Assembly: GCA_964527235.1 (NCBI GenBank)
Contig: CAZGNC010000001.1
Location: 34,263-81,219, forward strand
From: an uncultured Candidatus Saccharibacteria bacterium
GTDB taxonomy: Bacteria > Patescibacteriota > Minisyncoccia > Phycocordibacterales > UBA9973
DNA length: 46,957 nucleotides
Reading direction: 5' to 3'
Part shown: one piece after another, positions 1 through 46,957 of the stretch
How positions within the stretch are numbered: position 1 is the stretch's first letter
Layout: every line of letters begins with the position of its first letter
Notes under the pieces: generated by a model
Told to the model about the DNA's origin: nothing
Databases searched by the model: none
Seen by the model: the letters and a program-made list of their open reading frames with translations, nothing else
Translations under genes and position numbers: made by a program

Positions 1-352
1 GAAGAAGTACCAGAGTCGGTGCCGGCTGTTAGGTCAGGGGTGCCAGGGGCGGAAGCGCTCGTATCAATTGTCACTGTCAGTGTACTTGAGTCAGCAGAAA
101 CATTACCTGCTGCATCAGTCTGTGAGGCTTTAATCGAATGTACACCATCAGAAAGAGAGGAGGAGGTGATAGTTACCGTACTTGAAGCACAAGAGCCAGT
201 ACCCAAAGAGGTGGCTCCTTCTTTAAGAGTAACCGTAGCGCCACTTTCGCAAGATATTGTGAAGTCAGGTGTAGCGTCAGAGGTTATGTCATCAGTTGAA
301 GAAGTACCAGAGTCGGTGCCGGCTGTTAGGTCAGGGGTGCCAGGGGCGGAAG
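1..352. repeat. 55-bp exact direct repeat (1-55 and 298-352), period 297 bp = 99-aa Ig-like domain repeat
   Basis: GAAGAAGTACCAGAGTCGGTGCCGGCTGTTAGGTCAGGGGTGCCAGGGGCGGAAG occurs at both positions, in the same reading frame. Confidence 0.9.
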
Positions 353-1892
353 GTGCAGTAGTATCAATTACGATTGCTTTGTTTGCTGCTAAACTAGTCG
401 CAGGTACAAAGTTAGTCATTACATTACCTGAAGTGTCAGCAATTGTTCCAGATATAGAAGCTATGTCTAGGTCAGAACTAGTATCTCCAGACTGTACAGT
501 GTAATTACACGTACCAGTGGTAGAGCTAGTTACTGTAAATGTACAAGTTCTGTCTGTTGCCCCTGTCTCTAGGGTTACAGTGACACTACCTGTAGAAGTG
601 ACTGTCTCAGAGAAGGTGACATCTATGTCGATGACTTCACCTACTGTGTATGTGCCGTTAGCTTTGTCTGAAGAAACATTTGTGATGGTGGGAAGAGTAG
701 TGTCTGGCACATACTCTACTAATGCCCAAAGGGTAGATAAGTTAATATCAGGGGCGGTGTCAGTCCCTATTATTCCTATCTGCATATTATCTATAGAGTT
801 GGTTCCTGTGGCAGTCCATGCGACTGTTGTAGTTGGATCTGTGTATGAAGTAAGTGTGTAGTTTCTTGGCGGTATGTCTCCATTGCTTTTATATGTCACA
901 TCATCGTGTGTAGTAGTTGTGCCACTAAATACAGTAGCTGCTGACGCAGATTTTATTCTTAAATTCCAAGCTTCTGAGGCAGCAGAGGCTGCAGCTTCTC
1001 GTACACCCACCTGTATTAAAGTTATAGTAGCAGAAGAACTTAGTCCCGCGCTCGCAGAAGATTCTACATTTACATCTAAAATATCTCCGTCATCGTTTAC
1101 CACACATAACGTTGTTGCATCATCAGGGATAAGCTCGTCAACGCTGGTGTAGTCACCACTGAGACATCCATTGTTGTCTCCCGCCGCGTTGGGTTGCATG
1201 TTTATTATCGAACCAGATCCAGGAAGAGATGTTTGGTTTGTGCCAGAAGAGTCATTGATTGCTACGTCATCCATATACCAGACTCCTTGGGTTTGAGCTT
1301 CGGCTGCGAGATTGCCACCAAATCGTGCATTGTCTAACATGACGCTCAAACTTCTATTTGTTGCGCTTGAAAATTGGGTGCCATCCAGATATCCTCTTAC
1401 TATATGACTTCCAGCCGCCGCAGTTCGGTCTACCATTAGCTCTACGCGATACCAAGTATTAGTAGAAAGTGCAGAAGAGGAACCTATGCTACCATCTTCA
1501 TCCCGCAAAGTAAGAGCGCCTGAACTATTTACAGTAATTCCAGCGATTATAGTGTTTCCATTTTGGAAAGTTAGGAAGTAATTTTCTGCTGTTGGTGCGG
1601 TCGAAAGATAAAAGTATGTACGAACATATATAGGTCCGTTAGTTCCCGATGCTGAAGTGAATGTCTGGACACATCCCTGTGCTGTACCCGAAGATAGACC
1701 AGTGAGCTTAGCGGAATAGTCGCCACCATGTTTTATGGTGCTTTCTATCGTCATAGCTACACCGAGAGCAGTGCATCCGAAGTTATTACTCGTCGTTCCC
1801 ATTTCCCATCCTGCAGACCAAAGGCGTGCAGCTTGAGTTTTAGAGGGTGAGAGTACACACATTATTAATAATATTAAAAGAATTTTTTTCAT
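1..1892 (-). CDS. Large secreted surface protein, 3'-truncated by the window edge: signal peptide, beta-rich N-terminal region, then Ig-like repeats (Big_13-like)
   Basis: Missing from the ORF track because it has no stop in the window. Manual translation from ATG 1892 gives MKKILLILLIMCVLSPSKTQAARLW (signal peptide) and later DTTAPSAPGTPDLTAGTDSGTSSTDDITSDATPDFT, a bacterial Ig-like repeat. Thr/Ser/Gly-rich. I translated it by hand and saw no in-frame stop. Confidence 0.85.
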   Translation of the reverse strand, partial: MKKILLILLIMCVLSPSKTQAARLWSAGWEMGTTSNNFGCTALGVAMTIESTIKHGGDYSAKLTGLSSGTAQGCVQTFTSASGTNGPIYVRTYFYLSTAPTAENYFLTFQNGNTIIAGITVNSSGALTLRDEDGSIGSSSALSTNTWYRVELMVDRTAAAGSHIVRGYLDGTQFSSATNRSLSVMLDNARFGGNLAAEAQTQGVWYMDDVAINDSSGTNQTSLPGSGSIINMQPNAAGDNNGCLSGDYTSVDELIPDDATTLCVVNDDGDILDVNVESSASAGLSSSATITLIQVGVREAAASAASEAWNLRIKSASAATVFSGTTTTHDDVTYKSNGDIPPRNYTLTSYTDPTTTVAWTATGTNSIDNMQIGIIGTDTAPDINLSTLWALVEYVPDTTLPTITNVSSDKANGTYTVGEVIDIDVTFSETVTSTGSVTVTLETGATDRTCTFTVTSSTTGTCNYTVQSGDTSSDLDIASISGTIADTSGNVMTNFVPATSLAANKAIVIDTTAPSAPGTPDLTAGTDSGTSSTDDITSDATPDFTISCESGATVTLKEGATSLGTGSCASSTVTITSSSLSDGVHSIKASQTDAAGNVSADSSTLTVTIDTSASAPGTPDLTAGTDSGTS

Positions 1893-1998
1893 TTTATGAA
1901 AACAGTGATGACTGTGTGGTGTTGAAAATTTCAAACCAACAAGCGCATCGAGCTAGCTATAATTATACCTTTTTTAAATGGCGGAATGCTAGTATTTT

Positions 1999-2613
1999 TT
2001 ATCTCAGCACAGTCTTTAAAATAGGGTATATTTTATCAGCTATTTTTTGGTATCCAAGGTCGTTTGGGTGTATCGCGTCGCTCATTAGATTGGGGTGTCC
2101 GATTATGCCTTCTAACACATTTGGTACGTAAAGCGCACCTCGTTTTCGAGCAAGCTCTTCGAAACGGTTTTCATATTTATCTCCGATTATTCCACCTTGA
2201 ATACCGAGTAGTACTACCACAGCGCCTTTATCTTGAATTTTTAAGACTATGTCATCGATGTTTTTGAAAGTTTCCTCGATACTTATTTTTCGGAGATAGT
2301 CATTTCCTCCAAGAAGAATGAGAACTATTTTAGGATCTTCGGATACTACTTCTGAGACCCTAGCTAGTCCTTCTGCGCTGGTGTTGCCAGATACCCCCAT
2401 GTTTATTATTGGTTCACCAATTAGACTACTTAGGACAGAAGGGAAGTCATTGCCTGTAGTTGCACCCACACCCTGCACTAGGCTGTCTCCTAATATAACT
2501 ATTGTTTTACCATCATTTGGATAATTTGCTATCTTAGTAGGTCTATTAGAAAAAACAAGAACACCAATGCCTAGGGCTAGAAGAATAATTATTGATATTA
2601 TTGTTTTTCTCAT
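1999..2613 (-). CDS. SGNH/GDSL-family hydrolase (arylesterase-like) with N-terminal membrane anchor
   Basis: Blocks GDSL, GVSGNT, GGND and DAIHPN; hydrophobic N-terminus. Confidence 0.9.
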   Translation of the reverse strand: MRKTIISIIILLALGIGVLVFSNRPTKIANYPNDGKTIVILGDSLVQGVGATTGNDFPSVLSSLIGEPIINMGVSGNTSAEGLARVSEVVSEDPKIVLILLGGNDYLRKISIEETFKNIDDIVLKIQDKGAVVVLLGIQGGIIGDKYENRFEELARKRGALYVPNVLEGIIGHPNLMSDAIHPNDLGYQKIADKIYPILKTVLR

Positions 2614-2672
2614 ATGGAATTAGGGGCTTTTTTATGGTACAATTATTATATTATAAACTATCCAAAAAACTT

Positions 2673-3020
2673 ATGAAAATATTTATAAATTGGCTCATAT
2701 ATGCTATCGCTATTGTTATCACTTCTTATCTATTACCAGGAGTATCTATCGCAGGATTTTTCTCGGCTTTGATTCTGGCTGTGGTTTTGGGTGCTATTAA
2801 TGCTTTTATTAAGCCTGTCGTTGTTATTCTTACGTTGCCGATTAATATCTTAACCCTCGGTCTTTTCACCTTAGTTATCAATGCTCTACTTGTAATGCTG
2901 GCATCAATTGTTGTGCCTGGATTTGGGGTGGATGGTTTCTGGTGGGCAATGCTCTTCGCAATAGTGCTATCTATGGTGACTTGGGTATTGTCACGTTTTG
3001 ATGGAAACCCTAATAACTAG
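2673..3020 (+). CDS. 4-TM membrane protein, phage-holin superfamily IV (YvlD-like)
   Basis: LGAINAFIKPV..LTLPINILTLGLFTLVINAL and GFGVDGFWWA are typical of the family. ATG 2673 preferred over the ORF-track start. Confidence 0.85.
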   Translation: MKIFINWLIYAIAIVITSYLLPGVSIAGFFSALILAVVLGAINAFIKPVVVILTLPINILTLGLFTLVINALLVMLASIVVPGFGVDGFWWAMLFAIVLSMVTWVLSRFDGNPNN

Positions 3021-3077
3021 GGTACGCCATGGTCGCCTTTCTTTTTCGTAAAAATAATGTAAATTAAGAAGGTGTAC

Positions 3078-3162
3078 GGAGGCGTCGCATAGCGGTCTAG
3101 TGCGCACGCTTGGAAAGCGTGTGTGGGTTATACCACCGAGAGTTCGAATCTCTCCGCCTCCG
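3078..3162 (+). tRNA. tRNA-Ser(GGA), CCA not encoded
   Basis: Acceptor stem GGAGGCG/CGCCTCC with G discriminator; anticodon arm CACGC-TTGGAAA-GCGTG; long variable arm; T-loop GTTCGAATC. Confidence 0.95.
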
Positions 3163-3164
3163 CA

Positions 3165-3926
3165 GTGAAAAAGTTTATTATTCTAAATAAAAAAGAAGGT
3201 GAGACCCCACTAGAGGCTTTGGAGCTTTTTCGGTCTAAAAACAAAGCCTACAAAGACCTGCCGATGACTTATGCAGGCAGGCTTGATCCTATGGCAAGTG
3301 GGCTACTTTTAATACTTGCAGGCGATGAGACCAAGAATAAAGATAAGTATCTGGGGCTTGATAAAGAGTATGAATTCTCTGTGCTGTTTGGCTTCGCGAC
3401 TGATACATATGATGTCTTGGGCAAGATTGTTTCCACTCAAGATCTAAAAATTAATGATAAAGATTTAGTTAAAAATATCAAAAAACATTTATCAAAATTT
3501 AAGGGAAAATTTATTCAAGAGTATCCCATGTATTCTTCTAAGACTGTGAAAGGTAAACCATTATTTACTTACGGTCGAAGTGGGGAAGAAGTAGAGGTTT
3601 CTGTGCGAGAGGTTGAAGTTAAAAATTTGAGATTTATAAAGTTAAGTAAAATAACGGGTGTCAAACTTCTAAAAGATGTTGAAAAAAGAATTGCAAAGGT
3701 AGGTGGCGACTTCAGGCAAAAGGAAATTCTAGATATTTGGGATAAAAATTTAGCTAGCAAGAGAGAAGAAATTTTCTACATTGCGAACTTTAAAACTAAA
3801 TGTAGTAGTGGCACTTATGTTCGAGGAATTGCGAATTCTTTAGGTAAAGTTGTAGGCGTCCCAGCACTTGCGTATTCGATAAAGCGGATTAAAATCGGGA
3901 AATTTGCTAGAATAGCACGATGGTAG
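3165..3926 (+). CDS. truB: tRNA pseudouridine(55) synthase TruB-like, no PUA domain
   Basis: YAGRLDPMASG catalytic-Asp motif, ATDTYD, CSSGTYVR. GTG 3165 chosen because the ORF-track start lies inside the tRNA. Confidence 0.8.
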   Translation: MKKFIILNKKEGETPLEALELFRSKNKAYKDLPMTYAGRLDPMASGLLLILAGDETKNKDKYLGLDKEYEFSVLFGFATDTYDVLGKIVSTQDLKINDKDLVKNIKKHLSKFKGKFIQEYPMYSSKTVKGKPLFTYGRSGEEVEVSVREVEVKNLRFIKLSKITGVKLLKDVEKRIAKVGGDFRQKEILDIWDKNLASKREEIFYIANFKTKCSSGTYVRGIANSLGKVVGVPALAYSIKRIKIGKFARIARW

Positions 3927-4840
3927 CACAAGATTTTCTTACAATAATATTTGGTGTGGTTGTGACGGGGTTTCTCATTGCTGACCTAGGATTTTTCAAC
4001 AAGAGTAGTCACAAGATAAGTCTGCGGTCTGCATTATATCAGTCTATTTTTTGGATTGCGGTTTCTTTGCTTTTCGGAGCTCTTATATATGTGTACATGG
4101 GGAAAATTCTAGCTATTGAATTCTTGAGTGCCTATGTTACTGAGAAGATGCTTTCGGTTGATAATCTTTTCATAATAATGCTCATATTTAGTTACTTTAA
4201 TCTCGAAGAGAAGTATCACCATCGGGCTCTCTTCTGGGGGATTCTTGGCGCCATTGTTTTTCGTGGGGTGTTTATTGTTGCCGGGTCTTATATTGTAAGT
4301 CAGTTCCACTCCGTGCTTTATATCTTCGGCGCGATACTTCTCTATACGGGTATCAAGCTTCTAGGGGATAAGAAAGAAGAGCACATTGATTTCAAGCATA
4401 GCAAGGTCGTGAAGTTAGCACACAAACTCTTACCTTTTACTGATAGTCATCATGGAGGGAAATTCTTTTTACGCGAAAATGGCAAGTTCTTCTTCACTTC
4501 ACTGTTTATGGTGGTACTCCTAGTAGAAGCTACGGATATTATATTTGCGGTTGACTCTATTCCTGCTGTGTTCGCAATAACTCAGAATCCTTTTATAGTT
4601 TTTACGTCTAATATATTTGCCATTTTAGGTTTACGAGCCCTTTTCTTCTTACTTGAAAATATTTTGCATCGATTCCATCATCTACAGAAAGGTCTGGCGG
4701 TAGTGCTTATCTTCATAGGACTCAAGATGCTAGCTGGGATATTTCATGTGCATATTTCTTCACTTGTATCTTTTTCTGTAATCATGCTTGCCCTAATTTT
4801 CTCTATTGTTCTGTCCTATATTTTCCCTAAGAAGATCTAG
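3920..4840 (+). CDS. TerC/Alx-family membrane protein
   Basis: EKMLSVDNLF, ALFWGILGAIVFRG, DIIFAVDSIPAVFAIT, FTSNIFAILGLRALFF. Confidence 0.92.
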   Translation: MVAQDFLTIIFGVVVTGFLIADLGFFNKSSHKISLRSALYQSIFWIAVSLLFGALIYVYMGKILAIEFLSAYVTEKMLSVDNLFIIMLIFSYFNLEEKYHHRALFWGILGAIVFRGVFIVAGSYIVSQFHSVLYIFGAILLYTGIKLLGDKKEEHIDFKHSKVVKLAHKLLPFTDSHHGGKFFLRENGKFFFTSLFMVVLLVEATDIIFAVDSIPAVFAITQNPFIVFTSNIFAILGLRALFFLLENILHRFHHLQKGLAVVLIFIGLKMLAGIFHVHISSLVSFSVIMLALIFSIVLSYIFPKKI

Positions 4841-4864
4841 TCTTTTCGGTATATAATACTTAGT

Positions 4865-7800
4865 ATGTCTTTACAAAAAGGAGCGGTAGCAGGGTTTAAA
4901 GAACAATATGGCTTGTTAAATAAGGCTCAAAAAGAGGCGGTAGATGCTATAGATGGGCCTGTTATGGTTGTCGCAGGTCCCGGTACGGGCAAGACCCAGA
5001 TACTTGCTCTACGTATTGCTAATATCTTGCAGAAGACAGATGCCAAGCCCGAGGACATCTTGGCGCTTACTTTCACTAATGCCGGAGTAATATCAATGCG
5101 GGAGCGCCTACAGAAGATGATTGGGGAGGAAGCTTACAGAATAAATATTTTCACCTTTCATTCTTTCTGTGAGAACGTTATTAAAGATTTCCCATTTTAT
5201 TTCAAGAAGTTTACTGGTGCGAGAGTTATCAATGATCTTGAGCGGGTTGAGATATTAGAGAAAATTCTAGGAAAAAATGATTTCATTGAGCTTTCAACGT
5301 TTAACGATGATTTTTATTTTTTGAAAGATATTGCGCGAGCCGTAAATAGTATCAAGAAAGAAGGCCTCTCACCCAAAGAGTTCGAAGCACTGATTCCAAA
5401 GTGGCGCAATGCGTTGCTCCAAGATGAAGATGTGTTCTATAAGCGTGATTATGGTGAATATAAAAAGGGTGATATCAAGCCAGCCGAGAAAGAAAAGATA
5501 GATCACAAAATAGCCAAGGTTAATGAATTGGTAACTATATTTAACTTATATCAAGAAGAACTAGATCATCTAGGACGGTATGATTTCAGTGATATGATCC
5601 TCTCGGTCTTGGCAGAGCTCGAACAGAACCTAAGTTTGAAAGCTGACTTATCAGAGAAATTTCAATATTTTTTAGTCGACGAACACCAAGATACAAACAC
5701 TGGGCAGAATAGATTAATAGAACTTTTGACCGACGCGCCACACCTAGAAGGCAAGGCAAATATTTTTGCCGTGGGGGATGAGAAGCAGTCCATCTATCGT
5801 TTTCAGGGAGCCAGCCGAGAGACATTTAGACACTTTGAGAGTTTGTATAAAGATATAAAGCACATTACTCTAAGTGAGAACTATCGTTCAACACAGAACA
5901 TTCTCGACGCAGCAACGTCACTTATAGAACACAATGCAGAACTTGCTAACACCGAAAGACTAAATGCTAATCAAGATAGAAATGATAAAGTTCAAATACG
6001 AGAATTTTCAAACTATAAGTTTGAGCTCTTATTTTTAGCAGAAGATATAAAGAAGAAAATATCTTCTGGAGTGCGACCGTCTGAGATCTCTGTGATTTAT
6101 CGTGCTCATAAATACGTATATGATATAAAGTCAGTGTTCGATGCTGGTAATATTCCATATACTATTCTATCTAAGGGCCATGTTTTAAATGATGTAAATA
6201 TTAGGAATCTGATTACGCTTTTGCGTGTGGTGAATAATCCAAACGACGAAGAATCCTTGGGCAAGGCCTTGTTTATAAACTTTTTAGGGCTAGATGCTTA
6301 CGATTCTGTGCGGATACTTGAGAAGTTTCGTCGTATTAGAACAGAAGATAGAAAGCATATCTTTTCTATAATAGAAAACAAGAAGAATCTACAAGACGCT
6401 GGGGTAGAGAGTGTGGATGATTTCCTGGCTTTTGCGGAACTGATAAAGAAATTAAAGATTGAGTCCGAGCAGGGCGACTTCCCGAATTTCTTTAAATCAT
6501 TTCTCGAGAGTTCTGGGTATCTCAAGGAAATGCTAAATGCTCCCGACGGGCAAGACAGACTTTTGAAAATTGATAAACTTTTCGACGAGATAAAGAAGCA
6601 AGCAGGAGAAAGGGCGGATTATAAACTTTCGAACTTTCTATATTTCGTAGATGCGTTTTTGAAATACAACCTAGATATCGAGTCGGGTGCTCCAGAAATA
6701 ATCGAGGGTGTAAATCTAATGACCGCACATGGATCTAAGGGTAGAGAATTCGAACATGTGTATATTATAAATGCCGTTAGGCGTGGCTGGGAGGGCAGTG
6801 GGTCCTCTAATAATATTGATCTTCCCATACCAGAATATGAAGGTGATACTGAGGATGAGCGTCGGCTATTCTACGTGGCCATGACTCGTGCTAAACATGA
6901 ACTATCTATATCATATGCACACTCTGACAATGACGGTCGCGAGAACGAACCCTCAGAATTTGTAGCGAGTATTGACGAGGCATACGTGAGTAAGGAAGAG
7001 ATGAGTAAATTTGAAGAGACAAACTTAGACAAACTTTTTGATTTTATTTCTCCAAACGAATCACTGAAGTCACTTTATCAAGCAGAGTATATACGAGATA
7101 TATTTTTCAAGCGTACCTTGAATGTTTCGGCCTTGAATAATTATCTTTCCTGTCCGTTAAAATATTTCTACAAGAATTTACTCCAGATTCCTTCTAGTTA
7201 TGAGTCTAGACTTGAATTTGGTAGTGCCATACATGAATCCTTGGAAGAATTTTTCAGCCAGTCACGCGATGCGGAGAAAATTCTAGGAAAAGAAGTATTG
7301 CTTAGGATTTTCGATTCAATAATAAGTAGTAAGTCTTTTAGTGAGAAAGAAGAGAAGAAATTTAGAGAGAGAGGCGAAGAATTGCTCGGAGAATACTACG
7401 ATACCCACTCTGCCAACTGGACCCATAAAGTAGATCTTGAGAAATATATTAAACGTGATTTTGAAACCAAGAGTGGAGAGTCCATAACCATAAGCGGCAT
7501 GATAGACAAGATTGAGTATCTAGATGGTCTTTTTGGTGGCAAGGTAAATATAATAGATTACAAGACTGGTAGAAGTTTCTCTGAGAAATCAAAAGATGAG
7601 AAGAAGGACTATGAACGGCAGATAGTTTTCTACCACTTACTTCTTGAGGGTTATGATGATGGCAAATTCTCTATAAATCAGAGTGTGCTAGATTTCGTAG
7701 AGAAAAATAAAAAGGGTAAATTCGAACAGCATTCATTCCCAGTGCTAAAAGAGAATTTAGATGAACTTAAGCGCGAAATAAATCAATGTGTAGATGAGGT

Positions 7801-7870
7801 TCTATCTTTAGAATTTCTCAAGAAAGGTTGTGGTAAGCGCGATTGCGAATGGTGTGGGTTGGGGAAATAG
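4865..7870 (+). CDS. UvrD/PcrA-family SF1A helicase fused to a C-terminal PD-(D/E)XK nuclease (AddA/AdnAB-like)
   Basis: AGPGTGKT, LALTFTN, LVDEHQD, VGDEKQSIYRFQGA, ENYRS, MTAHGSKGREF, ERRLFYVAMTRA; C-terminal CPLKY..GMIDKIE..IIDYKTG..CGKRDCEWC. Confidence 0.9.
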   Translation: MSLQKGAVAGFKEQYGLLNKAQKEAVDAIDGPVMVVAGPGTGKTQILALRIANILQKTDAKPEDILALTFTNAGVISMRERLQKMIGEEAYRINIFTFHSFCENVIKDFPFYFKKFTGARVINDLERVEILEKILGKNDFIELSTFNDDFYFLKDIARAVNSIKKEGLSPKEFEALIPKWRNALLQDEDVFYKRDYGEYKKGDIKPAEKEKIDHKIAKVNELVTIFNLYQEELDHLGRYDFSDMILSVLAELEQNLSLKADLSEKFQYFLVDEHQDTNTGQNRLIELLTDAPHLEGKANIFAVGDEKQSIYRFQGASRETFRHFESLYKDIKHITLSENYRSTQNILDAATSLIEHNAELANTERLNANQDRNDKVQIREFSNYKFELLFLAEDIKKKISSGVRPSEISVIYRAHKYVYDIKSVFDAGNIPYTILSKGHVLNDVNIRNLITLLRVVNNPNDEESLGKALFINFLGLDAYDSVRILEKFRRIRTEDRKHIFSIIENKKNLQDAGVESVDDFLAFAELIKKLKIESEQGDFPNFFKSFLESSGYLKEMLNAPDGQDRLLKIDKLFDEIKKQAGERADYKLSNFLYFVDAFLKYNLDIESGAPEIIEGVNLMTAHGSKGREFEHVYIINAVRRGWEGSGSSNNIDLPIPEYEGDTEDERRLFYVAMTRAKHELSISYAHSDNDGRENEPSEFVASIDEAYVSKEEMSKFEETNLDKLFDFISPNESLKSLYQAEYIRDIFFKRTLNVSALNNYLSCPLKYFYKNLLQIPSSYESRLEFGSAIHESLEEFFSQSRDAEKILGKEVLLRIFDSIISSKSFSEKEEKKFRERGEELLGEYYDTHSANWTHKVDLEKYIKRDFETKSGESITISGMIDKIEYLDGLFGGKVNIIDYKTGRSFSEKSKDEKKDYERQIVFYHLLLEGYDDGKFSINQSVLDFVEKNKKGKFEQHSFPVLKENLDELKREINQCVDEVLSLEFLKKGCGKRDCEWCGLGK

Positions 7871-7882
7871 ATTTTTAAGTAT

Positions 7883-8087
7883 TTGCGTCTTATTTTCTCT
7901 CATGATATACATAAAGTATGTTTAGTAAGTGCAAAATTAATGTTTTACCCGTACCAACATCCCTAATTTGGGTGGTTGGTTTTTGCGCTTAACTCTATAA
8001 TAAAAAAATTAAACGCAGATACGGGCCACCCAGCGAGGTGGTCTTTTGTTCTTTGGGTTCTTTGACAACTTCATCGTGGAGGTCGAA
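7883..8087 (+). promoter_or_regulatory. proC leader: candidate promoter, 24-codon uORF (7918-7992), two terminator-like hairpins, boxA-like site and SD
   Basis: Hairpin ACCAAC..GTTGGT (7953-7980) plus T tract; hairpin GGCCACC/GGTGGTC (8024-8043) plus T tract; GTTCTTTGACAAC (8057-8069); GGAGG shortly before ATG 8088. Confidence 0.5.
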
Positions 8088-8882
8088 ATGACTAAGTCCC
8101 CAGTGGTTATCGCGGTGTTGGGTGCCGGCAATATTGGCACAATGATCGCCGAAGGAGTTCGTGCATCAAATTTTCGTGGAGAGATTATTATTACAAGAAA
8201 AAGTGGTGTGTTTTCTCCGGAGGAGCAACAACGTTTTACCTGTCTCCACAACAACACAGAAGCTTTACGAGCAGATGTAGTTATCATTGCAGTTCGCCCG
8301 AAGCAGGCAGACGAGGTGCTCAATGAAATCAAGGGATTGGTTGGACCAGAGTGTCTTCTTGTTTCGGTGGTTTCTGGTGTTGCGATTGCTCGCATAGAGG
8401 AGATTGTGGGAGCTGTGCCCATAATTCGTGCTATGCCCAATATCGCTGCACGTTTTGGAGAGTCGATGACGTGCCTCGCGCTGAATAGTTGCGCGGAGGA
8501 ATATCGTGAAGCAGCGAGTAGAATCTTCAAGTCAGTGGGAGATGTCATGTTCATTCCGGAGGAAAAATTTCCGGAAGCTACCGTGTTGTGTGGTTCAGGT
8601 ACCGCGCTTGCCATGAAGTTTGTGCGTGCATTCATGCAAGCCGGCATTCAACATGGTTTCAATGAGCGTGATGCTCTCAAGATTGCAAGTCAGGTCTTGA
8701 AGGGTGCAGCAATGATGTCGTCCCATAGTCATCCTGAAGTTGAGATCGACCGAGTTACGACCCCCGGAGGATGTACAATTGCTGCTCTTGCGGAAATGGA
8801 GCATGCGGGCTTTGGGTCGGCGTTGTTGCGGGGAATTCACGAAGGCGTTGAGAGAGCCAAGAAATTGTATACGAGCGATTGA
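8088..8882 (+). CDS. proC: Pyrroline-5-carboxylate reductase
   Basis: VLGAGNIG Rossmann motif, IAVRP, RAMPNIA, CGSG, VTTPGGCTIAAL. ATG 8088 follows a GGAGG SD. Confidence 0.92.
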   Translation: MTKSPVVIAVLGAGNIGTMIAEGVRASNFRGEIIITRKSGVFSPEEQQRFTCLHNNTEALRADVVIIAVRPKQADEVLNEIKGLVGPECLLVSVVSGVAIARIEEIVGAVPIIRAMPNIAARFGESMTCLALNSCAEEYREAASRIFKSVGDVMFIPEEKFPEATVLCGSGTALAMKFVRAFMQAGIQHGFNERDALKIASQVLKGAAMMSSHSHPEVEIDRVTTPGGCTIAALAEMEHAGFGSALLRGIHEGVERAKKLYTSD

Positions 8883-8899
8883 GAGGTTTGTAGTCAGTG

Positions 8900-8940
8900 G
8901 TGCCCAAGGGAAATTCTTCCTTGGGCACTTATGTATTTTT
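8900..8940 (+). terminator. Intrinsic terminator-like hairpin after proC
   Basis: Perfect 10-bp stem GTGCCCAAGG/CCTTGGGCAC followed by a T-rich tail. Confidence 0.7.
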
Positions 8941-9007
8941 ACACCCTCTTTGATCCTGTGTTTTGTAATTTTATTGATATTTCTGTCTGATTTGATAAGA
9001 TTCCTTC

Positions 9008-10051
9008 ATGTTCAAGCATGTTAATACTAAATCCAAAGAAGAGCTTCTGCGCGATCTTGCAAAGGAGACTTTTCGTCGAAAGACCCTGTCTTTTTACCGC
9101 TATGTGAAAATTTCTGATCCGAAAGCAATGCGTGATCGTCTGTATGATAAGTTTGAAGAATTGAAATGTTTAGGGAGAATTTATATAGCAGAGGAAGGCA
9201 TCAATGCGCAGATGAATGTCCCAGAGCACAACTTCGAAGTATTTGATAAATTTATTCAAGGTATCCCAGAGTTCACCGGCGTGCCCTACAAGGTGGCAGT
9301 TGAAGAGAAGGGTATGTCTAGTTTTATAAAGCTTATTGTGAAAGTTCGCCAGAAGATTGTTGCCGATGGACTGGATGATAAAACATTTGACCCATCTAAC
9401 ACTGGAGACTACGCTACGGCCAAAGACGTCAACGACATGATCGATCGCGGGGTCACCGTGATAGATATGCGTAATTTCTACGAGGCGATGATCGGGCATT
9501 TCCAGGGTGCGAAGATTATGGATGTTGATACTTTCAGAGAGCAACTTGCGAAAGTGCACGATATGTTTAAAGAGAAGAAGGATGAAGAAGTGTTGCTTTA
9601 CTGCACTGGAGGCATTCGTTGCGAGAAAGCTTCTGCTTGGATGAAGCACAATGGATTCAAAAATGTAAAACACATCAAGGGTGGAATAATTGATTATGCT
9701 AGGCAAGTGAAAGAGATGGGCCTGCAAAATAAATTTCGCGGTAAGAATTTCGTTTTTGACGAGAGGCTAGGGGAGAAGGTTGGCGAAGAAACTATTTCTG
9801 ATTGCCAGGTCTGCGAAAAAGTTAAATGCGACGAATACATACATTGTAAAAACATACTTTGCCATGTTTTATTTATTTGTTGCCCGGACTGTACGAGCAA
9901 ACTTCGTGGGTATTGCTCAGGGCTCTGTATGTTAAGTGAGAAATTTCCAAAGAAATTAAACCAATTTATATTCCGCAAGAATCGCCAAAAGCACGAAAAT
10001 CAGTACAAGAAGAACTACAAAAAGCTAAAAATCCCTACCACAGTAAAGTAG
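9008..10051 (+). CDS. trhO: Rhodanese-domain tRNA U34 hydroxylase (TrhO/YceA family)
   Basis: GRIYIAEEGINAQ, IDMRNFYE..IGHF, YCTGGIRCEKAS, KGGIIDY, GKNFVFDER, Cys-rich C-terminus. Confidence 0.88.
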   Translation: MFKHVNTKSKEELLRDLAKETFRRKTLSFYRYVKISDPKAMRDRLYDKFEELKCLGRIYIAEEGINAQMNVPEHNFEVFDKFIQGIPEFTGVPYKVAVEEKGMSSFIKLIVKVRQKIVADGLDDKTFDPSNTGDYATAKDVNDMIDRGVTVIDMRNFYEAMIGHFQGAKIMDVDTFREQLAKVHDMFKEKKDEEVLLYCTGGIRCEKASAWMKHNGFKNVKHIKGGIIDYARQVKEMGLQNKFRGKNFVFDERLGEKVGEETISDCQVCEKVKCDEYIHCKNILCHVLFICCPDCTSKLRGYCSGLCMLSEKFPKKLNQFIFRKNRQKHENQYKKNYKKLKIPTTVK

Positions 10052-10083
10052 ATTTTGTGACTATTTTTTGTTATATTGTCTAA

Positions 10084-10794
10084 ATGAATAAAGGTAGCAT
10101 GCATCCGCTTTCGATTCTGACTAATCAAGCATATCAGGCATTTTCAGAGCTTGGTTTCGAGATTGCTATGGGTCCCGAGCTTGAGAGTGAATGGTATAAC
10201 TTTGACGCATTAAACGTAGGTAAAGATCATCCCGCTCGAGATATGCAGGACACTTTCTGGATTAAGGGCCGACCTGGTGACGTGATGCGTACACACTGCA
10301 CTAGTGCGACAGGAAGAGCTCTTGAGCAAGCTCACAAAGACGGCCGAATTCCCGCTGCTTTTATTTCTATTGGTAAAGTTTTTAGAAATGAAGCTACAGA
10401 TATAACTCACGAGATGCAATTCTTTCAGATAGATGGAATCATGGCGGGGAGTATTGAAGACGGAGTGTCCCTCGCCAATTTGAAAGGTGTTTTAACTGAT
10501 TTCTACAAAAAAATGTTGGGGGGCGATGTGGAGGTTGAATTTCGCCCGAGCTTCTTTCCTTTTACTGAGCCGTCACTTGAAGTCTTCGCAAAGTTTAAGG
10601 GTAAATGGCTCGAGATGATGGGAGCGGGGATGCTTCATCCACAAGTTTTGAAAAATCTAGGACTAGACCCTACCAAGGTTCAAGGCTTTGCCTTCGGTGG
10701 CGGGCTTGATCGTATCGCTATGATTAAATGGGGTGTCCCAGATGTCAGACTATTTTATCAGGGAGATTTGAGGCTCAATCAGTTTGAAGAATAA
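10084..10794 (+). CDS. pheS: Phenylalanine-tRNA ligase alpha subunit (catalytic domain only)
   Basis: NFDALN..HPARDMQDTF, FRNE..HEMQFFQ, RPSFFPFTEPS, GFAFGGGLDRIAM. Confidence 0.95.
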   Translation: MNKGSMHPLSILTNQAYQAFSELGFEIAMGPELESEWYNFDALNVGKDHPARDMQDTFWIKGRPGDVMRTHCTSATGRALEQAHKDGRIPAAFISIGKVFRNEATDITHEMQFFQIDGIMAGSIEDGVSLANLKGVLTDFYKKMLGGDVEVEFRPSFFPFTEPSLEVFAKFKGKWLEMMGAGMLHPQVLKNLGLDPTKVQGFAFGGGLDRIAMIKWGVPDVRLFYQGDLRLNQFEE

Positions 10795-10797
10795 TTT

Positions 10798-12612
10798 ATG
10801 AAAATTTCTTACAATTGGCTTAAATGGTATATACCGGATGCACCAGAGGCTGAGAAGCTCGCAGATATTTTCACTTATCATGTTGCAGAAGTAGAGAGCT
10901 TCGATAAGACCGCAAATGGGGATTATATTTTTGATATTAAAATTCTTCCAAACCGTGCGCACGATTTACTTTCTCATCAGGGCATTGCTCGTGAGGTGGC
11001 GTCTTTACTCGGCATTACTTACAACGACCCAACTCCTAAATATAAAATTCCCAAAATAGACCCAAAGACTAAAAAAACTGATTTACAAATAAAAGTTGAA
11101 AGCGATAAATGTCGTCGCTACATGGGACGCATCGTTCGCAATGTGAAAATTGGTCCTAGCCCAGACTGGGTAGTGGGTCATCTCGAGTCGATAGGTCAGC
11201 GCGGAATAAACAACGCCGTGGATGCTGCGAACCTTGTAATGTACGATTGTGGCCAGCCGATACACTGCTTTGACTTGGATAAAGTTTCTGGTGCGCTAAT
11301 CATCCGTCAAGCACGTGACGGTGAAGAAATGACTACACTCGATAATAAACTTGTGAAATTGCAAAGCACCGACCTTGTTATAGCTGATGAGAAAAACGTC
11401 TTGGCTATTGCCGGAGTTAAGGGTGGTAAAGTTGCTGAAGTAGATGCTAATACTAAAAATATAATTATCGAAGTGGCAAACTTCGACCCGACTTCAGTAA
11501 GGAAGACCGCTCAGCGAGCCGGGATATTTACTGACGCACGGAAAAGATTTGAGAATGATTTATCGCCTACACTTTGCGATTTTGCGATGCTTGAGACTTC
11601 AGGGTTGATGATTGAGTACGGTTTTACAGATTTTGAGGACGTTGTGGATGTATATACTGATCTGCCTAAAGAAGAAAAGCTTAAGTTTTCAGTTGATAAG
11701 ATTGCTAAAATCCTAGGTGAAGAAGTTTCTTCTAAGGACATTTCAGAAATTTTGACGAGATACAATATTTCTCATACAGAAGAAGGTGGAGAATTTGAAA
11801 TCACTGTGCCACCAATGCGTTTAGATTTGAGACTTGAAGAAGACATGGCTGAAGAGGTAGGCAGGATTTTGGGCTATGACAAAGTTAAACCTAAACTTCC
11901 AAAGATAAATTTCAAACCCAAAGTTAATGAAACCTTCGCTAAAATCTCATGGGCTCGAAATAAGTTATTTGAAGAAGGGTATTCTGAGGTGATGACTTAT
12001 GCATTTAGAGATACTGGCGAAGTAGAAGTACTTGCCAGTGCTTCAGATAAGAAATTTTTAAGAACGAATTTATCTGATGGGCTAGGGGAGTCTTTAAAAT
12101 TAAATCAATCAAATGCACCGCTGTTGGGATTAAAGGAAGTTAAAATATTTGAAATAGGAACGGTGTTTGGGAAAAACGGAGAGGAGATTCACGTAGCTTA
12201 TGGTGATAAGAAAAAAATTACAGAAGTGAATTTGGATGAATATGTTTCTTCAGCTTCGCTTGATGCTCCTGCTCAGGATCTCCTGCTACGCAACGTCGAC
12301 CGTTCGCAAAAGCATACAAGCGAAGCTTTTAGTATGTGGGCGTTATTTCCATTTATATCCCGTGATGTTGCACTTTGGGTGCCGGAGAATATAAAGAGCG
12401 AAGAAGTCGCAAAGGTAATAAAAGAACATGCAGGGGACTTGGTGGTACGAGGCCCGGAGCTATTTGATGAGTTCAAGAAAGCGGACAAGGTTTCCTATGC
12501 GTTTAGAATTGTTTTTCAGTCTAACGATCGTACTCTAACTGATGCTGAAATAAATGAAGTTATGGAGAAAGTTAATTCTGCCTTAGTAAGCTCTGGCTGG
12601 GAGGTTAGATAG
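10798..12612 (+). CDS. pheT: Phenylalanine-tRNA ligase beta subunit (shortened)
   Basis: MKISYNWLK, PNRAHDLLSH, B3/4 (GQPIHCFD, LAIAGVKGG), B5 (VPPMRLDL..EEVGRILGY), C-terminal FDX-ACB (RDVALWV..LTDAEIN). Confidence 0.95.
   Translation: MKISYNWLKWYIPDAPEAEKLADIFTYHVAEVESFDKTANGDYIFDIKILPNRAHDLLSHQGIAREVASLLGITYNDPTPKYKIPKIDPKTKKTDLQIKVESDKCRRYMGRIVRNVKIGPSPDWVVGHLESIGQRGINNAVDAANLVMYDCGQPIHCFDLDKVSGALIIRQARDGEEMTTLDNKLVKLQSTDLVIADEKNVLAIAGVKGGKVAEVDANTKNIIIEVANFDPTSVRKTAQRAGIFTDARKRFENDLSPTLCDFAMLETSGLMIEYGFTDFEDVVDVYTDLPKEEKLKFSVDKIAKILGEEVSSKDISEILTRYNISHTEEGGEFEITVPPMRLDLRLEEDMAEEVGRILGYDKVKPKLPKINFKPKVNETFAKISWARNKLFEEGYSEVMTYAFRDTGEVEVLASASDKKFLRTNLSDGLGESLKLNQSNAPLLGLKEVKIFEIGTVFGKNGEEIHVAYGDKKKITEVNLDEYVSSASLDAPAQDLLLRNVDRSQKHTSEAFSMWALFPFISRDVALWVPENIKSEEVAKVIKEHAGDLVVRGPELFDEFKKADKVSYAFRIVFQSNDRTLTDAEINEVMEKVNSALVSSGWEVR
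12252..12327. repeat. 76-bp palindromic element inside the pheT coding sequence
   Basis: Arms AGCTTCGCTTG (12252-62) and CAAGCGAAGCT (12317-27), plus ATGCT/AGCAT, enclose two small hairpins. Confidence 0.75.
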
Positions 12613-12627
12613 TTTTCCACAGGGGTC

Positions 12628-12827
12628 TTGTTTTTTATTCATAATTAAATATACTGATATTGTGAACGCACACGCATATATTAATAAGCAAGTTAAGGCA
12701 GCCAATCTCGTCTGCTTTATTTGCATTATTAATAAGCCTTAGAAGGCTGATGCTTGCGCTGTAAAAACTCTCTCGAACTTACAACCCAAACACCAGCCTT
12801 CTAGTAAAGAAGGCTTTGTTGTTCTTT
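12628..12827 (+). promoter_or_regulatory. Sigma70-like promoter and structured attenuator-like leader of the micro-ORF island
   Basis: TTGTTT-16-TATACT (12628-12655); long hairpin 12679-12734; mutually exclusive stems 12740-49/12794-803 versus 12795-802/12808-15 followed by a T-rich tract. Confidence 0.55.
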
Positions 12828-12882
12828 GGGTGTGAGCTGGTGAGCGTAAGCTCCTCACACCTGCGATGTTCCTGCCGGGAGG
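12828..12882 (+). ncRNA. Structured cis-RNA motif, copy 1 (Alu-domain-like topology, SD inside the 3' stem)
   Basis: GGTGTGAG/CTCACACC stem, CTGGT bulge, GAGC-GTAA-GCTC hairpin, TGCGA linker, TTCC-TGCCG-GGAG stem-loop. Near-identical copy at 13122. Confidence 0.7.
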
Positions 12883-12888
12883 AAGAGC

Positions 12889-13110
12889 ATGTCCGACCCA
12901 ACAAGGTTTTGCTCTAGGTGCAAGGAGGAGTACGATCCTAAGCTTGGCCACATCTGCCGGCTCTCTCACGTGCTTGAGCCTCGTCTTGAGGGCGAGACCA
13001 GATCGGATGCGGAGAGGCACGAGGCAGCGAGGTTGAGTCGCATCTCAGACGAGGTGAAGAGTGGTGGTATCAGAACCGGATGGGGTTTCAATGGGGTCGC
13101 AAACCCGTAG
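12889..13110 (+). CDS. Orphan 73-aa protein with a CxxC...HxC putative zinc site
   Basis: GGGAGG SD shortly before ATG; CSRC-x9-HIC. Confidence 0.6.
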   Translation: MSDPTRFCSRCKEEYDPKLGHICRLSHVLEPRLEGETRSDAERHEAARLSRISDEVKSGGIRTGWGFNGVANP

Positions 13111-13121
13111 TTCCTGTATCT

Positions 13122-13175
13122 GGGTATGAGCTGGTGAGCGCAAGCTCCTCATGCCTGTAGTTTTCTGCCGGGAGG
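13122..13175 (+). ncRNA. Structured cis-RNA motif, copy 2
   Basis: GGTATGAG/CTCATGCC stem (compensatory changes versus copy 1), CTGGT bulge, GAGC-GCAA-GCTC, TGTAG linker, TTTTC-TGCCG-GGAGG stem-loop. Confidence 0.7.
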
Positions 13176-13184
13176 GCTTTACTG

Positions 13185-13358
13185 ATGGAGATGTTTGGCA
13201 AGCAGTTTCGCGATGAAGACGAGGGGGCAAATGCAGTAGGCTTTAGCCGTGTAGTCGGCGACAAGAAGCCGACAACCCCGGAGACTGTGGCGAAGAAAGA
13301 AGAGCCCACGGACCCCAGGAAGCCGGCCTCACTCGGAGGCTGGTCGAAGTATCAGTAG
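13185..13358 (+). CDS. Orphan 57-aa charged, Pro-rich protein (MEMFGKQFRDEDEG...GGWSKYQ)
   Basis: Below the ORF-track cutoff; translated by hand. SD GGAGG 9 nt before ATG, the same position relative to the motif as ORF 12889. Confidence 0.55.
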   Translation: MEMFGKQFRDEDEGANAVGFSRVVGDKKPTTPETVAKKEEPTDPRKPASLGGWSKYQ

Positions 13359-13396
13359 GGTATTGCAACAAGCACCAAAGCGGTGCATCAAAGCGT

Positions 13397-13431
13397 GCGG
13401 GAGTGATCGATGATGATCACTCCCGCTTTTT
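13397..13431 (+). terminator. Intrinsic terminator ending the two-ORF unit
   Basis: Perfect 12-bp stem GCGGGAGTGATC/GATCACTCCCGC followed by TTTTT. Confidence 0.85.
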
Positions 13432-13534
13432 GTTTTGTTGCATTGCTCTGAAAAAGTAGTATATTTCTTAATTGTATTAGTACCTCTGTGTGTAACATAC
13501 CCACAGAGCACACTTGATCCATCGGAGGCACGAG

Positions 13535-13711
13535 ATGCACATCAGGTCAGAGATAACTGGGTATGACAAGGATGCTGTTCGCTCCTGGATGCATGCTCGC
13601 ACCAAGGACGTCTTGTATCCCCCCATTCGTTCAAAGAGGGCGATCATGGACGCCGTGAGTGCACGACTCGCGATTTACTTGGCTGAGGCCAGGGAGCCGT
13701 GGGAGCAGTAG
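13535..13711 (+). CDS. Orphan 58-aa protein (MHIRSEITGYDKDAV...REPWEQ)
   Basis: GGAGG 6 nt before ATG 13535; candidate promoter TTGCAT-16-TATATT (13438-65); followed by a terminator-like hairpin. Confidence 0.55.
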   Translation: MHIRSEITGYDKDAVRSWMHARTKDVLYPPIRSKRAIMDAVSARLAIYLAEAREPWEQ

Positions 13712-13716
13712 AACAA

Positions 13717-13756
13717 GGACCGGCACGCGATACGTGTGCCGGTCCGCAGTTTTTTA
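13717..13756 (+). terminator. Terminator-like hairpin between the island and gyrB
   Basis: 13-bp stem GGACCGGCACGCG/CGTGTGCCGGTCC (one G-U), then GCAGTTTTTT. Confidence 0.7.
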
Positions 13757-13768
13757 CCCCTAAAATAA

Positions 13769-16074
<2,306 letters not shown>

Positions 16075-16091
16075 AATTTTATTTTATCACA

Positions 16092-16754
16092 CTAAGGGCA
16101 AGTGGTGGCTCCATTAGGCAAGGAGGTGGCTTCTCGGGCGGCGCCAGTATAGTCTACACAAAAACCAGCGTTTGGAGTTTGGGGGTTTCTCAGTGAGGAA
16201 ATAGCCGCCCATGACATTGAGTTATCGTGGCAGATAGTAGACGAACTAGCCCCGTATTGACTGTATATAAAGTCTCCTTTTTCGGGTATATTTTTTCTAT
16301 TAAATGCTCTGGCTGCTGCTTGCATCTGTTCTAATATTCCGTCCTTAGAAGTGCAGACTCCTGCGTATGTACCTTGTTTTTCCTGATACAAAGTTGCAAG
16401 TACTCGGGCATTGGCCATATTGGCTTTTACCATAGCATCACAGCCTTTTGATCTAGAGCTATTGATAATTGAACCCATTATCAATATGTAAATAATAAAT
16501 ATGATAAATGTAAGAGTGATTATTTTTACTATTCTAGTAATAGAGCGAAAATATTTAAAGTCCAATACAAACAATACGAGTAAGACTAGTCCCGCTAAAA
16601 CTTTTATAGCTATCACTGGTCCTAGTTTCTGTGTGCAAGGTATACTAGATAAAATAAGTGCTGGAATAAAAAAGATAAGAACAAAGTTTATGATACTAAA
16701 CGAAAGCCATTCGAATAGCGCCTTTAGTTTTAAATTGTTATTAACATGAGGCAT
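16092..16754 (-). CDS. Membrane protein with a C-terminal type IV pilin-like globular domain
   Basis: Three hydrophobic segments, then SRSKGCDAMVKANMANARVLA..YAGVC..SWAAIS..FCVDYTG, resembling CPR pilin globular domains (recalled, not searched). Confidence 0.6.
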   Translation of the reverse strand: MPHVNNNLKLKALFEWLSFSIINFVLIFFIPALILSSIPCTQKLGPVIAIKVLAGLVLLVLFVLDFKYFRSITRIVKIITLTFIIFIIYILIMGSIINSSRSKGCDAMVKANMANARVLATLYQEKQGTYAGVCTSKDGILEQMQAAARAFNRKNIPEKGDFIYSQYGASSSTICHDNSMSWAAISSLRNPQTPNAGFCVDYTGAAREATSLPNGATTCP

Positions 16755-18506
16755 CTATTTTTTACTTTTTATTTCTTCTAAAAACTTGTTCAGCAATTCT
16801 TCTTTAGAGATTTGACCTAGCTGTCCCGCATCACGAGACTCGAGGGTGATGAGGCCCGCTTCGATTTCTTTGTCACCAATAACTATCCAGTATGGGAGTT
16901 TGTTGTTTTTCGCATCGCGAACTTTTGAACCAAGATTTTCGTCTGCGTTATCTAATTCTGCGCGGATATTGTTCTCTTGAAGCATTTCGTAAACTTTCTG
17001 CGCATATTCATTGTGATTCTCACGCACAGGAATAATTTTCACTTGCACAGGGGCAACCCAGAAAGGGAAGGCGCCGGCAGTGTGTTCGATGAGGATCGAT
17101 AGGAATCTATCAATCGAACCCATGATAGCAGCGTGGAGCATAACGATTCTTTCTTTTTCACCTTTTTCATTTATACAGAATAGATCGAAGCGTTCTGGTT
17201 GATTCATGTCGAGCTGGATTGTGGCTACTTGCCATTCTCGGCCGATTGCGTCCTTTGCCATGAAGTCTAATTTTGGTCCATAGAAAGCAGCTTCACCGAC
17301 ACCTTCGAACCACTCAATGTTTTTTGAAGTTACAATTTCTCTCAATACTCCCTCAGCGTGTTCCCACTTATCTTTACCGCCGAGGTATTTCTCAGGTTCT
17401 TTTGGGTCATGTAGAGAAAGTCTGACTCGCATAGAGAAGCCGAAGGCTCCGTAGAATTCTTGTACGATGTCCCAGATTTTGAGGAATTCTTCTTTGGCTT
17501 GAATCATGCGACAGAATACATGAGCATCGTCTTGGGTGAAGCTTCGTACACGAGAAAGTCCAGAAAGTTCTCCAGTCTGCTCATCGCGATAGCAGGTGGT
17601 AGAGTTGCAATACCTCTGAGGTAGTTCTCGATAGCTCCATTGCTTGCGGTCATATATCTGAGTGTGGTGCGGGCAGTTCATCGGCTTCATCGCGAACTCA
17701 TGGCCTTCTCGAGTCGTGATGCGGAAAAGTTCGGTTTTGAATTTATCCCAATGTCCACTCTTTTCATAAAGTTCCTTTTTGGTTATGTGAGGGATTTCTA
17801 CTTTTTCGTAGCCTCGTTTCTTTCGAAGTTCCCATACAAAATCATCTAATAGATTGCGCAAAATCGCCCCCTTTGGAGTCCACAGCGGAAGTCCTGGTCC
17901 AACTAGGTCTGAAAATACGAACAAATCTAGTTCCTTGCCTAGTTTCTTGTGGTCTCGTTTCTCAGCTTCTTCTTTTTGTTTTACATATGCCTCGAGTTCT
18001 GCTTTGGTTTCAAATGCTAATCCATAAATACGAGTGAGCATTTTATTCTTCTCATCTCCACGCCAGTAAGCCCCAGCTACGCGGTCGAGCTTGAAGGCCT
18101 CGGGGTCGATATCTTTGCTTGGGTTTTCCAAGTGTCCACCTCGGCAGAGGTCAGTGAAGCCCCCGCAGGTGTAAGTAGTGATTTTCTCTCCACGTTCAGC
18201 GATCTCATTTATTAATTCTTGTTTATACTCATTGTTGAAGAATTTCAACGCTTCGTCCTTGCTTACTTCTTTATGTTCCCATTCGGTCCACTTAGGAAGT
18301 TTTTTACGCATTACATCCTCTATCTTTTGTAGGTTAGAGTCAGAGATTTTTTCTCCCCCGAAATCAATATCATAGTAGAAGCCATTGTCGATAGCAGGCC
18401 CCAGGGTGAGTTTCACTTTATCAAATTTATATATTTCGCCGACAGCACTCGCGAGCAGGTGAGCCAGGGTATGGCGCATGTGTTCTAGTTTTTGATTGTC
18501 TTTCAT
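16755..18506 (-). CDS. thrS: Threonine-tRNA ligase (no N-terminal TGS domain)
   Basis: RHTLAHLL, DLCRGGH, RDHKKLG, KPMNCPHH, RVRSFTQDDAH, GEAAFYGPKLD. Confidence 0.97.
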   Translation of the reverse strand: MKDNQKLEHMRHTLAHLLASAVGEIYKFDKVKLTLGPAIDNGFYYDIDFGGEKISDSNLQKIEDVMRKKLPKWTEWEHKEVSKDEALKFFNNEYKQELINEIAERGEKITTYTCGGFTDLCRGGHLENPSKDIDPEAFKLDRVAGAYWRGDEKNKMLTRIYGLAFETKAELEAYVKQKEEAEKRDHKKLGKELDLFVFSDLVGPGLPLWTPKGAILRNLLDDFVWELRKKRGYEKVEIPHITKKELYEKSGHWDKFKTELFRITTREGHEFAMKPMNCPHHTQIYDRKQWSYRELPQRYCNSTTCYRDEQTGELSGLSRVRSFTQDDAHVFCRMIQAKEEFLKIWDIVQEFYGAFGFSMRVRLSLHDPKEPEKYLGGKDKWEHAEGVLREIVTSKNIEWFEGVGEAAFYGPKLDFMAKDAIGREWQVATIQLDMNQPERFDLFCINEKGEKERIVMLHAAIMGSIDRFLSILIEHTAGAFPFWVAPVQVKIIPVRENHNEYAQKVYEMLQENNIRAELDNADENLGSKVRDAKNNKLPYWIVIGDKEIEAGLITLESRDAGQLGQISKEELLNKFLEEIKSKK

Positions 18507-18595
18507 AAGGTTTATGATAGCAGTTTTTTAACTTTTTACCAGGTCTTCTATGAGTCGTTTGCAATTTGAGCCTTATATGCTAATATATAGAAATT

Positions 18596-18823
18596 ATGGT
18601 AGTACGAATGAGACATACAAAATCACATACGGCAAACAGGCGCTCTCATCACGCGTTGGCAAAGACTATATTTGCTAAGTGTGACAACTGTGGTACAGCA
18701 AAGAAGGGACACACTGTGTGCAAGTCTTGTGGTTTTTATCGAGGTAAAAAAGTCATAGATTTGGTTAAAAAGGCGGAAAAGAAGGCTAAGAAAGCAAAGG
18801 CAAAAACAGCAGACGCTAAGTAG
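18596..18823 (+). CDS. rpmF: 50S ribosomal protein L32 (zinc-binding type)
   Basis: RRSHHAL..CDNCG..HTVCKSCGFYRGK. Confidence 0.9.
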   Translation: MVVRMRHTKSHTANRRSHHALAKTIFAKCDNCGTAKKGHTVCKSCGFYRGKKVIDLVKKAEKKAKKAKAKTADAK

Positions 18824-18876
18824 CACAGAAGTGTTAGTAGCTTGTGTTTTGAATTTAAATTTTCGTTCATTAATTT

Positions 18877-19782
18877 ATGGCCAACAGGCACCTTTCAAGA
18901 TCAATAGTTCTTCAGACGCTTTTTGAATGGGATTTCAACGGCGCTAAATCTGACATTGATCTAAAAGAAGCAGTTCAAAGAAATATTAAAGAATTCGCGC
19001 CCGGGCTCGAAGATGATGCTTTCGTTTTTTCACTAGCAGAACAAGTTGAGAAAAAGCGTACAGTTCTAGATGAAATTATTAAAAAGGCGGCTCCTGATTG
19101 GCCTATTGAGAAGATTTCTGTAGTTGATCGCAACATATTGCGCATAGGGCTTGCTGAGCTTCTGTGGAGCGAGCGAAGTCAGGTGCCTCCGAAGGTGGCC
19201 ATCAATGAAGCTATTGAGCTTGCGAAGACTTTCGGCGGAGAAAATTCTGGCAAATTCGTTAACGGCGTGCTCGGCGCAGTTTACAAAGAAATGGGCGAGC
19301 CTGGCAAAGACGAAGTAAGCAAAAAGAAGAAAGATAAAGAACCTGTAGATATAACCAAGCTACCTATCGAGAAATTCGGTGGGGCGTTGGTGTATTCTCG
19401 CGATGGTGCGAATTTGTACTTTGCTTTTGTGCACGATGTTTTCGGATACTGGACTCTATCTAAAGGTCATATCGATAACGGCGAAGGCGAAGAAGAGGGT
19501 ACCATAAAGCGCATCAAAGAAGAGATAGGTATCGACATTGTTATTAAAGAAAAATTGGGGCAAAATAGCTACGTAGCTTCTCACCCTGAGAAAGGTAAGA
19601 CCTTAAAAAAGGTAGATTATTTCCTAGCAGAGAGTGACTACGTGCCATTACAGCTCGAGGTTTCTGGCGGGTTAGACAATGCGCGATGGTTCCCACTTGC
19701 AGAAATTCCAGAATTAAGAATTTATAATGATATTATTCCTCTCATTGCGAAAGCGGTTGAGATTATTTCTAAAAAACCCTAA
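18877..19782 (+). CDS. nusB: Transcription antitermination factor NusB fused to a C-terminal Nudix-fold domain
   Basis: RHLSRSIVLQTLF, VVDRNILRIG, VAINEAIELAKTFG..KFVNGVLG; then WTLSKGHIDNGEGEEEGTIKRIKEEIGI. Confidence 0.9.
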   Translation: MANRHLSRSIVLQTLFEWDFNGAKSDIDLKEAVQRNIKEFAPGLEDDAFVFSLAEQVEKKRTVLDEIIKKAAPDWPIEKISVVDRNILRIGLAELLWSERSQVPPKVAINEAIELAKTFGGENSGKFVNGVLGAVYKEMGEPGKDEVSKKKKDKEPVDITKLPIEKFGGALVYSRDGANLYFAFVHDVFGYWTLSKGHIDNGEGEEEGTIKRIKEEIGIDIVIKEKLGQNSYVASHPEKGKTLKKVDYFLAESDYVPLQLEVSGGLDNARWFPLAEIPELRIYNDIIPLIAKAVEIISKKP

Positions 19783-19787
19783 AATCC

Positions 19788-20483
19788 ATGATTCAATTTT
19801 CAGATTTCGAAAAGCATACCGGTATTGTATTTAAAGACAAGAACTTACTTAAGCAAGCGTTTATTCACCGTTCTTATATAAACGAGAATCCAAATACAGG
19901 TATGACTCATAACGAGCGCTTAGAATTTCTTGGTGATGCGGTACTCGAACTCATTGTTACGGATTTCTTGTATAGAAAATACGACAACTATACAGAAGGT
20001 GAGCTAACTGCAGTGCGTAGTGCACTCGTGAACGCTGTGATCATCTCTGATGTTGCGCTTGCTAGCGGTATGAATGAATTTCTGCTTTTGTCTAAGGGTG
20101 AGATGAAAGATATGGGTAAGGCCAGACAGTACATACTTGCGAACACTTATGAAGCTTTCATCGGGGCGGTATATCTAGATCAGGGCTATGATGTAGTGAA
20201 TGATTTCGTGACTACAAGCTTACTGCCTAAAACTGAAGAAATAGTGAAGAAGAAACTCTGGCGCGATGCCAAGAGTTTGGTGCAGGAGAAGGCTCAGGAG
20301 TATGTGGGAGTTACACCTTTTTATAAAGTACTTAGTGAGTCAGGACCTGATCATGATAAATGTTTTAACGTTGGTATTTTATTCGGCCCAGATTTGATTG
20401 CAGAAGGAAAGGGAAAGTCTAAACAAGAAGCAGAACAGAAAGCAGCGGAAGCAGCTTTAAAAGCAAAAAATTGGCTCGATTAA
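19788..20483 (+). CDS. rnc: Ribonuclease III
   Basis: HNERLEFLGDAVL signature; C-terminal dsRBD (DAKSLVQE..GPDH..GKGKSKQEAEQ). Confidence 0.97.
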   Translation: MIQFSDFEKHTGIVFKDKNLLKQAFIHRSYINENPNTGMTHNERLEFLGDAVLELIVTDFLYRKYDNYTEGELTAVRSALVNAVIISDVALASGMNEFLLLSKGEMKDMGKARQYILANTYEAFIGAVYLDQGYDVVNDFVTTSLLPKTEEIVKKKLWRDAKSLVQEKAQEYVGVTPFYKVLSESGPDHDKCFNVGILFGPDLIAEGKGKSKQEAEQKAAEAALKAKNWLD

Positions 20484-20489
20484 TATACA

Positions 20490-22718
20490 ATGCAACTTCG
20501 AAACTTAGAAATCAATGGTTTTAAATCTTTTGCTCATAAAACAAATCTGGAATTCAAAAGCCCAGTAGTTTGTATCGTGGGGCCCAATGGTTCTGGTAAG
20601 TCAAACGTCGTTGAAGCATTTCGTTACGTTCTCGGAGAGCAATCAATGAAGTCTATGCGTGGTAAAGCCGGGCTAGATTTGATATTTAAAGGTTCTAAAA
20701 CTCTTTCGAAGGGCTCTCGTGCAGCAGTAACTATTTATTTTAATAACGAAGATAAAGTTTTTAAACTCTCAAACGATGAAGGTGAGAATGTAAATTTAAA
20801 TTATGACACCATTAGTGTCTCTCGTGAGGTCTACCCGGATGGGCTTAACAAATACAGCCTCAATGGTACTGAAGTTAGGCTAAAAGATGTAAATAATCTT
20901 TTGAGCTCAGTACACATAGGTTCTTCAGGGCATCACATTATTTCTCAGGGTGAAGCTGATAGAATATTGAACGCTTCGCCTAAAGACCTACGTGAGATGG
21001 TTGAGGATGCGTTGGGACTTAAAATATATCAATACAAAATAAAAGAATCTGAGAGAAAGCTCGAGCGAGCAAATAACAATATTAAAGAAGTTTCAATGCT
21101 TCGTCGTGAGAATGCACCTCATTTGAATTTTTTACGCAAGCAGATGGAGAAACTCGAGAAGACTAAAGAGATGCAGGGCGAGCTTGCGGTGCTGTATCGA
21201 GAGTATCTGAAAAAAGAAAGTGTGTACTTAGAAGAAGAGAGTAGGATTCTCTCGAATGAGAAGAATAAAATTATAAGTGAAATTAAAGAAGTTGCTTTAA
21301 AGATTGATGATGGTAGTGAGGACAGAAATCAAACAGAGAGTGCCAAGATAGAAGAGTTGAAAAAAATCGAACGCAAGATAAATGAGGTTAGGTCTATAAA
21401 GAACGAAATGGGGCGCAAGCTCGGTCGCATCGAGGGTATGATCGAGATGGAGGAATACAGGAAAGATAAAGAGCCTGAGGTTGTAGTTATATCTGAAGCT
21501 GAAGTAAAAAGTATCATTAGTGAGATTGATGTTTCTATAGATGAGGCAATACAGAAAGAAGATGTAGTAGAGATTAAATCCATTCTCGAGCGGATAAAAA
21601 GTATTTTAAAGAAATTTGATAAGTCGAAAGACGGTAAGACAAATGAAGAGCAGAATTTCAAAATCGAAGACCTAAAGAGAAGTCAGAGAGAAGTCGTAGA
21701 GGAGATGGAGAAAATCGAAGCAGAAGAAGCGAAGATGTCTCACGAAGTTGAATTGCTCAAACAAGAGATAAATAAAGAGATGGAATCCTTGCGTGATAAA
21801 GAGCGCGCGAAATTCGCTTGGAAGGTGCGTCATCAAGAGCTTACTTCGTCACTAGAGCTAATACACATAAAAGAAAATAATTTAACTAAAGGCAAAGACG
21901 CACTTGAAAATGAATTGCGTGAGGGTGTGGCGTTGATCGGCCGAGAGATATTGTCCTTCCAGGATTATGAAATAGTTGGGGCGATAGATCTCAATCTACA
22001 AGAAGAATTACGCAGGAAGATCGAGCGTATAAAGATAAAGCTCGAAGATGCGGGTACTAGTAACGGAGCTGAGATAAGTCGCGAATTTAAAGAAGTTACA
22101 GAGAGGGATCAATTCTTGGCGAAAGAAATGGAAGACTTAACACTAAGCATTGCTTCGCTTGAGAATTTAATAAAAGACCTACAAGAAAAGATTGATATCG
22201 AATTCAAAGAAGGAGTAAAAAGAATCAATAAAGAGTTTGGTGAATTTTTTGCACTGATGTTTAATGGTGGTACGGGTACGCTTTCTGTAGTTGTGCAGAA
22301 TAAAAAGAAGCGTCGAGATGAAATGGATGAAGAGGGGGTAGGAGAGGAAGAAATAATTTTCGAAGAAGGAGTAGAGATAAATGTATCTTTACCGCACAAG
22401 AAAGTGAAGGAACTTCATGCGCTTTCAGGAGGAGAGCGATCGCTCACTTCTATTGCGCTCCTTTTCGCTATGTCACAGGTTAACCCACCACCGTTTCTAA
22501 TACTCGATGAGACCGACGCCGCGCTCGACGAGGCGAACTCTAGAAAATTCGGAGACATGATTGAGAAACTTTCGAAGCATTCTCAGCTTATCGTTGTAAC
22601 GCATAATCGCGAGACTATGTCGCGTGCAGGAATGCTCTATGGTGTAACAGTAGGATCTGATGGCGCATCCAAGCTACTATCTATAAAGTTCGAAGAAGCC
22701 GCCGCTATTGCGAAGTAG
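20490..22718 (+). CDS. smc: SMC-family ATPase, short (742 aa)
   Basis: GFKSFA, Walker A GPNGSGKSN, Q-loop IISQG, signature LSGGERSL, Walker B LILDETDAALD, VVTHN; coiled coils between; directly after rnc. Confidence 0.8.
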   Translation: MQLRNLEINGFKSFAHKTNLEFKSPVVCIVGPNGSGKSNVVEAFRYVLGEQSMKSMRGKAGLDLIFKGSKTLSKGSRAAVTIYFNNEDKVFKLSNDEGENVNLNYDTISVSREVYPDGLNKYSLNGTEVRLKDVNNLLSSVHIGSSGHHIISQGEADRILNASPKDLREMVEDALGLKIYQYKIKESERKLERANNNIKEVSMLRRENAPHLNFLRKQMEKLEKTKEMQGELAVLYREYLKKESVYLEEESRILSNEKNKIISEIKEVALKIDDGSEDRNQTESAKIEELKKIERKINEVRSIKNEMGRKLGRIEGMIEMEEYRKDKEPEVVVISEAEVKSIISEIDVSIDEAIQKEDVVEIKSILERIKSILKKFDKSKDGKTNEEQNFKIEDLKRSQREVVEEMEKIEAEEAKMSHEVELLKQEINKEMESLRDKERAKFAWKVRHQELTSSLELIHIKENNLTKGKDALENELREGVALIGREILSFQDYEIVGAIDLNLQEELRRKIERIKIKLEDAGTSNGAEISREFKEVTERDQFLAKEMEDLTLSIASLENLIKDLQEKIDIEFKEGVKRINKEFGEFFALMFNGGTGTLSVVVQNKKKRRDEMDEEGVGEEEIIFEEGVEINVSLPHKKVKELHALSGGERSLTSIALLFAMSQVNPPPFLILDETDAALDEANSRKFGDMIEKLSKHSQLIVVTHNRETMSRAGMLYGVTVGSDGASKLLSIKFEEAAAIAK

Positions 22719-23784
22719 TTTTAGTAAATTCTATCTTTTCTTCAACTCCCTTTATCACACTGTCTGGTTGGAACAATCGGTTTAGTTTGATTATGTTTTT
22801 CTTTGTTATTATGTTGCCGTCTTTGGAAAGTTTTAATTCAAGCCACATGCCTTGCATCGTTGCTGGGCTGAAATATTGATCGAAAATAAAGTTGCCGAGT
22901 GAGTAGGCGATAAAGCCCTCCTTGTAGACTTCTGTGTCTTGTATTACGTGTGGGTGATGCCCGGCAATAACTTTCGCACCGTTGTCTATCGCCATGTGTG
23001 CCAGATATTCTTGTCGTGAGTTGTGTATTGTTTTGTATTCATCACCCCAGTGGAAAGAAACTATGAGATAGTCTACTTGTTCACTTGCACTCTTAACTAT
23101 CTCTGCAAAGCGTGGGTTGTGAGAAGACAAGAACCCCGCTTTATCCATTTTAGCTTCTAAATATCCCGGTCCATTGTCAGCGAATCCCAAAAAGCCTATT
23201 TTCATACCGTTCTTTTCTATAATAGTAGGTGTTTCTGCTGCGAAGGAATTGATACCGCCTCCAGTGTAAGCAAGTTCTTCTTCTTGCAAGCGATTGATCA
23301 TGTCTTCGTAGGAAGCTCGGCCCCAGTCACCTACGTGATTGTTGGCGATAGATATGATATCTATGCCCGCATTTTTCATTATTGGGATAACTATTGGATT
23401 CATACGGAAAGAATAAATACTCCCCACATCTTTTCCTTTATCGGATGCTGTGCCTTCAAAGTTTAAAAAAGTTATATCAGAGTTTTTTAACTCCTCAAGG
23501 TTTGTAAAAAGTTTCGAAAAGTCTCCCTCGAAGTTTTTATTCACAGAAGCTTCAACTCCGCGATCGAGCATTATGTCACCAAGGAAGGAGAGTGTCACAA
23601 AGTCAGGAACTTGTTCTCTTGGTTTTTCGTCTTTTTTTAACAGCCCGGTGTTCGCACTAGTGTTTTCTGGTGTGTTTGTGTGCTGTATATTTTGGAAAGT
23701 TACAGAAGAAAAGTAAAATATACCAAAACCTAAAAGCCCAACCGAGAGAGCCCATAGTCCGAGTTTTAATTTAGATTTTGTCAT
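22705..23784 (-). CDS. CapA/PGA_cap-family metallophosphoesterase-like protein, membrane-anchored
   Basis: GDIMLDR, NFEG, ANNHVGDWG, VSFHWGDEY, GHHPHVIQ, YSLGNFIFD. Confidence 0.9.
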   Translation of the reverse strand: MTKSKLKLGLWALSVGLLGFGIFYFSSVTFQNIQHTNTPENTSANTGLLKKDEKPREQVPDFVTLSFLGDIMLDRGVEASVNKNFEGDFSKLFTNLEELKNSDITFLNFEGTASDKGKDVGSIYSFRMNPIVIPIMKNAGIDIISIANNHVGDWGRASYEDMINRLQEEELAYTGGGINSFAAETPTIIEKNGMKIGFLGFADNGPGYLEAKMDKAGFLSSHNPRFAEIVKSASEQVDYLIVSFHWGDEYKTIHNSRQEYLAHMAIDNGAKVIAGHHPHVIQDTEVYKEGFIAYSLGNFIFDQYFSPATMQGMWLELKLSKDGNIITKKNIIKLNRLFQPDSVIKGVEEKIEFTKTTSQ

Positions 23785-23797
23785 TTACCTATATATT

Positions 23798-25726
23798 CTA
23801 CACTAGAACGTAATCAATAGTCTTCTTCTCTAGGTCTACTCTTTTTACTTTGATTTTTACCTTATCTCCTAGTCTGTATCTTCTCTTCTTTTTTTGCCCG
23901 ACGAGCTCGAGTTTCTTCTCATTAAATACATAAAAGTCATCTGCCATATCACGAGTTCTGACCAGGCCTTCACATTTGGTTTCTAATTCTTCAACAAATA
24001 TACCCCATTCACTGATACCACTGATAACTCCATCAAAGCGCTGTCCTAGTCTAGCAGACATGTATTCTACTTGTTTGTATTTTACTGAAGCACGCTCAGC
24101 ATCTGAAGCCCTCTTTTCTTGTTCAGAAGAAGTTCTCGAAATATCTTCGTATTCTTTTAATTTATCTTTACCTATTTTTTTACCATCGAGGAAATCCATC
24201 AAGAATCTATGCACCAATACGTCAGGATATCTACGAATAGGGGAAGTGAAGTGAGTGTAGTACTCGAAAGCGAGTCCGTAGTGACCGACGTTGCGGGTAG
24301 AGTATATGGCTTTAGCCATTGAGCGAATAACTGCTCGATGAACTGTGTCTTTCATCGTGCTAGATTTTTCTTTACCACCTAGGCTTTGCAGTATGCGGTT
24401 TAGTTCTTGGGTTGGGATTATGCCGTCTTTGAGTGATACTTTATGTCCCAGGCTCCTTAGGAAGAAAGCTAGGTCCTCCATTTTTTCCTTAGAAGGTAGG
24501 TCGTGAATTCTATATACGAAAACATCTGCTTTCTTTGAAGTTTTACCTCCCGAGATTGTCTCAGCAATTTTCCTATTAGCTAGGAGCATAAATTCTTCAA
24601 TAAGCTTGTTGGATTCGCCCATAACTTTCTTCTCTACCTTTATTGGAACACCATTTTTCCCAAGGACGAATTTAACTTCTTCTTGGTCTAGAAGCATGGC
24701 ACCTTTAGCTATGCGTTCCTTGGTAAGTTTCTTGGCGAGGTTGTTGAGGATAGCAAGCTCTCTGTGGAGAACACCGGACTTATTTTTTATAGAGTTTTCG
24801 GCGTCTTCATAAGTGAACCTTTTTTGAGAATTTATTACCGTGCGTCCGAACCACTGTTTCTTAACTTGTGCATCTTTGTCTAATACGAACACGGCACTCA
24901 TCGCTAGGCGGTCTTGATGGGGGACGAGCGAGCATAAGTCGTTAGAGAGTGCCTCAGGAAGCATAGGGATGGTGCGATCTACTAAGTACACCGAGGTGCC
25001 ACGTTCACGCGCTTCTTTATCTAATTCGCTACCAATTTTCAAATACTGGGTTACGTCTGCGATGTGGACTCCAACTTCGACTTCATCGTTTCCTAATTCT
25101 TTAAAAGAGATTGCATCGTCGAAATCTTTGGCATCTTTAGGGTCGATAGTGAAAGTGAGAATATTTCTAAAGTCACGTCGCCCCACATAGTCTTCTTCTT
25201 TTATACCGCGCTCTTTAATTCTCCTAGCTTCTTCTTCAACTTTTTCTGGAAATCCAGAGTCAAAACCTTTTTCTTTAGCTATCGCTTGCATCTCGACTTC
25301 ATTGTCGCCAGGTTTGCCGAAAATTTTCGTAATTTTGCCTTTGGGTGCGAGGCGATGATTTTCCCACGATACAATTTCAGCGAAAACTTTCTCGCCGATT
25401 TTGGCACCAGACATATAATTCTCTGGGATAAGGATATCTGTATACATTCTAGTGTCGTCTGGCTTTAGAAAGAAAGTACCATTTTCTTCCTCGAGAACTC
25501 CTGCAAATCCTATTTTAGCTCTTTTGATTATTTTAGATACTTCACCACTTTGGCGATCTTTGCCCTTTGGGTGGAGCTCAATTTCCACGGTGTCACCGTG
25601 AAGCGCCGTATTTAGGTGCCTAGAATCCACCTCGACATCTTCGGCGAGGTCGGGAGCTTTGACATAGCCTACACCCTTTGAGGATATGGATATAATGCCT
25701 TCAATTTTGCCTTTTGGTTTGTTCAC
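23798..25726 (-). CDS. rnr: Ribonuclease R
   Basis: TIDPKDAKDFDDAIS, HIADV, RGTSVYL, IEEFMLLAN, HFTSPIRRYPD, C-terminal S1. GTG 25726 preferred as start. Confidence 0.93.
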   Translation of the reverse strand: MNKPKGKIEGIISISSKGVGYVKAPDLAEDVEVDSRHLNTALHGDTVEIELHPKGKDRQSGEVSKIIKRAKIGFAGVLEEENGTFFLKPDDTRMYTDILIPENYMSGAKIGEKVFAEIVSWENHRLAPKGKITKIFGKPGDNEVEMQAIAKEKGFDSGFPEKVEEEARRIKERGIKEEDYVGRRDFRNILTFTIDPKDAKDFDDAISFKELGNDEVEVGVHIADVTQYLKIGSELDKEARERGTSVYLVDRTIPMLPEALSNDLCSLVPHQDRLAMSAVFVLDKDAQVKKQWFGRTVINSQKRFTYEDAENSIKNKSGVLHRELAILNNLAKKLTKERIAKGAMLLDQEEVKFVLGKNGVPIKVEKKVMGESNKLIEEFMLLANRKIAETISGGKTSKKADVFVYRIHDLPSKEKMEDLAFFLRSLGHKVSLKDGIIPTQELNRILQSLGGKEKSSTMKDTVHRAVIRSMAKAIYSTRNVGHYGLAFEYYTHFTSPIRRYPDVLVHRFLMDFLDGKKIGKDKLKEYEDISRTSSEQEKRASDAERASVKYKQVEYMSARLGQRFDGVISGISEWGIFVEELETKCEGLVRTRDMADDFYVFNEKKLELVGQKKKRRYRLGDKVKIKVKRVDLEKKTIDYVLV

Positions 25727-25796
25727 CCATTGAATATAGCACAAAAACCGCTTATGTGTTTGCATTTTATGTAAATTGTGTTAAACTCCTTCTACG

Positions 25797-26105
25797 ATGT
25801 TAAAAATACGATTACAGCGAATAGGCAGGAAAAACGACCCCTCTTTCCGAGTGGTTTTAACCGATTCCAAGAACAGCACCAAAAGTGGTAAGTTTTTGGA
25901 GATTTTAGGTACTCACAACCCTAAGGGAGACAAGAGAAATTTCAATAATGACCGCATAAAGTACTGGGTTTCTAAAGGAGCAAAGTTATCTGACACCATG
26001 CACAACTTTCTAGTGCACGAAAAGGTGATAGAAGGCAAGAAGGTAAACGTATTGCCTAAGAAAAAGCCTACACAAAAGCGAAAAGAGTTGAAGACTAAAA
26101 AGTAA
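25797..26105 (+). CDS. rpsP: 30S ribosomal protein S16
   Basis: MLKIRLQRIGRKNDPSFRVV..WVSKGAKLSDT. Confidence 0.96.
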   Translation: MLKIRLQRIGRKNDPSFRVVLTDSKNSTKSGKFLEILGTHNPKGDKRNFNNDRIKYWVSKGAKLSDTMHNFLVHEKVIEGKKVNVLPKKKPTQKRKELKTKK

Positions 26106-26181
26106 AGAGGTATAATACTGTACAGCAGTTAAGTCGGAATACTGCACGATTAAAAGATTAATAATTTTTTTGACACACACT

Positions 26182-26511
26182 ATGCACGACGCAGACAAGG
26201 TATTTTTGGAGTATGTAGTAAAAGCTCTTGTTGATAACCCGAACGATGTAAAAATCGATCGAACAGTCGACGAGATGGGGGTACTTATTTCTTTAACAGT
26301 TAATCCTGCTGATATGGGCAAGATTATCGGAAGAATGGGTAATACCGCTAAGGCCATCCGCACTCTTCTACGCATTATCGGAATGAAGAACAATGCGCGA
26401 GTTAATTTGAAAATAAACGAACCTGAGGGTGGTTCACGACCTGAAACTTCTTATGCTGGTCCATCAAGCAAGACCATTGACCAAGCAATGGAAGATCTAA
26501 AAGGCATCTAA
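26182..26511 (+). CDS. khpA: KH-domain RNA-binding protein (KhpA/YlqC)
   Basis: VKALVDNP..DMGKIIGRMGNTAKAIRTLL; conserved position after rpsP. Confidence 0.88.
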   Translation: MHDADKVFLEYVVKALVDNPNDVKIDRTVDEMGVLISLTVNPADMGKIIGRMGNTAKAIRTLLRIIGMKNNARVNLKINEPEGGSRPETSYAGPSSKTIDQAMEDLKGI

Positions 26512-26517
26512 CAGAAG

Positions 26518-26541
26518 GTCCCCCTCACGGGGGATTTTTTG
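26518..26541 (+). terminator. Intrinsic terminator after khpA
   Basis: TCCCCC-TCAC-GGGGGA followed by TTTTTT. Confidence 0.7.
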
Positions 26542-26549
26542 TTTATATT

Positions 26550-27197
26550 ATGCGTTTTCATATAATTACAATTTTCCCAGAGATGTTCGACTCTTACCTT
26601 AAAGAGTCTATTTTAGGCCGGGCGATAACCGACAAGAAAATTTCGGTAAAGTTCTATAACCCACTAGACTTCTGTGAGCCTAAAAAGAGGGTAGACGACA
26701 GGCCTTATGGCGGTGGTCCCGGCATGGTACTTCGCCCTGAGTTATTTCTGAAAGCTTTTGCAAAAATAAAAATCAAAGACAAAAAGAAAACTAAGATTAT
26801 TCTGTTTTCAACTTCTGGCAAGAAATTTGATACAGCTTATGCAAAAAATTCTGCTAAAAAATATACAGATATAATTATGATTTCTGGGCGCTATGAAGGC
26901 ATCGATGCTCGGGTTGGGAAAATTCTAAAAGCACAAGAAATTTCTATAGGGGATTATGTTTTAACTGGTGGCGAGCTTCCAGCGATGATTTTAATAGACT
27001 CAATTTCTCGCCAGGTCCCTGGAGTATTGGGCAAATATGAATCTTTAGAAGAAGAGAGAGTATCAACAAGTGAAGTCTATACCCGACCTGAAATTCTAAA
27101 ATACAAAGGCAAAAACTACAAAGTTCCCAAAGTCCTTCTCTCGGGCCATAGAGCAAAAATAGACGAGTGGAAGGAGTCCCGTAAAAAGCCCCAGTAA
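26550..27197 (+). CDS. trmD: tRNA (guanine-N1)-methyltransferase
   Basis: VDDRPYGGGPGM, GRYEGIDAR, ISIGDYVLTGGELPA, YTRP, VPKVLLSGH. Confidence 0.97.
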   Translation: MRFHIITIFPEMFDSYLKESILGRAITDKKISVKFYNPLDFCEPKKRVDDRPYGGGPGMVLRPELFLKAFAKIKIKDKKKTKIILFSTSGKKFDTAYAKNSAKKYTDIIMISGRYEGIDARVGKILKAQEISIGDYVLTGGELPAMILIDSISRQVPGVLGKYESLEEERVSTSEVYTRPEILKYKGKNYKVPKVLLSGHRAKIDEWKESRKKPQ

Positions 27198-27211
27198 TAC
27201 ACATCCTGTAT

Positions 27212-27239
27212 TTGACAAAACCCGCTAAATCTGTATACT
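27212..27239 (+). promoter_or_regulatory. Sigma70 promoter of rpoB
   Basis: TTGACA-16-TATACT, followed by a roughly 160-nt structured leader. Confidence 0.7.
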
Positions 27240-27407
27240 GTATTTGATTGTAATTATATTGTGTTTCGGATGCAATCTCCGTTTTATTATCAAGCTTTAT
27301 AAGAGTTAGTTAATAAGTATCCGAAGTAAGTTAATAAGAGGCTAAAGAAAAGCATTTTTCCCTGTTTTTCTTTTTCTTTTTGTTTTCATACATGTAGGTA
27401 AATTTTC

Positions 27408-30400
27408 ATGCACACAGAGACAAAGAGGCCGAAGAAGTATTTTGGAAGGTACAAGAAGCCATTAATAGAATTCCCAAACTTGATCGAAGCTCAAGTTAAA
27501 TCCTTCAAGTGGTTGGTGGAAGAGGGGATCAAAGAAGTTTTCAAAGAGTTCTCTCCTATTTCTGACTACTCTCAGAAAAAGTTTCAACTTGATTTCACTT
27601 CTTTCTCTCTTGGTGAATCCAAGTATGATGAAAATCATGCAAAGGTAAACAAGCTCTCTTACCAGGGTTTACTTAAAGCTCGCGTTAAACTAACAAATAA
27701 AATATTGGGAACAGTGAAGGAGCAAGAAATATTTATTTCTGAGCTTCCTTTGATGACTCCACACGGAACATTCATAATCAACGGAGTAGAGAGAGTTATA
27801 GTGCCACAGCTTGCACGAAGTTTCGGAGTATTCTTTACAGAAGCAGAGAATAAGGGAAAGCGATATTTCGGTGCAAAAATTATACCAGCTCGCGGGGTAT
27901 GGATTGAGATAGAGTCTGAATCAGATGGTGCTATATATGTAAGAATAGACAAAAAGCGAAAGTTCCCAGCAACGGCGCTTTTGCGTGTTTTGGGCTACCA
28001 CACTAACGAGATGATCGCTGGTGCTTTCAAGGGCGAGAACGCCCAGGAAGCGATAAAGGCCTGCCTAGCTAAGGATACCGCCAAGACACTAAACGATGCA
28101 TATATTGATATATACAAGCGTCTTCGCGATGGCGACATGGCTACTCCTGAGAACGCTAAGGAATTCATAGATTCTTTGTTTACTGCAGAGCGATATGACC
28201 TCTCTCCAGTAGGACGATTTAGATTTAACAAGCGTTTCGAGAAGCCTATGACTGAGGCTGAGCTTGCACGACGAACTATATCTAAGGAAGATTTCGTTAC
28301 TGTTGTAGAGCACATCATGCTTTTAAACAGTACTCCTGATGCTGAGTCTGACGATATAGATCACCTAGGTCAGCGACGTGTGCGTTTCGTTGGAGAAATG
28401 CTTCAGCAAAAGATTCGTACTGGTATGATGCAGATCAAGAGAAACATTCAAGATAGAATGTCTATTATTGATGTTGATACAGCGATGCCTATACAGATCA
28501 TCAACCAGAGACCACTTCAGGCTCGTATTAAAGAATTCTTCACTACTAACCAGCTTTCACAGTTCATGGCGCAAGAAAACGTGCTTTACGAGATGGAACA
28601 CTTAAGAACTCTCTCTGCGCTTGGACCCGGAGGTCTTACTCGTGAGCGAGCAGGACTAGAAGTTCGTGACGTGCACCCTTCTCACTACGGAAGAGTGTGT
28701 CCTATTCATACCCCAGAAGGTCCGAACATCGGTCTTATTTTGCACTTAGCAAACTACGCAAAAATAAATGATTTCGGTATCATCGAAACTCCTTACATCA
28801 AAGTAAAGAACGGTAAAGTTACTGGCGAGATCGTTTACTTAAATGCTCTTGAAGAAGAGAAGTACAACATCGCTCACGCGGGTATTCCTTATGATGAAGA
28901 TGGCAAGATAACTGAAGACAGAGTTGCTGCTAGAGTAAAGACAGAACCAGGTACTATTCCTAAAGAAGATGTTGATTTCATCGATGTTGCAACCAACCAA
29001 GCATTCTCTATCGCAACTTCTATGATTCCTTTCTTGGAACATAACGATGCTAACCGTGCACTGATGGGAAGTAACATGCAGAAGCAGGCAGTGCCTTGCG
29101 TATTGCCTGAAGCTCCACTAGTTGCTACGGGAGTAGAAGAATTAGCATCTCGTGACTCTGGAAGACTAGTAATGGCCGAAAGCGAGGGCGTAGTATCTTA
29201 TGTAGATGCTCGACAGATAGTAGTTAAAGGTAAAACTGAAAAGACTTACCCTCTAGTAAATTTCCTAAGAAACAACAACTTCTCTGCTTTCCACCAGCGA
29301 CCTATAGTTAACGTTGGAGATAAGGTTAAGAAAGGTGATGTTATGGCGGATACTTCAAGTACTGATGGGGGACAAATTGCTCTAGGACAAAACGTGTTCG
29401 TGGCATTCTTGTCTTGGTCTGGTGCAAACTACGAAGACGCGATAATACTTTCTGAAAGATTAGTAAAGAATAGTAAGTTCACTAGTATCTATGTTGAAGA
29501 ATTTACTTGTACAGTGCGTGACACCAAGCTTGGACCCGAGATCACTACTCGCGACATACCAAACGTTGGAGAATTGAAACTAAAAGATCTTGATGAAGAC
29601 GGAGTTATTCGTATCGGTGCCGAGGTTCGTGAGAACGATATCTTGGTAGGTAAGATTACTCCAAAAGGTGAGACTGAACTTACTCCTGAAGAAAGACTAC
29701 TCCGATCAATATTTGCCGAGAAAGCACGTGATGTTAAAGATACTTCACTACGTATGGAGCACGGTAAGCGTGGAAGAATAATCGGAGTTAAGATTTTCTC
29801 TCGAGACATGGGTCATACTCTAGAGGCTGGAATCATAAAGAAAATTGTTATCGAAGTTGCTCAGGTTCGAAACATCTCTGTGGGTGATAAACTTTCAGGC
29901 CGACACGGAAACAAGGGTGTTATCTCTACGATCTTACCTGAAGAAGATATGCCTTACACAGCCGACGGAACTCCTATCGATATAATTCTTTCACCTCTTG
30001 GTGTCCCTTCTCGTATGAACCTTGGTCAGATATTTGAAATGCACCTAGGTATGGCAGCGCACTCTCTAGGATACCAGGCTATAGTGCCTCCATTCTTAGG
30101 AGCACAGCATAAAGAAATAAAAGAAGAATTAAGTAAAGCTGGGCTACCTGAGAGTGGCAAGATGAAGCTTTTCGACGGACGAACAGGCGAGAGTTTCGGT
30201 CAGGATGTAGCAGTTGGATTCATGTATGTTTTGAAACTGCACCACATGGTGGAGGACAAGATCCACATGCGTTCTATTGGTCCCTACTCACTCATCACCC
30301 AGCAACCTCTCGGCGGTAAAGCTCAAGGTGGAGGACAGAGATTCGGAGAAATGGAAGTCTGGGCACTTGAAGGTTACGGTTCTGCTTATACATTGCGTGA

Positions 30401-30590
30401 AATGTTGACGATTAAGTCTGACGATATCATGGGTCGTTCTCAGACATTTGATTCTATAATCAAAAACGAGCCTATTAGGTCTCCGAATTCACCTGCGTCC
30501 TTCAATGTGATGCTTAACTATCTGCGTGGACTAGCACTCGATGTTGATTTAAAGAAATCTGTTACTAAGGATATTAAAGAAAAAAATTAA
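27408..30590 (+). CDS. rpoB: RNA polymerase beta subunit
   Basis: FIINGVERVIV, SQFM, SALGPGGLTRERAG, HYGRVCPIHTPEGPNIG, GDKLSGRHGNKG, GGQRFGEMEVWALE. Confidence 0.99.
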   Translation: MHTETKRPKKYFGRYKKPLIEFPNLIEAQVKSFKWLVEEGIKEVFKEFSPISDYSQKKFQLDFTSFSLGESKYDENHAKVNKLSYQGLLKARVKLTNKILGTVKEQEIFISELPLMTPHGTFIINGVERVIVPQLARSFGVFFTEAENKGKRYFGAKIIPARGVWIEIESESDGAIYVRIDKKRKFPATALLRVLGYHTNEMIAGAFKGENAQEAIKACLAKDTAKTLNDAYIDIYKRLRDGDMATPENAKEFIDSLFTAERYDLSPVGRFRFNKRFEKPMTEAELARRTISKEDFVTVVEHIMLLNSTPDAESDDIDHLGQRRVRFVGEMLQQKIRTGMMQIKRNIQDRMSIIDVDTAMPIQIINQRPLQARIKEFFTTNQLSQFMAQENVLYEMEHLRTLSALGPGGLTRERAGLEVRDVHPSHYGRVCPIHTPEGPNIGLILHLANYAKINDFGIIETPYIKVKNGKVTGEIVYLNALEEEKYNIAHAGIPYDEDGKITEDRVAARVKTEPGTIPKEDVDFIDVATNQAFSIATSMIPFLEHNDANRALMGSNMQKQAVPCVLPEAPLVATGVEELASRDSGRLVMAESEGVVSYVDARQIVVKGKTEKTYPLVNFLRNNNFSAFHQRPIVNVGDKVKKGDVMADTSSTDGGQIALGQNVFVAFLSWSGANYEDAIILSERLVKNSKFTSIYVEEFTCTVRDTKLGPEITTRDIPNVGELKLKDLDEDGVIRIGAEVRENDILVGKITPKGETELTPEERLLRSIFAEKARDVKDTSLRMEHGKRGRIIGVKIFSRDMGHTLEAGIIKKIVIEVAQVRNISVGDKLSGRHGNKGVISTILPEEDMPYTADGTPIDIILSPLGVPSRMNLGQIFEMHLGMAAHSLGYQAIVPPFLGAQHKEIKEELSKAGLPESGKMKLFDGRTGESFGQDVAVGFMYVLKLHHMVEDKIHMRSIGPYSLITQQPLGGKAQGGGQRFGEMEVWALEGYGSAYTLREMLTIKSDDIMGRSQTFDSIIKNEPIRSPNSPASFNVMLNYLRGLALDVDLKKSVTKDIKEKN

Positions 30591-30608
30591 AAATAAATTT
30601 AAAAAACT

Positions 30609-33600
30609 ATGAAAACCTTAAACATAACTGATTTTGACAACATTGCTCTAAAGCTAGCCTCCCCAGAGCAAATAAAAGAATGGTCTTATGGAGAAGTTAC
30701 TCGCCCTGAGACTATCAATTATCGAACTGGCCGTTCAGAACGCGGAGGTCTTTTCGATGAGAAAATATTCGGTCCTGAGAAAGACTATGAGTGTTACTGT
30801 GGAAAGTATCGTCGAATTCGCTACAAAGATATCATCTGCGAGAAATGTGGAGTTGAAGTTACTCGCTCTATAGTTCGTCGCGAAAGAATGGGTCATATCG
30901 AGCTTGCAACTCCAGTTGCACATATTTGGTTCCTACGTGGAGTACCATCAAGAATGAGTATTCTCCTTAACGTACCTGTTTCTGATCTTGAGAAGGTTAT
31001 ATACTTTGCCGGATATATCATTACGAAAGTTCACGAAGAAGAAAAAGAAAGTATCCTACAAGGATTAGAAAAAGAATATAAGAGTAAGCTCAAGAACGCA
31101 GTAGATGACGAAACTCGTGAGAAGCTTAAAGCTCTTTTCTCTGGAACAAAGAAAGAAATCGGAGAAATATATGAAGGAAAAGTTTTGAATGAAATTTCTT
31201 TCCATCACTATTCTTTGAAATACGGAACTTGCTTTGAGGCAAACATCGGTGCTGAAGCTATTTATTCAATCTTCAAAAACCTAGATTTGAATAAATTAAA
31301 GGCTCACACTGAGACTATGCTTGAGAAGGCGAGTGCTATTGAGAAAGAAAAACTACAAAAGAGACTATCTCTTATCCGTGCAATGACCTATGCTTCTATC
31401 AAGCCAGAATGGATGTTTATGACTGTTATCCCAGTTATTCCTCCAGTTCTTCGTCCAATGGTGGCTCTCGATGGTGGCCGACACGCGACTTCTGATTTGA
31501 ACGATTTGTATCGCCGTGTTATTAACCGAAACAATCGTCTTAAGAAACTAAAGGAAATTAATGCTCCGGATGTAATCCTGAGAAACGAAAAAAGAATAAT
31601 CCAAGAAGCTGTTGATGCTCTTATCGATAACTCTATCGCAAAGCAAAATGATACAGCAGCTATGAGTCAGTCTCAGAAGAGACCGCTCAAGTCTCTGTCA
31701 GACAACCTGAAGTCAAAACAAGGTTTATTCCGTCAGAACTTGCTCGGTAAGCGTGTGGATTACTCAGGACGAAGTGTTATCGTTGTTGGTCCACAGTTGA
31801 AACTCAATCAGTGTGGTTTGCCTAAGCACATGGCTCTTGAACTTTTCCGACCATTCGTTATTTCAAAAATTCTTCAAGCAGAACTTGCTTTCAACATTCG
31901 TGGCGCTAACAAGCTTATCGAAGAGCGAACCCCAGAAGTCTGGGCAATGCTCGAAGAAGTTATTCAAGGAAAATACGTATTACTAAACCGTGCGCCTACA
32001 CTTCACCGTCTAGGTATTCAAGCTTTCAATCCTACTCTAATCGAAGGTAACGCTATCCAGGTACACCCTCTTGTTTGTCAGGCTTTCAACGCTGACTTCG
32101 ACGGAGACCAGATGGCAGTCTACGTTCCTCTTTCTGTTGAAGCTCAATGGGAAGCTCGCGAATTAATGGCAGCTAACAAGAACTTGCTCAAGCCTCAAAA
32201 CGGAGACCCTATAGTGCACCCTTCTAAAGACATGGTGCTTGGTTCTTACTGGATGACTAAGTCTATCGATGGTGAGCTTGGTGAAGGTAAATATTTCTCA
32301 AGTCCAAACACAGCGATAACTGCTTATGATTACGGGATTGTTTCTTTGCGCGCGAAGATTAAAGTCATGGCAACTGATACTCCTAAATACAAGAAATTCG
32401 AAGGAGGAGTTTTTGACACTTCTGTCGGACGACTTTTGTTCAATAGTATTTTGCCAAATGATTTCTCTTACGTTAACGAAGAAATGACCCAGAAGAGGCT
32501 TTCTGCTTTAGTTGATGAACTTATATTGCATTACGGTGTTGATGAGACTCCAAAGGTTCTAGATAAAATTAAGGAATTCGGTTTCAAATATTCTACAGTG
32601 TCTGGTATTACTTGGGGTATTAGTAACGTCGAAGTTCCTGCTGAGAAAGAAGGCATCGTTGCAAACGGTCGCAAGTTAGCGGCACAAGTTGTTTCTGAAT
32701 GGGAAGAAGGACTTCTTTCCGAAGAAGAGCGACGCCAGAAGATTATTGAAATCTGGACTCAAGCCCTAAACGAACTTAAGAAAGTTCTTCCTGGAACTTT
32801 GGATAAAAATGGCTCTACTTACGACATATTTACTTCTGCTGCTAGAGGATCCATGGGTCAGCTTGCACAGATGGCGGGCATGAAAGGTTTGATTCAAAAC
32901 AACCAGGGAAAGATTCTAGAATTCCCAATTATTCCTTCTTACAAAGAAGGTCTATCTCCAATCGAGTATTTCGTTACAACTCACGGAGCTCGAAAGGGAG
33001 CATCTGACACAGCGCTTAACACTGCAAAAGCGGGTTACCTAACACGCAGACTTGTTGACGTGGCTCAGGATGTTGTTATTACTGAAGAGGATTGTGGTAC
33101 TAAAGAAGGCAAGGTTGTTTCTAAGGAAAATATTTCTGGAATGGAGATTCCTCTTTCTAAGAATATCCGTGGACGCATACTTGCTTCTGATTTGAAAGAT
33201 AAAGAAGGCAAGGTGGTATACAAGAAAGGATTTTTGGTTACCAAGGAAGAAGCTATAAACATAGAAAAAGCTGGATTCGAAGAAGTGAATGTTCGTTCTC
33301 CACTTACTTGCCGAACTGTGCATGGTCTATGTCAGATGTGTTACGGTCTTGACCTAGGACGCAATCGTCTTGTGGATCTAGGTGAAGCAGTTGGAATCAT
33401 CGCAGCGCAAGCTATCGGTGAGCCGGGAACACAGCTAACTCTACGAACCTTCCACGCTGGAGGAGTCGCAGGAACAGACATCGTTACAGGTCTTCCTCGT
33501 GTTGAAGAAATTTTCGAAAGAAGAATACCTAAGAATGCAGCGGTTGTTTCTGAGACTGATGGGGAAGTTATCGAAATCAAAGACAAGAATGGCAAGGCTA

Positions 33601-34271
33601 CTTCGCTATCTTCTGGTCAGGAAAAAATCATCAAAGTTCTATCTGACACCAAGATGGACGGTAAGCCGAACGAGATAGAATATTTAGTTCCATTCCGCCG
33701 TATTCCTACTGTGAAAGTAGGCGATAAGGTTAAGAAAGGAGAACTCATGACTGACGGTTCTGCTGATATTGCGATGATCTTTAAATTCGGAGGTAAAGAA
33801 ATGGTGGAAGAATACATCATTCGTGAAATAAATAAAGTTTACGAATTACAAAGTGCATCTATTTCTCGAAAACACACTGAGATAATAATTCGTCAGATGT
33901 TCTCTCGAAGAAAGATTAAAGACGCAGGTGAAACCAACTTCTCTGCTGGTGATATTGTTGAGAACACCGCTTTGATCGAAGAAAATGCTCGCATTACAGG
34001 GCTTGGTGGTAAAGAAGCAAAGGCCGAAATAATCGCACTTGGTATCACTGAAGTATCTCTACGAACTAAGAGCTGGCTATCCGCTGCTTCGTTCCAAAAC
34101 ACTAACCGTGTTCTTATCGAAAATGCTATCAAGGGTGGAGTTGATTCACTACGCGGACTAAAAGAGAATGTGATAATTGGACGCTTGATTCCTGCTGGAA
34201 CTGGATTTTCCAACACTAACCTAACTGCCTCACTAGAAGAGGATAATGCCTCTTCGTTAACTTCAGAATAA
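30609..34271 (+). CDS. rpoC: RNA polymerase beta' subunit
   Basis: CYCGKY..CEKCG, LLGKRVDYSGR, NRAPTLHR, NADFDGD, GEPGTQLT, GLKENVIIGRLIPAGTG. Confidence 0.99.
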   Translation: MKTLNITDFDNIALKLASPEQIKEWSYGEVTRPETINYRTGRSERGGLFDEKIFGPEKDYECYCGKYRRIRYKDIICEKCGVEVTRSIVRRERMGHIELATPVAHIWFLRGVPSRMSILLNVPVSDLEKVIYFAGYIITKVHEEEKESILQGLEKEYKSKLKNAVDDETREKLKALFSGTKKEIGEIYEGKVLNEISFHHYSLKYGTCFEANIGAEAIYSIFKNLDLNKLKAHTETMLEKASAIEKEKLQKRLSLIRAMTYASIKPEWMFMTVIPVIPPVLRPMVALDGGRHATSDLNDLYRRVINRNNRLKKLKEINAPDVILRNEKRIIQEAVDALIDNSIAKQNDTAAMSQSQKRPLKSLSDNLKSKQGLFRQNLLGKRVDYSGRSVIVVGPQLKLNQCGLPKHMALELFRPFVISKILQAELAFNIRGANKLIEERTPEVWAMLEEVIQGKYVLLNRAPTLHRLGIQAFNPTLIEGNAIQVHPLVCQAFNADFDGDQMAVYVPLSVEAQWEARELMAANKNLLKPQNGDPIVHPSKDMVLGSYWMTKSIDGELGEGKYFSSPNTAITAYDYGIVSLRAKIKVMATDTPKYKKFEGGVFDTSVGRLLFNSILPNDFSYVNEEMTQKRLSALVDELILHYGVDETPKVLDKIKEFGFKYSTVSGITWGISNVEVPAEKEGIVANGRKLAAQVVSEWEEGLLSEEERRQKIIEIWTQALNELKKVLPGTLDKNGSTYDIFTSAARGSMGQLAQMAGMKGLIQNNQGKILEFPIIPSYKEGLSPIEYFVTTHGARKGASDTALNTAKAGYLTRRLVDVAQDVVITEEDCGTKEGKVVSKENISGMEIPLSKNIRGRILASDLKDKEGKVVYKKGFLVTKEEAINIEKAGFEEVNVRSPLTCRTVHGLCQMCYGLDLGRNRLVDLGEAVGIIAAQAIGEPGTQLTLRTFHAGGVAGTDIVTGLPRVEEIFERRIPKNAAVVSETDGEVIEIKDKNGKATSLSSGQEKIIKVLSDTKMDGKPNEIEYLVPFRRIPTVKVGDKVKKGELMTDGSADIAMIFKFGGKEMVEEYIIREINKVYELQSASISRKHTEIIIRQMFSRRKIKDAGETNFSAGDIVENTALIEENARITGLGGKEAKAEIIALGITEVSLRTKSWLSAASFQNTNRVLIENAIKGGVDSLRGLKENVIIGRLIPAGTGFSNTNLTASLEEDNASSLTSE

Positions 34272-34276
34272 AGAGT

Positions 34277-36052
34277 ATGAACTCTCCCGTTCAAAAAATT
34301 AAGGAGAGAATGTCAATTGAAGATGTAGTCTCTTCTTACATAAAGCTTGAAAGCGCTGGGGTGAACCTAAGAGCGAGGTGTCCTTTTCATAACGAAAAGA
34401 CGCCTTCGTTCTTCGTTTCGCCAGCACGAGGGAGTTACTATTGTTTCGGTTGTTCTGCCGGAGGTGATATCTTTACTTTCGTTGAAGAATTCGAGGGCCT
34501 GGATTTTCGTGGGGCCTTGAAACTTCTTGCTGAGAAAGCTGGGGTTTCACTACAAGGCTATGAAGCGAGTGCCAACAGCGCCGAAGCTGGCGAGAAAGAG
34601 AGATTGTATAAAGTGATGGAGGAGTCTACGAAGTACTTTGAAAACAATCTAGTGGCAAATGATGAAGTAAAGAACTATATCACATCGCGAGGGCTTACAG
34701 AACAAAGTGTTAAAGATTTCAGAATTGGTTTTGCCAAACTCGACTGGAGGTTGCTCTGCACACATCTTTCTGCGAAAGGTTTTACTGATATTGAGATGGA
34801 GAAAGCAGGGCTGGTCAAGAAAACTGACAAAGGTTTCTATGATAGATTTCGTGGCAGAATAATGTTTCCGATCTCAGACTCTAGTGGGCGAGTGATCGCA
34901 TTCTCTGGAAGAATATTTGAGAAAGGTTTAAGCGCAGAAGAGTTAAGTAAGTCCGCTAAATATCTAAATAGTCCTGAAACTCCAATATTCAATAAATCCT
35001 CAGTACTATTCGGAATTGATAAAGCCAAAGAATCTATACGTAAAAATAATTTCTCTATTCTAGTAGAAGGTCAAATGGATTTAATTCTCTCACACCAGGC
35101 TGGGTTTAAAAATACAGTAGCGTCCTCGGGTACAGCTCTCTCTGATGCTACTATTTCGAAAGGGAATGTAGTTTCTAACCTAGGTCTTATTCGTCGATTG
35201 TCTAACAACATAGTGCTTGCGTTTGATGCCGATAAGGCGGGACTCAATGCATCGAATCGTGCTGGCAAGATTGCACTGTCGCTAGGTATGGATGTGAAAG
35301 TCGCGTCTATGCCAGAAGGAGTTGACCCTGCGGATTTAATTTCAAAGAACGGCGTGCCTGCGTGGAAAGAAGCAATTCGAAACTCTAAACACTTAATCGA
35401 ATTTTTCTTAGATAGGGCTTGTAAAATTGCAGGTGAAGATGAGCGCAAGATGGGTCGTGAAATCAAAGAAAAGGTGTTGCCGTATGTGGCTTCACTTGAA
35501 AGCGCGATTGAGAAAATGCATTTCTTGAAATTAATCAGTGATAAATCATCTATCCCCACAGGAGCTCTTGAGACTGACTTAAAAAAGATAGAACAAGATA
35601 TGCGTAGCGAGTATAAAGAGGTAGAAGAAATAATAAAAGAAGAAAGTAAGGTTTTCAAGAAAGATTACATTGAAAGAAAGTTATTGGGAATAATTCTTTG
35701 GCAGAAATCTATTTCTAGTCCAACTGTAGACGTAGATTTAATCCTGAAAGAATTAGCAGATATTTTTAATAAAAAGGAAAGCGAGGTGCTCCTGGGTAAA
35801 ACTGAGAATGCCCCAGACTTAATCTTTGAAGCAGAGGTGTTCTATGGAGGAGATGCGGATTTAAAGAAGGATGTTCGGGAGTTGCTTGAAAATCTTAAAT
35901 TAGAATCCTTGAAGGAAGAGTTGTCTAAGAAAATGCGTGAACTTAAAGTTGCTGAAGGGTCCAAAGACGTTGCTCGGTCCACTCAGATTCTCAAAGATTG
36001 CCAGGTGATAAATGAAAAGATTCAAAATATTAAAAGTAAAAATCCAAAGTAG
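34277..36052 (+). CDS. dnaG: DNA primase
   Basis: CPFHNEKTPSF..CFGC zinc finger, DRFRGRIMFP, KYLNSPET, TOPRIM VEGQMD and FDADKAG. Confidence 0.97.
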   Translation: MNSPVQKIKERMSIEDVVSSYIKLESAGVNLRARCPFHNEKTPSFFVSPARGSYYCFGCSAGGDIFTFVEEFEGLDFRGALKLLAEKAGVSLQGYEASANSAEAGEKERLYKVMEESTKYFENNLVANDEVKNYITSRGLTEQSVKDFRIGFAKLDWRLLCTHLSAKGFTDIEMEKAGLVKKTDKGFYDRFRGRIMFPISDSSGRVIAFSGRIFEKGLSAEELSKSAKYLNSPETPIFNKSSVLFGIDKAKESIRKNNFSILVEGQMDLILSHQAGFKNTVASSGTALSDATISKGNVVSNLGLIRRLSNNIVLAFDADKAGLNASNRAGKIALSLGMDVKVASMPEGVDPADLISKNGVPAWKEAIRNSKHLIEFFLDRACKIAGEDERKMGREIKEKVLPYVASLESAIEKMHFLKLISDKSSIPTGALETDLKKIEQDMRSEYKEVEEIIKEESKVFKKDYIERKLLGIILWQKSISSPTVDVDLILKELADIFNKKESEVLLGKTENAPDLIFEAEVFYGGDADLKKDVRELLENLKLESLKEELSKKMRELKVAEGSKDVARSTQILKDCQVINEKIQNIKSKNPK

Positions 36053-36077
36053 AATTATTATAAATAAATTATAAAAT

Positions 36078-37316
36078 ATGAAAAAGAAAACAAAAAATAA
36101 AAAGTTGGTCAAGAAAGCAAAATTTCAGCCTAAGAAAAAGGTAGTCAAAAAGGCTAAAAAGGTTGTAAAGAAAAAACCTGCAAAGGCAAAGGCCGTAAAG
36201 AAAGCAAAGGTCAAAGAAGCTCCAAAGAAGAAACTGACCGTGGCTGAGAAGAAGGTTGAGAAGCTTGATGTTTTGGCGAAAGAATTGGTGGAAAAGGGAA
36301 GGAAAAGAGGCTTCATAACTTATGACGAGATTCTGAAAACTTTCCCAGATATTGAGAATAATATTCTTTTCTTGGATGAGCTTTACGATAAATTTTCTGA
36401 AGCTTCGATCGATGTGCTCGAAGGTGGGAATTTGTTGAATCTAGATACAGATATCAATGGCCAAGGCTTGGGTTCTTCGGCTGCACACGACTCGATACAG
36501 ATGTATCTGAAAGAAATAGGGCAGTATCCATTGATTCATGCTAGTGAGGAAAAGGAGCTGGCACGCAGAATTGAAAAAGGTGACAACGAAGCCAAGAATT
36601 TGCTTGCACGTGCGAACTTGCGTTTAGTCGTTTCTATCGCTAAGAAATATGTAGGACGAAGTGCTAATCTAACGCTTCTTGATTTAATACAAGAAGGGAA
36701 CCTAGGGCTCTTCAAAGCAGTTGAGAAGTTCGACTGGACCAAGGGTTACAAGTTCTCAACCTATGCTACTTGGTGGGTGCGTCAGTCTATCACTCGCGCG
36801 CTTGCAGATCAGTCTAGAACTATCCGTATTCCTGTGCACATGGTTGAAACTATTTCTAAATACAAACAAACTCACCGCAGACTTAGTCAGGATCTAGGAC
36901 GTGAGCCATTAGCTGAAGAGATAGCAACTGAGATGGATATTCCAGTGGAGAAGATTCATGTCATTGAGAATATTTCTCAGGACACTATTTCCTTAGAACA
37001 ACCAGTAGGAGATGATGATGATAAATCTACTTTAGAGAACTTTATTCCTGATGATAAAATATTACGCCCAGATCAAGAATCTTCTCGCAGAATTCTGTCC
37101 GATCAGATTCGTTCTGTTCTAGATGAGCTAAATCCAAAAGAGCGCAAAATTCTAGAAATGCGCTATGGATTGATGGACGGTATTCAGCACACCCTCGAGA
37201 GAGTAGGTGAGGAGTTCGGGGTTACCCGTGAGCGTATTCGCCAGATTGAAGCTAAGGTCCACGAAAAACTTCGCCAGCACGAAAAAATCGCAAGACTAAA
37301 GAATTATTTTGACTAG
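36078..37316 (+). CDS. rpoD: Primary sigma factor with a Lys-rich N-terminal extension
   Basis: [65 protein letters not shown]. Confidence 0.96.
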
Positions 37317-37414
37317 AACTGAAAACACACCAGAGCGTATTGCTTTAGTGTGTTGCTTGAAGGTTGCTCGCCACCTTCGGGACGTTTTACAAGAGATCAA
37401 TTTTTCACAGGACG

Positions 37415-37448
37415 GCCCTGTCGTTGAGAAACTCTCCAACGACAGGGC
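37415..37448. terminator. 12-bp perfect hairpin between convergent rpoD and the orphan gene
   Basis: GCCCTGTCGTTG/CAACGACAGGGC; two further hairpins lie in 37324-37378. Confidence 0.65.
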
Positions 37449-37463
37449 GGAGCGCAGATCACG

Positions 37464-37859
37464 CTACCTTGCTGGAGGATTGCAGTTGCTTGCGGCCGCA
37501 ACCCTCTTTAGGGTATAAACCATTTCATTGTGCATTGTCACTTTCCCCTCTGTTTCGGAGAAGAATGTCGTCTCCCTTTGAATTTTGTTCACCACGAAAG
37601 TGTAGCTCTTTCCCGAAACCACGGGGATGTCTGTGATTTCATCAAACCACACCCACCCTCTCACGTCGTTGAACTTCACGACGGTGAAGGTTCCATAAGT
37701 GTACCCAGCCTTATCCCTTTCCGTGTGGACTCGGATTGAGTCCACCGTGCCACACAGGGTGCGGACTAGTGGATCAGTCTGATGGGCTTGCGCCGAGGCG
37801 GAGGTGAAGGGAATGAGGATAGCGAGGGCGACGAGGATGAGACGGGCGATGGCGTGCAT
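37464..37859 (-). CDS. Orphan secreted beta-rich protein (131 aa)
   Basis: MHAIARLILVALAILIPFTSASAQA signal peptide with an AxA site; two Cys; AGGA upstream; has its own promoter. Confidence 0.7.
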   Translation of the reverse strand: MHAIARLILVALAILIPFTSASAQAHQTDPLVRTLCGTVDSIRVHTERDKAGYTYGTFTVVKFNDVRGWVWFDEITDIPVVSGKSYTFVVNKIQRETTFFSETEGKVTMHNEMVYTLKRVAAASNCNPPAR

Positions 37860-37924
37860 GGTCGTGTTCCTGTGTTGTGTCCGGATTTTAACCGGAACGT
37901 TGATTTTCAAAGCTTCTACCTAAT

Positions 37925-37953
37925 AGTATAGCACAATTTATATAAAAAGTCAA
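37925..37953 (-). promoter_or_regulatory. Near-consensus sigma70 promoter of the orphan gene
   Basis: TTGACT-17-TATACT on the minus strand. Confidence 0.75.
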
Positions 37954-38016
37954 GGGTAAAAAACCTCTTATTAAAAGGGTAAAATATGTATTTGTTTGTA
38001 ATGAATGTGATTAGAC

Positions 38017-38823
38017 TTACTTAAGCAAGATCTCAACCATTTGATTGAGTATCTCGATAGGCATTGCTCCGTTTAGGCCCATTATGTTTTTGTTTTTTGA
38101 GTTAAAGGATAGATACTCAGGTTTTGGGCTGATTTTTAGTAGTTCTGCTTGTTTCTTGCTTGTGATTTCCTTGGTAGTAAGTATGACACTATACGGTGTA
38201 CCACTAGCTCCGGCGTTACTACCATCTCTCATGTCAGCTTCTATCTTGTCTTTGAATTTTCCACTAGCTAAACAGGTGTTAAATGCTGTAAGGTCTAGGC
38301 CGATATCCTGTGCGATCTTAGGAAGTTCGTTTACATCAAGTTTATTATTGGATTCTGTTCTAGTGAAAACTTCATCAATGTATTTCCAGAATGCATTATT
38401 GCCACCTTGTTCCCAGGCACATTCTGTCGCTTCAGCTTCATGGAATGCTTTAGGGTGTAGTTGGGGAATTGGGTAGTGTCTATAAACCCAGGCTATGTCT
38501 TTATTTCCCTCCACGAGATTCTGCATTGTGTTATGGAACACCTTACAGAAAGGGCATTCAGTATCTGAGTATTCTATAAATGTTATTTTTGCTTGAGCAG
38601 TACCTAAGAAATGCTCTTCCGTAGAAGCAGGTCTTGGGTCGATGCTGACTTCACGAACGTCAGGGTTTTTGACTGTGGGTGCTCCTGTTACCCCGCTGTC
38701 TTTGATTAATATTGCTCCAGCTATAAGTAGCCCAGCTAATACTATTGCGCTAGCTATTTGTTTTTGGCTGTTTGGGTTAGTGTTGGTGCTTTTTACCTCA
38801 GTTTCTATCTTAGTTTCGTCCAT
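38017..38823 (-). CDS. DsbA/thioredoxin-fold disulfide oxidoreductase, membrane-anchored
   Basis: EYSDTECPFCK, VYRHYPI..LHP, EATECA, GTP cis-Pro motif. Confidence 0.9.
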   Translation of the reverse strand: MDETKIETEVKSTNTNPNSQKQIASAIVLAGLLIAGAILIKDSGVTGAPTVKNPDVREVSIDPRPASTEEHFLGTAQAKITFIEYSDTECPFCKVFHNTMQNLVEGNKDIAWVYRHYPIPQLHPKAFHEAEATECAWEQGGNNAFWKYIDEVFTRTESNNKLDVNELPKIAQDIGLDLTAFNTCLASGKFKDKIEADMRDGSNAGASGTPYSVILTTKEITSKKQAELLKISPKPEYLSFNSKNKNIMGLNGAMPIEILNQMVEILLK

Positions 38824-38977
38824 ATTTTTGATTTTTTACCTATTAATATTCTCATTGTAACATTTAAAATAGATATGGTATACTAGGCTTAAACCTGGTC
38901 TAATGGGGTCGCTATTTGGTCAGGATCTTTATAAACTAATAAATCTTGCTTTTGTAAGGTTGAATATACGTCATATT

Positions 38978-39283
38978 ATGTATAATGGTTCAAAATGTTG
39001 TTGTGGTAGTGGTTGCGTATTGAGCATGACCGCTAAGACTTTGTTAATAGTTGGTGGTCTTAACTGGGGTCTAGTTGGGGCTTCTATGCTTCTAGGTAGT
39101 GCAACTTCTTGGAATTTAGTAAAAATGATTTTTGGCTCCATGCCAGTAGTTGAGGGAGTTGTTTATGTGCTCGTTGGAGTTTCTGCCCTTGTTTCTATAT
39201 TTGGATGCAGGTGTGCAAAGTGTAAAAGTGGTGTTTGTGAGACCTGCGCTGGTGGAGAGAAATCAGCCGAGGCGAAAATGTAA
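38978..39283 (+). CDS. DUF378-like small membrane protein with Cys-rich termini
   Basis: LLIVGGLNWGLVG..WNLV..IFG..VYVLVGVSAL; ATG 38978 preferred. Confidence 0.75.
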   Translation: MYNGSKCCCGSGCVLSMTAKTLLIVGGLNWGLVGASMLLGSATSWNLVKMIFGSMPVVEGVVYVLVGVSALVSIFGCRCAKCKSGVCETCAGGEKSAEAKM

Positions 39284-39289
39284 ATAATC

Positions 39290-40534
39290 ATGCTTTCGAT
39301 TTCTGGCGCAATATTCTATATATTGATTTTTCTAGCTGTTTACATACAGGTCTTTTTCCTTGTAACTTTTTTAGAAAATCGTAAGAAAATATTTACCAGA
39401 GATGATGCATTTAAACTTTCACGATACCCAGCGGTAACCATCGTTGTTCCTTGTTGGAATGAAGAGAGGACTGTGTACAAGACTATTCGTTCAATACTCA
39501 ACTTAAATTATCCTAAAGATAAAATAAAAGTTTTTCTGATAGACGATGGTTCCACTGATGGTACTTGGAATGTTCTAAAGAAGTTCGATAAACACAACAA
39601 CATCACCATCTTTAAGAAAGAAAACGGAGGTAAACATACAGCACTAAATTTGGGCCTCGAGAAAGCTGGTACTGATTTCTTGGCATGCTTAGACGCGGAC
39701 TCCTTTGTAGACTCTGAGGCATTGGTTCGTATCATGAGTTATTTCGAGAAAGATCCCTCTATAATGGCGGTTACTCCGTCCTTGGTTGTGAATAATCCAT
39801 CTACATTGGTGCAGAATGCACAGAATGTTGAGTATCATATATCTGTTTTTGCAAAAAGAATGCTAGCCTTTCTGGGAGCAATTCATGTTACCCCAGGACC
39901 ATTTACTGTTTTTAAAACCGAAGTCTTTAAAAAGATTGGTCCGTATCATTACGCTCATAATACTGAAGATATGGAGATAGCTTACAGAATGCAGAAAAAC
40001 CACCTCAAGATAGATTACTGCAATGATGCATATGTCTACACAAATACGCCACCTACCGTAAAGAAGCTCTACAAGCAAAGACTTCGCTGGATATATGGCT
40101 TCATAAATAACACCATAGACTACCGTGACGTTTTATTTAGAAGAAAATATGGTAATTTCTCTATGTTTACTGTGCCTGCAGGTATCGTGTCTTTGTTCAC
40201 AGTGAGTTTCTTGGTGGGTAGACTGATATATAATTTTGTTGATTTCGTTTTATATAAAATTACGCAATACAATACAGTTGGTTTTGATTTATCTATTAAT
40301 ACCAAACTTCCGGATTTATTTTTCATAAATACTGATCCATTTATTTTCGTTACTTTATTTATTTATTTTTTAGTTATTTTGTCTATAGTTTTAGGTCGCA
40401 GAATGATAGAAGGCAAATGGGGTCTGTCATGGAGCACGGTGTATTTCTTTGTGGTCTTTAGTGTGGTGGCGCCATTTTGGCTTATGAAAGCAATTTATAA
40501 TACGATTATTTCGCAGAAACCTGCTTGGAGATAG
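39290..40534 (+). CDS. Processive GT2 glycosyltransferase (PgaC/IcaA, cellulose-synthase-like)
   Basis: VPCWNEE, DDGSTD, GGKHTALN, LDADS, TEDME, QRLRW; several TM helices. Confidence 0.9.
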   Translation: MLSISGAIFYILIFLAVYIQVFFLVTFLENRKKIFTRDDAFKLSRYPAVTIVVPCWNEERTVYKTIRSILNLNYPKDKIKVFLIDDGSTDGTWNVLKKFDKHNNITIFKKENGGKHTALNLGLEKAGTDFLACLDADSFVDSEALVRIMSYFEKDPSIMAVTPSLVVNNPSTLVQNAQNVEYHISVFAKRMLAFLGAIHVTPGPFTVFKTEVFKKIGPYHYAHNTEDMEIAYRMQKNHLKIDYCNDAYVYTNTPPTVKKLYKQRLRWIYGFINNTIDYRDVLFRRKYGNFSMFTVPAGIVSLFTVSFLVGRLIYNFVDFVLYKITQYNTVGFDLSINTKLPDLFFINTDPFIFVTLFIYFLVILSIVLGRRMIEGKWGLSWSTVYFFVVFSVVAPFWLMKAIYNTIISQKPAWR

Positions 40535-40536
40535 AT

Positions 40537-41220
40537 ATGAATAATAATTTTGATTGGAAAAAATATGTGGTGGTTTTTTTTATTACTTTAGGCCTTTTTC
40601 TGGTTGCAAGTTATTTGAGTAATTATTTTAGTGAGAAGAAGATAAACCAGCTAAAGTTGATTCAAGACGATGTGGCTATAAATATTTTGTCTTCAGAAAC
40701 TCAGTTTTCTTTACTTCAAGATCTTTCTTGTAAGACTCTGTCTGACTCAGTCTTCTCAGCGGAGCTTGAAGAATTAGGTAGTAAGCTCGAATGGGGGCAG
40801 GAGAATTTAGGCTCAACTCAAGAGGTGCAATACTTAAAGAAGTACTATTCTCTTCTTCAGATTAAAGACTATCTACTTATGAAGAAGATTTCAGAACGTT
40901 GCAAGGTGAAATCAGCATTTATCCTGTATTTCTATACTACTGCGGAAAACTGTAGTGAGTGCGAGAGGCAGGGGTTAGTGCTGTCAGCTTTGCGTGAAAA
41001 ATACCCAGAATTGAGAGTATATTCTTTTGATTTCAGCACAGACCTCTCTGCGGTTAAAGCTATGCTAAATATATATAAAATAGAAGATACCAAGCTACCT
41101 GCACTGGTAATTGATGATAACCTGTCTACAGGTTTTTACTCTATTGAAGACCTAGAGGCACGTATTAAAGATTCTTTCAAGATTCAAGAAGTTAAAACAC
41201 TAAATAAAAAACCTCAATAA
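40537..41220 (+). CDS. Membrane-anchored conserved hypothetical protein with a C-terminal thioredoxin-like CxxC domain
   Basis: N-terminal TM helix; LYFYT..CSEC..QGLVL..LRVYSFD..LPALVI. Confidence 0.7.
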   Translation: MNNNFDWKKYVVVFFITLGLFLVASYLSNYFSEKKINQLKLIQDDVAINILSSETQFSLLQDLSCKTLSDSVFSAELEELGSKLEWGQENLGSTQEVQYLKKYYSLLQIKDYLLMKKISERCKVKSAFILYFYTTAENCSECERQGLVLSALREKYPELRVYSFDFSTDLSAVKAMLNIYKIEDTKLPALVIDDNLSTGFYSIEDLEARIKDSFKIQEVKTLNKKPQ

Positions 41221-41342
41221 CCTAGGTTTTTCTGGTTTTTAGTTTTCCCCATAATTACTTACCCTTAAAAAGGGGAAATGCTACAATTTCCTTTAGAGAC
41301 TTCTATGTTATTTAGTCGTTAATTATTATTAATATTTTATCA

Positions 41343-44300
41343 ATGCAAACAACACCAATGAATTTTAAAAATGGAGTTACGATCGCTGTTTTACTTTTAA
41401 TAATTTTCTTCTCAGTAGGGAAGATTAGTAAGCAAGTCCAGACCTTGGTAGGTTCTGGTAATAATTTAGCGCAGGTTACTACTGCGCCTACAGCCCCGAC
41501 AGGCTTAACTGCCGTACCTGGGGAATGTGGAGGCAAGGTAAATGCGTCCTGGAATGCTGTTTCAGGGGCAACATATTATGAACTAGTTCGATGGCCAGGC
41601 GGTGTAGCTCTTAGGTCTGAACGAACAACATATACAGATACTGCTCCTGCGGTTAGTACTAGGTATGAGTATCAAGTTCGTGCTGTTAACAGTGCTGGTT
41701 CTTCAGCTCTTCCTGCTAACAGTGTAGCTGTTGTTACTTCTGCGGCGTGTGTGGCCGGCCCAACCCCTACAGTCACTCTGTCGGCTTCTTCTGCATCAAT
41801 CACCTCTGGATCATCATCCACTCTAACCTGGTCTTCTACTAACGCAACATCATGTACAGCAAGTGGCGCATGGTCAGGTACACAGGCAACTTCAGGCACA
41901 CAAGCAGTTAGCCCAACCTCAACATCAACTTATACTTTGAGTTGTACCGGAGCAAGTGGAAGCGCTAGTGGATCTACCACAGTGTCTGTATCTGCTCCAA
42001 CAGCTTCTGCCCCAACTCTTTCTCTCTCTGCTTCACCAACATCAGTAACTTCTGGAGGATCCGCGACTATTTCTTGGAGTGCAACAAATGCTAGATCTTG
42101 TACTGCTTCTGGCGGGTGGAGTGGCACAAATGGCACTTCAGGTTCACAATCAGTAACTCCTTCTACAACCAAAACATACACATTAGACTGTACTGGTGAA
42201 GGCGGAACAGTTTCTAAGTCTGTAACAGTTACAGTTACTACTCCTACGACTACAACACCTAAATTTCAAACAGGGGATTATGTAAAGACTACTGCTGGAG
42301 TAAATGTACGATCTACAGCTGGCGGTTCTATCGCTGGTAAACAGTCTACTGGTGTTGCGGGCACTGTGATTAGTGGCCCTGGTCAGTCTACAAAGAGCGC
42401 TGACCCATATTGGAACGTTGATTTTGCTACTGGAACTGATGGATGGGTTTTGGAAAATTACCTTACCAAGACAGCAACAGCTCCAGCCCCAGTTCCTCCA
42501 GCCACCCCAGCTCCAACGCTTACTCTTTCTGCTTCTCCTGCAACTCTAACTTCAGGTTCTTCTTCTACACTAACTTGGTCTTCAACTAACGCAACTGGCT
42601 GTACTGCAACCGGTGGCTGGTCTGGTGCTAAAGTTACTGGCAGTTCAGAAGCCGTAACTCCATCTGTTACAACAACTTATACTCTAGGTTGTACTGGAGC
42701 GGGTGGCTCTGTTAGTAAATCTGTGACAGTCACGGTTAGCACTCCAGCTCCTTCTACCACATACAAAGTAGGTGACTCTGTGGCTACTACAACTTCTGTA
42801 AATGTTCGCGATTCAGCAAACGGACTTTTGCTTGGTACAAAGAACTCAGGTGATGTCGGTGTTGTCCTTAGTGGAGGTACATATGCTGGTGGTTATCATT
42901 GGTGGAATGTGGACTATCTAAATGCACCAGACGGATGGACTGCAGAAAGTTTCCTTACTACATATACTCCACCTTCAACTCCACCTACAGTTTCTATTTC
43001 TGCTTCCCCATCTTCAATCACCAAAGGCTCTTCTGCAACATTAACTTGGTCTTCCACTAATGCAACGTCATGTACTGGAAGTGGTGCATGGTCTGGAGCT
43101 CAAGCAGTAAGTGGCACTAAGACAGTTTCTCCAACGGTGAATGCTACATACACACTTGCATGTACAGGAACTGGAGGGACTACAACACAGTCTGTAACAG
43201 TAACTGTTAATGCTGTGATTACTCCTCCACCCGCACCAAGTAATGGTGTCTCTTTAACTCCTACTAAATTATTGCCTGCATATGGTCCATTGGTAGCAAG
43301 TTCCTCTTCTACAATCCCTGAGCTGAAGAAGCTTGAGTCAAATTTCTTGAAGTATGAACAAAAGCATTATACTGATTACACAGCTCTAACTGGCGTGCCT
43401 TCAGTTTCTTATAACCACTACGGATTTTTAGGTAGTAGATTGGCATACTCAATTAAAAATGGTTTACCTTACGGCTCAGGCGTCACTGATCCTACCAAGG
43501 ATATGTATGCAAGAGGACGTGAAGTTGCTATAGACTGGCTAGTTGACTACTCAGCTGCGAACAACTATGGAGTTGCGCAGTGGTGGGACACTTCGCTGGA
43601 AGATATGGAAGCCATGGTTGTACTCGAAAATAACCCTACTGCCCGAACTCACATACACATGGATGCAGCCAGAGGTACTGGCAACAGTACTTACATGAAG
43701 ATGCAAGCATCTGCTGCGGACCCACGTGGTATAACTATATTCCTACAGCCTATGCTGATTGCTCATCGTCTAGGAATTCCTTTCGCACATCCTGGAAACG
43801 GTTACTCCGCATATTTCGATTCTACGCTTGGTAGTTGGGCAAACGCAGCAAAAAGAAATATATACTGGCTTGATCAATACAACGTAATTCAATCAGATGG
43901 TACTATCATAAGTAAGGCACACGGAGGAGCAGAGGCGTTCTTCATGAATGCTATGCTAGTCGATCAACTGCTGGGATACTATGCATATATAGAAAGAGAC
44001 CCTGTCGTGTTTAACATGGCTCAGAGAGTTGTTGATCATTGGATTAATTTCTTACCTGCTGGCTGGAACACTCTGCCTTACCAGAGTAAGACCACCTCTA
44101 CCGGCTCTGGAACATCTCAAGCTCCAGACTTAGCAAACTTCTATGTATACCCAAGTTTGGTAATGTGGCAGGAGACAGGACAACAGAAGTACTACGATTT
44201 CGCTGTTAAGAACTTAGTATCCGCTGGTACTGCGTATATCTCAGGACACAAGCAATTCAATCAGATATACAATACTGACGTGTTTGCTGCGGATGCACTG

Positions 44301-44603
44301 ATTAATGGTGTATCTTGGAAGCCAGCTAAACCTCTTTTCCCACCAGCAAATCAAACAACTCTTGCTTTTGTACCTTCCACTGCTCCTGCGGGACAGTCTG
44401 CTACCATTACAAATGGACAGTCTCTAGATCTTACTTGGTCTACAATAAATGCTACTTCTTGTACAGCAAGTGGTGCATGGACTGGGTCTAAGGGAACTTC
44501 TGGAATACTAAGTATTACCCCTACAGTTACAAGCACTTATACCCTAAGTTGTTCTGGAACATATGGTACAACGACACAGTCTGTAAAAGTTACAGTTAAA
44601 TAG
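41343..44603 (+). CDS. Large secreted modular surface protein: FN3-like domain, 5 Ig-like repeats, 2 SH3b-like domains, helical putative catalytic domain
   Basis: N-terminal hydrophobic helix; repeats LSAS..ITSGSSSTLTWSSTNATSCTASGAWSG..YTLSCTG; two VNVR..G.V..G..WNVD..DGW segments; aromatic-rich helical region of about 370 aa. Confidence 0.8.
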   Translation: MQTTPMNFKNGVTIAVLLLIIFFSVGKISKQVQTLVGSGNNLAQVTTAPTAPTGLTAVPGECGGKVNASWNAVSGATYYELVRWPGGVALRSERTTYTDTAPAVSTRYEYQVRAVNSAGSSALPANSVAVVTSAACVAGPTPTVTLSASSASITSGSSSTLTWSSTNATSCTASGAWSGTQATSGTQAVSPTSTSTYTLSCTGASGSASGSTTVSVSAPTASAPTLSLSASPTSVTSGGSATISWSATNARSCTASGGWSGTNGTSGSQSVTPSTTKTYTLDCTGEGGTVSKSVTVTVTTPTTTTPKFQTGDYVKTTAGVNVRSTAGGSIAGKQSTGVAGTVISGPGQSTKSADPYWNVDFATGTDGWVLENYLTKTATAPAPVPPATPAPTLTLSASPATLTSGSSSTLTWSSTNATGCTATGGWSGAKVTGSSEAVTPSVTTTYTLGCTGAGGSVSKSVTVTVSTPAPSTTYKVGDSVATTTSVNVRDSANGLLLGTKNSGDVGVVLSGGTYAGGYHWWNVDYLNAPDGWTAESFLTTYTPPSTPPTVSISASPSSITKGSSATLTWSSTNATSCTGSGAWSGAQAVSGTKTVSPTVNATYTLACTGTGGTTTQSVTVTVNAVITPPPAPSNGVSLTPTKLLPAYGPLVASSSSTIPELKKLESNFLKYEQKHYTDYTALTGVPSVSYNHYGFLGSRLAYSIKNGLPYGSGVTDPTKDMYARGREVAIDWLVDYSAANNYGVAQWWDTSLEDMEAMVVLENNPTARTHIHMDAARGTGNSTYMKMQASAADPRGITIFLQPMLIAHRLGIPFAHPGNGYSAYFDSTLGSWANAAKRNIYWLDQYNVIQSDGTIISKAHGGAEAFFMNAMLVDQLLGYYAYIERDPVVFNMAQRVVDHWINFLPAGWNTLPYQSKTTSTGSGTSQAPDLANFYVYPSLVMWQETGQQKYYDFAVKNLVSAGTAYISGHKQFNQIYNTDVFAADALINGVSWKPAKPLFPPANQTTLAFVPSTAPAGQSATITNGQSLDLTWSTINATSCTASGAWTGSKGTSGILSITPTVTSTYTLSCSGTYGTTTQSVKVTVK

Positions 44604-44620
44604 ATAAAGTTAACAGATAG

Positions 44621-44663
44621 TCAAACATAAAACCCACTCATTATGAGTGGGTTTTATGTTTGA
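44621..44663. terminator. Bidirectional terminator
   Basis: Perfect 20-bp inverted repeat TCAAACATAAAACCCACTCA-TTA-TGAGTGGGTTTTATGTTTGA between convergent transcripts. Confidence 0.85.
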
Positions 44664-44679
44664 GGCTATGACTTTCGGG

Positions 44680-44752
44680 AGCCACCTCTCGGATTCGAAC
44701 CGAGGACCTTCGCTTTACAAAAGCGTTGCTCTACCAACTGAGCTAAGGTGGC
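44680..44752 (-). tRNA. tRNA-Thr(TGT), CCA not encoded
   Basis: GCCACCT/AGGTGGC acceptor stem, D arm GCTC/GAGC, anticodon loop TTTGTAA, T arm CTCGG-TTCGAAT-CCGAG. Confidence 0.95.
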
Positions 44753-44757
44753 AATAT

Positions 44758-45171
44758 TTAATTTCCTAACTCTTCCTCAATAATCTTGTGCTTTATACTT
44801 CTAACCTTGTGTTTGTATTCTGATACCATCTTAAGGAAACCAGATACTTCACGCTTTTCGAAACTTTCTTCAAGGCCCAACCTCTTGTTTTTTCGTAGCA
44901 TCTTTATGATACCTGATTTTGCCGATTCAAATTTTTGCTTTGAGAACAAGCTGATTTTTACATAGATCTTTATTACTATAACCAAAGCAATAAATCCATA
45001 TCTTCGCAGGCCTCTTCTAGTTAATCTCTTAATCTTATTAAAATCAGGGAGACCGAGGTGAACATCATCTCTCATCTGTAGAGACCCATTTCTAGCTAGA
45101 GATACTTTGTATCCCAGCATCGATGTGATTGAAAGCAGAGATATGAAAAATAACGTTAGTATTGGGTACAT
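44758..45171 (-). CDS. Hypothetical basic membrane protein
   Basis: Closely spaced between tsf and tRNA-Thr; two hydrophobic segments; no recognised family. Confidence 0.7.
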   Translation of the reverse strand: MYPILTLFFISLLSITSMLGYKVSLARNGSLQMRDDVHLGLPDFNKIKRLTRRGLRRYGFIALVIVIKIYVKISLFSKQKFESAKSGIIKMLRKNKRLGLEESFEKREVSGFLKMVSEYKHKVRSIKHKIIEEELGN

Positions 45172-45176
45172 TGGCT

Positions 45177-45956
45177 TTATATCGAATAACGCTTGACCTC
45201 TTTTATCTTTGCACCAGCTTTCTCTAAAAGCTTACCTACGGTTTCGTCAGCATTCTTTACGAAAGGCTGTTCTAGAAGTGTCTTTTCTTTAAAGTAAGTA
45301 GAAAGTTTACCTTGTAGCATTTTCTGCTTAATTTCTTCTGGTTTGTCGATACTTGCAACTTCTTTCTGGAAGACTTCAGTCATGGTGTTCTTGATTTCCT
45401 CGTTTACATCGTTAAGAGATATGTATTCAGGTCTCATAGCAGCTGTGTGCATAGCTACGTCACGTGCAAGCTCTTTATTGCCACCTTCTAGAGATACTAT
45501 TACACCAATTTTATTATTGTGAACATAACTACCAACAACATCACCTTTTACTTCATAAACCTCACCAAGCTCGATGTTCTCCCCAGTCTTCTGGATGATA
45601 GGGTCTATAAGCTCTTTAGCACCAGTCTTCATTGCTTCTACGCCCTCTGAAGTGGCATTGTCAGCTAGTTTAGCTAATAGGGAAGTAAAGTCTTCATTTC
45701 TGGATACGAAGTCTGTCTCACAGTGTAGAGACACCAATACAGACTTGCCATCAACTTCTTTAATCATTACTGCGCCGTCTTTAGTTTCACGGTCAGCTTT
45801 CTTGAGAGCTATATCAGAGCTTGTTTTCTTTAGTATCGCTAGGGCCTTGTTCATATCGCCCTCAGCTTCTACCAAAGCTCTTCGACATTGCATAACAGAG
45901 ATACCAGTGGCATCTCTAAGTTCCTTTACCAACTCGGTTGTTATAGGTGATGACAT
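45177..45956 (-). CDS. tsf: Elongation factor Ts
   Basis: VKELRDATGISVMQCRRAL, CETDFV, YVHNNKIGV, DVAMHTAA; follows rpsB. Confidence 0.97.
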   Translation of the reverse strand: MSSPITTELVKELRDATGISVMQCRRALVEAEGDMNKALAILKKTSSDIALKKADRETKDGAVMIKEVDGKSVLVSLHCETDFVSRNEDFTSLLAKLADNATSEGVEAMKTGAKELIDPIIQKTGENIELGEVYEVKGDVVGSYVHNNKIGVIVSLEGGNKELARDVAMHTAAMRPEYISLNDVNEEIKNTMTEVFQKEVASIDKPEEIKQKMLQGKLSTYFKEKTLLEQPFVKNADETVGKLLEKAGAKIKEVKRYSI

Positions 45957-45968
45957 ATTTTTATTTAT

Positions 45969-46700
45969 TTAGTCCTGTTTTTTGCTTGGGACGGACATTT
46001 GTCCTTTTTTATAGGCAGCTACTAGAGATTCTATGAAGAATCTTACTGAAGGAATAGCTGCATCGTTTCCCAAAATAGGGAAATCTATACCTTTTATATT
46101 TGAATCTGAGTTTACAAGCGCTACAACCGGAACATCGCATTTTTTAGCTTCAGTAGCAGCGATGTGTTCTGCCTTCGGGTCTACTATTATTATAGCATCT
46201 GGAGCCTTTTTAAGGCCAACTAGACCAGAGTAGTAGATAGAAAGTTTTTCCATCTTTTTGGCCATAACACTACGTTCTTTCTTGGTGTATTTATCAAGAC
46301 CACCTACAGCACTTTCCTTGCGGTAATTTTCAAGTTCTGCGATTCTCTTCTTGATTTCTGAGTAGTTGCTCAAAGTTCCCCCTATCCATCGTTCTGTAAC
46401 GTATGGCATATTTAGGGACTCAGCTGCGTGTTTTGATACGCTTTTAGCTTCTGGTTTAGTGCCTACAAATAGAATAGTCTTATTGCGAGCTCCTAAATCA
46501 TGGATAAAGCTAGAAGCCTCTTCTAGCATAACGCTAGTCTTTTCTAGGTCTATAATGTCGGTCTTATTCTTGGTGGTGTAGATAAAAGATGAAACAGAAG
46601 GGTGTCTGCGGGTCTTAGAATACCCGTAATGAGCCCCTGCCTTGAACATTTCTTCTACTAAATTACCACTATTTCCCTTTGTTATTTCTGCTTTCTGCAT
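45969..46700 (-). CDS. rpsB: 30S ribosomal protein S2
   Basis: AGAHYG, IIDLEKT, LFVGTK, RWIGGTLSN, DP..EHIAATEA, GNDAA. Confidence 0.97.
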   Translation of the reverse strand: MQKAEITKGNSGNLVEEMFKAGAHYGYSKTRRHPSVSSFIYTTKNKTDIIDLEKTSVMLEEASSFIHDLGARNKTILFVGTKPEAKSVSKHAAESLNMPYVTERWIGGTLSNYSEIKKRIAELENYRKESAVGGLDKYTKKERSVMAKKMEKLSIYYSGLVGLKKAPDAIIIVDPKAEHIAATEAKKCDVPVVALVNSDSNIKGIDFPILGNDAAIPSVRFFIESLVAAYKKGQMSVPSKKQD

Positions 46701-46784
46701 GGGTAATATTCTAGCAGAAACTTATAGCTTTTGCAAATCTTGCCTTTCTTTGACCTATGGGCGTATTTACGTTAAGATGGACTA

Positions 46785-46957
46785 ATGAAACAATCCCAAC
46801 TTTTTACTAAAACTAAAAAAGAAGCACCAACAGACGAGGTGTCTAAGAACGCTGAGTTCTTAATCAGGGGAGGCTTTATACATAAGGAGATGGCAGGGGT
46901 CTATGACTATTTACCACTTGGTCTACGGGTGCTAAAAAAGATCGAAAATATAATTCG
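46785..46957 (+). CDS. proS: Proline-tRNA ligase, 5' part (cut by the window edge)
   Basis: MKQSQLFTKTKKEAPTDEVSKNAEFLIRGGFIHKEMAGVYDYLPLGLRVLKKIENIIR. Confidence 0.9.
   Translation, partial: MKQSQLFTKTKKEAPTDEVSKNAEFLIRGGFIHKEMAGVYDYLPLGLRVLKKIENII

Follow-up and report, generated by a model that had tools for sequence, protein, structure and literature searches.

A probable RPE-like, protein-coding palindromic element in the pheT gene of Patescibacteria

Introduction

Small palindromic repeats of bacteria are known in several forms. The Rickettsia palindromic elements (RPEs) were reportedly described by Ogata and colleagues in 2000 and 2002 as RPE-1 to RPE-8/10. REPs are extragenic, 20–40 nt long, carry a conserved GTAG-type 5' tetranucleotide and are paired with a RAYT (Y1 HUH) transposase, and MITEs are defined by inverted repeats common to a parent IS together with target-site duplications. 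In-frame palindromic repeats in essential genes have so far been mainly a signature of Rickettsia, and our literature search returned no paper tying palindromic or RPE-like elements to CPR/Patescibacteria.

Here, we characterize a palindrome within pheT of an uncultured Patescibacteria bacterium, located in a 46,957-nt stretch of contig CAZGNC010000001.1 (assembly GCA_964527235.1), which we refer to as the window. We consider it probable that this palindrome descended vertically as one copy of a small non-autonomous hairpin repeat found in Paceibacteria (Patescibacteria), for which we would suggest the name protein-coding palindromic element.

Results

The pheT hairpin and its host protein

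The host gene, pheT (10798..12612, + strand), encodes a 604-aa protein with B3_4, B5, shortened CLM and FDX-ACB domains, and is preceded by pheS (10084..10794, + strand; 236 aa), identified from the open reading frame list and by synteny with locus L001, whose gene has PF01409. The closest PheT relatives are Nomurabacteria/Paceibacteria metagenome bins, with lengths of 589–634 aa throughout. The hairpin element (12252..12327, + strand) spans 76 nt, is homologous to the other copies described below, and corresponds to PheT residues 486–510. The FDX-ACB (B8) anticodon-binding domain (Pfam residues 517–598; 12346..12591, + strand) follows directly 3' of the element-encoded linker, so that the original prediction of an in-frame palindrome in the linker before this domain was correct.

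Other structural details of that prediction fared well, with one exception. The terminal inverted repeats, AGCTTCGCTTG (12252–12262) and CAAGCGAAGCT (12317–12327), are 100% complementary over 11 bp and separated by 54 nt, and the proposed extension by ATGCT (12263–12267) and AGCAT (12311–12315) does prolong the stem, with one A bulged. Of the two proposed inner hairpins, CCTG-CT-CAGG is present, whereas the second, GCAACG..CGTTCGC, reduces to AACG/CGTT. In the register of the repeat family, 19 of 21 stem positions are paired between a left outer arm (12252..12272, + strand; AGCTTCGCTTGATGCTCCTGC, family consensus AGCCTCGCCTGATGCTTTTGC) and a right outer arm (12306..12327, + strand; GCAAAAGCATACAAGCGAAGCT, with the bulged A at 12316), both placed by the stem alignment A4 and its pair counts. 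The arms enclose an apical module, core B (12274..12301, + strand; CAGGATCTCCTGCTACGCAACGTCGACC), which is a variant of the core A module described below and encodes QDLLLRNVD. Because its length of 76 nt cannot be divided by three, the boundaries of the palindrome differ from the true boundaries of the element. Compared with the family consensus, the window copy carries two compensated C-G to T-A pairs and has closed the family's two central mismatches, with the result that the encoded peptide changes at three kinds of residue (P to L, G to S and S to E). Near-identical strains (runs X6 and X10) carry G12258A, leaving the stem imperfect with one position unpaired.

The RNA fold of 12245–12335 reaches -32.1 kcal/mol (z -4.5), with none of 200 shuffles equally stable; the element does not rank among the window's 30 strongest folding outliers. 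Across the 47-kb window there are 18 pairs of inverted repeats of 11 nt or longer within 200 nt, and about two perfect 11-bp inverted repeats within this distance are expected by chance. The case for an element lies in its homology to other copies and in the way its arms co-vary; the palindrome by itself would not suffice.

The pheT frame remains intact through the element, encoding the peptide ASLDAPAQDLLLRNVDRSQKHTSEA (residues 486–510). A linker of 21–41 aa occupies this site in all 30 aligned PheT orthologues. In an AlphaFold2 model built from the 30-sequence alignment, residues 487–515 have pLDDT <50, flanked by well-predicted strands at 450–484 and by the B8 domain, where pLDDT is ~90 from residue 520. 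The model thus predicts that residues 486–510 lie in a disordered linker just N-terminal to the anticodon-binding domain, and this, together with the varying length of the linker among orthologues, marks the insert site as a tolerant part of the host protein.

Relationship to the core A family

Many structured linkers at this site contain core A, which consists of GGTCCTCGG, a variable hairpin and CCAGACC, flanked by TTTTYYTCA and ATTCRAAAA, outside of which lies a long outer stem. Ten species have core A on the + strand of the pheT linker and five have it on the - strand, and it is translated in all three frames (QVLGS, SGPR and GSS; in reverse, GLAG...RGPE), indicating that its conservation is that of a nucleic acid rather than a peptide. 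RNAalifold shows the inner stem of core A to co-vary. Among 80 species loci, core A occurs at three pheT/pheS sites, the copies outside the linker lying in the PheT N-terminal loop (L076, L078 and L060) and in the PheS DTFF-x7-VLRTHT loop (L077); our survey of the PheS loop found the corresponding DTF-IKxxxxx-VLRTHT loop of the window genome without an element.

A covariance model of core A, R1, recovers its 18 training copies and additionally finds L062, L039 and a second L060 copy. It also matches the elements orthologous to that of the window (L028, 31.8 bits, E 1e-4; L002/L004, E 0.035; L001, E 0.048), and scores the window's own copy at only 11.5 bits (E 2.8). By sequence alignment, the window arms match those of core A copies base for base: the window reads AGCTTCGCTTGATGCTCCTGC-TCAGG...GACC-GTTC-GCAAAAGCATACAAGCGAAGCT and L077 pheS reads AGCCTTGCCTGATGCTTTTCC-TCAGG...GACC-ATTC-GCAAAAGCACACAGGCTCGGCT, the aligned L077 copy being AGCCTTGCCTGATGCTTTTCCTCAGG...GACCATTCGCAAAAGCACACAGGCTCGGCT. 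Both arms (21 and 22 nt) can be aligned gaplessly with their counterparts in five other genes, where the same outer stem surrounds core A in frame: pheS (L077), tsaD (L168), ileS (L196), uvrB (L130) and a gene for an FAD-linked oxidase (L200). Since the same stem encloses core A in other genes, the repeat unit of this subfamily is the whole hairpin, measuring ~76–105 nt and comprising a roughly 21-bp outer stem and an apical module. Core A forms the apex of most copies, and core B, found in the window's clade, is a shortened derivative of it.

Three readings of the core as a known RNA motif were discarded. A CUGAUG-like string that would recall a hammerhead is not common to the other copies, the loop facing the CUC bulge is not that of a bulge-helix-bulge, and the tandem G·A of a k-turn is absent.

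Age of the element and co-variation of its arms

A homologous element lies at the same PheT site in orthologues down to 62% identity, and the peptide motif SA..DA..QDLLLRN.DHSQKH can be discerned to ~65% PheT identity, so the pheT element was not recently inserted. Comparison with close relatives, which the original prediction had named as the way to recognize an insertion, thus yields an element shared by orthologues: it was acquired by the ancestor of this species and its relatives at 62–86% PheT identity, in the flexible linker that joins the shortened B6/7 (CLM) domain to the B8 anticodon-binding domain. Core B (28 nt) has an identical sequence in L001 and differs at 1–5 positions in L028, L012, L205 and L004 (PheT identity 62–73%). 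In L001 (86% PheT identity) the stem has lost 3 of 11 pairs, and in L004 (68%) three double changes preserve it (AGCTGAGCCTG / CAGATTCAGCT). A rough PheT tree, which has no support values, groups the window, L001 and L205, all with core B, as sisters of L206, whose core A lies within the same stem family, and places L012, with core B, elsewhere; this suggests, though it does not prove, turnover of the apex within the pheT slot. Separately, a 72-nt GC-rich insertion that distinguishes L002 from L004 has no second copy in 1.19 Mb of loci.

To quantify arm co-variation, we used a stems-only alignment of 19 copies (A4), in which 83.7% of cells are paired. Changes on both sides occur in 14 of the 21 pairs (41 cells), a level reached by none of 500 shuffles, and sliding the register gives 2–9 cells. 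That the arms stay complementary despite changes in the encoded amino acids points either to selection on the hairpin or to templated correction of one arm by the other. We favor the latter, by quasi-palindrome template switching during replication, although co-variation of this strength would also fit a selected hairpin function.

These data bear on whether the palindrome could be a chance product of a fast-evolving, unconstrained linker, its resemblance to other elements being coincidental. The background of inverted repeats given above (18 pairs of at least 11 nt where about two perfect 11-bp repeats are expected per 47 kb) and the lack of a significant core A model match on the window would both accord with such an origin. 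We nevertheless regard it as extremely improbable, given the near-identity of core B across L001, L028, L012, L205 and L004, the gapless alignment of both arms to copies in five other genes, a degree of co-variation that no shuffle attained, and a further core B match, described next, on another contig from the source runs.

Dispersal of the repeats

To survey the family more widely, we scanned JGI metagenomes with the pattern TCAGGTCCTCGG N3-33 CCAGACCRT, obtaining at least 124 matches on at least 120 stretches. About 19 of the matches listed lie in GC-rich, non-palindromic context and are probably chance occurrences; at least 105 are plausible core A copies. Strictly palindromic flanks are found in 89 among the matches listed, and of these stringent copies 66 lie within open frames of at least 150 aa and 23 are intergenic-like. 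Among the matches listed, 45 of the 66 in-frame copies have the orientation of their host and 21 the opposite one, and the hosts identified by Pfam are PheT, TsaD, a class-V aminotransferase (IscS-like), FAD oxidase, the CCA-adding enzyme, UvrA, UvrB, UvrD/PcrA, PolA, SMC, RsmA, M1 peptidase and class I aminoacyl-tRNA synthetases (Ile/Leu/Val-RS). Some contigs hold several copies, with three in L108 and two each in L155, L078 and L170.

Core B likewise occurs outside pheT. It lies in the UvrD helicase gene of L133, inverted, in frame and inside a different stem. In addition, a second contig in each of the source runs X1–X3, in which the window is present at 100% of sampled words, matches 12266–12312 over 47 nt with 4 differences, and its flanks, AGAGAAGCAAA and TTTACTTCTCT, pair together as a stem of their own. 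This second contig has depths of 7.97, 5.0 and 6.84 in X1–X3, against 7.4, 5.5 and 7.9 for the window contig, and may belong to a co-occurring relative. BLAST and covariance-model searches found no second copy within the 47-kb window. Rfam placed no family on the element at the gathering threshold in the window, nor on the elements of six element-bearing loci at E <=1; the single Rfam match, a sub-threshold hit to RF03531, fell on conserved helicase coding sequence of L133. The homologous copies at unrelated loci argue that the pheT element is a member of a dispersed repeat family.

Reading through the element

Element copies leave the host frame open in all three frames and in both orientations, and the pheT element is accordingly predicted to be read through in frame as part of PheT. 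In a cDNA library made from a near-identical strain, a contig of 151 nt that carries G12258A spans 12236–12386 unbroken; this is weak evidence, because such libraries may contain DNA.

It is conceivable that the element never enters the protein, being removed as a mini-intron or skipped by translational bypass. A hairpin that is compact and stable, has a conserved apex and lies within coding sequence does recall bypass elements, which are known from phage T4 gene 60 and as the 'byps' of yeast mitochondria. We find this very improbable: the host frame is open through 66 of 89 stringent copies among the matches listed, in both orientations and all frames, and only translated sequence needs such openness. 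The cDNA-library contig, which contains no joint, weighs in the same direction, weakly given that it may derive from DNA.

The pheT linker as a hot spot

We collected 80 pheT loci from species genomes and extracted 71 linkers. The linker folds with z < -3 in 32 of the 71 species, some as low as -8, compared with 4 of 71 for control segments of the same length taken 600 nt upstream. Linkers of ~23 aa (e.g., CKDMSSEPSLELRNYNLETKF) are without structure and look like the unoccupied state. The slot has hosted at least seven repeat families, of which at least six are distinct from that of the window, and those six also recur in other genes. The pheT linker is therefore a hot spot for hairpin repeats. 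The original prediction had named orthologues with an equally long linker but no palindrome, along with a single copy in the genome, as findings that would count against an element; equally long linkers do exist, but they hold the same palindrome or another repeat family.

Repeated occupation of one slot is also what might be expected of a selected, cis-acting structure in the pheST mRNA, either one that pauses translation before B8 folds or a processing or stability signal, and the original prediction had offered an effect on pheT expression as an alternative. The slot sits exactly at a domain boundary, strong hairpins fill it in 32 of 71 species from unrelated sequences, and the arms strongly co-vary while the encoded amino acids change. 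However, the same elements and stems are found in pheS, tsaD, ileS, uvrB, uvrD, polA and other genes, as well as between genes, and 21 of the 66 in-frame copies among the matches listed are oppositely oriented, so that their RNA would differ. Moreover, ~40% of orthologues, some of them close, carry an unstructured linker, 3 of the 11 stem pairs are gone in L001, and the near-identical strains carry the unpaired G12258A. A structure specific to pheT is thus not favored, and we judge it improbable.

Discussion

Our preferred reading remains that of an inherited copy of a dispersed hairpin repeat. The element would be transcribed with pheT and translated as ~25 additional residues of disordered linker, a peptide that probably plays no part in PheRS and is simply tolerated. 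Its arms would be kept complementary by selection or, as we favor, by templated correction, and for the family to spread, some trans-acting enzyme or process would have to work on the folded hairpin. Our scan of 20 window open reading frames, those of unknown function, yielded no transposase.

Compared with empty orthologues, the elements at the N-terminal site of pheT and in the loop of pheS take the place of host codons instead of being a pure addition, and the stems at both sites are diverged versions of the family stem. We considered whether the outer stems could be an inverted duplication of the target, and found no convincing match to the empty orthologues at either site. In pheS of L006 and L052, one core occupies the same site in opposite orientations and within different stems, which fits either an in-place flip or two insertions.

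A bolder proposal is that the apical modules (core A, core B and others) are the recognized or replicating units of an undescribed mobilization system in Patescibacteria, one that has no gene in cis, is hairpin-specific, works on single-strand DNA (or is RNA-templated) and repeatedly targets the same tolerant loops, the outer stems being remade or corrected where they stand. The modules might instead be selected structured nucleic-acid signals in essential genes. We put this forward tentatively and consider it rather unlikely.

That elements across Paceibacteria behave as in Rickettsia points to in-frame palindromic repeats as a general outcome of genomes that are reduced and host-dependent. 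Taken by itself, the window adds one further, rather old, example of this phenomenon. An enzyme that mobilizes the elements would probably be novel. The elements enlarge and diversify CPR proteins, and linker length varies in PheT, PheS, TsaD and aminoacyl-tRNA synthetases because of them. They also generate spurious 'novel motifs' and can lead alignments, phylogenies and structure predictions astray.

The original prediction of a REP/MITE-like element colonizing coding sequence is supported. Hairpins with the same stem in five other genes, and core B in uvrD and on a second contig, agree with a colonizer of coding sequence, but the elements do not fit REPs in the strict sense. Like REPs and BIMEs, they are small imperfect palindromes, which in those systems are thought to be handled in trans as folded single strands. 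Unlike the extragenic REPs, most copies here are intragenic and in frame; no GTAG-type end was seen in the element copies that we read, and no Y1 transposase (RAYT) among the 20 window open reading frames of unknown function that were scanned. The bacterial MITEs, such as Correia of Neisseria and Nezha of cyanobacteria, are similarly non-autonomous, dispersed and bounded by terminal inverted repeats, and some of them lie in frame. Neither the window nor the fetched loci showed an IS, and in contrast to MITEs it is the apex of these elements, not their ends, that is most conserved.

The closest parallel is with the RPEs of Rickettsia. Both are short (~100 nt), dispersed, hairpin-forming repeats without a transposase encoded in cis; both lie in frame in housekeeping genes of a host-dependent bacterium with a reduced genome, as well as in non-coding DNA; and both are translated as an additional surface or linker peptide, which for the pheT element is what its open frame suggests. 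The likeness is one of functional class, and the elements described here differ in belonging to Patescibacteria, in presenting a conserved apical module on a co-varying outer stem that differs between subfamilies, in using both orientations and all three frames, and in that a single slot, such as the pheT linker or the pheS loop, is filled by several unrelated families in different species. Together, these comparisons lead us to classify the pheT element as a protein-coding palindromic element that is RPE-like in its functional class and found in a new phylum.

Hairpin elements in PheRS and other genes

The PheRS of the window, encoded at 10084-12612, is minimal, with a PheS of 236 aa (10084-10794, + strand) and a PheT of 604 aa (10798-12612, + strand), a size common to all 120 relatives among the matches listed. 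When the window PheT was searched against Pfam, the B2/OB domain was without a match, and the CLM domain was matched over only half. Within the pheT element, we found two strain variants, G12258A and C12268T, in wastewater sequencing runs that hold near-identical strains of the organism (X6, DNA; X10, cDNA); G12258A leaves one position of the 11-bp stem unpaired.

In about 32 genomes, a PheS loop of 7 aa separates DTF[FWY] from VLRTHT; where hairpin elements of several families occupy this loop, they lengthen it to 19–36 aa. Expanded pheS loops occur in the loci L077 (409-496), L052 (~417-472), L006 (~408-465), L005, L008, L050, and L060 from related Paceibacteria, with L006 and L052 having one core in common at this site, in opposite orientations. 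The pheT genes of L002 and L004 are near-identical Nomurabacteria alleles, separated by a precise, GC-rich, in-frame 72-nt insertion in L002 (11402-11473; PARNASPASNASRSDSGWHSDAGG). Comparison with L004 revealed no target duplication at this insertion, and no second copy of it was found in the 1.19 Mb of loci searched.

Neighbouring genes on single contigs hold several elements, as observed at L133 4162-7157 and L108 1269-3848. The uvrD gene of L133 contains one copy resembling core A (the conserved apical module of the hairpin repeat family) and one inverted core B (the shortened variant in the window's clade), and the adjoining rsmA contains an inverted core A; rsmA and uvrD of L108 together hold three copies of core A.

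Among other aminoacyl-tRNA synthetases, we observed a complete histidine-phosphatase domain nested inside one IleRS (L196 3201-6821) and a NUDIX domain nested inside one LeuRS (L179 131-3028).

Other hairpins of the window

The spacer between pheT and gyrB spans 1.2 kb in the window (12613-13801), is similar in L001, and measures just 22 nt in L002 and L004. It harbors the strongest folding outliers of the window, at 13351-13426 and 13666-13745, both hairpins perfect over 12–13 bp. Two small reverse ORFs are its only coding content, and Rfam gave no match within it. Elsewhere in the window, a 21-nt perfect palindrome (TCAAACATAAAACCCACTCAT / ATGAGTGGGTTTTATGTTTGA) at 44621-44663, located 17 nt from a tRNA gene (44680-44752), is probably a bidirectional terminator.

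Follow-up and report, generated by a model that had tools for sequence, protein, structure and literature searches.

We find that a small hairpin, present in two copies between pheT and gyrB and directly 5' of two short ORFs, is real as + strand RNA and under selection. The window, by which we mean the whole 46,957-nt stretch of DNA analysed here, holds the 54- to 55-nt motif at 12828-12882 and at 13122-13175, both on the + strand. Judged by sequence comparison, the motif is an RNA element without an Rfam 15 match; its general kind, that of a cis-acting leader structure, is known, and its distribution is limited to one genus-level clade. Its role is a more tentative matter: an influence on how the two ORFs are translated, or on how stable their mRNA is, seems probable. 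The reading we lean towards, and rate a little short of an even chance, is that of a lineage-specific cis-acting translational operator or stabiliser module of a micro-ORF operon, in which the hairpin would be the platform for a trans-acting factor.

The island between pheT (10798-12612) and gyrB (13802/13820-15877) is 1.2 kb long and has ~55% G+C, compared with ~40% around it. Its features are as follows.

12650-12655, + strand: -10-like box TATACT, with TTGTTT 16 nt upstream (12628-12633), read from the sequence
12662-12827, + strand: AT-rich leader RNA with a long hairpin, 12740-12764/12779-12803 (inverted repeats I1 and I4)
12828-12882, + strand: motif copy 1; P1 12829-12836/12854-12861, bulge CUGGU 12837-12841, P2 12842-12845/12850-12853, GUAA loop 12846-12849, linker 12862-12868, P3 12869-12872/12878-12881 with loop UGCCG, GGGAGG 12877-12882
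12889-13110, + strand: ORF1, a 73-aa orphan with a CxxC...HxC motif
13122-13175, + strand: motif copy 2; P1 13123-13130/13148-13155, bulge 13131-13135, P2 13136-13139/13144-13147, GCAA loop 13140-13143, linker UGUAG, P3 13162-13165/13171-13174, GGGAGG 13170-13175
13185-13358, + strand: ORF2, a 57-aa orphan whose N-terminus is conserved and whose body is replaced in relatives
13397-13436, + strand: intrinsic terminator closing the ORF1-ORF2 unit, 13 pairs followed by TTTTTGTTTT
13535-13711, + strand: ORF3, 58 aa, with a coding signature of 8/6/22 by codon position, its own GGAGG, a terminator at 13717-13745 and no P1-P2 motif

The repeat finder reports that the two copies, spaced 294 nt apart, share 89% identity over 37 nt plus 93% over 14 nt. 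Their 24-nt core, GAGCTGGTGAGCGYAAGCTCCTCA, is found at 12834 and 13128 (+ strand) and nowhere else in the window, compared with 0.01 occurrences expected from shuffles, and TTYCTGCCGGGAGG is present at 12869 and 13162. The P1-P2 hairpin comprises a P1 of 8-9 bp, a 5-nt bulge on the 5' side, a 4-bp P2, and a GNRA tetraloop, with a predicted energy of -16 to -19 kcal/mol; P1-P2 is part of the minimum-free-energy (MFE) structure that RNAfold predicts for every copy, and in both window copies that structure includes the 5-nt bulge and the tetraloop. It lies 5-7 nt upstream of a short hairpin, P3, whose 3' arm is the purine box GGGAGG, itself 6-9 nt 5' of the start codon. From the end of GGAGG to the ATG, the gap is 6 nt for ORF1 (ATG 12889) and 9 nt for ORF2 (ATG 13185). 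A preliminary description of this DNA had placed two copies 6-9 nt before different small ORFs, with intercopy differences that keep pairing, and both statements are borne out: from copy 1 to copy 2, a G-C pair of P1 becomes A-U, a U-A pair becomes U·G, and the tetraloop changes from GUAA to GCAA. There is no intrinsic terminator at the motif itself, as the terminator scan lists 12795, 13397, and 13717, and P1 is followed by UGCGAUG or UGUAG.

Relatives of the island were found by two protein routes. Homologues of ORF1 led to loci L045, L046, and L047/L048, while homologues of pheT led to L060 (of the same type as L045), L061/L062, L063, L065, and L066, and the source names on the latter point to a placement in Paceibacteria/Parcubacteria. 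Four further contigs (L049-L052), which come from independent assemblies, are identical to the window, and the island is therefore not a chimera. The resulting motif set consists of 7 distinct copies from ~5 closely related metagenomic genomes, five copies beyond the window's two, and has low statistical power. All carriers have at least 85% pheT identity and form one small, genus-level clade; at 73%, 71%, and 69% pheT identity the P1-P2 motif is absent, the island and its leader being kept there with other small ORFs. A covariance-model search of the kind proposed in the preliminary description (model R1, run on 109 kb comprising the window and related loci) returned no further copies and placed those known only before start codons, and every copy lies 6-9 nt before one, in agreement with the suggested link to downstream initiation.

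In the alignment of the 7 copies (A2), P1 has 8 pairs, with 100% of the cells paired. Three of these pairs carry compensatory changes (G-C/A-U, C-G/U-A, and A-U/G-C), and there are three single G·U wobbles, which correspond to A-C mismatches on the minus strand. The changes in P1 fit three double events and three single transitions by way of G·U, none of which breaks pairing. P2 is invariant, and the tetraloop is GUAA, GCAA, or GAGA, which is always GNRA. The covariation score is matched in just 1 of 500 shuffles, and slid controls give ~50% pairing.

Conservation points the same way. Between copy 1 of the window and copy 1 of L045, 38 of 55 positions are unchanged, including GAG-CUGGU-GAGCG, AGCUCCUCA, UUCCU, and CCGGGAGG, and the 13 differences are confined to the flank, the linker, the P3 loop, the tetraloop, and distal P1, where they are compensated. 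At neutral sites, the window lineage and the L060/L061 lineages have diverged by 38-50% (4-fold positions) and by 47% (third positions of ORF1), and at a per-site divergence of 0.45 the chance of 38 unchanged positions is 0.55^38, or ~1e-10. Hardly any change is seen in the bulge, P2, inner P1, and CCGGGAGG despite a neutral divergence of 40-50%. Because pairing is kept and the sequence is conserved against this divergence, the motif is a true RNA element under selection, with constraint on the sequence of its bulge, P2, and inner P1 in addition to that on pairing. A pattern of the operator type is present: distal P1 covaries, and the bulge, P2, and inner P1, beside the initiation site, are invariant or nearly so. 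These data support the earlier proposal of a structured, covarying + strand RNA placed in cis directly 5' of two small ORFs. The further statement that the unpaired parts are invariant holds within the window, where the bulge CUGGU and the loop UGCCG are the same in both copies, and fails in relatives, where the loop is UACCG in the first copies of L045 and L046 and the bulge is CUUGU in the second copy of L061.

A central idea of the preliminary description was that P3 buries the Shine-Dalgarno (SD) sequence, and this we find overstated. P3 has predicted energies of -1.9 to -3.0 kcal/mol in six copies and +0.8 kcal/mol in window copy 2, in the register first described. With 30 nt of coding sequence added, it is lost from most MFE structures, and GGGAGG then has an unpaired probability of 0.2-0.5, its partners shifting. 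As P3 is marginal and not robust, occlusion of the SD by the RNA alone is therefore weak, and the calculated energies are compatible with easy melting but also with no P3 at all. P3 bears a likeness to fourU/ROSE thermometers, in that it pairs UUCC (UUUUC in copy 2) with GGAG(G) in a weak, G·U-rich helix; in contrast to those, it is barely stable at 37 C, there is no Rfam match, and the conserved P1-P2 has no counterpart there. The suggested kissing pseudoknot between bulge UGGU and loop GCCG likewise does not find support, with one compatible change (loop UACCG, U·G to U-A) set against one disruptive change (bulge CUUGU in L061, L062, and L064, three separate contigs).

How the GGGAGG box is used depends on how translation starts in this lineage. 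Among 27 housekeeping gene starts of the window (e.g., 4865, 13820, and 46700 on the - strand), 25 lack GGAG, GAGG, or AGGA at -20 to -4, while a TANNNT box ends 5-16 nt before the ATG in 14 of the 27, many of them 7-9 nt before it, compared with ~22% by chance. Initiation that is leaderless or independent of an SD therefore appears to be usual in the window. The small ORFs of the island are the exception, having GGGAGG or GGGGAGG boxes that are usually the 3' arm of a small hairpin. Boxes of the GGGGAGG type in the 3' arm of a small hairpin are also found at nonhomologous ORFs of L061, L063, L065, and L066, there without P1-P2. According to a survey, about half of Parcubacteria are without the 16S anti-SD motif (PMC9297842). 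Because 25 of 27 window genes are SD-less and some Parcubacteria lack the anti-SD, it is uncertain that GGGAGG acts as a classical Shine-Dalgarno site, and it may not act through 16S pairing at all.

The -10-like box reads TATACT or TATAAT in all six lineages of alignment A4 and is not listed by the consensus scanner; we infer that it is the -10 box of an island promoter. No promoter-like box was found directly upstream of either motif copy, and a strong terminator follows ORF2, which together point to a single putative transcription unit of leader, copy 1, ORF1, copy 2, ORF2, and terminator. The stem of that terminator covaries in L060, and a conserved CAUCAAAGCGUGCGGG box (13385-13400) lies 5' of it. 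In the leader, the long hairpin, formed in the MFE structure (-49.9 kcal/mol), competes with a terminator-like hairpin at 12795-12815 whose U-tract ends directly at copy 1.

The leader core is nearly invariant down to 69% pheT identity, being conserved more widely than the motif, and the leader RNA may be a riboregulator in its own right. The core reads AGAAGGCUGAU..UUGC..UGUAA...ACUUACAA.CCA.ACACCAGCYUUCU and has no Rfam match. The leader lies at 12662-12827 in the window, ~370-565 in L045, ~5870-6010 in L061, ~5850-6010 in L063, 3800-3960 in L065, and 2320-2490 in L066.

The preliminary description held the small ORFs to be orphans, which is borne out, and ORF1 is nevertheless a real gene. 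Its substitutions relative to L045 number 6/5/25 by codon position, where pheT has 9/6/39, and on this pattern ORF1 is clearly coding. Searches found P0002-P0004 as its sole homologues; the family has 4 clusters among 5.8 G proteins, with 2 representatives among 1.84 G, and is essentially confined to the clade. A weak match to zf-Tbcl_FmdE (E=1.1e-3) is below the curated cut-off, and the AF2 model, with a pLDDT of 53.6, is unusable. The coding signal of ORF2 is weaker (13/11/23 for L045 versus L061), and its family search returned just the 3 members already known. Pfam, PHROG, NCBIfam, and PADLOC offer no credible family for any of the small ORFs, and no relatives of the island ORFs were found in viral contigs, phage records, or plasmids.

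The intergenic region (12613-13801) is a hotspot of GC-rich orphan micro-ORFs (50-95 aa) that can be swapped, and the same slot holds different ORFs in different lineages (the window versus L045/L060, L046, L047, L061, L063, L065, and L066). L061 has an unrelated 66-aa ORF in place of ORF1 and copy 1; in L046/L047, it is the C-terminus of ORF1, copy 2, and ORF2 that are replaced. The breakpoints map to the interior of the leader hairpin, to a point ~20 nt 5' of copy 2, to about codon 53 of ORF1, and to the CAUCAAAGCG box, with none at the motif. A box reading GCACCAAAGCGGUGCAUCAAAGCGUGCGGG, with CAAAGCG twice, at 13372-13400 runs into the terminator after the cassette ORFs and marks the 3' breakpoint of cassette replacement; it is also present before terminators in L045, L046, L047, L061, and L063. 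Several micro-ORFs (ORF1, 12889-13110; ORF2, 13185-13358; L061 6102-6302; and the ORF1 variants of L046/L047) end in Gly-Gly plus a short, variable C-terminal peptide, namely SGG/IRTGWGFNGVANP, LGG/WSKYQ, KGG/WWCNGI, and DGG/HFVRRAGL. These C-termini are reminiscent of double-glycine leader peptides; a C39 peptidase or ABC exporter was not found in the window.

What, then, might the hairpin do? We prefer the operator reading because a covarying outer stem, combined with a fixed bulge, P2, and loop type, is the pattern of protein-bound bulged hairpins. Well-known examples are the MS2/PP7 coat-protein operators, HIV TAR with Tat, and lambda boxB with N, and in boxB, loops of the GNRA type are peptide-binding sites. 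As in these systems, the bulge and loop of the motif are constrained in sequence, the outer stem needs pairing only, and the element sits at or beside the initiation region that would be regulated; the upper stem GAGC/GCUC with its 5' bulge has a TAR-like layout. In contrast to them, the motif shares no sequence homology, its binder is a candidate only, and the start codon and SD lie outside the hairpin, not within it. The hairpin would be the recognition platform for a trans-acting factor, and occupancy by this factor would set access to the adjacent initiation region. The most economical choice of factor would be the CxxC/HxC micro-protein ORF1, encoded right behind copy 1, which could in this way coregulate ORF1 and ORF2. 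The hairpin would probably also protect the mRNA 5' of each cistron; this is of consequence here because host genes are SD-less and often leaderless, whereas the internal GC-rich cistrons would need a dedicated initiation site. The mutated bulge CUUGU occurs only in L061/L062/L064, the one lineage whose island lacks ORF1, and this concurrence of bulge mutation and ORF1 loss, in a single lineage (n = 1), is suggestive of a link between ORF1 and the operator.

We consider it somewhat unlikely that the motif is instead a passive structural element, a 5' or intercistronic stem-loop that shields the mRNA from ribonucleases or keeps the initiation region insulated from the GC-rich coding sequence, with no trans factor and no switching. 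The hairpin is indeed very stable, ORF3 too has a hairpin (13484-13508) followed by GGAGG, and RNase III and RNase R are encoded in the window. All stem pairs of a passive element should covary, yet P2, inner P1, and the bulge are almost fixed at 40-50% neutral divergence. Gram-positive mRNAs carry 5' stabiliser stem-loops and STAB-SD elements, which, like the motif, combine a stable stem-loop with a strong SD-like box close to the 5' side of a cistron; no particular bulge or loop sequence is required there, whereas here these positions are the most conserved. A more far-reaching and distinctly unlikely idea is that the hairpin and GGGAGG form a dedicated, regulated initiation channel for accessory micro-proteins in a Parcubacteria lineage with SD-less or leaderless housekeeping genes, acting as a switch or as an SD-independent recruiter of ribosomes. 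The element would then be a new compact ligand- or protein-responsive switch (a bulge-RCCGG pseudoknot with GNRA docking) or a structure for SD-independent recruitment; the 16S rRNA might even lack an anti-SD, and translation of the micro-proteins would be restricted to a certain state of the ribosome or the cell. That the motif is a small-molecule riboswitch, in which a ligand would stabilise a pseudoknot of bulge CUGGU with RCCGG (the P3 loop and the edge of the SD) and so close the initiation site, strikes us as improbable. In the 5-bp register, CUGGU:GCCGG is calculated at -4.7 kcal/mol and still pairs (-4.4 kcal/mol) when the loop G becomes A, and the architecture is like that of small SD-occluding pseudoknot riboswitches. 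With NAD+-II/pnuC and preQ1 riboswitches, the motif shares a size of ~55 nt, the order of stem, internal bulge, and second stem, and a possible pairing of an unpaired segment with the SD region. However, it matches no such model or any other in Rfam, and the bulge change from G to U in L061/L062/L064, which is tolerated, abolishes the duplex (+1.2 kcal/mol), so that the pseudoknot is lost in one lineage. The genes downstream encode orphan micro-proteins with no metabolic or transport link, and the motif is confined to one narrow, genus-level clade, which is not the conservation of an aptamer across diverse taxa.

Two further alternatives look beyond the hairpin as a binding platform. The motif could be the target of the upstream leader RNA, the invariant CACCAGC of the leader pairing with GCUGGUG (the bulge and its flanks) in cis at copy 1 and in trans at copy 2. 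This we regard as quite improbable: the 7-bp complement is perfect (-11.1 kcal/mol), and lineages without the motif pair the same CACCAGC locally with ...GCUGGUG, but the duplex is no better than those with shuffled targets (fractions of shuffles at or below the observed value, 0.42 and 0.12), and CACCAGC is buried in the leader's own long hairpin. A DNA-level element, either a REP- or IS200/IS605-like hairpin or a recombination site at which micro-ORF cassettes are swapped, would suit the mosaic island (ORF1 with copy 1 in L061; the ORF1 C-terminus, copy 2, and ORF2 in L046/L047), and single-stranded DNA hairpins likewise tolerate G·T pairs. We nonetheless hold it to be very improbable, given that the replacement breakpoints lie away from the motif, that just two copies occur in 47 kb, both 6-9 nt before start codons and with none elsewhere in related loci, and that transposases and integrases are absent among the window ORFs scanned.

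Almost no credence remains for a free-standing fold like the SRP Alu domain, the topology that the preliminary description had put forward. Like the SRP RNA Alu 5' domain, the motif has two hairpins and a short linker, and copy 2 contains the strings UGCCUGUAGU and CGGGAGG, which human 7SL RNA presumably contains as well. In contrast to that domain, it matches no SRP covariance model. The models for Metazoa, Bacteria_large, Archaea, and the other SRP families of Rfam 15 gave no match at the gathering threshold in the whole window and none at E<=10 in 12500-13900 (1.4 kb) or 12815-13195 (381 nt). The linker is variable, with UGUNR in 3 of 7 copies (UGUAG, in ORF2-type copies only) and UGCGAUG, UACAUG, UGUAUG, or UGUGUG in the others. 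Loop-loop pairs of the Alu type are not seen, the terminal loop of the first hairpin being a GNRA tetraloop instead of a pairing loop. A closing helix 2, a helix 5, and an S domain are all absent; on its 5' side the motif borders on a terminator U-tract or the stop region of ORF1, and on its 3' side on the start of an ORF, which places the element in an mRNA leader at start codons. Membership in the SRP Alu family is refuted on these four counts.

That no Rfam family has this layout, as the preliminary description had stated, is confirmed by scans that included the SRP families. The whole window yields two tRNAs only, and permissive scans of the region give nothing credible, the best overlap being Transposase-2 RNA at 13.4 bits (cut-off, 42.7; E=3.5). 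The core pattern has 43 matches in genome contigs, all chance-like and without P1, and 7 in metagenome contigs, all chance-like; both collections are evidently without this organism. Viral contigs gave 1 chance match to the core pattern and at least 120 to a looser, P2-free pattern, and none among the matches listed pairs both P1 and P2. One hairpin, ACAAG-AGCUGGUGAGCGAAAGCUC-CUUGU, is common to one viral and three metagenome contigs, where it lies after a TACAAT box and before an ATG (L001 12950-12968, - strand; L054 1167-1187, - strand; L056 1094-1114, - strand; L057 6701-6721, + strand). It shares the motif's 21-nt core, differs in the outer stem, and has no CCGGGAGG, and the resemblance is probably due to chance.

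To our knowledge, almost no cis-regulatory RNAs have been experimentally characterised in Patescibacteria. Were the operator reading true, the island would provide a compact and easily testable case of post-transcriptional control in this group, in which a conserved platform of regulation, set between two core genes, would serve to express a fast-evolving class of micro-proteins. The motif alone concerns ~five closely related metagenomic genomes and has no bearing on SRP biology. Around the motif, the SD-less host genes, the conserved leader RNA, and the swappable cassettes merit at least as much interest, and the contrast between SD-less housekeeping genes and "SD"-led island ORFs offers a handle on the partitioning of initiation in reduced genomes.

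Three other observations concern the window. The segment 13640-13819, which spans the 3' end of ORF3, its terminator, and the gyrB promoter, is ~98% identical to L060 6860-7048, while 4-fold sites differ by 40-50%; this identity indicates strong constraint or recent recombination. A 1086-aa ORF (41343-44603) has no Pfam domain at E<=1e-5. Lastly, a single ORF at 18877-19782 carries a NusB domain and, C-terminal to it, a NUDIX hydrolase domain, an unusual combination.
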